Shown here: positions 1-30,447 of the stretch, one piece after another | How positions within the stretch are numbered: position 1 is the stretch's first letter | Layout: each line of letters opens with the position of its first letter | Source of the DNA: Kiritimatiellia bacterium | Lineage (GTDB): Bacteria > Verrucomicrobiota > Kiritimatiellia > SLAD01 | Direction of reading: 5' to 3' | DNA length: 30,447 bases | Assembly: GCA_007126995.1 (NCBI GenBank) | Contig: SLAD01000341.1 | Location: 1 to 30,447, forward strand | Notes under the pieces: model-generated | Told to the model about the DNA's origin: nothing | The model's database searches: none | Seen by the model: the letters and a program-made list of their open reading frames with translations, nothing else | Position numbers and translations under genes: made by a program

Positions 1-181
1 AGCTCGGAACTTATCCAGAAAACAACTCGCGGGAAGTATGCGGTGAAGCAAACGGACAATGACGAATGAGCCCCTTTTTTGCTTTTCCCGCATTAGTCAG
101 CCTACTATTGTCCCCTCTGTTGTATTGTGAAATCAAGCGGCCCAGTCGAGGGATCGCTTACAAAGGACTGGTTAGCTGAAA

Positions 182-1120
182 ATGAGTCGTTGTGTAGTCA
201 CCGGCGCCGCCGGATTTGTCGGATCGCATCTCGCCGAAGCGTTAATCGCGCGTGGACACGAGGTGATCGGCTTGGACGCGTTCATCCCCTACTATCCCCG
301 CCCCTTGAAGGAGCGTAATTTAGAGGGCCTGCGCACATCGACTCAGTTTACCTTTCATGAAACGGATCTCCGCACCGCCGAACTGCAATCGTTGATCGAG
401 GGCGCTGACGCCGTTTTTCATCTGGCAGCCATGGCCGGACTCATGCGGAGCTGGAGCGACTTCAATCTCTACGCGTCCTGCAACGCCGAAGGCACGCAGC
501 GTCTCCTCGAAGCCGCCCGCGAAGTGGACGTACCGCATTTCCTCTATGTTTCCACCTCGAGCGTCTATGGCAAAGAGGCCACGGGCGCGGAAGACTCGCC
601 CCTTGTCCCCTTCTCCCCGTACGGCATTACCAAGCTGGCCGGCGAACAGCTTTGCCGCGCTTATGAGGCAAACTTTCAACTTCCGATCACCATCTTGCGC
701 TATTTCTCGGTCTATGGGCCGCGACAACGACCGGACATGGCCTACAACATTCTGATCCGCTCCTTACTAAATGGCGCGCCCTTCACGATGTTCGGCGATG
801 GCGAGCAAACGCGTAGCAACACCTATTGTCTGGACGGTGTCGAGGCCACGATCCTGGCATTCGAAAAGCGTGACGCGGCACTGGGCGAAACCTTCAATGT
901 CGGCGGTGGCGAAACCGTCTCACTGAATGCGGTGCGCGAAATGCTGGAAGACCTGATGGGCAAGAAGATCGAAGTCGACCGCAAGCCCCCGCGGCCGGGT
1001 GACCAAAAGCACACCGCCGCCAACATCGACAAGGCGCGTCGGTTGTTGGGCTACAACCCTACCACGAAGGTCTACGATGGCCTAAAAGCCCAGATCGCGT
1101 GGCAAGAAGCGATGCCCTAA
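182..1120 (+). CDS. NAD-dependent nucleotide-sugar epimerase/dehydratase (extended SDR, UDP-glucuronate/UDP-glucose 4-epimerase-like)
   Basis: 312 aa ORF with TGAAGFVG Rossmann motif, STSSVYG, catalytic YGITK (YxxxK) and [16 protein letters not shown], typical of the WbmG/CapI-like subgroup. Exact substrate cannot be determined. Confidence 0.92.
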
Positions 1121-1143
1121 TCCATACTTTTCCTGCTGAATCC

Positions 1144-1182
1144 TTGCACGCGCGCCAAATCCGGACTAAATTTGTCGGAATT
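1144..1182 (+). promoter_or_regulatory. Putative sigma70 promoter (TTGCAC-17-TAAATT) overlapped by an Rrf2/IscR-like imperfect palindrome (GAC-N7-GTC core)
   Basis: TTGCAC 1144-1149 and TAAATT 1167-1172. AATCCGGACTAAATTTGTCGGAATT at 1158-1182 has dyad symmetry. An extra GACTAAAT lies at 1191-1198, and the SD GGAGG precedes ATG 1210. Confidence 0.5.
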
Positions 1183-1209
1183 AAAAAGCTGACTAAATGG
1201 AGGAAACCC

Positions 1210-1728
1210 ATGGCAACACTGAACATTAATAAAAACACGGTTATGAGTGATTTAATCGCCGCTTATCCCGGTGCACGGCGCGCCCTGTTCAAAGGGTTCC
1301 ATGTCGGCGGCTGTCAGAGTTGCGGCTTTGCGGAGACCGATACCATCACCGATGTGGCGACCAAGCATGACAAGGATGCGCAGGCGATGGTGTCCTATAT
1401 CCAGGATGCGCATCAACGCGAGGCGGCACTGTTGATCTCGCCGCAAGACGCGCTGGCGATGTTTCGCAATGGCAGCGGGTCGCGCATGATCGACCTGCGC
1501 TCACCCGGGGAATACGAGGCAAGCCACATCGAAGGCGCGGAACCGATCAGCGAATCATTTGCCGAGGAAATCATGACCTGGCCGAAAGATTCCAGCATCA
1601 TCCTCTACTGCCAGGACGGACAGGGCAGCATGAACGCAGCGGCGTACATGAGCGATTACGGCTTCACCCGCGTGCAGTGCGTTGACGGCGGTTATCCCGC
1701 ACTCGCGGCTGCGCATGGTGCAGCGTAG
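1210..1728 (+). CDS. Rhodanese-domain protein with N-terminal DUF1858-like (GGCxxCG) domain
   Basis: Start moved to ATG 1210 behind SD GGAGG (172 aa). N-terminal FHVGGCQSCGF motif. C-terminal rhodanese fold with IDLRSPGEYEASHIEGA, LYCQDGQGS (active-site Cys) and VDGG. Confidence 0.8.
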   Translation: MATLNINKNTVMSDLIAAYPGARRALFKGFHVGGCQSCGFAETDTITDVATKHDKDAQAMVSYIQDAHQREAALLISPQDALAMFRNGSGSRMIDLRSPGEYEASHIEGAEPISESFAEEIMTWPKDSSIILYCQDGQGSMNAAAYMSDYGFTRVQCVDGGYPALAAAHGAA

Positions 1729-1827
1729 GCCACTTCCGATCCCACTCTTCGCCCTGCGCGTTTGCTCATACCTACCCGCTATGCGATCGTTGGTCTTCAA
1801 GCAGCTGATTGAGCAACCTGTCCGCGG

Positions 1828-2640
1828 TCAGCGCATTTCTTGCCCGCCGGTAACGTTGATGGCCTGCCCGGTCATGTACGACGCCGTGTCGGAGGCCAGG
1901 AACAGTACGACGTTGCCGATATCCTCGTAGGTGCAGCCGCGTTGCAGCGGGACTTGTTTGATATAATGTTGCCGCACATCTTCAATCGATTGGGCGCCGG
2001 GCACTTTGCCGGCTTTGAAATACTGCACGAAGAGGCCCTGATCAGGATCGGTCCATAACGGCGATTCCAGCAAGTTGCCGGGACAGACCGCATTCACGCG
2101 CACGCCGTACGGAGCCATTTCGAGCGCGGCGCTTTGCACCAGACCGATTCCGCCAAACTTGCTCGCGGCATACGCGGAGTTCGCCGCACTACCCTTTTTC
2201 CCCGACTTGGAATTGATCTGAATAATGGCACCCGATCGCTGCTCCTTCATTTGGCGGCAGGCATGCTTGAGGGTCAAAAACTGGCCGAACAAGTTCACGT
2301 TCATGACGGCGCGCCATTTTTCGGCGTCGGCGGTATCAATCGGTTCGGCGATCAAAATGGCGGCGTTGGCAACGACCAGATCGACGCGCCCGAATTCTTG
2401 CACGGTTTCGGCGAATAGCCGTTCGACGTCCGCCTCCTTCGTCACGTCCCCGGCCACGGCCAGTGTGGATTGTCCCGTCTTCTTCGCCACATCGGCGACC
2501 GTCGCCTGCACAGCGTCACTTTTCAAATCGAATACGGAGACGGCATACCCTTCACGGGCCAACCGTTCCGTCAGCGCAGCACCCAATCCCTGTGCGCCGC
2601 CGGTGACAATGGCCACTTTATCTTTTCCTGCATCGGTCAT
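1828..2640 (-). CDS. srlD: Sorbitol(hexitol)-6-phosphate dehydrogenase-like short-chain dehydrogenase
   Basis: Start at ATG 2640 by ATGA overlap with the upstream stop (270 aa). TGGAQGLG, NSKSGKKGS, catalytic YAASK, CPGNLL and C-terminal YMTGQAINVTGGQEM match SrlD/SorD. True substrate is unproven. Confidence 0.8.
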   Translation of the reverse strand: MTDAGKDKVAIVTGGAQGLGAALTERLAREGYAVSVFDLKSDAVQATVADVAKKTGQSTLAVAGDVTKEADVERLFAETVQEFGRVDLVVANAAILIAEPIDTADAEKWRAVMNVNLFGQFLTLKHACRQMKEQRSGAIIQINSKSGKKGSAANSAYAASKFGGIGLVQSAALEMAPYGVRVNAVCPGNLLESPLWTDPDQGLFVQYFKAGKVPGAQSIEDVRQHYIKQVPLQRGCTYEDIGNVVLFLASDTASYMTGQAINVTGGQEMR

Positions 2641-4202
2641 GGCTGTTCTCCAAATGACTTCAACAACGCCCGCTCCGCCTCTTTCGTCCATACGCCGTCT
2701 TGTAAGTGTTGTGCCACGTCCGGGTAGGCTTCGGCGAGTTCTGTCAGGCGCGTTAGTTTCAAGCCGCGACAAGCCGGGTAGACCAGTATTTTGCCAGGGA
2801 TCGTCTGATGCTCCACGGCACGGATGCCGTCCACCGCACCGTCGAGACCGCTGATCGCCGCCACAGAGAGATTCGTGTCGAGCTGACGCTGAGTGACTTT
2901 CGAGAGCACGATCTTCATGTCCTCGATCGTGCTACCGCTGGTGCCAATGAAGTAGGCTTGGCGCTCGATATAGCTATCGAGATCAAGCGGATGCGTCACC
3001 TCCGCCGGGATGCCGGCGAAGATGTTGATGATGGCTTTGGGCGCCGCCTGCTCCACCGCTTGGGCCACGAGGCCGGGCACGGGCACCATCAGGGCGATGA
3101 CGTTGAACGGTCCGGGCGGAGCGTCGGTTTTCGCATTGTACCCGCGGTAGCCGACGCCATTGGCGGCGGCCAAGGGCTCGGCGAGCTTACTCAACTGGGC
3201 CAGTCGCTCGTCGCTCATGTCGCCGGCGTACACCGTGATGCCCTGCACGCCTTGGCACAGGTTGCGGATGACGTGCATCGTGCCCATCGGGCCGGCGGCG
3301 CCTACCACGTTGATGGCGTCGCCCGCGCGGATTTCGCCGTTTTCCGGGATGGCGGCATAGCCTGCATCCGGATCGGAACCGGTGGTCCCGGTGATGCGCA
3401 CGCCGCCGTAATGGATCCGGCCAACCGGCGTGACAACCGGACGCCCGAACGTCTCGCCGCGCTGCACGATATTGATGAGCGCATGCTTGGCCAGCTTCGG
3501 GAAGACCGCCTCCAGCAGATCGGCGTCAGCGCCAAGAAAGATGACATCGTCGAGCGACTCCGCCGGGATCCGGTCCAGCGCTGAGCGATCATATGCGGAT
3601 GAATCCACAGTCAGCACGCAGCCACCCTCGCGAGGCGCCCGCCGTTCGCGAACCACGTACGAGTCTTCGACGCAGGCCCACGGTTCCACCAAGGCGATGG
3701 CCGAGGCGGAAAGATCCTCGGCGGCCGGGATCAGCATCGACTCGCCGTTCGGTGAAGTGATTACGCGCTCATCCATCAGCACATACTCCTGCAGTCCGCC
3801 CTCGAAATTATATCCGAAGGCCGCGTTGGAGTTGGCTGTCCTCAACCAGCGATAATCCGTTTGCACAAGGCGCCGGTCGCCGGGTTGCACGCCGTGTACT
3901 TGATCGCCGACGGCCACCACGCGCACAACCGTTTCATGACCGGGCACCGCCGGTTTCTGGTCCGGCACATAGCTGGGGATTTCGTTTAGGGTGGCCTGAT
4001 CCAGGATCGTGACCACGGGGGATTTGCGCACATGTGCGTCAAACTGCTTCAGCAGTTTGAGGTCCGAAAAGCAGAGGCCGGTGACTTCGATCCGGGCAAG
4101 AATTTGATGCGGTCCGGGCTGCGGAATAGTCTTCTGTTCATTCAGTTCGAGCGTGTCCGGGCCGGTTAGTTGTACCGCGCGTTGGTGTGAAGGTACCGTC
4201 AT
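2637..4202 (-). CDS. Zn-dependent medium-chain dehydrogenase, L-sorbose-1-phosphate reductase (SorE)-like, with internal extra domain
   Basis: Start at ATG 4202 by ATGA overlap (521 aa). GLCFSD and PGHE catalytic-Zn ligands, FGYNFEGGLQEY, EPWACV and VGAAGPMG. No four-Cys structural-Zn lobe. Confidence 0.8.
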   Translation of the reverse strand: MTVPSHQRAVQLTGPDTLELNEQKTIPQPGPHQILARIEVTGLCFSDLKLLKQFDAHVRKSPVVTILDQATLNEIPSYVPDQKPAVPGHETVVRVVAVGDQVHGVQPGDRRLVQTDYRWLRTANSNAAFGYNFEGGLQEYVLMDERVITSPNGESMLIPAAEDLSASAIALVEPWACVEDSYVVRERRAPREGGCVLTVDSSAYDRSALDRIPAESLDDVIFLGADADLLEAVFPKLAKHALINIVQRGETFGRPVVTPVGRIHYGGVRITGTTGSDPDAGYAAIPENGEIRAGDAINVVGAAGPMGTMHVIRNLCQGVQGITVYAGDMSDERLAQLSKLAEPLAAANGVGYRGYNAKTDAPPGPFNVIALMVPVPGLVAQAVEQAAPKAIINIFAGIPAEVTHPLDLDSYIERQAYFIGTSGSTIEDMKIVLSKVTQRQLDTNLSVAAISGLDGAVDGIRAVEHQTIPGKILVYPACRGLKLTRLTELAEAYPDVAQHLQDGVWTKEAERALLKSFGEQP

Positions 4203-5473
4203 GATCGTGCCCTCGATAAGGCAATTGGTTTGCCGGGTGCAGTGGTGCGGCCGATTTCCTCGAAATAGGCGTTTCGTTCCCGGCGATCCGGGAAATTGTG
4301 GCATGCCCATTCGCTCATGTAGCCCCAGCCGTATTGACGCTGCATTAACGTGTGCGCGTACACGATATAGGCGCTCTTCAGAAAGAGGGGCAGATGAGGA
4401 GCAAGCTCCTCCGATGCGAAGTCATCGACGAACCGTTGGCCCGGCGCATTCATCTCTGTGCCCACGAGGACGGGCAGGTCACGGCTTCCGGCGAGCGCGA
4501 TAATGTTCTTCAGGTTCGCGAGTTTCTGGTCCTTCACGCCCGGCGTGAAATTTCGGTCGGGGATAATGTTGATGGCAGACACGCCGGAGGACATCGCTAT
4601 ATCCAACCATTCCTCCATGCGTTGTTCACCCTCCGATTCGCCGTCCAGCCAGGCCAAGGTCGGGATGCCACCGGCGCGCAGGACGAATGCATTCATGGCG
4701 TCCAGGGAGGGAAATGAACGAGCCTCCGGAGCTACGTAACCGACGCCGCCCCGCTTCATCGTGCGCGCTCGTATCCGGTCCAGCAGTCGACTCGCGTCTG
4801 GCAAATCTTCGGCGGACACGTCCTCGCCCAGCTTGTCGCTCCAGAACGCTTGCAAGTCGGACATCGCAGCGAATTGGTCTGCCGCGCGGCGCGCATAGGC
4901 GCGGGAAATGTGACGCTCCGTCGCGTTTTGCCGCGGCGTCATAGGTAACACATCGTGAACATAATCGATTTCGACCGGGGACAGGTAGGCGTTAACGCGT
5001 TCGATCAATTCCCGGTTGCGCTGGCCCGCCCTGCGCAGCAGCTCCTGCAAAAAGTGTTCCTCATCGGGGCCAATGGATCGCTGGGGCATGCCGACCCCCA
5101 TATGATACGCGATGCCCGGCTCGCCCGGTGAATTGATGACGGAGCCGGCCAAGCGCGGCACGTGAACGCGCGATTCGATGCCCGCACAGACGCGCAGCTT
5201 CAGTAGCCGCCCCGCCTCCAGAAATTCCTCCAGCCCGTCCAGCACGTCAAAGTCAACAAGGCCAGCCACCTGCAACCCTTCGCAGCGAGCGCGCCAAGCA
5301 ATCGCGGCAGGCGAATAATCCTCCGCATTAAACGAGTAGAAGGTGTGCAGGTGTAGATTGACCGCATCCCGGTCTGGATATTCGTCATCAACGATGCGAC
5401 GGGACAACTCGGCGAGCGCCTCCCGTCTCACCTCGGGATCGAAACTATTCAGTTGTGCAATCCACTCACTCAT
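4199..5473 (-). CDS. PHP-domain (metal-binding barrel) protein of unknown function
   Basis: Likely start ATG 5473 (424 aa); the longer track ORF runs antisense into deoR. HLHTFYS (HxH), GLVDFD, GIES and AYHMG motifs. Short HEAT-like N-terminal helix pair. Coupled to the two dehydrogenases by ATGA overlaps. Confidence 0.75.
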   Translation of the reverse strand: MSEWIAQLNSFDPEVRREALAELSRRIVDDEYPDRDAVNLHLHTFYSFNAEDYSPAAIAWRARCEGLQVAGLVDFDVLDGLEEFLEAGRLLKLRVCAGIESRVHVPRLAGSVINSPGEPGIAYHMGVGMPQRSIGPDEEHFLQELLRRAGQRNRELIERVNAYLSPVEIDYVHDVLPMTPRQNATERHISRAYARRAADQFAAMSDLQAFWSDKLGEDVSAEDLPDASRLLDRIRARTMKRGGVGYVAPEARSFPSLDAMNAFVLRAGGIPTLAWLDGESEGEQRMEEWLDIAMSSGVSAINIIPDRNFTPGVKDQKLANLKNIIALAGSRDLPVLVGTEMNAPGQRFVDDFASEELAPHLPLFLKSAYIVYAHTLMQRQYGWGYMSEWACHNFPDRRERNAYFEEIGRTTAPGKPIALSRARS

Positions 5474-5593
5474 AATGATGAAGGACGATAATATACCAAC
5501 CGAACAAATGCAATCGGAAATAAACAAAGAATATTTTAGTTGCTTTGATGCCCGAATTGTGGGAGCGTAGGTCGAATGCGGGGGAGGCAAACT
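5474..5593. promoter_or_regulatory. AT-rich divergent control region between PHP operon and deoR-kinase operon
   Basis: 120-bp intergenic gap, clearly more AT-rich than the flanking genes. AACAAA occurs at 5503 and 5523 (20-bp spacing). SD GGGAGG precedes ATG 5594. Confidence 0.6.
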
Positions 5594-6406
5594 ATGTTGG
5601 CATTGCAGAGACAGCGCGAAATCTTGAGGCTGATCGAACAGGAGGGCGCGGTGCGGGTAGCGAACCTCGCGCGTCGGTTTAAGGTCACCGAGGAAACCAT
5701 TCGTCGCGATCTTACCACGCTCGAGAATACCGGACGTGTGACGCGCAGTCACGGCGGCGCTGTGCTCTCGCTATCGTCGCGGCTTGAGGTGCCGCACCAG
5801 CAGCGCGAGGTACTCAACAAGGCGGAGAAGATCCGGATTGCCAACGAGGCCGTGCAGCGCGTTAGCCGGGGCGACGCCCTGCTCTTGGATGCAAGCTCGT
5901 CCGCGCTGTTTCTGGCCCAGCAATTGCCCGATATGCCATTGACCGTGCTCACCAACTCCGTCGCCGTTGTGAACACCCTGGCAGATTACAAACGCATCAA
6001 GCTGATCGGGGTGGGCGGCACGTTTGCGCCGATGACGATGTCATTCGTCGGACCCTCCGCCCTCAACAGCTTGAAGGAGTATCATGTCGACAAGCTCTTC
6101 TTTTCGTGCCGCGGACTCGATGTGGGACGGGGATTGAGCGATTCCAGCGAAGCCACCGCCCAGGTCAAGCAACAGATGTTACAGATTGCGGATCAGCGCA
6201 TTTTGTTGGCGGACCACAGCAAGTTCGGCGTGCGCGCGCTGGCGGTGATCGCCGATCTAAGCGCGATCACGGAACTGATCACGGATGATCGCGCGGATGC
6301 GCAGCAGTGCGAAATCATACAAAAGCTGGGCGTGCCGGTAACGCAGACGCAAACCGTCGCCCCCGACCCGTTGCCGGACGCCGCGCCGGATTATGCGAAC
6401 ACCTGA
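5594..6406 (+). CDS. DeoR/GlpR-family transcriptional regulator (copy 1)
   Basis: Start ATG 5594 with SD (270 aa). HTH VTEETIRRDL, SHGGA, LDASSS, VLTNS and LADHSKFG. Confidence 0.95.
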   Translation: MLALQRQREILRLIEQEGAVRVANLARRFKVTEETIRRDLTTLENTGRVTRSHGGAVLSLSSRLEVPHQQREVLNKAEKIRIANEAVQRVSRGDALLLDASSSALFLAQQLPDMPLTVLTNSVAVVNTLADYKRIKLIGVGGTFAPMTMSFVGPSALNSLKEYHVDKLFFSCRGLDVGRGLSDSSEATAQVKQQMLQIADQRILLADHSKFGVRALAVIADLSAITELITDDRADAQQCEIIQKLGVPVTQTQTVAPDPLPDAAPDYANT

Positions 6407-6433
6407 GAGACGAACTTCGAAAGGAGCGTTCTG

Positions 6434-7927
6434 ATGCCGGACCGCAAGAAAAAGAATTATGTCGCCTTGGATTTGGGCGCGGGGAGTGGGCGCGCGATAC
6501 TGGGCTCGTTTGACGGAGAGCGCTTGAGTCTGGAAGAGGCGCATCGCTTTCCCAATGATCCCGTATCGTTGCCCGACGGGTTGCATTGGGATGTCTTAAG
6601 GCTGTTCTCGGACATGAAGCAGGGGCTGATCAAGGCAGCGGGCATGGCGGACGGACCGATTGACGGCATCGCCGTGGATACGTGGGGGGTTGATTACGCA
6701 TTGCTCGACGACGAAGGGCGTCTTTTGGGCAATCCGCATCATTATCGCGACGCGCGCACGGACGGCATGCTGGAGGAGGCGTTCCGGCGCATGCCGCGCG
6801 AGGAGATATTCGCGTCCACGGGGCTGCAGTTCATGCAGATCAATACCGCCTTTCAACTCTTGTCCCAAGTGTTGCAGCAGGACCCTGCGCTGAAGACGGC
6901 AGAGCGATTACTGATGACGCCCGATTTGTTTCACTATTGGCTGACGGGGCGACAGGTCGCGGAGCGCACGATTGCCAGCACGAGTCAGTGCTACAACCCC
7001 GCACAAGACGAGTGGGCGCAGGATGTGATCGAAAAGCTCGGGCTTCCTCTCAAGATTTTCCCTGAGATCGTGTCGCCGGGCACCGTATTGGGGCCGCTAC
7101 GCGCGGACGTGGTCAGCGAGACGGGGCTCGCCGATACCCCCGTGATTGCGGTGGGTTGTCACGACACCGCCAGCGCGGTGGCGGCCGTGCCGTTGGCGGG
7201 CGCGGGCGAAGCGTATTTGAGTTCCGGCACGTGGTCGCTGCTTGGCGTCGAGGTGCCCGCACCGGTGATTGATGAGAACAGTCTGAAGTACAACTTTACG
7301 AATGAGGCCGGCGTCGCCGACACGATTCGCTTGCTGAAAAACATCACTGGCTTGTGGCTGACACAAGAATTACGGCGCGTGTGGAATGCGGAAGGTGAGT
7401 CTCTCAGCTTTGAGGACTTGGCGGAACTGGCGCAATCGGCAGAGCCGTTTGCTCATTTCATTGATCCCGACGACCCCGTCTTCCTGGCGCCGGGCGACAT
7501 GGTCCCGCGCATCGCGGAGTTTTGTCGCCGAACCGGACAGCCGGAGCCGACCACGCGCGGCGCGATTTTGCGCACCGCCTACGAGAGTTTGGCTTTCAAG
7601 TATCGCTGGGTGTTGGATCTACTGGAGAAACTGACCGGCGAAACCCTGCACACGATTCACGTGGTGGGCGGAGGCAGCCGCAATGCCGCCCTGAATCCGT
7701 GGACAGCGTCCGCGACCGGACGCACGGTGCGGATTGGCCCCGGCGAAGCGACGGCAACGGGGAACGTTTTGCTCCAGATGATTGCCACGGGCCAGCTTGC
7801 GTCCGTCGAGGAAGGCCGGGAACTCGTGCGGGCCTCCTTCCCTTCCGAGACCTTTGAGCCACAGGACACGCAGGTTTGGGATGAAGCATACGGTCGATTC
7901 TGCGCCTGCGTGGGGTTGAGTCTGTGA
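6434..7927 (+). CDS. rhaB: Rhamnulokinase-family (FGGY) ketose 1-kinase; may act on L-fuculose given linked fucI
   Basis: 497 aa with DLGAGSGR, IAVDTWGVDY, YRDART, HDTASA, YLSSGTWSL, TNEAG, LKNITGLW and VVGGGSRN. Confidence 0.9.
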   Translation: MPDRKKKNYVALDLGAGSGRAILGSFDGERLSLEEAHRFPNDPVSLPDGLHWDVLRLFSDMKQGLIKAAGMADGPIDGIAVDTWGVDYALLDDEGRLLGNPHHYRDARTDGMLEEAFRRMPREEIFASTGLQFMQINTAFQLLSQVLQQDPALKTAERLLMTPDLFHYWLTGRQVAERTIASTSQCYNPAQDEWAQDVIEKLGLPLKIFPEIVSPGTVLGPLRADVVSETGLADTPVIAVGCHDTASAVAAVPLAGAGEAYLSSGTWSLLGVEVPAPVIDENSLKYNFTNEAGVADTIRLLKNITGLWLTQELRRVWNAEGESLSFEDLAELAQSAEPFAHFIDPDDPVFLAPGDMVPRIAEFCRRTGQPEPTTRGAILRTAYESLAFKYRWVLDLLEKLTGETLHTIHVVGGGSRNAALNPWTASATGRTVRIGPGEATATGNVLLQMIATGQLASVEEGRELVRASFPSETFEPQDTQVWDEAYGRFCACVGLSL

Positions 7928-8565
7928 AGGCGTACATCTTCGACATGGACGGCGTCTTGTGTGATTCGGAAGCCATTCTCGCTGAAGCGGCGTGCCGAGT
8001 GTTTCAGGAACATCACGGGGTTCAGCCGTCGCCCGCCGATTTCTTGCCCTTTGTTGGGGCCGGGCCCGACCGTTACCTGCAGGGCGTAGCGGAGCAGCAC
8101 CGTGTCGAGGCCGTATTGCCCCGGGACAAGGAAGCCATGTATCGCCTCTATGCCGAGCTCGTTCCGGGTCAGCTCCAGCCACTGAATGGCGTGATCGAGT
8201 TTGTACGTGCGGCGCACGCGCAGGGCATTCGGGTGGCGGTGGCCACCAGCGCCGATCCGTTCAAGGTTAAGCTCAATCTGGAGGAGATTGATCTGGATGC
8301 GAAGCTATTGTCGACGATGGTGACAGGCGCGGACGTCACGCGCAAGAAACCGGATCCTGCGATCTTTCTTGAAGCTGCGGCACGAATGGATGTGACTCCG
8401 ACCGACTGTCTGGTTTTCGAGGATGCCGTCAACGGTGTACAGGCGGCGAAGGCGGCGGGGATGCGCTGCATCGGCATCACATCGCTGTTCGACGCCGACA
8501 CCCTGCGCGCGGCCGGCGCAGATGAGACGTGGCCGGACTTCAGCGGGGCCACCCCCGCAGTTTAG
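7924..8565 (+). CDS. HAD-superfamily hydrolase (beta-PGM/hexitol-phosphatase-like)
   Basis: GTG start overlaps the kinase stop (GTGA). FDMDGV (motif I), VATS, KKPDP and FEDAVNGVQAA. Confidence 0.9.
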   Translation: MKAYIFDMDGVLCDSEAILAEAACRVFQEHHGVQPSPADFLPFVGAGPDRYLQGVAEQHRVEAVLPRDKEAMYRLYAELVPGQLQPLNGVIEFVRAAHAQGIRVAVATSADPFKVKLNLEEIDLDAKLLSTMVTGADVTRKKPDPAIFLEAAARMDVTPTDCLVFEDAVNGVQAAKAAGMRCIGITSLFDADTLRAAGADETWPDFSGATPAV

Positions 8566-8631
8566 CAAATCTCCCGACCAGATCATTTAACGCCCGTCGC
8601 GCCCCCTACAGGCAATTCCTGCCAATGGAAG

Positions 8632-8660
8632 TTGACAATTTCATGTCACACGTGTGACAT
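8632..8660 (+). promoter_or_regulatory. Consensus -35 TTGACA followed by perfect 18-bp palindrome ATGTCACACGTGTGACAT (copy 1, putative operator)
   Basis: TTGACA at 8632-8637. The palindrome at 8643-8660 covers the spacer and expected -10 position, 24 bp upstream of the PaaX-like ATG. Confidence 0.7.
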
Positions 8661-8684
8661 TAATTGGGTATTCACGGACCAAGC

Positions 8685-9470
8685 ATGAATGATCAAACGA
8701 ATGAATTCCTGCACTATCTTGCTTGGAACACAGACGGTTCCAATCTCGGGCCGTTTCGCTTGTTGACTGATTCATTTGAGTCATGGGCCTATCCGGGGGA
8801 CCTCATGCGACAGGCCGAGCGATTGGCGCAGCGCCAACTCATTGAGCGCGATCCCAAGCATCCCCGCAAGCCTCGCTATCGGCTTACGCACGAGGGATTG
8901 CTCCACACCCTCGGTGGACATTATCCACCCGACCGGTGGGCGCGCAAGTGGGATGGTCAATGGCGCATGGTTGTATTCGATATATCGAAGGGACACAACA
9001 CGCTGCGGCAGGCTCTCTTGCGTTACCTGCGGCAGCGTGGCTTCGGCTGTCTGCAGGACAGCGTCTGGATAACGCCCGACCCGATGGACGAAGAGCGCCG
9101 ATTGCTTCGCCGCGAAATGACGAATGTGGAGCAATTGATCCTGCTCAACACCCAGCCCTGTGCAGGCGAGACGGATCAGCAATTGGTCGCCGGCGCCTGG
9201 AAGTTTAGTCGCATCCATACCCTCTATTCGAAGTACCTGGCCATCCTGAAGCGATGTCCGCAAACGCCTCTCACTACTCGGACCGCAGCGCGACGACTCA
9301 AGGAATGGGCCACAACGGAGCGCTGGGCTTGGCTGGAAGTCATCGAACTCGACCCTCTACTACCGGCGCCCTTGCTGCCACGCGGCTATATGGGCAAACG
9401 CGTATGGAATGAGCGCGCACGCGTGCTGTCGAAAGCGGCTCGCCTATTGACTACGTTTACGCAGGCCTGA
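8685..9470 (+). CDS. PaaX-family-like protein (short winged-helix, Cas2-like central domain, PaaX C-terminal domain)
   Basis: ATG 8685 preferred (261 aa). WDGQWRMVVFDI, LRQRGFGCLQDSVWITP, VAGAWKF and DPLLPAPLLPRGY match PaaX central and C-terminal signatures. No paa genes are in the window. Confidence 0.85.
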   Translation: MNDQTNEFLHYLAWNTDGSNLGPFRLLTDSFESWAYPGDLMRQAERLAQRQLIERDPKHPRKPRYRLTHEGLLHTLGGHYPPDRWARKWDGQWRMVVFDISKGHNTLRQALLRYLRQRGFGCLQDSVWITPDPMDEERRLLRREMTNVEQLILLNTQPCAGETDQQLVAGAWKFSRIHTLYSKYLAILKRCPQTPLTTRTAARRLKEWATTERWAWLEVIELDPLLPAPLLPRGYMGKRVWNERARVLSKAARLLTTFTQA

Positions 9471-9531
9471 ATTCTGTTTCGCCCCTCGAGCAGCTCTCCC
9501 ACCGCGCATCGCGTCCGCAAACACACACTCA

Positions 9532-9567
9532 GCCAAGTAGATGTCACACGTGTGACATCTACTTGGC
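9532..9567. repeat. 36-bp perfect palindrome containing copy 2 of the 18-bp palindrome
   Basis: GCCAAGTAG-ATGTCACACGTGTGACAT-CTACTTGGC equals its own reverse complement. The core at 9541-9558 is identical to 8643-8660. Confidence 0.98.
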
Positions 9568-9631
9568 CGACCAATGACATTTGGTTTATACATCAAGCTC
9601 GATCTCCGCCCCCGTTGCTTTGTGACACATT

Positions 9632-9680
9632 ATGATTGACTTTGATCATATTTAACCTAAACTCGATCATGTTCAATCAT
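9632..9680 (+). promoter_or_regulatory. Putative promoter (TTGACT-16-TAAACT) with phased ATCAT repeats, candidate DeoR operator
   Basis: TTGACT 9636-9641 and TAAACT 9658-9663. ATCAT at 9645, 9666 and 9676, plus inverted ATGAT at 9632. SD GAGAGG precedes ATG 9693. Confidence 0.55.
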
Positions 9681-9692
9681 TGAGAGGATCTT

Positions 9693-10466
9693 ATGATTTC
9701 ATCTAGAGAACTTGCGCCGGAGCGGCAAGGACGCGTTGCCACCTACATTCGGGATCGGGGAGCAGCCCGCATTGAGGAGCTGGTGAAGGTATTTGATGTC
9801 GCACCCGCAACCGTGCGACGCGACCTTGCGACACTGGAGGAGCAGGGCCGTATCCGGCGGGTGCATGGCGGCGCAGTGGCAACAGAGTCGCGCCTGGATG
9901 AACCACTCTTCGACGACAAGACCTCGATTGCCGCTCGCGAGAAACGCCGGATCGCAGAAAAGGCCCTGACCCTGATTGAATCGGGCGATACGGTCTATCT
10001 CGACGGCGGCAGCACCGTCCTCGAACTGGCCCGGCTCCTCACCAACCGCTCAGACGTGACGGTGGTCACCAACTCGCTGCGCGCCGCCATTGAACTCTCC
10101 GGTCGCGGGCCTCGCCTCATTTTCGTCGGCGGCGAGTTGCGCCGACTGAGCCAAACCACAGTCGGCACCCTGACACGCTTGCTGCTGGATCAAATCCACG
10201 TGGACAAGGCCTTCATGGGCACAATGGGGATCTCCCTGCCCGAGGGCATTACAACCACCGACCCGAACGAGGCCTACACCAAGGAACTGGTGCTGTCGCG
10301 GGCCGCACAGTCCATCCTGCTGGCTGACAGCAGCAAGGCCGGGAAAGTGACCTTCGCCCGGTCAGGCGACATACGACAAATCAATACCATCATCACGGAC
10401 AAGGATTTTCCCGCACACCTAGCCAAGACGCTCAAGAAGATGGGCACGGAATTGCTGCGGGTCTGA
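9693..10466 (+). CDS. DeoR/GlpR-family transcriptional regulator (copy 2)
   Basis: 257 aa with VAPATVRRDL, VHGGA, LDGGSTV, VVTNS and LADSSKAG. Confidence 0.95.
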   Translation: MISSRELAPERQGRVATYIRDRGAARIEELVKVFDVAPATVRRDLATLEEQGRIRRVHGGAVATESRLDEPLFDDKTSIAAREKRRIAEKALTLIESGDTVYLDGGSTVLELARLLTNRSDVTVVTNSLRAAIELSGRGPRLIFVGGELRRLSQTTVGTLTRLLLDQIHVDKAFMGTMGISLPEGITTTDPNEAYTKELVLSRAAQSILLADSSKAGKVTFARSGDIRQINTIITDKDFPAHLAKTLKKMGTELLRV

Positions 10467-10479
10467 AAGGATTACAAGC

Positions 10480-11817
10480 ATGGCCACACCAATCATTATG
10501 CCGCGCCAAGGACAGTCCGTTGAAAGCTGTATCCTGATTGAGTGGGCGGTGAAACCGGGCGACACCGTGAAATCCGGCGATATCGTCGCCAGCATTGAAA
10601 CGGACAAAGCGACCTTCGATGTGGAATCACCCGCCGATGGCACCATCATTGAGTTGTTCTTCGAGGAGGGCGCGGATGTGCCGGTGCTGACGCACATTGC
10701 TGCGGTGGGCGAACCGGGCGAAGACGTGTCCGCGCTACGACCAGACAATGCGGCGCAACAACCTGAATTCGCCGCTCAGAAGACAGAAACCGAAACCCAG
10801 CGCACGGAGCGCCAAGACCAACAAGAGACCGCGCAACCGGCAACCCCCACCCCACAACCTGCAACCCATGCCGCCTCTCCGCGTGCACGCAATCACGCCG
10901 AGCGCGCAGGCGTACAGATCCAAGGGCTGGTCGGCAGCGGGCCGCGCGGGCGCGTGATCGAACGCGATGTGATCGCAGCGACTTCCGAGCGTGCCCGCAT
11001 GAGTCCGGCCGCCAAAGCGGCGGCTCGGGACGGCCTCACAGCCCCACCATCCGGCAGCGGCCCCGGTGGCATGGTATTGACAGCCGACCTACGAGCGGCC
11101 TCCGCTGCTGAGGCGCCACGCGAGATTCCGGTCAAAGGTGTGCGCAAGATCATCGCCGAACGCATGATGAAGTCGCTCACCTCTACGGCACAATTGACGC
11201 TGAACCGCTCGTTCGACGCAACCGCGATCCAAGCCTTCCGCGCCAAGGTCAAGCAGCACGGCGAACACTTCGGCCTGAGCGCCCTGACCATCAACGATCT
11301 CATCGTCTTCGCAACGGTCCGCACACTGCTGCGTCACCCTGAATTGAATGCCCATTTCCTCGGCGATCACATCCTGCAATTCCCGTCCGTGAACATGGGC
11401 ATTGCCGTCGACACCCCGCGCGGATTGATGGTGCCGGTGGTGCAAAGCGCGGAGCAAATGAATGTCACCGAACTCGCCCGCGCAATCCGCCCGCTGGCGA
11501 AAGCTTGTCAGGAAGGCCATATCGATCCCGATCGACTCACTGGCGGCACCTTTACGATCACCAACCTCGGCGCACTCGGCATTGAAAGCTTCACACCCGT
11601 ACTGAATGCGCCGGAGGTAGCGATCCTCGGTGTCGGAGGACTCTACCTCAAGCCCATCAAGGGCGCGAATGGCGTCGAACATGTCGAGGCGATGAACTTG
11701 AGCCTGACCATCGATCATCAAGCTGTGGACGGCGCACCCGGCGCACGTTTCCTGCAAGATCTGGCGAACGCTCTGGAAAATATCGAACTGCTCTTAAGCG
11801 AAAGCGTGAACGCATGA
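10480..11817 (+). CDS. Dihydrolipoamide acyltransferase (E2) of a 2-oxoacid/acetoin dehydrogenase-type complex
   Basis: 445 aa. One lipoyl domain (IETDKA), P/A/T/Q-rich linker, subunit-binding repeats, GGTFTITNLG and catalytic TIDHQAVDG. Confidence 0.95.
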   Translation: MATPIIMPRQGQSVESCILIEWAVKPGDTVKSGDIVASIETDKATFDVESPADGTIIELFFEEGADVPVLTHIAAVGEPGEDVSALRPDNAAQQPEFAAQKTETETQRTERQDQQETAQPATPTPQPATHAASPRARNHAERAGVQIQGLVGSGPRGRVIERDVIAATSERARMSPAAKAAARDGLTAPPSGSGPGGMVLTADLRAASAAEAPREIPVKGVRKIIAERMMKSLTSTAQLTLNRSFDATAIQAFRAKVKQHGEHFGLSALTINDLIVFATVRTLLRHPELNAHFLGDHILQFPSVNMGIAVDTPRGLMVPVVQSAEQMNVTELARAIRPLAKACQEGHIDPDRLTGGTFTITNLGALGIESFTPVLNAPEVAILGVGGLYLKPIKGANGVEHVEAMNLSLTIDHQAVDGAPGARFLQDLANALENIELLLSESVNA

Positions 11818-13160
11818 AGGAATACGATTTCATTGTCATCGGCGGCGGCCCCGCCGGCTACATTGCGGCCGAACGAGCAGCCGAGCAAGGCCTGAAGACA
11901 CTGCTCGCCGAGCACCGCCACCTGGGTGGCGTATGCCTGAATGAAGGCTGCATTCCCTCTAAAACGCTGCTGCATAGCGCAAAGCTTTATCATTATGCCA
12001 CCCATTCCGCCGCCTACGGCGTATCGGCGGAGAATGTCAGCTTCGATTTCGGTCCCGTACAGGAACGCAAGAACCGGATCATCCAAACCATTCGCCAAGG
12101 CGTCGGCGGGCTGATGAAGAAGTACAAGGTGGACGTGATCAATGATCGCGCACAACTTTTGCCCGAAGACAGCGTGCAGATCGGTGACGACACTTTCAAA
12201 GCCAAACAGGTACTGATCGCCACGGGCTCGTCCCCCGCGCGCCCGCCGATCAAGGGCACTGATCTGCCGGGTGTGCTGGATTCGACCGGCATTCTGGCGT
12301 GCGACGCTGCACCGAAAAGCCTGGTCATCATCGGCGGCGGGATCATCGGTTGTGAATTTGCCTGCTTCTTTGGATCAATCGGCGTGCCCGTAACGGTAGT
12401 CGAAATGCTCCCGGAAATCTGTCCGTCGGTGGACCCGGGAATCGCCCGCCTGCTGCGAAAGGAACTGGAAAAGAAGAATGTCACGTTCCATCTCAATGCG
12501 CGCGTGGAGGAAATCACGGAGCAGGACGTGCGATTCGCGGTTAACGGCGAGATGAAAACGGTCGCACGCGATCTCGTCCTGCTTTCGACGGGTCGGACAC
12601 CCAACGTGGATGGACTCGGCCTGGAACATCGCCGCGTGGACTTTAGCCAGCGCGGCATTCGAGTAGACGATCGCTGCGCAACCAATGTGCCGGGCGTATG
12701 GGCCGCCGGCGATGTGACCGGACGCGTATGGCTCGCGCACGCAGCATCGCGAATGGGCGAAGTCGTCGTGAACAACATTACCGGACGACCGGACCACATG
12801 CGTTATCACGCTGTGCCCGGCGTGATCTATACCAACCCCGAAGTGGCCACCGTCGGCTGGACCGCCGACCAGGCGCGTGAGCAAGGATGGCCGGTGCGTA
12901 CGGCGAAGGTGCCGCTGACCATCAACGGACGTTATCTGGCCGAACACGAGGACGAGCGCGGCATCGCGAAGGTGGTGCTGCACGCCGAAACCAATGCGCT
13001 GCTGGGTGTACACATGATCGGCGCGGCCTGCTCGGAGATGATTTTCGGCGCGGCCACCATGATCGAGATGGAGGTGCGATCGCAGGAAATCGCCGATCTG
13101 GTGTTCCCCCACCCGACCGTATCGGAAGTTATACGCGATGCCGTACTGGCCGCGAAATGA
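11814..13160 (+). CDS. lpdA: Dihydrolipoamide dehydrogenase (E3)
   Basis: 448 aa with GGGPAG, redox GGVCLNEGCIPSK, GGGIIG, WAAGDV and C-terminal HPTVSE. ATGA overlap with E2. Confidence 0.95.
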   Translation: MKEYDFIVIGGGPAGYIAAERAAEQGLKTLLAEHRHLGGVCLNEGCIPSKTLLHSAKLYHYATHSAAYGVSAENVSFDFGPVQERKNRIIQTIRQGVGGLMKKYKVDVINDRAQLLPEDSVQIGDDTFKAKQVLIATGSSPARPPIKGTDLPGVLDSTGILACDAAPKSLVIIGGGIIGCEFACFFGSIGVPVTVVEMLPEICPSVDPGIARLLRKELEKKNVTFHLNARVEEITEQDVRFAVNGEMKTVARDLVLLSTGRTPNVDGLGLEHRRVDFSQRGIRVDDRCATNVPGVWAAGDVTGRVWLAHAASRMGEVVVNNITGRPDHMRYHAVPGVIYTNPEVATVGWTADQAREQGWPVRTAKVPLTINGRYLAEHEDERGIAKVVLHAETNALLGVHMIGAACSEMIFGAATMIEMEVRSQEIADLVFPHPTVSEVIRDAVLAAK

Positions 13161-13221
13161 TCGAACCCTGTTTGAAACAGATTATTGAGACCTTTAGACA
13201 GAAAGTGAGATGAACTGAGTC

Positions 13222-15672
<2,451 letters not shown>

Positions 15673-15713
15673 CCGCAGAACTCGATCAACCCCAAACCAA
15701 GAGGAGAACTGAC

Positions 15714-17480
15714 ATGAGCACATATCCAACCGTAGGCATTCGCCCCACGATTGACGGTCGTCTGGGCGGCGTCCGCGAATCGCTCGAAGCTCAAACCATG
15801 AAACTGGCGGGCGCGGCGGCAAAACTGATCGAAGGCACGCTGCGCCATCCCGATGGATCGCCGGTGCGATGCGTCATTGCAGAAACGTGCATCGGGGGCG
15901 TCGCAGAAGCGGCAGCCTGCGCGGACTTGTTCCGGCGCGAGAATGTCGGCGTCTCGCTCACCGTCACCCCGTGCTGGTGTTACGGGTCCGAAACGATGGA
16001 CATGGATCCCTTGATCCCCAAAGCCGTCTGGGGCTTTAACGGGACGGAGCGCCCGGGTGCCGTGTATCTAGCGGCAGTACTGGCAGGCCATGCGCAAAAG
16101 GGCTTTCCCGCTTTCGGCATTTACGGCCGCGACGTGCAGGACGCCGGCGACGCCAAAGTCCCTGCCGACGTGCGCGACAAGATTTTGCGCTTCGTGCGGG
16201 CCGGTTTGGCTGCGGCCACCATGCGGGGCCGCGCATATCTCGCCATGGGCGGCACGTCCATGGGCATCGCGGGATCGATCGTGGATCAGAACTTCTTTGA
16301 GGAGTATCTCGGCATGCGGGTCGAGTCGATCGACATGAGCGAGTTCATCCGACGAATCGAACGCGAAATTTATGATCCCGACGAATATGCACACGCCCTG
16401 AAATGGGTGAAGAAGAACTGCAAGGAGGGCAAGGACTACAACGAACCATCCAAGAAGCGCGCCCGCAAGGCACTGGATCGCGAGTGGGAAATCAGCGTGA
16501 AAATGGCGCTGATCGCGCGCGACCTGATGGTCGGCAATCCCAAGCTGGCGGAAATGGGCTATGGCGAAGAGGCGCATGGGCATCACGCCATCGCGTCGGG
16601 CTTCCAAGGCCAACGCCAATGGACCGATCACATGCCGAACGGGGACTTCATGGAGGCCATCCTCAACACGTCCTTCGACTGGAACGGCATACGCGCGCCC
16701 TACATCGTCGCGACGGAAAACGATGCGCTCAATGGGGCGTCGATGCTCTTCAACTATTTGCTGACCAACACCGCGCAAATTTTCGCGGACGTGCGGACCT
16801 ATTGGAGCCCGGCAGCCGTGAAAAAGGCGACCGGCTACAAGGTCACCGGTCGGGCCGGCGGCGGCTTCTTGCACCTGATCAATTCCGGCCCCGCGACGCT
16901 GGACGGCACGGGTCGTCAGCAGGTTAAAGGCAAGCCTGCCATGAAACCTTTCTGGGACATCACACAAAAGGAAGCCCAAGCGTGCTTGGATGCGACGACG
17001 TGGCATCCGTCCATGACGGAGTATTTCCCCGGTGGTGGCTGGTCCACGCGCTACGCGACGAAGGGCGGCATGCCGGTTACGATGTGCCGCATCAACCAAT
17101 TCAAGGGCTTGGGACCGGCGCTCCAGATCGCCGAAGGCTGGACGATCGATCTGCCCGCGAAAGTGCACAAGCAGCTCGACGAGCGCACCAACCCGACCTG
17201 GCCCACGACTTGGTTTGTGCCGAACCTTACCAAGTCGGGCGTGTTCCGTGATGTCTACTCCGTCATGAACGCCTGGGGCGCCAATCACGGCGCCATCAGC
17301 TACGGCCACATCGGCGGCGACCTGATTGCCTTGGCGGCGCTACTCCGGATCCCGGTGTACATGCATAACGTCGATGAGGAGGAGGTCTTCCGGCCCAACA
17401 TGTGGAATGGGTTCGGCACGGCGGATCGCGAGAGCGCCGATTTCCGCGCCTGCGCTACGCTGGGTCCGCTATACGGCTGA
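15714..17480 (+). CDS. fucI: L-fucose isomerase (L-fucose/D-arabinose isomerase)
   Basis: 588 aa, [34 protein letters not shown], and metal-ligand motifs [13 protein letters not shown] and WGANHG. Confidence 0.97.
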
Positions 17481-17499
17481 TCACATCACGGAGGGGCAG

Positions 17500-18402
17500 A
17501 TGAAGAAGCCATTACCAACGCACGAAACGACATCATACGGCGGCTGGCCGAATTGCGTCAGGATTTCCGACGGGAAGACGGAGGCCATTGTCACGACCGA
17601 CGTGGGTCCCCGGATTATCCGGTTCGCCCCGGTCGGCGGTGAAAATCAGCTTAAGGAGTTCCCGGAACAGCTCGGCCGCACCGGCGGCAAGGAATGGCGA
17701 ATCTATGGCGGCCACCGCCTGTGGGTGGCCCCGGAGGACGCGGACCGTTCGTATGTGCCGGACAACAAACCAGTGGAATGGTCCTGGCGCAACCCAACAC
17801 TGACACTAAAACAAGCGGCAGACGTGCTCTATGGCTTGGCCAAGGAAATGCGCCTGCGCTGGTTGGCGGATGGATCGTTGGAAGTCAAACATCGCTTGAT
17901 TAACCGGTCGCGGCGCAAAGTGGAATTAGCGCCTTGGGCCCTGACCGTCATGGCCCCGGGCGGCGAGGCCGTCATCCCGCAGGAACCCTACGCGCCGCAC
18001 CCCGAAGCGCTGGTCCCCGTTCGCCCGCTCGTCCTATGGGCGTATTCCAACATGAGCGATCCGCGCTGGACCTGGGGCGATCGCGAAATCCGGCTGCGAC
18101 AGGACCGGCGGCGCCGGGCCCCGCTCAAAGTCGGCCTGTTCAGTCGGCAAGGCTGGATGGCCTACGTGCGCGATGGCTATGCCTTCATCAAGAAACATCC
18201 CGTCGTTACCGGCAAACCGCACCCGGATTACGGCTGCAACGTGCAAACGTTTACCAATCAAGACATGCTTGAACTGGAAACGCTCGGCCCCTTGGTCACG
18301 TTAAAGCCGGGTGCCCGCGCGGAACTTATCGAACAATGGCAACTACACAAGGTGCGCGGAAATCCCGGACTGAAACAACTCGCTCGACTGGCCACAACCT
18401 GA
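17500..18402 (+). CDS. Uncharacterised galactose-mutarotase-like beta-sandwich protein (DUF4380-like)
   Basis: ATG 17500 behind SD GGAGG (300 aa). VGPRIIRF, YGGHRLWVAPE, WAYSNMSDPRW and MLELETLGP. Family assignment is from memory. Confidence 0.65.
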   Translation: MKKPLPTHETTSYGGWPNCVRISDGKTEAIVTTDVGPRIIRFAPVGGENQLKEFPEQLGRTGGKEWRIYGGHRLWVAPEDADRSYVPDNKPVEWSWRNPTLTLKQAADVLYGLAKEMRLRWLADGSLEVKHRLINRSRRKVELAPWALTVMAPGGEAVIPQEPYAPHPEALVPVRPLVLWAYSNMSDPRWTWGDREIRLRQDRRRRAPLKVGLFSRQGWMAYVRDGYAFIKKHPVVTGKPHPDYGCNVQTFTNQDMLELETLGPLVTLKPGARAELIEQWQLHKVRGNPGLKQLARLATT

Positions 18403-18631
18403 TGAGGTGGAGAAGAAACGCTCAGTACAGCGCACCGATTAATTCCGCAGCCGCCGCCGTTAGGGTGTGGATAACCGTGTCGCGCGAAGAGGATTCCACG
18501 TCCGAACGGACGCAGCCACACTGCTGATCAGACCAATTTGGAGCAAGCGAAGCGTATACAGCCAGCCCCCCATGCGCTATCCGCGGAATTAGCGTTAAGC
18601 TCCACTACGCCAAGCCCCCACGACTTGGTGT

Positions 18632-18660
18632 TTGCGCAAGACGCAGGGTTTGAGTACGTT
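18632..18660 (+). promoter_or_regulatory. Putative sigma70 promoter TTGCGC-17-TACGTT, near-leaderless
   Basis: -35 at 18632-18637 and -10 at 18655-18660, 8 nt before ATG 18669, with no SD. Same architecture as 24892-24920. Confidence 0.45.
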
Positions 18661-18668
18661 TAACGCCT

Positions 18669-19652
18669 ATGAGAATGCATGGGTTCCTATTTCTAGTGTT
18701 GTTCGGCCTCGCCAGCATCCGGGCGGAGGCGAATGAGTACATCCGCGTCGATGGTGTCGCGGCGATGGTGAACGAGCGGGTCATCACGTTCGGCGAATTG
18801 CGGTCCGCCCTTGAGCCGGTCGAGCGCCAACTGCGGCAGCAGTTGAGCGGCGCCGAGTTGATGAATCGCCTGGACGAGGCCTACGAGCGGGTCCTGCAAA
18901 ACGCCATTGAGCGGGCCTTGATGCTGGAGGAGTTCGCCAAACTGGGCGGCGAGATTCCGCGCCAGATTATTGATGAGCAGGTCCAAGTCGTGCTGGTGGA
19001 AGATTTTGACGGTGATCGCGGCATGCTCTTGCGCGCTCTGGCACAGGAAGGTTTAAGCATGGAGGAATGGCGTCGCCAACTGACCGAACAGGTTAAAATC
19101 ATGTCACTCCGCAGCGAAAAGGTGTTGCCCAATGTGGTCGTGTCGCCCCGCCAAATACGTGACGCCTACGAGGAGCGGTATGACGAATTCTATGTGGAGC
19201 CTGGCACCCACATCCGGATTATCACGCTGAACGTGATCGAAGAGACCGATTTGGACGAATTGCGTCGGCGTGCAGCATGGATCGCGAGCGAGATTCAGCA
19301 GCCGGAGGATTTTGCGGTGCTGGCACAACAGTATTCCGAGGACCGTTTCGGGCCCAACGGGGGGGACCGCGGGTGGATCAATCCGCAGCGCATGTTGCGG
19401 GCTGACCTGGCCAACGCGGCGGATGAGCTGGATCCGGGCGAAGTGAGCGACTGGATCGAAACCGATACCGCGTGGTATCTCGTATTCGTGGAAGATCGGC
19501 GCGAAGGCGGACTGCGCAGTTTCGAGGAGGTGCGTGACGAGTTGGCCCTCACCGTGCGCCGCGCCGAAGAGGAACGGATTTATCAGGCTTGGATTGATCG
19601 ACTGCGCGCTCGACATCACGTCGAGGTCTTTCATCTGGATGTAGCGCAATAA
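18669..19652 (+). CDS. surA: SurA-like periplasmic chaperone / parvulin peptidyl-prolyl isomerase
   Basis: 327 aa. Signal peptide, VAAMVNERVIT SurA N-domain start, rotamase motif FAVLAQQYSED...GGDRGW. Heads the conserved surA-pdxA-rsmA order. Confidence 0.85.
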   Translation: MRMHGFLFLVLFGLASIRAEANEYIRVDGVAAMVNERVITFGELRSALEPVERQLRQQLSGAELMNRLDEAYERVLQNAIERALMLEEFAKLGGEIPRQIIDEQVQVVLVEDFDGDRGMLLRALAQEGLSMEEWRRQLTEQVKIMSLRSEKVLPNVVVSPRQIRDAYEERYDEFYVEPGTHIRIITLNVIEETDLDELRRRAAWIASEIQQPEDFAVLAQQYSEDRFGPNGGDRGWINPQRMLRADLANAADELDPGEVSDWIETDTAWYLVFVEDRREGGLRSFEEVRDELALTVRRAEEERIYQAWIDRLRARHHVEVFHLDVAQ

Positions 19653-19656
19653 GTTC

Positions 19657-20667
19657 ATGAGCAAGCGGCCCGTCAGGATCGGCATTACGCTCGGCGACAT
19701 TAACGGCGTCGGGCCCGAAGTGGCTTTGCAGGCCGCGCTCGCCGACTGGCCGCGCCGCGTCCGCCTCGTATTGATCGGCGATCGGCAGCACATCGCCACA
19801 CTTTTCCGCAAGGCGCGACGGGCGGTACCCGCTGAATGGTCACCATCGCAAGACGATGGGCCCTCCGCCGCAATCAGCGCATGGGATCCGTCGCCGCGTT
19901 CGCGCTCACTCAAGCATCAACCAGGCAGGTGTTCGGCGTCGGCGGCGCGGCGAGCTCATGATTGGATCATCAACGCCGCTCAAGCCGCCCTGCGTGGCGA
20001 GCTGGATGGCATTGTCACGGCACCGATCAACAAGGAGGGCTTTGACAAGGCCGGTCTCGATGTGCCGGGCCACACCGAATTGCTGGCGGGCTGTGCGGGC
20101 GTGGATCACGTCGACATGATGCTGCTGGCCGGTCAATTTCGCGTCGTGCTGGCGACGCGTCATCTTCCGCTGCGACAGGTGGCTCGTCGTCTCACCATTC
20201 CCGGCTTGGTGCGTACTATCGACACAACGCTGCAAGGCCTGGAGTGGCTGGGTTCACGTCAGCGCCGTGTGGCGGTGTGCGGACTGAATCCACATGCCGG
20301 TGACGGGGGTGCACTGGGAACGGAAGAATCGACTGTGATCCTACCCGCGATGCAGCGGGCACGCGTTGGCGACGCGCGACTGGTCGGCCCGGTGCCCGCC
20401 GATACGGTTTTTCATCAAGTCCTGCAACGGGCGTATGACGCGGTGATCGCGATGTATCATGATCAGGGCTTGGCGCCTTTCAAAATGATAGCCTTTGAGC
20501 GCGGCGTGAACCTGACGCTGGGGCTGCCCTTTGTTCGCACCTCCCCGGATCACGGCACGGCTTATGATTTGGCCGGCACCGGAACGGCGAATCCGCGCAG
20601 CATGATCGAAGCCGTGAAACTGGCGGTACGGCTGGCGCAGCGTCCCAACCCTTGGGCGCAAGAATGA
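19657..20667 (+). CDS. pdxA: 4-hydroxythreonine-4-phosphate dehydrogenase
   Basis: 336 aa with TLGDINGVGPE, TAPINK, PGHTE, GLNPHAG, GPVPADT, AMYHDQG and RTSPDHGTA. Confidence 0.95.
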   Translation: MSKRPVRIGITLGDINGVGPEVALQAALADWPRRVRLVLIGDRQHIATLFRKARRAVPAEWSPSQDDGPSAAISAWDPSPRSRSLKHQPGRCSASAARRAHDWIINAAQAALRGELDGIVTAPINKEGFDKAGLDVPGHTELLAGCAGVDHVDMMLLAGQFRVVLATRHLPLRQVARRLTIPGLVRTIDTTLQGLEWLGSRQRRVAVCGLNPHAGDGGALGTEESTVILPAMQRARVGDARLVGPVPADTVFHQVLQRAYDAVIAMYHDQGLAPFKMIAFERGVNLTLGLPFVRTSPDHGTAYDLAGTGTANPRSMIEAVKLAVRLAQRPNPWAQE

Positions 20668-21518
20668 AGCGCACGCGCCCGTCCGAGATCAAGTCTTTGC
20701 TGGCTGAACGCGATATTCAGCCGAGCCGCGTACTGGGCCAAAACTTCCTGATCGACCACAACATCCTCGAAATCATTCTCGATTCGGCGCACTTGGCGAC
20801 GGACGACACGGTGCTCGAGATCGGTCCCGGGCTTGGCGTCTTGACCGAGCATCTCGTGAAGCGCGCGCATCGCGTGATCGCGATTGAAAAGGATCCGCGC
20901 TTGGCGGCGTATTTGCGGGAAGCGTTCGCGGATCGACCAAACCTGTCGTTGATCGAAGGTGACGCCTTGGCCCAGGATTTGCCCAAACTGCTGGCGGACG
21001 AAGCCATCTCTCACGTGGTTTCCAATCTGCCCTACTCTTCCGGCACGCGCATGTTGATCGACATGATTCATGCCGATGCGCGCCCGTTGCGGCTGGTGGT
21101 GATGCTGCAGCTCGATGTTGCGGAGCGTCTGACGGCTATCCCGGGATCGAAAGCGTATGGGCTGGTCAGCATCTTGGCGCAGACGTACTACGACATCCTG
21201 ATCCGCAAAACGGTCAGCGCCACCTGCTTCTATCCGCCGCCTGATGTACGATCCGCGCTGGTGGAATTCTTTCGCCTGCCGAAAACGCGTGTTGAATTGC
21301 GCAACCCGCAACATTGGCAGGCGCTGACTAAGTGGTGTTTTTCACAGCGCCGCAAACAGATGCACACGATTTTGCAGCGTGCGCCGAAGGATGTCGTATC
21401 ACAACCCGGATCCGTCGCTGAAGTCTTGCACGGCATCGGCATCGCGCCCGATCAGCGACCCGAATCGATCGCGGTTGAAAAATGGGGCGAACTCAGCAAC
21501 CGCTTGTGCGGCGATTAG
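20664..21518 (+). CDS. rsmA: 16S rRNA (A1518/A1519) dimethyltransferase
   Basis: ATG 20664 by ATGA overlap (284 aa). LGQNFLID, EIGPGLG, VVSNLPY and FYPPPDVRSA. Confidence 0.96.
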   Translation: MKRTRPSEIKSLLAERDIQPSRVLGQNFLIDHNILEIILDSAHLATDDTVLEIGPGLGVLTEHLVKRAHRVIAIEKDPRLAAYLREAFADRPNLSLIEGDALAQDLPKLLADEAISHVVSNLPYSSGTRMLIDMIHADARPLRLVVMLQLDVAERLTAIPGSKAYGLVSILAQTYYDILIRKTVSATCFYPPPDVRSALVEFFRLPKTRVELRNPQHWQALTKWCFSQRRKQMHTILQRAPKDVVSQPGSVAEVLHGIGIAPDQRPESIAVEKWGELSNRLCGD

Positions 21519-22945
21519 CGCAAACCGATCAATGGCCAGTAGAGCCAAGCCACCAGCGCGAACGCACCGAGGCTGAGAAAATTCATCAAGGTTCCGTAGG
21601 TGAAGAATTCACGCTGCGTCATGAAGCCGGAACTGTAGGCAATCGCGGTCGCCGGCGTGCCCATCGGCATGATGTAGGACAGGCCGGACGGGAGCGCGAT
21701 GGCCAGCGTGATCACTTCCGGCGCGATCCCGTAGCGATTCGCCAAGCCCAAACCGATCGGCATCATCACAGAAACCACCGCCACATTGCTAATAAACTCG
21801 GTCAGCGTGAGCGAGAGAAGCCCGATAATCAGAATCAGCTGCAGGGGCGTAAACTCGTATCGGCCTAACGTGCGCTCCACCATCCACTCCGAGGCGCCCG
21901 ACGTGTGCAGGGCCGAGCCCAACGCAATCGCGCCACCGTACATCAGGATGATGCCCCAGTTGACGTTCGTTTCAATGTCGGCCCACAAGACCAGCCGGAA
22001 GATAAAGAGCAACGCCACCGCCAGCAGCGCAATCGGGGCCAAGCCGAAGAAGGTGTGGAAGCAAACCCAGGACACGATCGTCAGCAGCGCAATCGCCCCG
22101 ATCTTCCATTCGCGGGGGGAGACCGGCCCCAGCTTTTCCCTTTCCGTGAACAGTTGATCGCGCGCCTTTTGCAGATCAACCGGCTCAGCCGGGAAGAACC
22201 ATTTCAAAATCAGCCATGCCATCACCAGCATGGTGATGACAATCGGCAAGGACGCCGACAGCAGGCGCAAAAAGCTGATTTGAACTCCGCGTTCCGCATA
22301 GAGAATACCAGCCGCCAACGGATTACGCGCGCCACCGAGATAGGTGGCAATACCACCGATGATACAGCCCCATGCCAAGGCGAAAAAGAAAGACATGCCA
22401 AAGCGACTTTGGCGGGGCTTGAATCCGAACGCCGTCACCAGCCCCATGACCACCGGGAACAACATGGCGGCCACCGCGTGCTCACTCATCCAAAAACTGG
22501 CGAACGCCGAAATCAACAGAATCGCGGTCCGCATGTGGGTGGCCGAGGCGGAAAACTTGCTGAGCGTCAGGCAGGTCAGTCGCAGGGACAGCCCGCAATC
22601 GATTAACGCCGCCGAGAGAATAAACGCGCCGAGAATGAAGAATACGGCCGGATTGCCGAACAGGGCAAATGCCGAAGCGCTCGACATGATGTTGAGCATC
22701 GGCAACAGGATGATGGCCAGAATGGACGTGATTTGGAGCGGAATTACGCCGGTCACCCAGAGGGTGGCGCACAACACGAACACGCCCAGCGTGCGCTGGC
22801 CAGCGACATCGAGTCCTTCCAGCGACAAACCGAAAGCGACCCAGCTTGCTGCGGCCAAGGCAGTGAGAATCACCGCATAGTGATAACGCGCGAGCAAGGG
22901 GCCGGTGGTGCCATGGGCGCCTTTCGGTTCCCAGATTTTGACCAT
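21515..22945 (-). CDS. SLC13/DASS-family divalent anion:sodium symporter
   Basis: Likely ATG 22945 (476 aa). Multiple hydrophobic segments; WMSEHA, GGIATYLGGARN, TEFISNVA and PMGTPAT hairpin motifs. Confidence 0.88.
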   Translation of the reverse strand: MVKIWEPKGAHGTTGPLLARYHYAVILTALAAASWVAFGLSLEGLDVAGQRTLGVFVLCATLWVTGVIPLQITSILAIILLPMLNIMSSASAFALFGNPAVFFILGAFILSAALIDCGLSLRLTCLTLSKFSASATHMRTAILLISAFASFWMSEHAVAAMLFPVVMGLVTAFGFKPRQSRFGMSFFFALAWGCIIGGIATYLGGARNPLAAGILYAERGVQISFLRLLSASLPIVITMLVMAWLILKWFFPAEPVDLQKARDQLFTEREKLGPVSPREWKIGAIALLTIVSWVCFHTFFGLAPIALLAVALLFIFRLVLWADIETNVNWGIILMYGGAIALGSALHTSGASEWMVERTLGRYEFTPLQLILIIGLLSLTLTEFISNVAVVSVMMPIGLGLANRYGIAPEVITLAIALPSGLSYIMPMGTPATAIAYSSGFMTQREFFTYGTLMNFLSLGAFALVAWLYWPLIGLR

Positions 22946-23062
22946 TTGCGATTTTCGCTCTTGTCCCGTCGCCTGCATAACGGCGCACAGCTTCCCGATT
23001 CTGGGTGTGGAAGTCAATCAGCGAGGGGCGAGGAAGTGTAGCTTCGGGACGCAACGGCAGGC

Positions 23063-23833
23063 TCAGGGCAAACGCAAGGTTGGTTCCGGCTCTTCGTCCT
23101 CTGAGTCGTCCGCGAGGATGGCGGATAGATCCGCATGGCGCGGGAACAGCGGGGTAATGAAGGCGTAAATGAAACAGGACACCAGGATGGTTAATGCGGC
23201 CGCGACGGCCACCTGCATTTGGAGGAACAGGAAGGTGACGATCAGAATGCAGGGAATGAATCCAATCAAGGCCTTGGTGGGCTTGGGATAGCGAATGTTC
23301 GACACTTGCAGGATCAAAAAGAGAATGGTGCAGGTCCAGACAACTGCCGCCATCGGCCCCTCATGCAGGGAGAGTTGCTCGTTGTGAAACATGCCGGACT
23401 CGGAAACGAAGATGAACATGGATAACCAGCACGCATTGAGCGTGATGGGCAGCCCTTGAAACCCGCGTTGGCCGCGGAAGGGATCCTTGATGCGGAAACG
23501 CGAGAGCCGCATGACACCCGAAATCACGATCGCGCAGGCCAAGAGGAAGCCCGGCCAACCGAACGACTTGAGCACCGCCTCGTAAACCAACATCGCGGGC
23601 GCGATGCCGAAACTCGTCATATCCACGTAGGTATCCAGCTCGGCGCCGAACTTGCTCGTGCCGCGCACCAAACGAGCGACATTACCGTCAAACCCGTCCA
23701 GCAGCATGGAGAGCATGATCATCTGGGCGGCGATCAAGAACTCGCCCTGCGCCGTCATCAGCAGGCTATAAAAGCCCGCCATCATCGCCGCCACGGTAAA
23801 GAGCGTAGGCAGCACGTACCTCCAAGAAATCAT
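23063..23833 (-). CDS. pssA: CDP-diacylglycerol--serine O-phosphatidyltransferase (CDP-alcohol phosphotransferase type)
   Basis: 256 aa with the LDGFDGNVAR...GAELDTYVD signature and RLSRF. Directly downstream of psd. Confidence 0.9.
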   Translation of the reverse strand: MISWRYVLPTLFTVAAMMAGFYSLLMTAQGEFLIAAQMIMLSMLLDGFDGNVARLVRGTSKFGAELDTYVDMTSFGIAPAMLVYEAVLKSFGWPGFLLACAIVISGVMRLSRFRIKDPFRGQRGFQGLPITLNACWLSMFIFVSESGMFHNEQLSLHEGPMAAVVWTCTILFLILQVSNIRYPKPTKALIGFIPCILIVTFLFLQMQVAVAAALTILVSCFIYAFITPLFPRHADLSAILADDSEDEEPEPTLRLP

Positions 23834-23834
23834 T

Positions 23835-24494
23835 TCATCCCTTTCGAAGTCGTGCGATTTCGGTAATCCCCGCCATCACACGATCTCCTTTTTTCACGGT
23901 GACCTCGACATCGGCGGTCGGCAAATATACGTCCATGCGTGAGCCAAACTTCATCATGCCGATCCGGTCACCCTTACTCAAATTCTGTTCTTTCTCCAAC
24001 CAATAAACCACGCGCCGCACGACCGGGCCAACGATCTGACGCACCAAACAACGTGTTTGGTCCCCTTCGATCAGGATCGAGCTGTGCTCATTATGCTCAG
24101 ACGACGCGTTGCTAATCGTTAACAGGTGCTTGCCAGGTGTGTACGCCAAATCCCTCACCACGCCGGCGATCGGGGCTCGATTCACGTGCACGTCAAACGG
24201 ATTTAGGAACACACTCACACGTAACGTATCGGTATTCAAGTAGTTAGGCTCATTTATCGGTTCAATCGCGCGAACTACACCATCGGCGCCCGAGACAATA
24301 ATGGACGGATCGGCTGGGGCTTCCCGTTCCGGATCCCGGAAGAAATAGACAAAGAAGGCTACCGCCACCAACCCCAGCAGCGACGCCAAGAGGGCAAGGC
24401 GATTGAGCGACAGCACCATGAACAGGGCTGCGACTGCGATACCGATGATGGCGGAACCGAAAATTAAACTATGACCGTCCTTGACTATGCGCAT
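23835..24494 (-). CDS. psd: Phosphatidylserine decarboxylase proenzyme (short Psd-A type)
   Basis: 219 aa with FFRDPER, SGADG, VHVNRAP and the self-cleavage motif FGSRMD. Confidence 0.93.
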   Translation of the reverse strand: MRIVKDGHSLIFGSAIIGIAVAALFMVLSLNRLALLASLLGLVAVAFFVYFFRDPEREAPADPSIIVSGADGVVRAIEPINEPNYLNTDTLRVSVFLNPFDVHVNRAPIAGVVRDLAYTPGKHLLTISNASSEHNEHSSILIEGDQTRCLVRQIVGPVVRRVVYWLEKEQNLSKGDRIGMMKFGSRMDVYLPTADVEVTVKKGDRVMAGITEIARLRKG

Positions 24495-24595
24495 CGCATG
24501 CTTACCTTTGAGGCCGCTTGACTAACTATTTGGCCCAATACTTCAATGGTGAGGGGGAGTCAAGAGGAACCGTTTGACCGAGGTGGTACTTCAGA

Positions 24596-24868
24596 ATGGC
24601 CCATATTATCACAGAACCCTGTTTGGGATGCAAGAACACGATTTGCGTGACCGTTTGCCCGGTCGACGCCTTCCGCGAAGACAAAGATTGCCTCTGGATT
24701 GATCCGGAAGCCTGCATTGATTGCGCGGCCTGCGTGCCGGAATGCCCTGTCGAAGCGATCTTCACGGACCGCAACGTGCCGGACAAATGGGCTCACTACA
24801 TCCAATTAAACGCCGAAAAATCACGCGATTTGCCGGTGATCACCGAGCAACAGGAGCCCCTGAGCTGA
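24596..24868 (+). CDS. 7Fe-type ferredoxin (FdxA-like)
   Basis: 90 aa with CLGCKNTICVTVCP and CIDCAACVPECP. Confidence 0.93.
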   Translation: MAHIITEPCLGCKNTICVTVCPVDAFREDKDCLWIDPEACIDCAACVPECPVEAIFTDRNVPDKWAHYIQLNAEKSRDLPVITEQQEPLS

Positions 24869-24891
24869 TTTGAACGAGGCGGAAAATCGAA

Positions 24892-24920
24892 TTGCGACTC
24901 CTCGTTAAATGGAATACGTT
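24892..24920 (+). promoter_or_regulatory. Putative promoter TTGCGA-17-TACGTT, leaderless
   Basis: -35 at 24892-24897 and -10 at 24915-24920, 6 nt before ATG 24927. Confidence 0.45.
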
Positions 24921-24926
24921 CCTGCG

Positions 24927-25007
24927 ATGAGCAAGTGGGCGAAACTGTTGGACCAAATTTTGCGAGGGACGGCAGATGCGAATGTTCCGGGCGGAGGGAA
25001 CTTATGA
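24927..25007 (+). pseudogene. hicA: Internally deleted HicA toxin remnant (26 aa)
   Basis: Translated by hand as MSKWAKLLDQILRGTADANVPGGGNL*. The first about 20 aa resemble the N-terminus of a common HicA subfamily. The core with the GSH motif is absent. The stop overlaps the hicB start (ATGA). Confidence 0.7.
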
Positions 25008-25219
25008 TGGATCGTTACGAAATCATCATTTATTGGAGCGCCGAAGACACGGCCTTCATCGCAGAAGTGCCTGAACTTCCCGGGTGCACGGCTCATGGCT
25101 CCAGTCAAGAGGAAGCACTTGCAAACGCCAAGGACGCTGTACGCCTCTGGCTGGATACGGCGAGGGAATTCGGAGACCCGATTCCCGCACCTAAAGGTCG
25201 CCGATTGATCTTTGCTTAG
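25004..25219 (+). CDS. hicB: HicB-family antitoxin (short form, no DNA-binding domain)
   Basis: Start at ATG 25004 or 25007 behind SD GGAGGG (about 71 aa). YEIIIYWS, FIAEVPELPGC, HGSSQEEALANA and GDPIPAPKG. Confidence 0.9.
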   Translation: MMDRYEIIIYWSAEDTAFIAEVPELPGCTAHGSSQEEALANAKDAVRLWLDTAREFGDPIPAPKGRRLIFA

Positions 25220-25237
25220 CCGACGCGGAGGTGGGCG

Positions 25238-26032
25238 GTGAAGAAAACGGGCAGGGTATTTCGAAATAATCTCGTGGTTGGACTGGTGCTGGTGGCGCCA
25301 CTGTTCATCACGGCGTATATCGTCTACTTCCTGACCCGGATCATTTCCCAAAACTGGCTCACCAAGCTCCTGACAGATTATACCTTTAGCCTGCTCCCCC
25401 AAGCCTTGAAGGATGGCACGGTTCGCTTTGTCTTGAGCCAGATCATTGCCATTCTGCTGCTCGTGCTGGCGCTGTTTCTGATCGGATTCTTCGTACGCAG
25501 CTTTTTTGGCCGCCGCCTGTATGGCCTTGCCGAGCGGATACTGATCTCGATCCCGGTCATCAACAAGATTTACATCCAGGTGCGGCACGTCAGCGAAACG
25601 ATCTTTTCGCAGCGCGAAACGATGTTTCAGGAGGTGGTACTGGTGGAATACCCGCGCAAAGGGGTCCGCTCAGTAGCCTTTGTGACCTCGTCGGTGCCCA
25701 AGGGTTTTCTACATCACTTTCCTAGCAAACCGGATCACCCCGAGGGCCTCGTCGCCTTGTTTGTGCCAACTACTCCCAACCCGACTTCGGGCATGATGAT
25801 CTTTGTGCCGCGTAGCGATGTGATCGTCCTGCCGATCAGCATTGCCGAGGCCATGAAGTTGGTGGTTTCCGCCGGCGCGGTGTATCCGGGGGATGATTCG
25901 ATAGATGATCGCCCCACCCTGCTCGACAAACTTGAGCAGTGGATCACGCGCGAGACCGATCTGGCACCGGTAAGCTTGCCGGAAAAAGACACCGAAAAGC
26001 CGGCTCGCAAAGGCCGCCGCAAGGCCGAATGA
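25238..26032 (+). CDS. DUF502-family membrane protein
   Basis: 264 aa. Two N-terminal TM segments, IPVINKIY, VLVEYPRKG and FVPTTPNPTSG. Confidence 0.9.
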   Translation: MKKTGRVFRNNLVVGLVLVAPLFITAYIVYFLTRIISQNWLTKLLTDYTFSLLPQALKDGTVRFVLSQIIAILLLVLALFLIGFFVRSFFGRRLYGLAERILISIPVINKIYIQVRHVSETIFSQRETMFQEVVLVEYPRKGVRSVAFVTSSVPKGFLHHFPSKPDHPEGLVALFVPTTPNPTSGMMIFVPRSDVIVLPISIAEAMKLVVSAGAVYPGDDSIDDRPTLLDKLEQWITRETDLAPVSLPEKDTEKPARKGRRKAE

Positions 26033-26793
26033 TCGAGAAGACACAGGCGATCACGCTACGCTACGCGCCGAGCGGCAACACCTCGCGCGTTGTGACCTGG
26101 CTGACGCCCGACCACGGCCGGGTGAGCACGTTAATCAAGGGGGCACTGCGGCCCAAGAGCGCCTTTCTGGGGCAGTACGACCTCTTTTATACGTGTGAAT
26201 TGCTCTACTACTCCCGTCAGCGCAATGACTTACACTTTGCAAAGGAATGCAGCCCGGTGAAACTCCGGGCAGCGCTGCGCCATGATTGGCGGGCCTGTGC
26301 TGCAGCGTCCTACCTGACCGATCTCGCCTTGCGCGCTGGACCCGCGCGGGCGCCACAGCGGTTCTTGTTTCACTGGCTGGATAACGCCCTCGACGCCCTA
26401 CCCGGCACCGGCGCTCAGTTACAAAGCGTGGTCTTCTGGCATGAGTTGAAGTTGCTAAACGAGCTGGGCTTAGCGCCCCGCCTGACGAGCTGCTTACAGT
26501 GTCATCGCGATCTAGCGCCGGGCTCCGCAGCGCGCTTTTCCCATGAACGCGGCGGCCTGCTATGTCCCGCTTGCGCGCAACAGGATCACCGCCCAGCCTC
26601 ACCCATCCCGCCGGATGCCCTCGCCATTCTGCGGCGCTGGCAACGGGCACCGGCGCTCGCGGAGGTCCAACGTACCCGCTGCACTCCACAACAGTTGGTG
26701 GTGCTGGACCGCATGCTGGGCGAATTTATGCGCTATCATCTGGACTTGGCGCTCACCAGCCGCGACTTGGCGCTGGGCATGATCAAGCGTTGA
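26029..26793 (+). CDS. recO: DNA repair protein RecO
   Basis: ATG 26029 by ATGA overlap (254 aa). OB-fold start TSRVVTWLTPDHGRV...KGA; zinc finger CLQC...CPAC. Confidence 0.9.
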   Translation: MIEKTQAITLRYAPSGNTSRVVTWLTPDHGRVSTLIKGALRPKSAFLGQYDLFYTCELLYYSRQRNDLHFAKECSPVKLRAALRHDWRACAAASYLTDLALRAGPARAPQRFLFHWLDNALDALPGTGAQLQSVVFWHELKLLNELGLAPRLTSCLQCHRDLAPGSAARFSHERGGLLCPACAQQDHRPASPIPPDALAILRRWQRAPALAEVQRTRCTPQQLVVLDRMLGEFMRYHLDLALTSRDLALGMIKR

Positions 26794-26804
26794 CGCCCTC
26801 CCGA

Positions 26805-27767
26805 TCAGGACCGGAAATGCTCGAATCCGGCGGCGGTCCACTGCTGTCGCTGACCGGACTTGTCCTCCAACAGGAGTTGCCCGGGGCCGGCTAGGATTTC
26901 ACCGATCCGGGTCAGTCGCAGGCGGAAGGCTTTGCGCCAGGCGTCCTCCAGTGCCGTTGCCCGCTCGGGCGATACGGTGAACACCAACTCGAAATCCTCG
27001 CCATCGGTAAGCGCGTGCAGCAGGGGTGACTTACCGTCCTCGAGTCGGCGTGCAGCGGGCGCAATCGGGATCGCGCGCTCCTGCAACAGCGCGCTGGCGC
27101 CACTGCGTTTGAGCAGGCGCGGTAAGTCCGTCGCCAGACCATCGCTGATATCCATCATCGCCGTCACTCCGCCCTGCTTCCGCAGCCAGAGCCCCTCCCG
27201 GATGCGCGGCTCAAAGGCAAAATGCCGCCCCAGTGCGCTACCGCCCAACTGTCCGGTAACATATAGGATATCGCCCGGGTGCGCGCCGTCCCGACGAATG
27301 GATGATCCGGCGGGCGACTGCCCAATGGCGAATACGTGCAGCGCCAATTCCGGCCCTTTCCCCAAGTCGCCGCCCACAATCGTGGCCCCGTACTTGCGCG
27401 TAAGTTGTCGCGCGCCACGGTAAATAGATTTCAACTGGTCCAGCGCCAGCTCCCCCGGCGCCGTGATGTTGACCAATACCCATTTCGGCTGACCGCCCAT
27501 CGCCGCAATGTCACTGAGCGCGCGACCCACCGCCTTTCGCCCTATCAGGCGGGGCTCCGCTTCCGACAGGAAATGGATCCCTTCCACGATGGGGTCGGAC
27601 GTGAGCTGCCACTCCTTGCCGTCGCCCATCTCGACCACGGCACAATCGTCGCCCGGCCCCAAGGCAGGAGCGCCGTCATCGCCCAACACCTTCACCAGCG
27701 CGGCAATGGCGGCATCTTCGCCAACGGCGGAGAGGGTGCGCGCAGTTGTATGTTTGGCCTTCTTCAT
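26805..27767 (-). CDS. thiL: Thiamine-monophosphate kinase
   Basis: 320 aa with GDDCA, EGIHF, LSDIAAMGG, GGDL, MDISDGL and GEDFELVFT. Confidence 0.95.
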   Translation of the reverse strand: MKKAKHTTARTLSAVGEDAAIAALVKVLGDDGAPALGPGDDCAVVEMGDGKEWQLTSDPIVEGIHFLSEAEPRLIGRKAVGRALSDIAAMGGQPKWVLVNITAPGELALDQLKSIYRGARQLTRKYGATIVGGDLGKGPELALHVFAIGQSPAGSSIRRDGAHPGDILYVTGQLGGSALGRHFAFEPRIREGLWLRKQGGVTAMMDISDGLATDLPRLLKRSGASALLQERAIPIAPAARRLEDGKSPLLHALTDGEDFELVFTVSPERATALEDAWRKAFRLRLTRIGEILAGPGQLLLEDKSGQRQQWTAAGFEHFRS

Positions 27768-27768
27768 C

Positions 27769-28665
27769 TTAGAGCCCGGCTTGCATGGTGATGGTCATGG
27801 CCGTCAGGGAAACCGCATTAAAGACCATATGCATCACGATCGGTACAATGACGGATTGGGTATAAATATAGGCGACGGACAAGGCAATCGACAGCATAAA
27901 CAGCGGCACCAGTCCGGGCACGTGCATGTGCATCAACGCGAAGAGGACGGACGACACCACGATAGCGGTACCGATTCCGAAGCGGCGGCTCAGCGCCGGC
28001 AACAGCACACCGCGGAAGAGCAGCTCCTCCGCAACTGGCGCCAGCACGAGCGCGAGGAAGACAAAATAGATGCGTACGCCCCCGGCGGGCAGCTCCGCAT
28101 AAATCCGCATCGCGTCCTGCAGTTCCGGCTCATAACCCCGCGCTTGCAGCCAAAGCTGGTACAAGGCGGCATAGAGCAGGATGAACGGCATCGCTGCCAG
28201 ATAGGCCATCAGGCCGCGACCGATGTCCTGATGCCAGCGCCATTCGCGATAAAAGAAACCCGGAATCCAACGAATACCACATTTCCCCATCACCCAAATG
28301 ATAATGAATACCGCAGCCCAATGCGTGAAGACGCTCTGCCAAACGATCGCGCGGCCGGGATGGTCCGCCATACGCCACCAACCGAGATAGTCCATTAGGT
28401 GGGCCAGCCACCAACTAAACAGCGCCATCACCATGATCGCGAGCAGGACCCGGGCGGCCTCGCCTAAGCTCCACGGACGCCACGCAAAGCGCAGCGCTGC
28501 CTGTCGCCAATGCGCCAGGTGGCGGGAAAGATTGGAGAGCAGCAGGACGTTCACGAGCAGTCCGCCGAAGAAGATCAGGGCATAGCCGATCAGTAACGCC
28601 CGCACCAAGGGGGCGTCGGCCAGCTCCAGCGGCAGGTCAGCCCTCTGCATGGCCAGCGGCAACAC
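27769..28665 (-). CDS. CPBP (Abi/CAAX) family intramembrane metalloprotease
   Basis: Polytopic membrane protein with PVAEELLFRG, FALMH and HMVFN. Start is GTG 28665 or ATG 28650. Confidence 0.9.
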   Translation of the reverse strand: MLPLAMQRADLPLELADAPLVRALLIGYALIFFGGLLVNVLLLSNLSRHLAHWRQAALRFAWRPWSLGEAARVLLAIMVMALFSWWLAHLMDYLGWWRMADHPGRAIVWQSVFTHWAAVFIIIWVMGKCGIRWIPGFFYREWRWHQDIGRGLMAYLAAMPFILLYAALYQLWLQARGYEPELQDAMRIYAELPAGGVRIYFVFLALVLAPVAEELLFRGVLLPALSRRFGIGTAIVVSSVLFALMHMHVPGLVPLFMLSIALSVAYIYTQSVIVPIVMHMVFNAVSLTAMTITMQAGL

Positions 28666-28667
28666 GA

Positions 28668-29663
28668 TTAGCGGGCCCCGACGACCGTGGGCGGCATCGT
28701 TTCGCGAATCACATAGGTGCGCTTGTTCTGCGATTCGTGGTAGGTACGAATTTGGATCTCCGCCAGCAAGCCCATGCTAATGAACTGAACGCCGAGAAAC
28801 ATCAGCATCGTGGCGGAAACCAACCAGAAGGGGCGCTTCACCAACTCGGAGGCCAAGGTGGTGTCAAAAAGCAAAAAGGAAAGATGGCCGCCAATCATGA
28901 TCGCGAACAGCAGCAAACTGGGAATCGTAAAGAAGAGGCCGATCTTGCCGAACATCTGCATGGGTCCCATGCTGTAACGCAACAGGAATTTCACCGTGAT
29001 GAGATCCAGAATCACGCGAAAGGTGCGCGAGATGCCGTACTTGGACTGTCCATGCTGCCGGGCGTGATGCCCCACCACCACCTCATCCAGACGACCACCG
29101 ACCCAACTCGCCAACGCCGGAATGAAGCGATGCATCTCGCCGTATAAATGCACGTCGCGAATAACTTCGCGGCGATACGCTTTGAGCGTGCACCCGTAAT
29201 CATGCAAATAGACGCCGGTGATACGACTGATCAGCCAGTTGGCGATGATGGAGGGCAACCGCCGATTGACAAACGGGTCTTTACGATCTTTGCGCCAGCC
29301 ACTGACCACGTCGTAGCCCTCGTCCATGCGCGCCAGTAGGCGCGGAATATCGTCGGGATCGTTCTGTAGGTCGGCATCCAAGGTTACCACGACTTCCCCT
29401 TCCGCGGCATGAAAGCCGGCGCTCATGGCGGCCGTTTGCCCGAAGTTGCGGCGAAACCGGATCGCCTGCAAGTGGGGATACCGCTCAATGCATGCTTGCA
29501 GCTTTGGCCAGGTTTGGTCGGTGCTGCCGTCGTCCACCAAGATCACCTCGTATGCGCGATTGGTTTGGGACAGCGACTGGTGCAAGCGCTCACAGAGCAG
29601 CTCTATGCACTCTTCTTCATTGTAAACAGGTATGACAACCGAAACATCCACGGATGGCCTCAC
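28668..29663 (-). CDS. GT2 polyprenyl-phosphate glycosyltransferase (ArnC/GtrB/DPM-like)
   Basis: 331 aa with VIPVYNEE, VDDGSTD, FRRNFGQ, DADLQND, DYGCTLKAY and two C-terminal TM helices. Confidence 0.93.
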   Translation of the reverse strand: MRPSVDVSVVIPVYNEEECIELLCERLHQSLSQTNRAYEVILVDDGSTDQTWPKLQACIERYPHLQAIRFRRNFGQTAAMSAGFHAAEGEVVVTLDADLQNDPDDIPRLLARMDEGYDVVSGWRKDRKDPFVNRRLPSIIANWLISRITGVYLHDYGCTLKAYRREVIRDVHLYGEMHRFIPALASWVGGRLDEVVVGHHARQHGQSKYGISRTFRVILDLITVKFLLRYSMGPMQMFGKIGLFFTIPSLLLFAIMIGGHLSFLLFDTTLASELVKRPFWLVSATMLMFLGVQFISMGLLAEIQIRTYHESQNKRTYVIRETMPPTVVGAR

Positions 29664-29748
29664 TCATGGTTAACGTGAACGGGCATCATGCAACCAAATG
29701 ACAAAAAAGGCAATGCCGAGCCCGCAGGGAGTCGCGGTTGGGTCATCG

Positions 29749-30447
29749 TTATTCCGCCCAGCGGGCGCGGTCGCTGAAAAATATTTGTTCCCTGCCGATC
29801 AACGGCACCGCCTGCGGCAAGGGGAAATCACCCGGGATGCGACCATCCAGGATGGGAACCCATGACTCATACGCATCGGATTGCAGTCCGCGGGTATACG
29901 GCTGATCGCGTGTGATAGGGGTAAAATATAAGCCGCTGAATCGATGCATAAAGTCGTTGATGTCATAAAACTGCTCGACCGTTTTGGGCAGCAACACGGA
30001 CACACGATCGCCATACCACGCGGTTGCTTCCGGCATATCCGTACAGAGCAATTCGTCCGGCCGCAACATGCCCGCGACGAAGGAGATCAAGCGAGGCATA
30101 TAGGGCGGGTACGGCGGCATCGTGCGCGGCGGCATGAGCGCAAAAATCATCGGCAAGATCAGCAGCAGAATGAGCGCTCCGATCACCGCGTTGCTGGCGA
30201 GCTTCAACTGCAATTGCATGCGGTCGAGCAACAACATGAAAAAGGCCAACGCATAAATGATGACGAGCGGCCAGAACATCAGCGCTGCCGAAAAGACGGC
30301 TTCACCATACACCGCGCCGATCACCAGCATCAATCCCATGGACAGCGCGATCCCCCAACGCAGGGCATGTACGGGAAAATGCACGAACCGATAAAAGAAA
30401 GTGGTGAGGAAGATGGCCATCATCAAACCATCCCCAAACGTGAGCAG
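29749..30447 (-). CDS. 5'-truncated polytopic membrane protein with C-terminal soluble domain (possibly GT-C/ArnT-like)
   Basis: The frame stays open from the window edge (LLTFGDGLMM...) to the stop at 29749. Several TM segments are followed by CTDMPEATAWYGDR. The GT-C call rests only on topology and GT2 adjacency. Confidence 0.65.
   Translation of the reverse strand: MLTFGDGLMMAIFLTTFFYRFVHFPVHALRWGIALSMGLMLVIGAVYGEAVFSAALMFWPLVIIYALAFFMLLLDRMQLQLKLASNAVIGALILLLILPMIFALMPPRTMPPYPPYMPRLISFVAGMLRPDELLCTDMPEATAWYGDRVSVLLPKTVEQFYDINDFMHRFSGLYFTPITRDQPYTRGLQSDAYESWVPILDGRIPGDFPLPQAVPLIGREQIFFSDRARWAE

Follow-up and report, generated by a model that had tools for sequence, protein, structure and literature searches.

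The gene set described here probably marks an undescribed conversion of the methyl end of fucose and rhamnose to acetyl-CoA. Its core is a predicted acetyl-transferring E2/E3/fused-E1 complex that is genetically coupled to a PHP-like protein, a Zn-MDR and an SrlD-like SDR; this module is conserved and unpublished, and the PHP, MDR and SDR proteins are three uncharacterised enzymes. We tentatively regard the island that carries it as a catabolic unit of two arms that serves L-fucose and L-rhamnose, both 6-deoxyhexoses, and is predicted to be controlled by two DeoR regulators. As to its chemistry, we favour with some reserve an aldolase-dependent branch from lactaldehyde to acetyl-CoA and put second a reading in which the complex cleaves an oxidised phosphosugar as an acyloin.

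The island lies in a window (the whole stretch of DNA analyzed, 30,447 nt) from the 71.5% complete genome of a soda-lake Kiritimatiellia bacterium. Gene identities were assigned by Pfam and NCBIfam profile scans of the window, with NCBIfam cut-offs as thresholds. The scans recovered every gene named in an earlier note on this DNA at its place and agreed with it that the window holds no class II aldolase, lactaldehyde enzyme or shell gene. Housekeeping genes (surA, pdxA, rsmA, pss, psd, recO, thiL) make up the remainder. Clustering of the island genes is not a matter of chance, because dozens of unrelated loci repeat the same set. The island comprises the following genes:

1828-2640, minus strand: SrlD-like SDR, 270 aa (NF009050, 313.6 bits, cut-off 307)
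2637-4202, minus strand: long Zn-dependent MDR dehydrogenase, 521 aa (Pfam ADH_N only)
4199-5473, minus strand: PHP-family metal phosphoesterase-like protein, 424 aa (weak PHP match), opening the PHP-MDR-SDR operon
5576-6406, plus strand: DeoR1 regulator (HTH_DeoR and DeoRC), preceding the kinase and transcribed away from PHP-MDR-SDR
6434-7927, plus strand: RhaB-like FGGY ketose kinase (TIGR02627, 451.7 bits, below the cut-off of 527.95)
7924-8565, plus strand: HAD-IA phosphatase (HAD_2 and hexitol phosphatase-like matches)
8664-9470, plus strand: PaaX-like protein (PaaX_M), interrupting the island
9693-10466, plus strand: DeoR2 regulator (HTH_DeoR and DeoRC), heading the complex operon
10480-11817, plus strand: E2 acyltransferase (Biotin_lipoyl, E3_binding, 2-oxoacid_dh)
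11814-13160, plus strand: E3 dihydrolipoyl dehydrogenase (TIGR01350, 510 bits, cut-off 408.8)
13222-15672, plus strand: fused alpha-beta thiamine-diphosphate E1, 816 aa (E1_dh, Transket_pyr, Transketolase_C)
15714-17480, plus strand: L-fucose isomerase FucI (NF008220, 1048 bits, cut-off 775; TIGR01089, 1006 bits, over cut-off)
17500-18402, plus strand: TTE1925-like mutarotase-like protein (NF052227, 274 bits, below the cut-off of 550), closing the operon

Genes of the minus-strand arm overlap at their ends, the start codon of one sharing an ATGA with the stop codon of the gene before it: at 4199-4202 for PHP and MDR, and at 2637-2640 for MDR and SDR. The PHP-like protein has N39, H41, H43, E100, H188 and H374 invariant among 21 homologues, and its model (pLDDT 92.6) is closest in fold to Cv1693 (2yb1), BAD_1165 and RNase AM. 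The MDR carries an insertion of ~130 aa, and its atlas model predicts an additional domain on the MDR fold; Cys80, His124-Glu125, Glu209 and the GAAGPMG motif are conserved in 16 orthologs, and the protein is predicted to retain a polyol-dehydrogenase Zn site. Its orthologs in module loci are 48-77% identical. The description of the two dehydrogenases as a SorE-like/SrlD-like pair stands in part: the SDR is SrlD-like (closest solved structure 5o3z, Erwinia SrlD, a sorbitol-6-P dehydrogenase, 195 bits), the MDR has the polyol Zn site and some of its homologues bear the JGI name L-sorbose-1-phosphate reductase, but the window MDR has no NCBIfam SorE match. The SDR is 65-80% identical to SDRs of module loci and 41-45% to the SDR domain of aldolase-SDR fusions.

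On the plus strand, DeoR1 is 45-51% identical to same-position regulators of Victivallales loci, of the close relatives G117 and G138, and of L118. The kinase, sole FGGY match in this 71.5% complete genome, reaches only 132 bits with the fuculokinase model and has orthologs of 47-53% identity in module loci. No homologue of the HAD-IA phosphatase was found in ~100 related loci, and it is predicted to be specific to the present lineage; the PaaX-like gene, absent from all related loci compared, probably lies outside the pathway. A terminator scan found a long palindrome at 9529-9570 and no plus-strand terminator between 15672 and 15714, where FucI starts 41 nt after E1; the two genes are apparently co-transcribed. 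DeoR2 shares 51-70% identity with the regulators that precede E2 in most orthologous loci and 46-57% with those that precede a paralogous 770-aa E1. The closest NCBIfam models of E2 are those of PDH E2 (277-280 bits, all below cut-offs), and the fused E1, whose orthologs are 62-85% identical across phyla, matches both the alpha and the beta PDH E1 models with scores under cut-offs. When aligned with human PDH E1 alpha, its alpha part shows the GGSMH motif and a second motif of 10 residues; profile matches and motif alignment place it in the acetyl-transferring PDH/acetoin type. The start and ribosome-binding site of the mutarotase-like gene were read from the sequence, and homologues (55-56% identity) adjoin PfkB and the complex in L005, L014, L059 and G117.

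Loci of Verrucomicrobiota, Planctomycetota and Spirochaetota repeat DeoR-E2-E3-fused-E1, accompanied by PHP/MDR/SDR and by a kinase of either the FGGY or the PfkB type. The two arms of the island are indeed co-conserved: Victivallales loci carry PHP-MDR-SDR-E2-E3-E1 as a single operon with the FGGY kinase divergent, and all 17 MDR-bearing genomes sampled have the fused E1, which points to a pathway-specific substrate. The tie to deoxyhexose isomerases is likewise real, with FucI or RhaA beside the module in several independent loci. The complex has FucI as a neighbour in the window, in two Spirochaetaceae loci and in G249 (FucI-FGGY-DeoR-E2-E3-E1-PHP-SDR-MDR, with a class II aldolase, AldII, further on), and RhaA lies beside MDR and kinase genes in L116 and L121. 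L118 carries FucI, RhaA-AldII-FGGY-DeoR1 and the whole module; its two isomerase genes belong to the arm that runs away from the module, and ~10-13 kb separate them from the complex. In G117, DeoR1-AldII-FGGY is divergent from PHP-MDR-SDR-Mut-PfkB-DeoR2-E2-E3-E1. Across 250 Verrucomicrobiota genomes, which are not phylogenetically independent, RhaA is present in 75/81 with the fused E1 (93%) vs 69/169 without it (41%), and microcompartment shells in 2/81 vs 50/169; the 144 Verrucomicrobiota genomes with RhaA include 75 with the fused E1, 24 with shells and one with both. AceE or a split E1 accompanies the fused E1 in most genomes tested (G213 and G033 have AceE), so the complex is an extra one.

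The earlier proposal that the pathway is independent of an aldolase was drawn from the window alone and is not supported in general, since class II aldolases are regular in the modules of relatives. The gene lies between DeoR1 and the kinase in G117 and between RhaA and the kinase in L118; Opitutales loci have it behind E1, and at least 5 loci have it joined to the SDR ortholog in a fusion (323 bits vs the TIGR02632 cut-off of 568). The small module aldolase has 3-oxo-tetronate-4-P decarboxylase as its top model (102 bits, under cut-off). In the present genome a class II aldolase stands beside rhaA, and divergent from it, on contig C296 (271 aa, intact Glu/His-x-His/His site); the same genome has araA-araD-araB on C223 and, on C361, a microcompartment locus of the DeoC/RpiB sugar-phosphate rather than the fucose type. 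Only G138 fits an aldolase-free route: this 95% complete close relative carries FucI, the kinase and the whole module and gave no PF00596 match even at E 0.01.

In the lactaldehyde reading that we favour, FucI, with the mutarotase-like protein, and the sole RhaB-like kinase would form L-fuculose-1-P, and RhaA, encoded elsewhere, with the same kinase would form L-rhamnulose-1-P. A class II aldolase, here possibly the C296 enzyme and in relatives that of the kinase arm or the SDR fusion, would split the ketose-1-P into DHAP and L-lactaldehyde. Oxidation of lactaldehyde by the SDR and MDR may then give a three-carbon 2-oxo compound, either methylglyoxal or, through lactate, pyruvate; the complex would convert it to acetyl-CoA and NADH. 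Gene identities, conservation of the module, aldolase genes in the kinase arm or, in this genome, next to rhaA, RhaEW-type fusions, PDH-type E1 alpha motifs and the RhaA and shell counts favour this reading. Against it count G138, the fused E1 in 17/17 MDR-bearing genomes, the SDR scores (sorbitol-6-P dehydrogenase model 313.6 vs RhaW domain 167.8 bits) and the redundancy that a dedicated pyruvate complex would have beside AceE, split E1 and the PFOR-type genes of this genome. We also know of no Zn-MDR lactate dehydrogenase, and the conservation of the PHP phosphoesterase and the frequency of the PfkB kinase suggest that intermediates further downstream are phosphorylated, for which lactaldehyde chemistry has no need.

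Several of these points would suit an oxidise-first route generalised from the earlier note, which we consider rather unlikely, in which the complex cleaves a methyl-ketone acyloin as it would acetoin. The SDR or MDR would oxidise C5 of L-fuculose-1-P, L-rhamnulose-1-P or a reduced hexitol-1-P; the acyloin at the deoxy end would yield acetyl-CoA and a four-carbon aldehyde phosphate; and the other of the two dehydrogenases, PHP and the class II aldolase-family protein, acting as an epimerase, a deformylase or an OtnC-like decarboxylase, would turn that fragment into DHAP or erythrose-4-P. Such a route is consistent with a complex additional to the AceE/split PDH enzymes, the strict co-occurrence of MDR and fused E1, the single PHP-MDR-SDR-E2-E3-E1 operon, an SDR above the sorbitol-6-P dehydrogenase cut-off, the polyol Zn site and the decarboxylase-like score of the small aldolase. 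By position, the carbon oxidised by SrlD, four carbons from the phosphorylated one, would correspond to C5 of a ketose-1-P, phosphorylated intermediates fit the DeoR regulators and PHP, and G138 gave no class II aldolase match. Yet to our knowledge no lipoamide complex acts on a sugar phosphate, and our literature search found no intermediate of the route. Aldolase genes adjoin the kinase in rhaBAD-like positions, DeoR-E2-E3-E1 occurs without a detectable MDR ortholog in 4/5 genomes tested, the 770-aa E1 paralog loci have no conserved neighbours, and the fusions resemble RhaEW, a lactate maker (PMC3870299).

The exact route of the earlier note, without aldolase, from L-fuculose-1-P by the MDR to L-fucitol-1-P, by the SDR to 1-deoxy-D-tagatose-6-P and by the complex to acetyl-CoA and D-threose-4-P (or erythrose-4-P), is highly improbable, and fucitol-1-P, 1-deoxy-tagatose-6-P and threose-4-P are purely inferred as intermediates. 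FucI, kinase, MDR, SDR and complex do share a window free of aldolase, and the JGI names and G138 are in keeping with it; by our analysis of the stereochemistry, both fuculose-1-P and rhamnulose-1-P would lead to one and the same tetrose phosphate, in agreement with a module linked to FucI as well as to RhaA. However, aldolase-family genes are regular module members with one in this genome, the MDR lacks the SorE match, the route gives no place to PHP or PfkB, and D-threose-4-P is not a central metabolite and has no epimerase assigned. It is also improbable that there is no pathway link, DeoR-E2-E3-E1 being a general dehydrogenase of these lineages for pyruvate or acetoin, which adjoins sugar genes while PHP-MDR-SDR serve another polyol phosphate. 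The complex genes are frequently solitary among unrelated neighbours, the fused E1 is the sole PDH-like E1 found in G176 and G003, and its motifs are PDH-like; against this stand recurrent operon fusion with PHP-MDR-SDR, adjacent FucI, RhaA and kinases in unrelated phyla, the RhaA counts, the constant company of MDR and fused E1, and the apparent FucI-E1 co-transcription.

Among known systems, acetoin dehydrogenase (AcoA/AcoB/AcoC/AcoL) is likewise a pathway-specific thiamine/lipoamide complex, extra to the housekeeping PDH, with an acetyl-transferring E1 of PDH/Aco type, and butanediol dehydrogenases accompany aco genes much as SDR and MDR accompany the module complex. The module, however, has E1 alpha and beta fused into one chain (816 aa), the gene order E2-E3-E1 and a DeoR regulator in place of AcoR/sigma-54, and its complex is set among genes for isomerase, kinase, aldolase and PHP. 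PDH with heterotetrameric E1 has the same domain set, the GHS loop motif in the alpha part and a bona fide lipoamide dehydrogenase as E3, but the equivalog scores of module E1 and E2 all fall under cut-offs and the module complex co-exists with AceE/split E1 in most genomes tested, its distribution tracking RhaA and FucI. The enterobacterial SorE/SorD(SrlD) carbonyl-shifting pair resembles the translationally coupled Zn-MDR and SrlD-like SDR of the island; unlike it, the module has no PTS, its MDR (520-550 aa, with an insertion) forms a subfamily of its own, and its pair always follows the PHP protein and is tied to the lipoamide complex. E. coli fucPIKUR/fucAO shares a clear FucI equivalog, a ketose kinase and a DeoR-family regulator (cf. 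FucR), whereas the island kinase is RhaB-like rather than FucK, FucA equivalog, FucO and AldA are absent from the island, and the uncharacterised module replaces the downstream half.

RhaEW was shown experimentally to be an aldolase and lactaldehyde dehydrogenase (Rodionova et al. 2013, PMC3870299). That L-rhamnose pathway has RhaA, an FGGY kinase and DeoR in common with the module, several of whose loci have the aldolase-SDR fusion, and this genome appears to hold a split version (aldolase by rhaA, SDR in the window); the module fusions nevertheless miss the TIGR02632 cut-off, the module SDR is nearer SrlD, and PHP, long MDR and lipoamide complex are absent from the described pathway. The Planctomycetes-Verrucomicrobia microcompartment, which serves fucose and rhamnose (Erbilgin 2014, cited in PMC8857213), shares with the module both the phyla in which it is found and its upstream isomerase, kinase and class II aldolase genes. 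The module has neither shell proteins nor an acylating aldehyde dehydrogenase and would act through its thiamine/lipoamide complex, but it appears to share the lactaldehyde-half role, and the two distributions are complementary. With the lactaldehyde steps proposed above, the module would do in the cytosol what the microcompartment does, disposing of the lactaldehyde half.

The earlier note's gene inventory for the island (1828-18402) was borne out by an ORF listing and by Pfam and NCBIfam scans, and the window contains, as that note had said, no aldolase, lactaldehyde enzyme or shell gene, the rest of it being housekeeping. One arm of the island carries three overlapping genes:

4199-5473, minus strand, PHP-like gene
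2637-4202, minus strand, long Zn-type MDR gene
1828-2640, minus strand, SrlD-like SDR gene

ATGA start/stop overlaps at 4199-4202 (PHP/MDR) and 2637-2640 (MDR/SDR) couple PHP to MDR and MDR to SDR, which suggests that the three products may be held in fixed stoichiometry or form a physical complex. The opposite direction is taken by a first DeoR regulator (DeoR1), a RhaB-like FGGY kinase and a HAD phosphatase. Beyond a PaaX-like gene, the order is DeoR2, E2, E3, an 816-aa fused E1 alpha-beta, FucI and a mutarotase-like gene, with no terminator-like site found in the interval between E1 and FucI. The PaaX-like gene and a long palindrome at 9529-9570 separate the two arms (window 8632-9630). Both the HAD (7924-8565) and PaaX-like genes were ruled out as pathway members, and because neither is present in any related locus they look like lineage-specific insertions.

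FucI (15714-17480) is a clear equivalog, scoring 1048 bits against NF008220 (cut-off 775) and 1006 against TIGR01089 (cut-off 850), and it has all three of the three FucI Pfam domains. The kinase falls under both equivalog cut-offs (TIGR02627, 451.7 < 527.95 bits; TIGR02628, 132 < 470.9 bits) and is classed from its matches as an FGGY kinase nearest RhaB, a candidate rhamnulo- or fuculokinase. No other RhaB-like kinase was detected in the source genome, the MAG that contains the window, and this copy probably serves both isomerases, FucI and RhaA.

The components of a complete complex, E1, E2 and E3, are all present, with E1 alpha and beta fused in one chain and a DeoR protein as regulator. 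The nearest families of E1 are PDH E1 alpha and beta, and all scores lie under the PDH equivalog cut-offs (E1 beta 224.9 vs 321; E1 alpha 187.4 vs 393.85; E2 276.9 vs 445). The alpha part aligns with human PDH E1 alpha, over a stretch that takes in the GGSMH motif and a second motif of ten residues. From this alignment and the nearest families, the complex most likely transfers an acetyl group. A housekeeping PDH was rejected as its sole role because a canonical E1 alpha or AceE co-exists with the fused E1 in 7 of the 10 other genomes tested, the complete genomes G213 (AceE, 1348 bits) and G033 among them. Fused-E1 orthologs of 62-85% identity occur in Kiritimatiellia, Opitutales, Victivallales/Lentisphaerae, Planctomycetota, Spirochaetota and Sumerlaeota. 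A 770-aa fused paralog, 36-43% identical (loci L096-L107, e.g. G176:C1:1710744-1713005), has its own E2, with E3 detected adjacent in 4/12 loci, and is headed in most loci by a DeoR2-like regulator (46-57% identity); conserved neighbours were not found at these loci.

Of the accessory enzymes, the MDR has a large insertion but retains both the NAD motif and the catalytic Zn ligands seen in polyol-type dehydrogenases. Its assignment as SorE was not upheld, as NCBIfam gives weak MDR matches alone and the context has no PTS; the SorE name on some homologues is an automatic JGI label. The SDR is borderline for the SrlD model NF009050 (313.6 bits, cut-off 307), with the glucitol PTS absent from its context; its best solved structure is 5o3z and its closest enzyme sorbitol-6-P dehydrogenase. 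It shares 41-45% identity with the SDR halves of fusions between a class II aldolase and an SDR (AldII-SDR). The window SDR itself is unfused and is not of the RhaEW kind, an AldII-SDR fusion passing TIGR02632 (167.8 bits vs 567.75), and the AldII-SDR fusion of the related locus L084 reaches 323 bits on the same model (cut-off 567.75). The PHP-like protein was assigned to the PHP phosphoesterase fold (Cv1693/TrpH group) on its fold and His/Asp/Glu metal ligands, by a model with a pLDDT of 92.6 that Foldseek matches to 2yb1 (E 9e-11; TM 0.75, target-length normalised). By fold it comes closest to the bisphosphate phosphatase Cv1693, BAD_1165 and RNase AM, and residues H41-x-H43, E100, H188 and H374 are invariant among homologues. 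Cluster c21/c41 was ruled out as a rhamnose isomerase: its members are divergent PHP-like proteins, 23-30% identical to the window PHP and with 0 Pfam matches. Structure and family matches of the small class II aldolase found in the module elsewhere are ambiguous between aldolase, decarboxylase and epimerase.

Clustering of ORFs from about 80 loci revealed DeoR-E2-E3-E1 as the constant core, recurrently partnered by the PHP-like protein (24 loci at >=35% identity, plus divergent forms), MDR, SDR and an FGGY or PfkB kinase. Victivallales loci read FGGY< DeoR< PHP> MDR> SDR> E2> E3> E1, with PHP to E1 in a single operon, and the Opitutales order is PPK2, PfkB, PHP, a mannitol-1-P dehydrogenase-like gene, DeoR, E2, E3, E1, a small class II aldolase, a 607-aa protein and SDR; the 607-aa protein is possibly MDR-related, by an indirect, alignment-free lead from a protein atlas. 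Planctomycete-type loci have the class II aldolase domain fused to SDR. Two planctomycete loci with FGGY-PHP-MDR add, respectively, RhaA and an AldII-SDR fusion (L121) and a separate class II aldolase together with such a fusion (L120), and an MDR-centred survey found an Armatimonadota operon of MFS, MDR, AldII-SDR, FGGY and RhaA. Locus L118 has a complete set, consisting of AraC, FucI and RhaA-AldII-FGGY-DeoR1, then PHP-MDR-SDR-PfkB-DeoR2-E2-E3-E1. The close relative G117 has PHP-MDR-SDR-mutarotase-PfkB-DeoR2-E2-E3-E1 with DeoR1-AldII-FGGY divergent, and genome G249 has FucI-FGGY-DeoR-E2-E3-E1-PHP-SDR-MDR plus an aldolase. A further close relative, G138 (95% complete, 50 contigs), carries FucI with an AraC regulator, FGGY-DeoR1//PHP-MDR-SDR and DeoR2-E2-E3-E1 on separate contigs (L124, L125, L126), its FucI, kinase and whole module being 72-80% identical to those of the window. 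Neither RhaA nor, even at E 0.01, any class II aldolase match was found in the G138 genome; among natural cases it offers the best test of an aldolase-free route.

All genome counts were made on one set of 250 Verrucomicrobiota genomes. The 816-aa E1 occurs in 47 genomes, the 770-aa E1 in 34 others and both together in none; the 250 genomes share kinship but span many families, and the following contrasts overstate independence.

Co-occurrence with fused E1 in Verrucomicrobiota genomes
RhaA: 41/47 with the 816-aa type and 34/34 with the 770-aa type, vs 69/169 without fused E1
True FucI: 52/81 with fused E1, vs 57/169 without
Shell genes: 2/81 with fused E1, vs 50/169 without

Within the 144 RhaA genomes, fused E1 is found in 75, shells in 24 and both in one. 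The 550-aa MDR is present in 17 genomes from eight families, every one of which (17/17) has a fused E1; it was found in six of the 34 genomes with the 770-aa E1. Roughly one third of the sampled Verrucomicrobiota carry a DeoR-controlled fused-E1 lipoamide complex in place of a microcompartment, and almost never both.

FucI was rejected as a strong genome-level predictor of the complex, its effect alone being moderate (64% vs 34%) and RhaA being the stronger correlate. A FucI-like paralog of about 430-490 bits, under the FucI cut-off, was seen in G083, G089, G110, G119, G206, G215, G164, G173, G168, G150 and G170. It is almost confined to fused-E1 genomes (of 15 full-length copies, 11 are in genomes with the 816-aa type and 3 others in genomes with the 770-aa type) and is not adjacent to the complex.

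The stretch derives from a soda-lake metagenome and is contained in only two runs, both of soda-lake DNA; its MAG, of the Kiritimatiellia class, is 71.5% complete. The pathway had been proposed as aldolase-independent, a description that the wider genome does not bear out: on contig C296 an L-rhamnose isomerase gene lies divergent from a gene for a 271-aa class II aldolase, which is similar to the aldolase portion of RhaD/RhaEW fusions and has an intact Glu, His-x-His, His metal site. Aldolase genes are likewise located within the module or next to it in G117, L118, G249, the Opitutales loci and the AldII-SDR fusions, with G138 as the exception. The same MAG has araA-araD-araB on contig C223, PFOR-like genes and a SucA-like E1. 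Contig C317 (L090:2516-5583, minus strand) encodes a 744-aa E1-like protein, with a weak E1_dh match and split-transketolase-like, and after it a PHP protein of 296 aa, so that this genome has a second case of a thiamine enzyme paired with PHP; a 62%-identical homologue of that E1-like protein lies directly upstream of PHP-MDR-SDR at L003:1-1589.

A microcompartment locus on contig C361 (L095:4494-11205) contains an RpiB-DeoC fusion, two BMC shell genes, EutN, an aldehyde dehydrogenase and a phosphopentomutase-like enzyme, and a lipoate/biotin ligase-family gene adjoins it. This compartment was ruled out as a fucose organelle because the fusion, the aldehyde dehydrogenase and the phosphopentomutase mark it as a sugar-phosphate (DeoC/RpiB) type, and the locus has no class II aldolase. 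A fucose/rhamnose microcompartment of the PV type (shells, class II aldolase and acylating aldehyde dehydrogenase) was thus found neither in the window nor on C361.

Two readings of the mechanism share one stoichiometry, in which a ketose-1-P yields DHAP, acetyl-CoA, one C1 unit and three reducing equivalents. We tentatively favor, at somewhat less than an even chance, an aldolase-dependent reading over an oxidise-first rival; SDR and MDR would oxidise lactaldehyde, and the complex would then make acetyl-CoA. It is favored because aldolase genes occupy rhaBAD-like positions in the kinase arm, because the AldII-SDR fusions resemble RhaEW (PMC3870299) and because the module and the lactaldehyde-handling microcompartment are mutually exclusive. 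Its weak points are the redundancy of a second pyruvate dehydrogenase, the strict tie of the MDR to the fused E1, the SrlD-like character of the SDR, the lack of a role for PHP and PfkB, and G138, which has FucI, kinase and module yet no class II aldolase match at E 0.01. All of these favor the rival, rather unlikely as it is, in which a dehydrogenase would first oxidise C5 of the ketose-1-P and the complex would cleave the resulting acyloin.

In vitro, RhaEW converts rhamnulose-1-P to DHAP and lactate, and without NAD+ neither product was detected (PMC3870299); C-C cleavage thus seems to depend on the dehydrogenase step, leaving room for an oxidise-first order in the RhaEW-type family. The exact route of the earlier note, from fuculose-1-P through fucitol-1-P (MDR) and 1-deoxy-D-tagatose-6-P (SDR) to acetyl-CoA and D-threose-4-P, is one version of the oxidise-first rival and a very improbable one. 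It is conceivable, if doubtful, that the fused-E1 complex acts on a phosphorylated sugar derivative, as the first lipoamide-dependent dehydrogenase complex to do so. It would then cleave a methyl-ketone acyloin, formed by C5 oxidation of fuculose-1-P or rhamnulose-1-P (or of a deoxyhexitol phosphate), to acetyl-CoA and a C4 phosphate, a lactaldehyde-free and microcompartment-free route in at least three phyla.

Fucose and rhamnose rank among the main sugars in algal fucoidans, plant pectins and mucins; for Verrucomicrobiota and Planctomycetota, the current explanation of how they are broken down is a microcompartment enclosing the toxic lactaldehyde. If the module is the alternative lower pathway, carbon flow from fucoidan and rhamnose, propanediol cross-feeding and ATP yield would be predicted differently from genomes, and four large uncharacterised families would gain a function: the fused E1, the 520-550 aa MDR, the 420-450 aa PHP and the SrlD-like SDR. 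Should the complex act on a sugar phosphate, it would represent a new reaction class for 2-oxoacid-type complexes. Our literature search found no description of the module or of the proposed intermediates, and the fucoidan and Pontiella papers do not mention the module. The Pontiella description reports a missing fuculokinase and one strain that ferments fucose without propanediol formation (PMC7356697), a phenotype compatible with the module and not evidence for it. The known kinds behind the module are deoxyhexose pathways and acetoin/PDH-type complexes, with a substantial chance that a new reaction class is also involved. The acetoin dehydrogenase system has separate AcoA and AcoB, with AcoC and AcoL, under AcoR control, whereas the window complex has a fused E1 and a DeoR regulator.

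Follow-up and report, generated by a model that had tools for sequence, protein, structure and literature searches.

Among the sugars of algal, plant and mucus glycans, fucose and rhamnose hold a major place, and PVC bacteria play a key part in breaking these polymers down. The textbook routes for both sugars pass through toxic lactaldehyde and often need microcompartments. The stretch of DNA analyzed here (the window, 30,447 nucleotides from a Kiritimatiellia bacterium) sets an L-fucose isomerase and a RhaB-type kinase near two dehydrogenases that resemble those of the enterobacterial L-sorbose pathway, namely SorE (L-sorbose-1-phosphate reductase, an MDR) and SorD/SrlD (D-glucitol-6-phosphate 2-dehydrogenase, an SDR). 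The reference sor and yggP loci carry a PTS. The locus raises the question of what a SorE/SrlD-like pair does among deoxy-sugar genes and what supplies its phosphorylated substrate. An initial annotation had proposed that the pair operates without a PTS, on a sugar phosphorylated by the divergently encoded kinase, with head-to-tail inversion of a non-sorbose substrate.

The dehydrogenase pair forms the tail of a three-gene unit

The SDR and MDR genes span window positions 1828–4202 on the minus strand, exactly where the initial annotation had drawn them. The translational coupling that it described is real: the MDR stop codon TGA overlaps the SDR start codon ATG as ATGA (2637–2640), with GGAG 9 nt upstream. 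What it had missed is that a PHP gene is coupled upstream in like manner, by a second ATGA at the MDR start; the unit is PHP-MDR-SDR, and the pair forms its tail. A RhaE-like class II aldolase-family partner had also been left out. The features of the locus are as follows, with the evidence for each in parentheses.

1828–2640, minus strand: SrlD-like SDR, 270 aa, predicted NAD-type (Pfam, NCBIfam NF009050, 5O3Z, identity, tree)
2637–2640, minus strand: ATGA overlap of MDR stop and SDR start, translational coupling (sequence)
2637–4202, minus strand: long zinc MDR dehydrogenase, 521 aa, distant member of the SorE/YggP clade (Pfam, BLASTP, hhalign, AF2, Foldseek)
4199–4202, minus strand: ATGA overlap of PHP stop and MDR start (sequence)
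4199–5473, minus strand: PHP-fold metal-dependent phosphoesterase-like protein, 424 aa, opening the operon (Pfam, metal-site residues, model, loci)
5576–6406, plus strand: DeoR-family regulator, divergent from the PHP-MDR-SDR operon (domain profiles)
6434–7927, plus strand: RhaB-type FGGY ketose kinase, presumed source of the phosphorylated substrate (TIGR02627, synteny)
7924–8565, plus strand: HAD-IA phosphatase/mutase-like gene, overlapping the kinase stop (domain profiles)
9693–10466, plus strand: second DeoR-family regulator, heading the E2-E3-E1-FucI operon (domain profiles)
10480–15672, plus strand: lipoamide E2 and E3 and a fused alpha/beta thiamine E1 (profiles; below equivalog cut-offs)
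15714–17480, plus strand: L-fucose isomerase FucI (1048 bits against a cut-off of 775)
17500–18402, plus strand: TTE1925-family mutarotase-like protein (domain profile)

The HAD-IA gene is not kept in related loci, and the cut-offs that E1, E2 and E3 all fall below are those of the NCBIfam equivalogs (pyruvate dehydrogenase). A scan for promoters and terminators gave no signal above shuffled sequences, and a 9-mer common to both DeoR upstream regions is within chance expectation. Two other readings of the region, a 258-aa plus-strand ORF at 2808–3584 and a TTG-extended, 314-aa form of the SDR, were dismissed as high G+C artefacts.

The two dehydrogenases descend from the SrlD and SorE lineages

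The assignment of the SDR to the SrlD lineage, made in the initial annotation, holds. The protein matches Pfam adh_short (7.9e-56) and passes, marginally, the NCBIfam model for sorbitol-6-phosphate dehydrogenase (NF009050, 314.4 bits against a cut-off of 307). Among solved structures SrlD 5O3Z comes closest (1e-56, the next best match being 1e-40), and a full-length alignment with E. coli SrlD gives 45.5% identity. The classical motifs TGxxxGxG and YxxxK are present as TGGAQGLG and YAASK, with an Asp after strand 2. In a quick tree whose long branches call for caution, the SDR, together with 28 orthologues that adjoin an MDR gene, forms the sister group of SrlD (SH-aLRT 97), while the W domains of PVC fusion proteins join the W domain of rhizobial RhaEW without the window's SDR. 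The tree and the 45% identity to SrlD speak against the SDR as a RhaW orthologue, a reading rejected on these grounds. Within the window the SDR is neither fused to nor beside a RhaE-like gene; one lies on contig C296 of the same genome, beside RhaA.

The MDR is of the SorE lineage by alignment, hhalign and motifs, as had been claimed, but it is an atypical long form with two insertions. Only ADH_N passes in Pfam (1.9e-11), and no NCBIfam equivalog matches. Against the genuine SorE of a Citrobacter sor operon, it aligns end to end in two BLASTP segments at 27–29% identity, and hhalign pairs 10–537 with 4–403 (probability 98.8%, E 1e-16). All the long MDRs, SorE and YggP have the zinc ligands C44, H89-E90 and E173, and no Cys-rich lobe (structural-zinc loop) is found in the alignment. 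SorE and E. coli YggP share with the MDR the motifs GxGPMG, FAGxP and GTSG and, at the C terminus, a GxW..AE tail; in a six-sequence alignment that includes Citrobacter SorE and E. coli YggP, the K after the catalytic Cys, R110/Q114, FAGxP, GTSG, GK..Y and GxW..AE are invariant. The insertions without counterpart in SorE comprise ~19 residues (~61–79) and ~100 residues (~186–289), so that 521 aa stand against the compact SorE architecture of ~410 aa, and the identity lies below orthologue level. Because it is only 27–29%, the specificity of SorE is not transferable to the MDR. The AF2 model, built on a 12-row alignment, is poor (mean pLDDT 64.7), with a confident insert and a poor catalytic domain, and shows no more than that the ~100-residue insert would fold as a separate alpha/beta unit. 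Foldseek with this model returned generic MDR dehydrogenases at probability 1.0, the TM-scores being low because the model is poor.

Like the SDR, the MDR has an Asp after the second Rossmann strand. This suggests that both enzymes use NAD(H), in which case each could recycle the other's cofactor.

The third member of the unit, the PHP protein, has a complete metal site, in which the residues HxH, D, E, H and D are invariant. Its model is confident (pLDDT 89.4), the best structural matches are 2YB1 pAp phosphatase, 3O0F and RNase AM, and the protein thus looks like a phosphatase.

A RhaB-type kinase accompanies the pair, and no PTS EII was found

Domain profile searches found no PTS domain in any ORF of the window, which bears out the absence of PTS components noted in the initial annotation. 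The search was extended to the rest of the MAG (71.5% complete), which gave no match to the EII-Sor or PTS_EIIC families. In tblastn of the MAG, SorFBAM, SrlAEB and CmtAB gave no match better than E 0.058; for SrlA, SrlE and SrlB the best E was at least 0.17, with no glucitol PTS operon context. The search of five other carrier genomes, one of them a closed chromosome, likewise found no PTS EII. For lack of any such match we reject a dedicated sorbose or glucitol PTS at another site of the genome, in a MAG that is incomplete and that has an Enzyme I homologue on another contig.

The candidate source of phosphate is the kinase, which scores 452 bits on TIGR02627, below the cut-off of 528. In all 31 informative Planctomycetota-type loci, it is co-directional with and directly upstream of PHP-MDR, with RhaA, RhaT and DUF2961 alongside, and a single orthologue is present in every one of the five other carrier genomes. 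The link of the pair to a RhaB-family kinase is thus supported by synteny, and it is on this ground that the kinase, as the phosphate donor proposed initially, gains in plausibility. The predicted substrate is a 6-deoxy-L-ketohexose-1-phosphate, to which the context points: FucI and a mutarotase here, RhaA and RhaT in relatives. From such a substrate the product would be a 1-deoxy-D-ketohexose-6-phosphate and not an ordinary glycolytic ketose-6-phosphate, and it would need a further cleaving enzyme.

The pair belongs to a module that recurs across phyla

The arrangement is shared by 80 fetched loci that span several phyla, so it is not due to chance, and the pair belongs to a widespread module whose constant core is PHP-MDR. 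The PHP gene is the most constant partner of the MDR, lying upstream of it in 67 of 73 informative loci, and the two seem to be fused in some cases. Two types of locus surround this core. Those of the Planctomycetota type have the RhaB-type kinase directly upstream, beside RhaA and RhaT; in those of the Verrucomicrobiota type the core is followed by the SrlD-like SDR, in many cases together with a RhaE-like protein and an acetoin-dehydrogenase-like complex. The SDR adjoins the MDR in none of the 39 Planctomycetota-type loci, which have a fused RhaEW-like protein instead, and in 15 Verrucomicrobiia loci it is directly followed by a stand-alone RhaE-like gene. The SDR with stand-alone RhaE-like gene and the fused protein are mutually exclusive between the two locus types. 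This complementary pattern suggests that the SDR may work with the aldolase-like protein and not with the MDR.

Of 35 Verrucomicrobiota-type loci, 14 have the lipoamide complex no more than 10 kb away, and E1-E2-E3 directly follow the SDR in L018, L062 and L063. In an independent recurrence, a Deinococcus plasmid carries an SDR, a long MDR and an FGGY kinase as overlapping genes, beside mannose-type and not deoxy-sugar genes. With ~30% identity to rhizobial RhaEW, the RhaEW-like proteins of PVC bacteria score far below the equivalog cut-offs; RhaW domains reach 209–231 bits with the SrlD model. Each of the five other carriers has one RhaE(W)-like gene. Neither the window's genome nor these five has a canonical FucA or RhaD, AraD being the only strong class II aldolase-family gene. 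Microcompartment shell genes were not found in the five other carrier genomes and are present in the window's own.

A predicted keto-group shift on deoxy-sugar phosphates

We propose that an NAD-dependent, sorbose-type sugar-phosphate dehydrogenase pair has been recruited into L-fucose/L-rhamnose catabolism. The most likely function, in which we have moderate confidence, would be a redox-neutral shift of the keto group on L-fuculose-1-phosphate or L-rhamnulose-1-phosphate. FucI (or RhaA elsewhere in the genome) would make the 6-deoxy-L-ketohexose, and the RhaB-type kinase would phosphorylate it at C1, so that no PTS would be needed. The long MDR would reduce the C2 keto group with NADH to a 6-deoxy-L-hexitol-1-phosphate; numbered from the opposite end, this compound is a 1-deoxy-D-hexitol-6-phosphate. 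The SDR would then re-oxidize this hexitol phosphate at the carbon beside the methyl group, the same position relative to the phosphate as SrlD attacks in glucitol-6-phosphate, yielding 1-deoxy-D-ketohexose-6-phosphate and returning the NADH. The net effect would be to move the carbonyl from one chain end to the other without redox cost, and the resulting methyl ketol would pass to linked enzymes. One candidate consumer is the acetoin-dehydrogenase-like E1/E2/E3, which would give acetyl-CoA and tetrose-4-phosphate; another is the RhaE-like protein of the class II aldolase family, which would serve as a 4-epimerase or split the ketol into acetol and glyceraldehyde-3-phosphate.

The scheme builds on gene identities, family placements, coupling, synteny with kinase and isomerase, and the absence of PTS EII, FucA and RhaD from the genomes searched; the substrates, reaction directions, downstream fate and any role of the PHP protein are predictions from these. 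Counting against the keto shift are the SDR, which is not universal among the loci, and, in the window's own genome, the shell genes and the RhaE-like gene beside RhaA. The PHP protein has no role in the scheme.

More tentatively, the pair may be the entry to an aldolase- and microcompartment-independent pathway for L-fucose and L-rhamnose, in which the keto shift would be followed by a RhaE-like 4-epimerase and by cleavage to acetyl-CoA and erythrose-4-phosphate in the lipoamide complex. All six carbons would be used, no lactaldehyde would form, and the PHP protein would act at a further step. Literature searches on fucitol and rhamnitol phosphates, on sorbose-1-phosphate reductase with fucose, rhamnose or PVC taxa, and on acetoin dehydrogenase with fucose turned up no description of such a pathway.

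The conserved set found across phyla comprises the kinase, the PHP protein, the long SorE-like MDR, an SrlD-like or RhaEW-like dehydrogenase and often the lipoamide complex, and deoxy-sugar use in many environmental genomes is therefore probably mis-scored by metabolic reconstructions. If the keto shift is true, a PTS-dependent hexose module would have been rewired to a kinase and 6-deoxy substrates, and the methyl end of fucose and rhamnose would have a new fate.

Alternative functions of the module

The mutual exclusion described above makes the SDR with stand-alone RhaE-like gene look equivalent to the fused RhaEW-like protein, and thereby favors an aldolase route. The RhaE-like protein would cleave the ketose-1-phosphate to DHAP and L-lactaldehyde, the SDR would replace RhaW (forming lactate), the MDR would be a lactaldehyde reductase (forming 1,2-propanediol), and the lipoamide complex may make acyl-CoA. 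The RhaE-like gene beside RhaA in this genome, the single RhaE(W)-like gene of each other carrier and the scores of RhaW domains on the SrlD model agree with this. So does Caldicellulosiruptor, which yields stoichiometric 1,2-propanediol without known lactaldehyde enzymes and whose complex has been assigned the lactaldehyde step (PMC4187192, PMC8579813). However, the SDR falls in the tree with SrlD, apart from the RhaW domains, and the MDR retains a signature specific to SorE/YggP (invariant Lys49 and Arg110) together with the tail of a ketose-phosphate reductase. The low identity of the PVC RhaEW-like proteins to rhizobial RhaEW also speaks against this route, the tight PHP-MDR-kinase operon and the phosphoesterase fold of PHP point to phosphorylated substrates, and the PHP protein is again left without explanation. 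We regard the aldolase route as the main rival of the keto shift, but as rather unlikely.

A hexose or polyol pathway could also be merely juxtaposed with deoxy-sugar genes, the kinase making a ketohexose-1-phosphate (e.g., L-sorbose-1-phosphate) that would proceed through hexitol-6-phosphate to fructose-6-phosphate without a PTS. SorE and SrlD are indeed the closest characterized relatives of the pair, the Deinococcus SDR-MDR-FGGY cluster has mannose-type neighbors, and the Caldicellulosiruptor genes are labeled 'Sorbose?' by Rodionov et al. (PMC8579813). We nevertheless think this unlikely: the module lies among RhaB, RhaA and RhaT or beside FucI in dozens of loci of several phyla, the kinase is RhaB-type, the Caldicellulosiruptor cluster is rhamnose-induced and its presence tracks growth on rhamnose (PMC4187192), and the linked lipoamide complex would go unexplained. 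Very unlikely, in our view, is reduction followed by dephosphorylation, in which the MDR would reduce a ketose-1-phosphate (or DHAP), PHP would free the polyol as an electron sink or solute, and the SDR would be peripheral. Reductase and phosphatase pairs are known for the formation of mannitol, sorbitol and glycerol, and here PHP-MDR is the invariant, translationally coupled core, with a complete metal site and a phosphoesterase fold in PHP. Such a route would waste the ATP of the co-operonic kinase and recover no carbon, would not account for the association with the SDR, with the RhaE-like protein or with the lipoamide complex, and finds no polyol exporter in the clusters examined.

Comparison with known systems

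Like the enterobacterial L-sorbose pathway, the window has enzymes of both lineages next to each other and, close by, a regulator of the DeoR or sugar-binding type; the predicted logic is also shared, reduction at C2 followed by re-oxidation at the far end. It differs in that a RhaB-type kinase and FucI/RhaA, and no PTS, would supply the substrate, in a gene order that sets an obligatory PHP gene ahead of the MDR and the SDR last, and in the expected product, a 1-deoxy ketose phosphate and not fructose-6-phosphate. The window's SDR is 30% identical to Citrobacter SorD.

The acetoin dehydrogenase system (AcoA/AcoB/AcoC/AcoL) is a thiamine/lipoamide complex that converts a methyl ketol to acetyl-CoA and an aldehyde, which is the chemistry needed for the product proposed under the keto shift. 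In contrast to that system, E1 is here a single fused alpha/beta chain, the subunits fall below equivalog cut-offs, and the complex would act on a phosphorylated ketol of six carbons.

In the characterized RhaEW-type rhamnose pathway (PMC3870299), including the B. subtilis operon, PHP and the long MDR have no known counterpart. That pathway combines RhaA and RhaB with a bifunctional rhamnulose-1-phosphate aldolase/lactaldehyde dehydrogenase (B. subtilis YuxG, Chloroflexus; PMC3870299). Both have a context of RhaA, RhaB and RhaT, and in both the clusters bring together a RhaE-like domain and an SDR related to SrlD; these form one protein in Planctomycetota and two in Verrucomicrobiota. The PVC E/W proteins, however, score far below the equivalog cut-offs, and the window's SDR lies outside the RhaW clade.

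Another independent recurrence is the rhamnose cluster of Caldicellulosiruptor (Csac_0865-0876 / Athe_0695-0706), which holds FucA/RhaD1-like aldolases, a hypothetical protein, SrlD, SorE, acetoin-dehydrogenase-like E2/E3/E1, DeoR and RhaA (PMC8579813) and, unlike the window, the lipoate genes LipB and LipA. Its SrlD is 51% identical to E. coli SrlD and its SorE 54% to Klebsiella SorE (PMC8579813 supplement), much closer to the enterobacterial enzymes than the window's pair, and its complex subunits are 33–42% identical to Aco proteins (PMC8579813). Induction by rhamnose has been reported, with the roles of the extra genes stated as unclear (PMC4187192), and Rodionov et al. suggested for C. 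bescii that the lipoamide complex converts lactaldehyde to acyl-CoA (PMC8579813). C. saccharolyticus turns rhamnose into 1,2-propanediol, acetate, H2 and CO2 at 1:1:1:1 (PMC4187192). This ratio agrees with aldol cleavage, or with cleavage to acetol and glyceraldehyde-3-phosphate; it does not agree with a main flux to acetyl-CoA plus tetrose phosphate in that organism, which counts against the keto-shift scheme. Caldicellulosiruptor is a culturable, genetically tractable carrier of homologous, rhamnose-induced genes.

An overlapping gene trio faces a RhaB-type kinase

Genes of the window that bear on the dehydrogenase pair (MDR and SDR)
4199-5473, minus strand: PHP-domain protein (PHP), 424 aa, first of three head-to-tail genes
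2637-4202, minus strand: MDR dehydrogenase, 521 aa, middle gene
1828-2640, minus strand: SDR, 270 aa, last gene
Plus strand, divergent from these three: DeoR regulator, then RhaB-type FGGY kinase (6434-7927), then HAD protein overlapping the kinase stop
Inserted between the HAD protein and the second DeoR regulator: PaaX-like gene
Plus strand: second DeoR regulator, then lipoamide-complex E2, E3, and fused E1
Plus strand, after the lipoamide complex: bona fide FucI and a mutarotase-like gene

Both junctions of the minus-strand trio are ATGA stop/start overlaps, bearing out the translational coupling of MDR and SDR described in the initial annotation and carrying it one gene further upstream, to PHP. 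The confident model of the PHP protein (pLDDT 89.4) resembles pAp phosphatase, Bad_1165, and RNase AM, and its metal-site residues are invariant. At a Verrucomicrobiia locus (L075:8847-11452), the regions matching PHP and MDR share some 30 bases, and the two proteins may be fused there. On the plus strand, the gene that overlaps the kinase stop (7924-8565) is HAD-IA phosphatase/mutase-like, its best named matches being models of the beta-phosphoglucomutase family and of hexitol phosphatase HxpB; despite the overlap, none of 80 related loci has a counterpart. The 9-mer GTTGCTTTG, upstream of both DeoR genes (5539-5547 and about 9614-9622), is no evidence for a shared DeoR operator, since its occurrence is at chance level (about 0.3 expected).

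The pair comprises an SrlD-like SDR and a long-form relative of SorE

SDR is clearly SrlD-like in sequence, as initially annotated: it narrowly passes the NCBIfam sorbitol-6-P dehydrogenase equivalog (314 bits, cut-off 307), among solved structures, Erwinia SrlD is the nearest (1e-56; next match, 1e-40), and full-length identity to E. coli SrlD is 45.5%, against only 30% to SorD of a real sor operon (Citrobacter). The assignment of MDR is less obvious: Pfam detects an N-terminal domain only, and no NCBIfam equivalog matches. Our references were the genuine Citrobacter sor operon (SorC, SorD, SorFBAM, SorE) and E. coli yggP. MDR aligns end to end with Citrobacter SorE (hhalign probability 98.8%, E 1e-16; 27-29% identity by BLASTP). 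Common to MDR, SorE, and YggP are the zinc ligands, a Lys at the fifth position past the catalytic Cys, Arg110/Gln114, the GxGPMG, FAGxP, and GTSG motifs, and a distinctive C-terminal GxW..AE tail. Unlike the other two, MDR has a 19-residue loop and a second, larger insertion (about 100 residues), which an otherwise weak AF2 model confidently predicts as a separate alpha/beta unit. MDR thus belongs to the SorE/YggP clade as a distant member of long form and is not an orthologue. The family of long MDRs has many members, none of them characterised, and its atlas clusters are named only "hypothetical" or "alcohol dehydrogenase". Elsewhere in the window's MAG, a 42-residue stretch 71% identical to the long-MDR N terminus (C179:5816-5941, locus L086) forms part of an ORF of 84 aa midway along a contig of 11 kb, where neither PHP nor SDR is close by; it looks like the remnant of a second MDR copy.

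The module is widespread and occurs in two arrangements

We fetched 80 loci from Verrucomicrobiota, Kiritimatiellae, Lentisphaerales, Planctomycetota, and Armatimonadota. PHP lies directly upstream of MDR in 67 of 73 informative loci, with apparent overlap or fusion in one more. In Planctomycetota-type loci, kinase-PHP-MDR forms a single unit (31/31 informative); DUF2961, RhaA, and RhaT usually come next, and a fused RhaEW-like protein is encoded close by. In many rhamnose operons of Planctomycetota, the DUF2961 protein separates the long MDR from RhaA (for example, L024:11788-13059 and L048:11710-12789), and a RhaT-type symporter follows. An SrlD-like SDR directly follows MDR in 27 of 30 Verrucomicrobiota-type and 0 of 39 Planctomycetota-type loci, and a stand-alone RhaE-like gene follows this SDR in 15 loci; an adjacent SDR and a fused RhaEW-like protein never occur together across the 80. 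The RhaE-like gene of the window's MAG adjoins RhaA on another contig. An E1/E2/E3 complex lies within 10 kb in 14 of 35 Verrucomicrobiota-type loci, and in three (L018, L062, L063) it follows SDR without a gap.

On Deinococcus sp. AJ005 plasmid p380k (L084:11135-15131), SDR, long MDR (564 aa, 28.6% identical to the window MDR, large insertion present), and a non-RhaB FGGY kinase overlap without PHP; a GntR regulator follows, and genes for mannose-6-P isomerase, AGE epimerase, a ROK kinase, and an ABC transporter diverge from the cluster. This cluster may represent the module in a hexose form. Five loci (L025, L029, L042, L051, L056) from MAGs labelled Bifidobacteriaceae, Methylomirabilota, Kuenenia, or Alphaproteobacteria have typical Verrucomicrobiota or Planctomycetota organisation at 60-70% identity, which suggests that the contigs were mis-binned or that the labels are wrong.

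A kinase rather than a PTS appears to supply the pair

As initially noted, no ORF of the window has a PTS domain. The window's MAG (2.47 Mb, 429 contigs, 71.5% complete) encodes an Enzyme I homologue; within it, neither EII-Sor nor PTS_EIIC has a match, and tblastn with sorbose-, glucitol-, and mannitol-class EII gave nothing better than E 0.058. Both EIIC families are likewise absent from five other module-bearing genomes, one a closed chromosome, each of which has exactly one kinase orthologue. The evidence supports the central proposal of the initial annotation, that the kinase feeds the pair in place of a PTS.

Possible substrates and reactions

Gene context supports L-fuculose-1-P or L-rhamnulose-1-P as the substrate class. 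That the kinase-fed SorE/SrlD-type pair acts on one of these, with MDR reducing the ketose-1-P and SDR re-oxidising the polyol phosphate at the far end, is the reading we favour, at about even odds. 6-Deoxy-L-hexitol-1-P is identical with 1-deoxy-D-hexitol-6-P, and the absent 1-hydroxyl alone sets it apart from the substrate class of SrlD; therefore, the predicted regiochemistry suits an enzyme with 45% identity to SrlD. MDR and SDR both appear to be NAD-specific, and the two steps would therefore be redox-neutral. The product would be a methyl ketol phosphate, which an acetoin-type E1 would cleave and which an AraD-like class II protein could also epimerise or cleave. In the window's MAG and the five other carriers, no class II aldolase-family gene except AraD is a strong one, and canonical FucA or RhaD was found neither in these carriers nor in the assembled part of the MAG, where AraD and the RhaE-like gene were the only class II aldolases found. 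Microcompartment shell genes are absent from the five carriers; the window's MAG has three (PF00936; C361:6328-9090).

The main rival, to which we assign a rather low probability, makes the RhaE-like protein an ordinary aldolase, with SDR and MDR acting on lactaldehyde in place of RhaW and FucO. It is favoured by the stoichiometric propanediol of Caldicellulosiruptor and by the way in which SDR plus RhaE-like and fused RhaEW-like proteins complement each other across loci, but the SrlD and SorE affinities of SDR and MDR argue against it. Neither reading accounts for the PHP protein. RhaEW was defined by Rodionova et al. 2013 (PMC3870299), in whose assays neither DHAP nor lactate formed from rhamnulose-1-P without NAD+. 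A simple aldolase would not be expected to show this dependence, and in RhaEW-type enzymes oxidation may precede or drive cleavage.

Comparison with known systems

We found no published description of the pathway. For the rhamnose locus of C. bescii, Rodionov et al. 2021 (PMC8579813) list FucA, RhaD1, a hypothetical protein, SrlD (51% to E. coli SrlD), SorE (54% to Klebsiella SorE), LipB, LipA, acetoin-dehydrogenase-like E2/E3/E1, a DeoR regulator, and RhaA; they labelled the SrlD/SorE pair "Sorbose?" and proposed lactaldehyde handling for the complex. We conclude that the observation is real and not ordinary: a sorbose-type dehydrogenase pair occurs here in a new form, embedded in a widespread, putative deoxy-sugar module.

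Follow-up and report, generated by a model that had tools for sequence, protein, structure and literature searches.

A PaaX-fold protein gene bracketed by identical palindromes, a candidate gain-and-loss unit of Verrucomicrobiota

Within a 30,447-nucleotide stretch of the genome of a Kiritimatiellia bacterium (contig SLAD01000341.1, assembly GCA_007126995.1; the window, hereafter), a gene for a PaaX-like protein interrupts a sugar island and carries the same palindrome on either side. The question raised by this locus is what a bracket of this kind is for, and whether it belongs to the island or to the gene. A preliminary description of the window had offered three options, namely, a self-contained cassette, possibly mobile, with ends that the encoded protein binds or cuts, a DNA-looping repressor that also controls the downstream operon, and a duplication derived from recombination. 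We consider it probable that the segment from 8633 to 9567 is an autonomous PaaX-fold protein gene together with its own palindromes, which represses itself and is acquired, duplicated, and lost as one piece.

Organization of the module and its place in the sugar island

The presence of two identical 18-bp palindromes around a single open reading frame was confirmed at the exact coordinates: the 18-mer ATGTCACACGTGTGACAT occurs at 8643 to 8660 and at 9541 to 9558, no other match to it was found in the window with up to three mismatches, and none was obtained in 100 shuffles. The only open reading frame between the two copies lies on the forward strand and extends from an ATG at 8685 to a stop codon at 9470 (261 amino acids). 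Copy 1, with the 16-bp core TGTCACACGTGTGACA, has its center 33 bp before the start codon and presents arms that, outside the 18-mer, are imperfect and symmetric in part. Copy 2 occupies the center of a perfect 36-bp palindrome (9532 to 9567), overlooked in the preliminary description, which is centered 80 bp past the stop codon and marks the downstream boundary of the module.

As had been noted, a consensus -35-like hexamer, TTGACA (8633 to 8638, forward strand), recognized from the sequence and by promoter scoring, lies directly upstream of copy 1. The 18-nt spacer between this hexamer and a poor -10 hexamer, GACATT (8657 to 8662), is filled by copy 1, and thus the presumed operator sits in the spacer of a promoter that is predicted from sequence and sigma-70 scoring. 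A stricter promoter scan called no promoter at copy 1, and sigma-70 scoring across the protein family gave a promoter placement that was weak, bimodal, and inconsistent. As for copy 2, it could serve as a second binding site, a roadblock, a terminator, or a loop anchor. The possibility that the 18-mer, which agrees with parS at 12 of 16 positions, is itself a parS site was discarded, since a canonical parS is present within mnmG in this genome, next to a parA-like gene.

The module follows deoR1, rhamnulokinase, and HAD phosphatase genes and precedes deoR2, E2, E3, a fused E1, and fucI. Among related genomes, G003 retains deoR1-rhaB, and both G003 and G004 retain E2-E3-E1, on separate contigs or behind other genes; in G004, the deoR2 operon is found behind a different gene. 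It follows that the module lies at the junction of two blocks. The three genomes of the same genus (G001 to G003, 89 to 91% complete), in which neither the gene nor the motif was found, show a rearranged island with proteins 48 to 80% identical to those of the window, and the G003 contigs end inside the region; the relatives are thus too diverged for a clean empty site to be aligned.

According to the second option of the preliminary description, the protein bound to both copies would loop out its gene and control deoR2-E2-E3-E1-fucI. Copy 2 is indeed located 135 bp upstream of deoR2. Two overlapping promoter-like sites are predicted for deoR2 at 9622 to 9663, downstream of copy 2, and in one of them the half-site TGTGACA (9621 to 9627) falls on the -35 hexamer. 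However, the degenerate half-sites that had been reported downstream of the gene are weak: TGACAT occurs at chance level (about 0.33 per kb, both orientations), and TGTGACA, although less frequent (about 0.04 per kb), does not recur next to any of the three orthologous cassettes described below. Moreover, the deoR2-E2-E3-E1 genes of G004 (70 to 81% identity) retain the same control region, TGATTGACTT...TTCAATCATT, as the window at 9632 to 9680, with neither a cassette nor a palindrome, and the bracket occurs irrespective of its neighbors. For these reasons, control of the deoR2 operon by the module is not supported, and we regard a local looping repressor as very improbable; what stands of that proposal is the geometry of autorepression at copy 1, and looping as such is conceivable. 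The module is unrelated to the sugar genes that surround it.

A member of the PaaX structural superfamily with a Cas2-like domain

Pfam, NCBIfam, AF2, Foldseek, and the family alignment all bear on the assignment of the 261-residue product. The Pfam PaaX_M model matches it well above threshold (3.7e-18, 65.8 bits against a gathering score of 24) and PaaX_C matches it weakly, and the N-terminal stretch of about 90 residues has no Pfam match. The domain plan comprises a winged-helix-like region (residues 1 to 86, approximately), a Cas2-like ferredoxin-fold domain (about 87 to 168), and a helical C-terminal domain (about 170 to 261). In the AF2 model (pLDDT 88, pTM 0.84), the secondary structure of the N terminus (H-H-H-strand-strand) is compatible with a short winged helix, and the strands and helices of the Cas2-like domain span residues 93 to 98, 102 to 117, 121 to 124, 127 to 130, 135 to 144, and 151 to 156. 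The best Foldseek matches are 8A39 (2.2e-9), 3KFW (5.7e-7), and 3L09 (2e-4), followed, for the central domain, by many Cas2 structures. Furthermore, a profile built from 24 relatives matches E. coli PaaX (8A39, 3e-12) and Rv0674 (3KFW). The three-domain fold, with a putative winged helix at the N terminus, is shared with PaaX (8A39, 3L09), the phenylacetyl-CoA-responsive repressor of E. coli and Pseudomonas, as are the Cas2-like central domain and the WDGxW and DPLLP motifs.

However, the score obtained with the NCBIfam PaaX equivalog model TIGR02277 is 56.2 bits, against a cut-off of 264.55. The absence of phenylacetate genes from the cluster, which the preliminary description had pointed out, holds for the whole window, and PF05138 (PaaA/PaaC) has no match in the metagenome-assembled genome (MAG) from which the window derives, which is 71.5% complete. 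Given the PaaX fold matches, the score below the cut-off, and the lack of a PaaA/PaaC match in the MAG, the protein is a member of the PaaX structural superfamily and is not a PaaX equivalog.

The central domain combines a beta-alpha-beta-beta-alpha-beta ferredoxin-like fold with a conserved Asp that closes the first strand, as in Cas2. In particular, the first strand of the family reads WRxVxFD[IV]P, where the Asp, D99, is invariant across the 24 sequences and falls in the hhhhFD context of Cas2, and a further strand reads LQxSVWIT, like the LQxSVW strand of Cas2. This Asp motif is absent from Rv0674 and from E. coli PaaX, the latter presenting LLLSE at the position of the Asp. The matches to Cas2 models themselves are weak with Pfam (0.009) and PADLOC (1e-5), with a Foldseek probability of 0.97 to 0.99. 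Different from Cas2, which is a stand-alone protein of about 90 residues, the protein of the module is a 261-residue fusion in which the domain lies between the putative winged helix and the PaaX_C helical domain; no match to Cas1 (PF01867) was found in the 71.5%-complete MAG, and there is no CRISPR array. A defense library returned only weak Cas2 matches, PHROGs returned none, no Rfam family rose above noise, and a literature search retrieved no paper joining PaaX with Cas2-like proteins.

PaaX is a dimeric autorepressor that acts at Px and recognizes a 39-bp operator, TGATTC-N27-GAATCA (PMC9493321). By analogy, the PaaX-fold protein of the module would bind, as a dimer, the 16- to 18-bp core, and the arms would lengthen the site to about 36 to 44 bp, a size similar to that of the E. 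coli PaaX operator. This binding is inferred from the co-occurrence of gene and sites and from their co-variation (see below). The spacer of the promoter predicted for the gene is taken up by copy 1, and the protein therefore most likely represses its own gene, with a geometry at the promoter that PaaX shares, and copy 2 would close the unit just past the gene. The target is palindromic in both systems, but the site ATGTCACACGTGTGACAT is a contiguous 16- to 18-bp core extended by arms, different from TGATTC-N27-GAATCA (PMC9493321); in addition, the gene of the module is bracketed on both sides, and the dispersed sites show no link to a pathway. The source annotations of Verrucomicrobiota MAGs name the proteins of this family PaaX. 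Because no paa genes were found, a pathway context is missing, and the operator logic is different, the label of phenylacetate repressor is wrong for this clade.

Distribution of the bracketed unit, its solo palindromes, and its remnants

The MAG of the window (2.47 Mb, 429 contigs) contains four exact copies of ATGTCACACGTGTGACAT, none with one to three mismatches, and the gene once. Of 61 related genomes, only the three of genus g4 have a close ortholog (49 to 58% identity), and the exact 16-mer core is multi-copy only in these three genomes and in that of the window (4, 10, 6+1, and 4 copies); the remaining genomes present at most one or two matches, with one or two mismatches, similar to a reversed-pattern control. 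In all four ortholog-carrying genomes, the gene is bracketed by two copies of the motif. Thus, the search of the genome and its relatives that had been proposed found the motif in multiple copies only together with the ortholog, and the prospect that the 18-mer is a genome-wide operator of a regulator unrelated to PaaX-like genes does not hold in this lineage, where the motif tracks the ortholog. A metagenome scan retrieved the 18-mer in at least 120 stretches with a GC content of 31 to 67%, most of them from unrelated organisms and contexts and lacking the gene; there, it forms the core of other palindromes, extended or in tandem, and no close relative of the cassette of the window was found in that scan. 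It follows that the link between the 18-mer and the gene is valid within this lineage and is not universal.

The bracket is, instead, a trait of the whole protein family, which accounts for more than 568 matches in one-genome-per-species contigs, almost all of them from Verrucomicrobiota MAGs. At 60 of the 75 Verrucomicrobiota loci with both flanks available, the upstream 130 bp and the downstream 150 bp have a segment in common (0 of 140 control pairs), and this segment is a palindrome of 32 to 44 bp, centered typically about 54 bp ahead of the start codon and about 26 bp past the stop codon (33 and 80 bp in the window). Its sequence varies by genome around a common template (TGTCCC-ACGT, TGTTGC-ATAT, TGTCGC-ATAT, TGTTCC-GTAC, and others); another type, noncognate to the protein of the window, is TTGCATATGCAA. 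Intact paralogs number one to three per genome and are diverged, each with its own palindrome, and paralogs at 26 to 32% identity are likewise bracketed, by unrelated perfect palindromes of 40 to 44 bp. The genes next to the unit are not conserved, the largest cluster comprising 4 of 230 flanking proteins. An architecture conserved down to 26 to 38% protein identity refutes the third option of the preliminary description, a chance duplicate generated by recombination. Many of the family genes, we observed, are found on contigs of about 1 kb.

The contexts of the cassette differ between genus g1 and genus g4. Within genus g4, the unit is syntenic beside typA/bipA, where the cassette has 56 to 71% identity and its neighbors 85 to 90%, that is, the cassette evolves faster. 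A further syntenic group (loci L070, L076, L077, and L081) has cores that differ by stepwise change, with a mixed state in L077. These differing cores at syntenic loci, together with the faster evolution of the g4 cassette, indicate that the sites and the protein drift together in place, and the stable synteny within genus g4 and within the group of four loci indicates that any movement is rare.

In addition to the bracket, solo palindromes occur elsewhere in the chromosome. All sites of the g1 and g4 genomes are intergenic, and the two extra copies in the genome of the window lie between convergent genes (alr/cinA and PocR-like/larB-like). The number of extra copies ranges from no exact copy (G061, with two degenerate ones) to at least nine per genome. 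Glutamine synthetase III, an Na+/H+ exchanger, TrmFO/GidA, MutL, an AI-2E transporter, and tRNA-Ser are among the other neighbors of solo sites, and the adjacent genes, unrelated housekeeping genes that are often convergent, show no common functional theme. For the sites of one common 20-mer with clean flanks, crude ORF calling gave 28 tandem, 13 convergent, and 8 divergent positions, a pattern that is not promoter biased and resembles the distribution reported for REPs (PMC3733652).

Solo sites might be selected docking sites of a global architectural regulator, acting as roadblocks, insulators, terminator helpers, or a small regulon, with the bracket insulating the regulator's own gene. Nearly all g1 and g4 sites do lie within about 120 bp of the 3' end of a gene, one solo site is shared by G006 and G011 at an equivalent intergenic position, several sites of G062 and G063 fall between divergent genes, and the downstream site of the bracket stands at a fixed distance from the stop codon. 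On the other hand, the adjacent genes lack a functional theme, most sites have no positional conservation even inside a genus, the gene and its sites are patchy among close relatives, and perfect palindromes of 36 to 44 bp are unlikely to have originated repeatedly by point mutation; moreover, the gene stubs found beside solo sites (see below) point to a relic origin for at least some of them. We therefore judge this explanation distinctly unlikely. A G010 solo site is missing from the same gene pair in G006, where the intergenic DNA is too diverged for its edges to be placed.

The arms of the palindromes are homogeneous inside a genome and different between genomes. Other genomes contain two arm types in free combination, and a perfect stem is therefore not required; for the comparison of arm chimeras (the solo-LTR comparison) between CAACCT and CGAACT arms, the bracket sites with the exact 20-mer were so few that the comparison is underpowered. 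This bears on the possibility that the palindromes act as hairpins in the transcript, as terminators or stabilizers, possibly bound by the Cas2/RRM-like domain. RNA folding of copy 2 gives an exceptionally stable hairpin (-29.9 kcal/mol, z -7.8), many palindromes of the family are perfect over 32 to 44 bp, and many sites lie at gene 3' ends. However, the hairpin at copy 1 is not unusually stable (z -0.8), and copy 1 and both solo copies of the genome span z values of -0.8 to -2.4; the sense strand has no T-run after the stem, no Rfam family matches, the mixing of two arm types in one genome breaks the stem, and what is conserved here is the sequence of the 18-mer and not its pairing. An RNA-level element thus appears extremely improbable. 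Since arm types mix freely and only copy 2 forms an exceptionally stable hairpin in the window, the conserved object is the duplex sequence. The window copies were also considered as intrinsic terminators, a candidate that we rejected since only copy 2 is very stable, the sense strand lacks the T-run, and the one terminator-like prediction lies on the minus strand.

Direct traces of former cassettes were obtained by comparing a family profile with the six-frame translations around 153 sites. A nearly full gene was found at 22 sites and only a fragment at 10; one of the latter (L254) turned out to be an assembly break, which leaves nine remnants. In eight of the nine, what survives is the C-terminal end, with the "downstream" palindrome spaced as usual; in the ninth, it is the N terminus, with the "upstream" palindrome. 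About 7% of the solo copies adjoin such decayed fragments of family genes. Furthermore, MAG JANYBF01 presents, at a second locus (L193), a partial copy 99 to 100% identical to its intact cassette (L229). The homology begins precisely at the outer limit of the palindrome arm, beyond which the flank is unrelated, and the L193 contig contains two older 3' remnants as well; no target-site duplication was recognizable.

The nine remnants and the L193/L229 duplicate show that cassettes were formerly present at several loci and then decayed, that at least some solo palindromes are leftovers of decayed cassettes, and that the site-gene-site unit behaves as an element subject to gain and loss. According to the reading that we favor, the unit, REPtron-like but devoid of a transposase, would be gained, duplicated, and lost whole across Verrucomicrobiota, settling at unrelated locations and evolving fast together with its sites; its decay would leave gene stubs and solo palindromes, and the alr/cinA and PocR-like/larB-like copies of the genome of the window would be such solo sites. 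The first option of the preliminary description, the self-contained cassette, is thus the closest to the evidence, considering the family-wide unit, the lack of fixed neighbors, the patchy presence, the remnants, and the duplicate that ends at a palindrome, and the cutting and mobility that it also invoked are putative.

The same evidence could be taken further, with the palindromes as REPtron- or transposon-like ends and the D99 protein as the agent that cuts or recombines them, mobilizing the cassette and, in trans, the solo palindromes. Such an active mobile element would be in keeping with the invariant D99 in the Cas2-like beta1 motif, missing from E. coli PaaX and Rv0674, with dispersed identical palindromes that turn over between species and whose arms are uniform per genome and different between genomes, with the remnants and the near-identical second copy bounded by a palindrome, and with the REP-like distribution of the sites (28 tandem, 13 convergent, and 8 divergent; PMC3733652). 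In the protein, however, no fold of a known transposase or recombinase is present. Even Cas2 itself can often do without its nuclease activity. Copies are few (4 to about 10), synteny of the cassette extends across genus-level distances, and the 8:1 excess of 3' remnants may also be explained by selection against stubs that retain the promoter and the DNA-binding end. Logan contigs end at both palindrome copies of the window, and the palindrome of copy 2 forms a separate 36-nt contig at about twice the local depth; no target-site duplication, circle, excision joint, or joint skipping the cassette was seen in these contigs, which are insensitive to rare variants. On balance, we consider an active element rather unlikely.

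Site recognition and comparison with known systems

The co-variation of the sites with the protein lineage made it possible to look for the residues that read the site. When protein columns were compared with core positions, mutual information was highest at residues 109, 102, and 107, just past the Cas2-type first strand and outside the winged helix, and the peak value was reached in none of 500 permutations. In particular, E109 occurs with G at core position -4 (15 of 15), Q109 with A (4 of 4), and either K109 or V109 with C (6 of 6). A tree built without those columns yielded one to three supported independent pairs, all in the same direction or tied (p >= 0.25), so few that the independent contrasts are underpowered. 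Inspection of the winged helix by eye made no recognition code visible. These observations are suggestive of a contact between residues 102 to 109 of the Cas2-like domain and the dyad center. Should this contact be real, it would represent a new DNA-reading use of the Cas2 fold, with a bearing on the origin of PaaX and Cas2.

Regarding known systems, the closest parallels in layout are REPtrons and TIRtrons, in which RAYT or TIRYT genes are flanked by REP or TIR repeats (PMC3733652). As in REPtrons, the gene is single copy and has, on either side, short palindromes that belong to a dispersed family; the repeat family is gene specific, with several gene/repeat pairs per genome, and the repeats lie mainly between unidirectional and convergent ORFs and are patchy among relatives. 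Different from REPtrons, the protein of the module lacks the HUH/Y1 (IS200/IS605-like) fold, as Pfam, NCBIfam, and fold searches match only PaaX/Cas2; the copies are 4 to about 10 per genome instead of tens to hundreds, a GTAG/CGTC tag is absent, and the palindromes are perfect dyads without a loop mismatch, a form that suits a dimer binding to the duplex. A self-propagating "REPtron without a transposase," whose Cas2-like Asp domain would read the dyad center, nick or recombine the palindromes, and thereby place further copies of the cassette and of solo palindromes in other intergenic regions of Verrucomicrobiota, is a speculative and, in our opinion, doubtful proposal. If the module did spread by itself, dispersed palindromes of the REP kind would have a second origin, unrelated in mechanism to the first.

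Compared with insertion sequences and transposons, the family offers one partial copy, 99 to 100% identical and ending at a palindrome, and one to three diverged intact paralogs per genome. The immunity regions of lambda-type phages also have a repressor gene with cognate operators (putative in our case) on both sides, about 0.9 kb apart, but the module has no phage context (no PHROGs match), presents a single site per side, and is accompanied by solo sites elsewhere in the chromosome.

The family represents a natural collection of protein/palindrome pairs that co-evolve, in which a single scaffold is matched to dozens of distinct 16-bp cores, and is useful for studying the drift of DNA-binding specificity and, possibly, as a source of orthogonal repressor-operator sets. 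On the practical side, the palindromes break short-read assemblies.

Apparent site turnover and strain variation at the cassette

The cassette of the family locus L077 (CAWDPX010000022.1) is found in a mixed state, with the core TGTCCCATATGGGACA in the upstream palindrome (at about 3947) and the core TGTCGCATATGCGACA in the downstream one (at about 4808). In its syntenic relatives, both flanking palindromes share the same core, which is either TGTCCCATATGGGACA or TGTCGCATATGCGACA, and the L077 arrangement appears to capture the turnover of sites midway. As for variation among strains, a second Logan contig in the sequencing run X1 spans positions 7900 to 8675 of the window with eight differences, five of which (8588, 8609, 8629, 8638, and 8642) fall within the 55 bp just upstream of palindrome copy 1 (8588 to 8642). 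The outer edge of the cassette is where strain variation clusters.

Palindromes resembling or containing the 18-mer

The window's own genome carries a canonical parS-type palindrome with the core TGTTCCACGTGGAACA within mnmG (contig C215, 6960 to 6977), adjoined by mnmE and a parA-like ATPase gene, and this palindrome is probably the origin-proximal partition site. The 18-mer of both cassette copies is unlike it at four symmetric positions.

In metagenome contigs of low GC content (0.41 to 0.49), the same 18-mer serves as the core of further extended palindromes (loci L313, L319, L343, L368, L386, L416, and L427; L333, L340, L346, and L379). Examples of the arms that surround it are ...GAATGAGTC|core|GACTCATTC..., at times in tandem with a 23-bp spacing, and TGTGACATTATA|core|TATAATGTCACA. 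The PaaX-fold family gene is absent from these 18-mer-bearing contigs, which are short.

The deoR2 region and the fused E1 gene

Directly upstream of deoR2, an imperfect inverted repeat, ATGATTGACTTTGATCA ... TGATCATGTTCAATCAT, occupies positions 9632 to 9680; its motifs TGATTGACTT and TTCAATCATT are found again upstream of the deoR2 ortholog of the related genome G004. The repeat is a likely DeoR2 operator/promoter, independent of the cassette palindrome. Within the deoR-headed E2-E3-E1 operon, which fucI adjoins, a single 816-amino-acid ORF (13222 to 15672) encodes both E1 parts of a 2-oxoacid dehydrogenase, alpha (E1_dh) and beta (Transket_pyr and Transketolase_C), as one fusion, and both G003 and G004 keep this fused ORF with about 80% identity.

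Additional loci in a related genome

In G010, a related genome carrying palindrome sites, a solo palindrome (contig C157, 2999 to 3014) precedes a tRNA-Ser(TGA) gene (3105 to 3192) by about 90 bp. The start of another contig of this genome (C194) holds the C-terminal end (33 to 179) of a further PaaX-like paralog, and behind it comes this paralog's own quasi-palindrome (about 236 to 283), which is a different one with the core TTGACGATCGTCAA.
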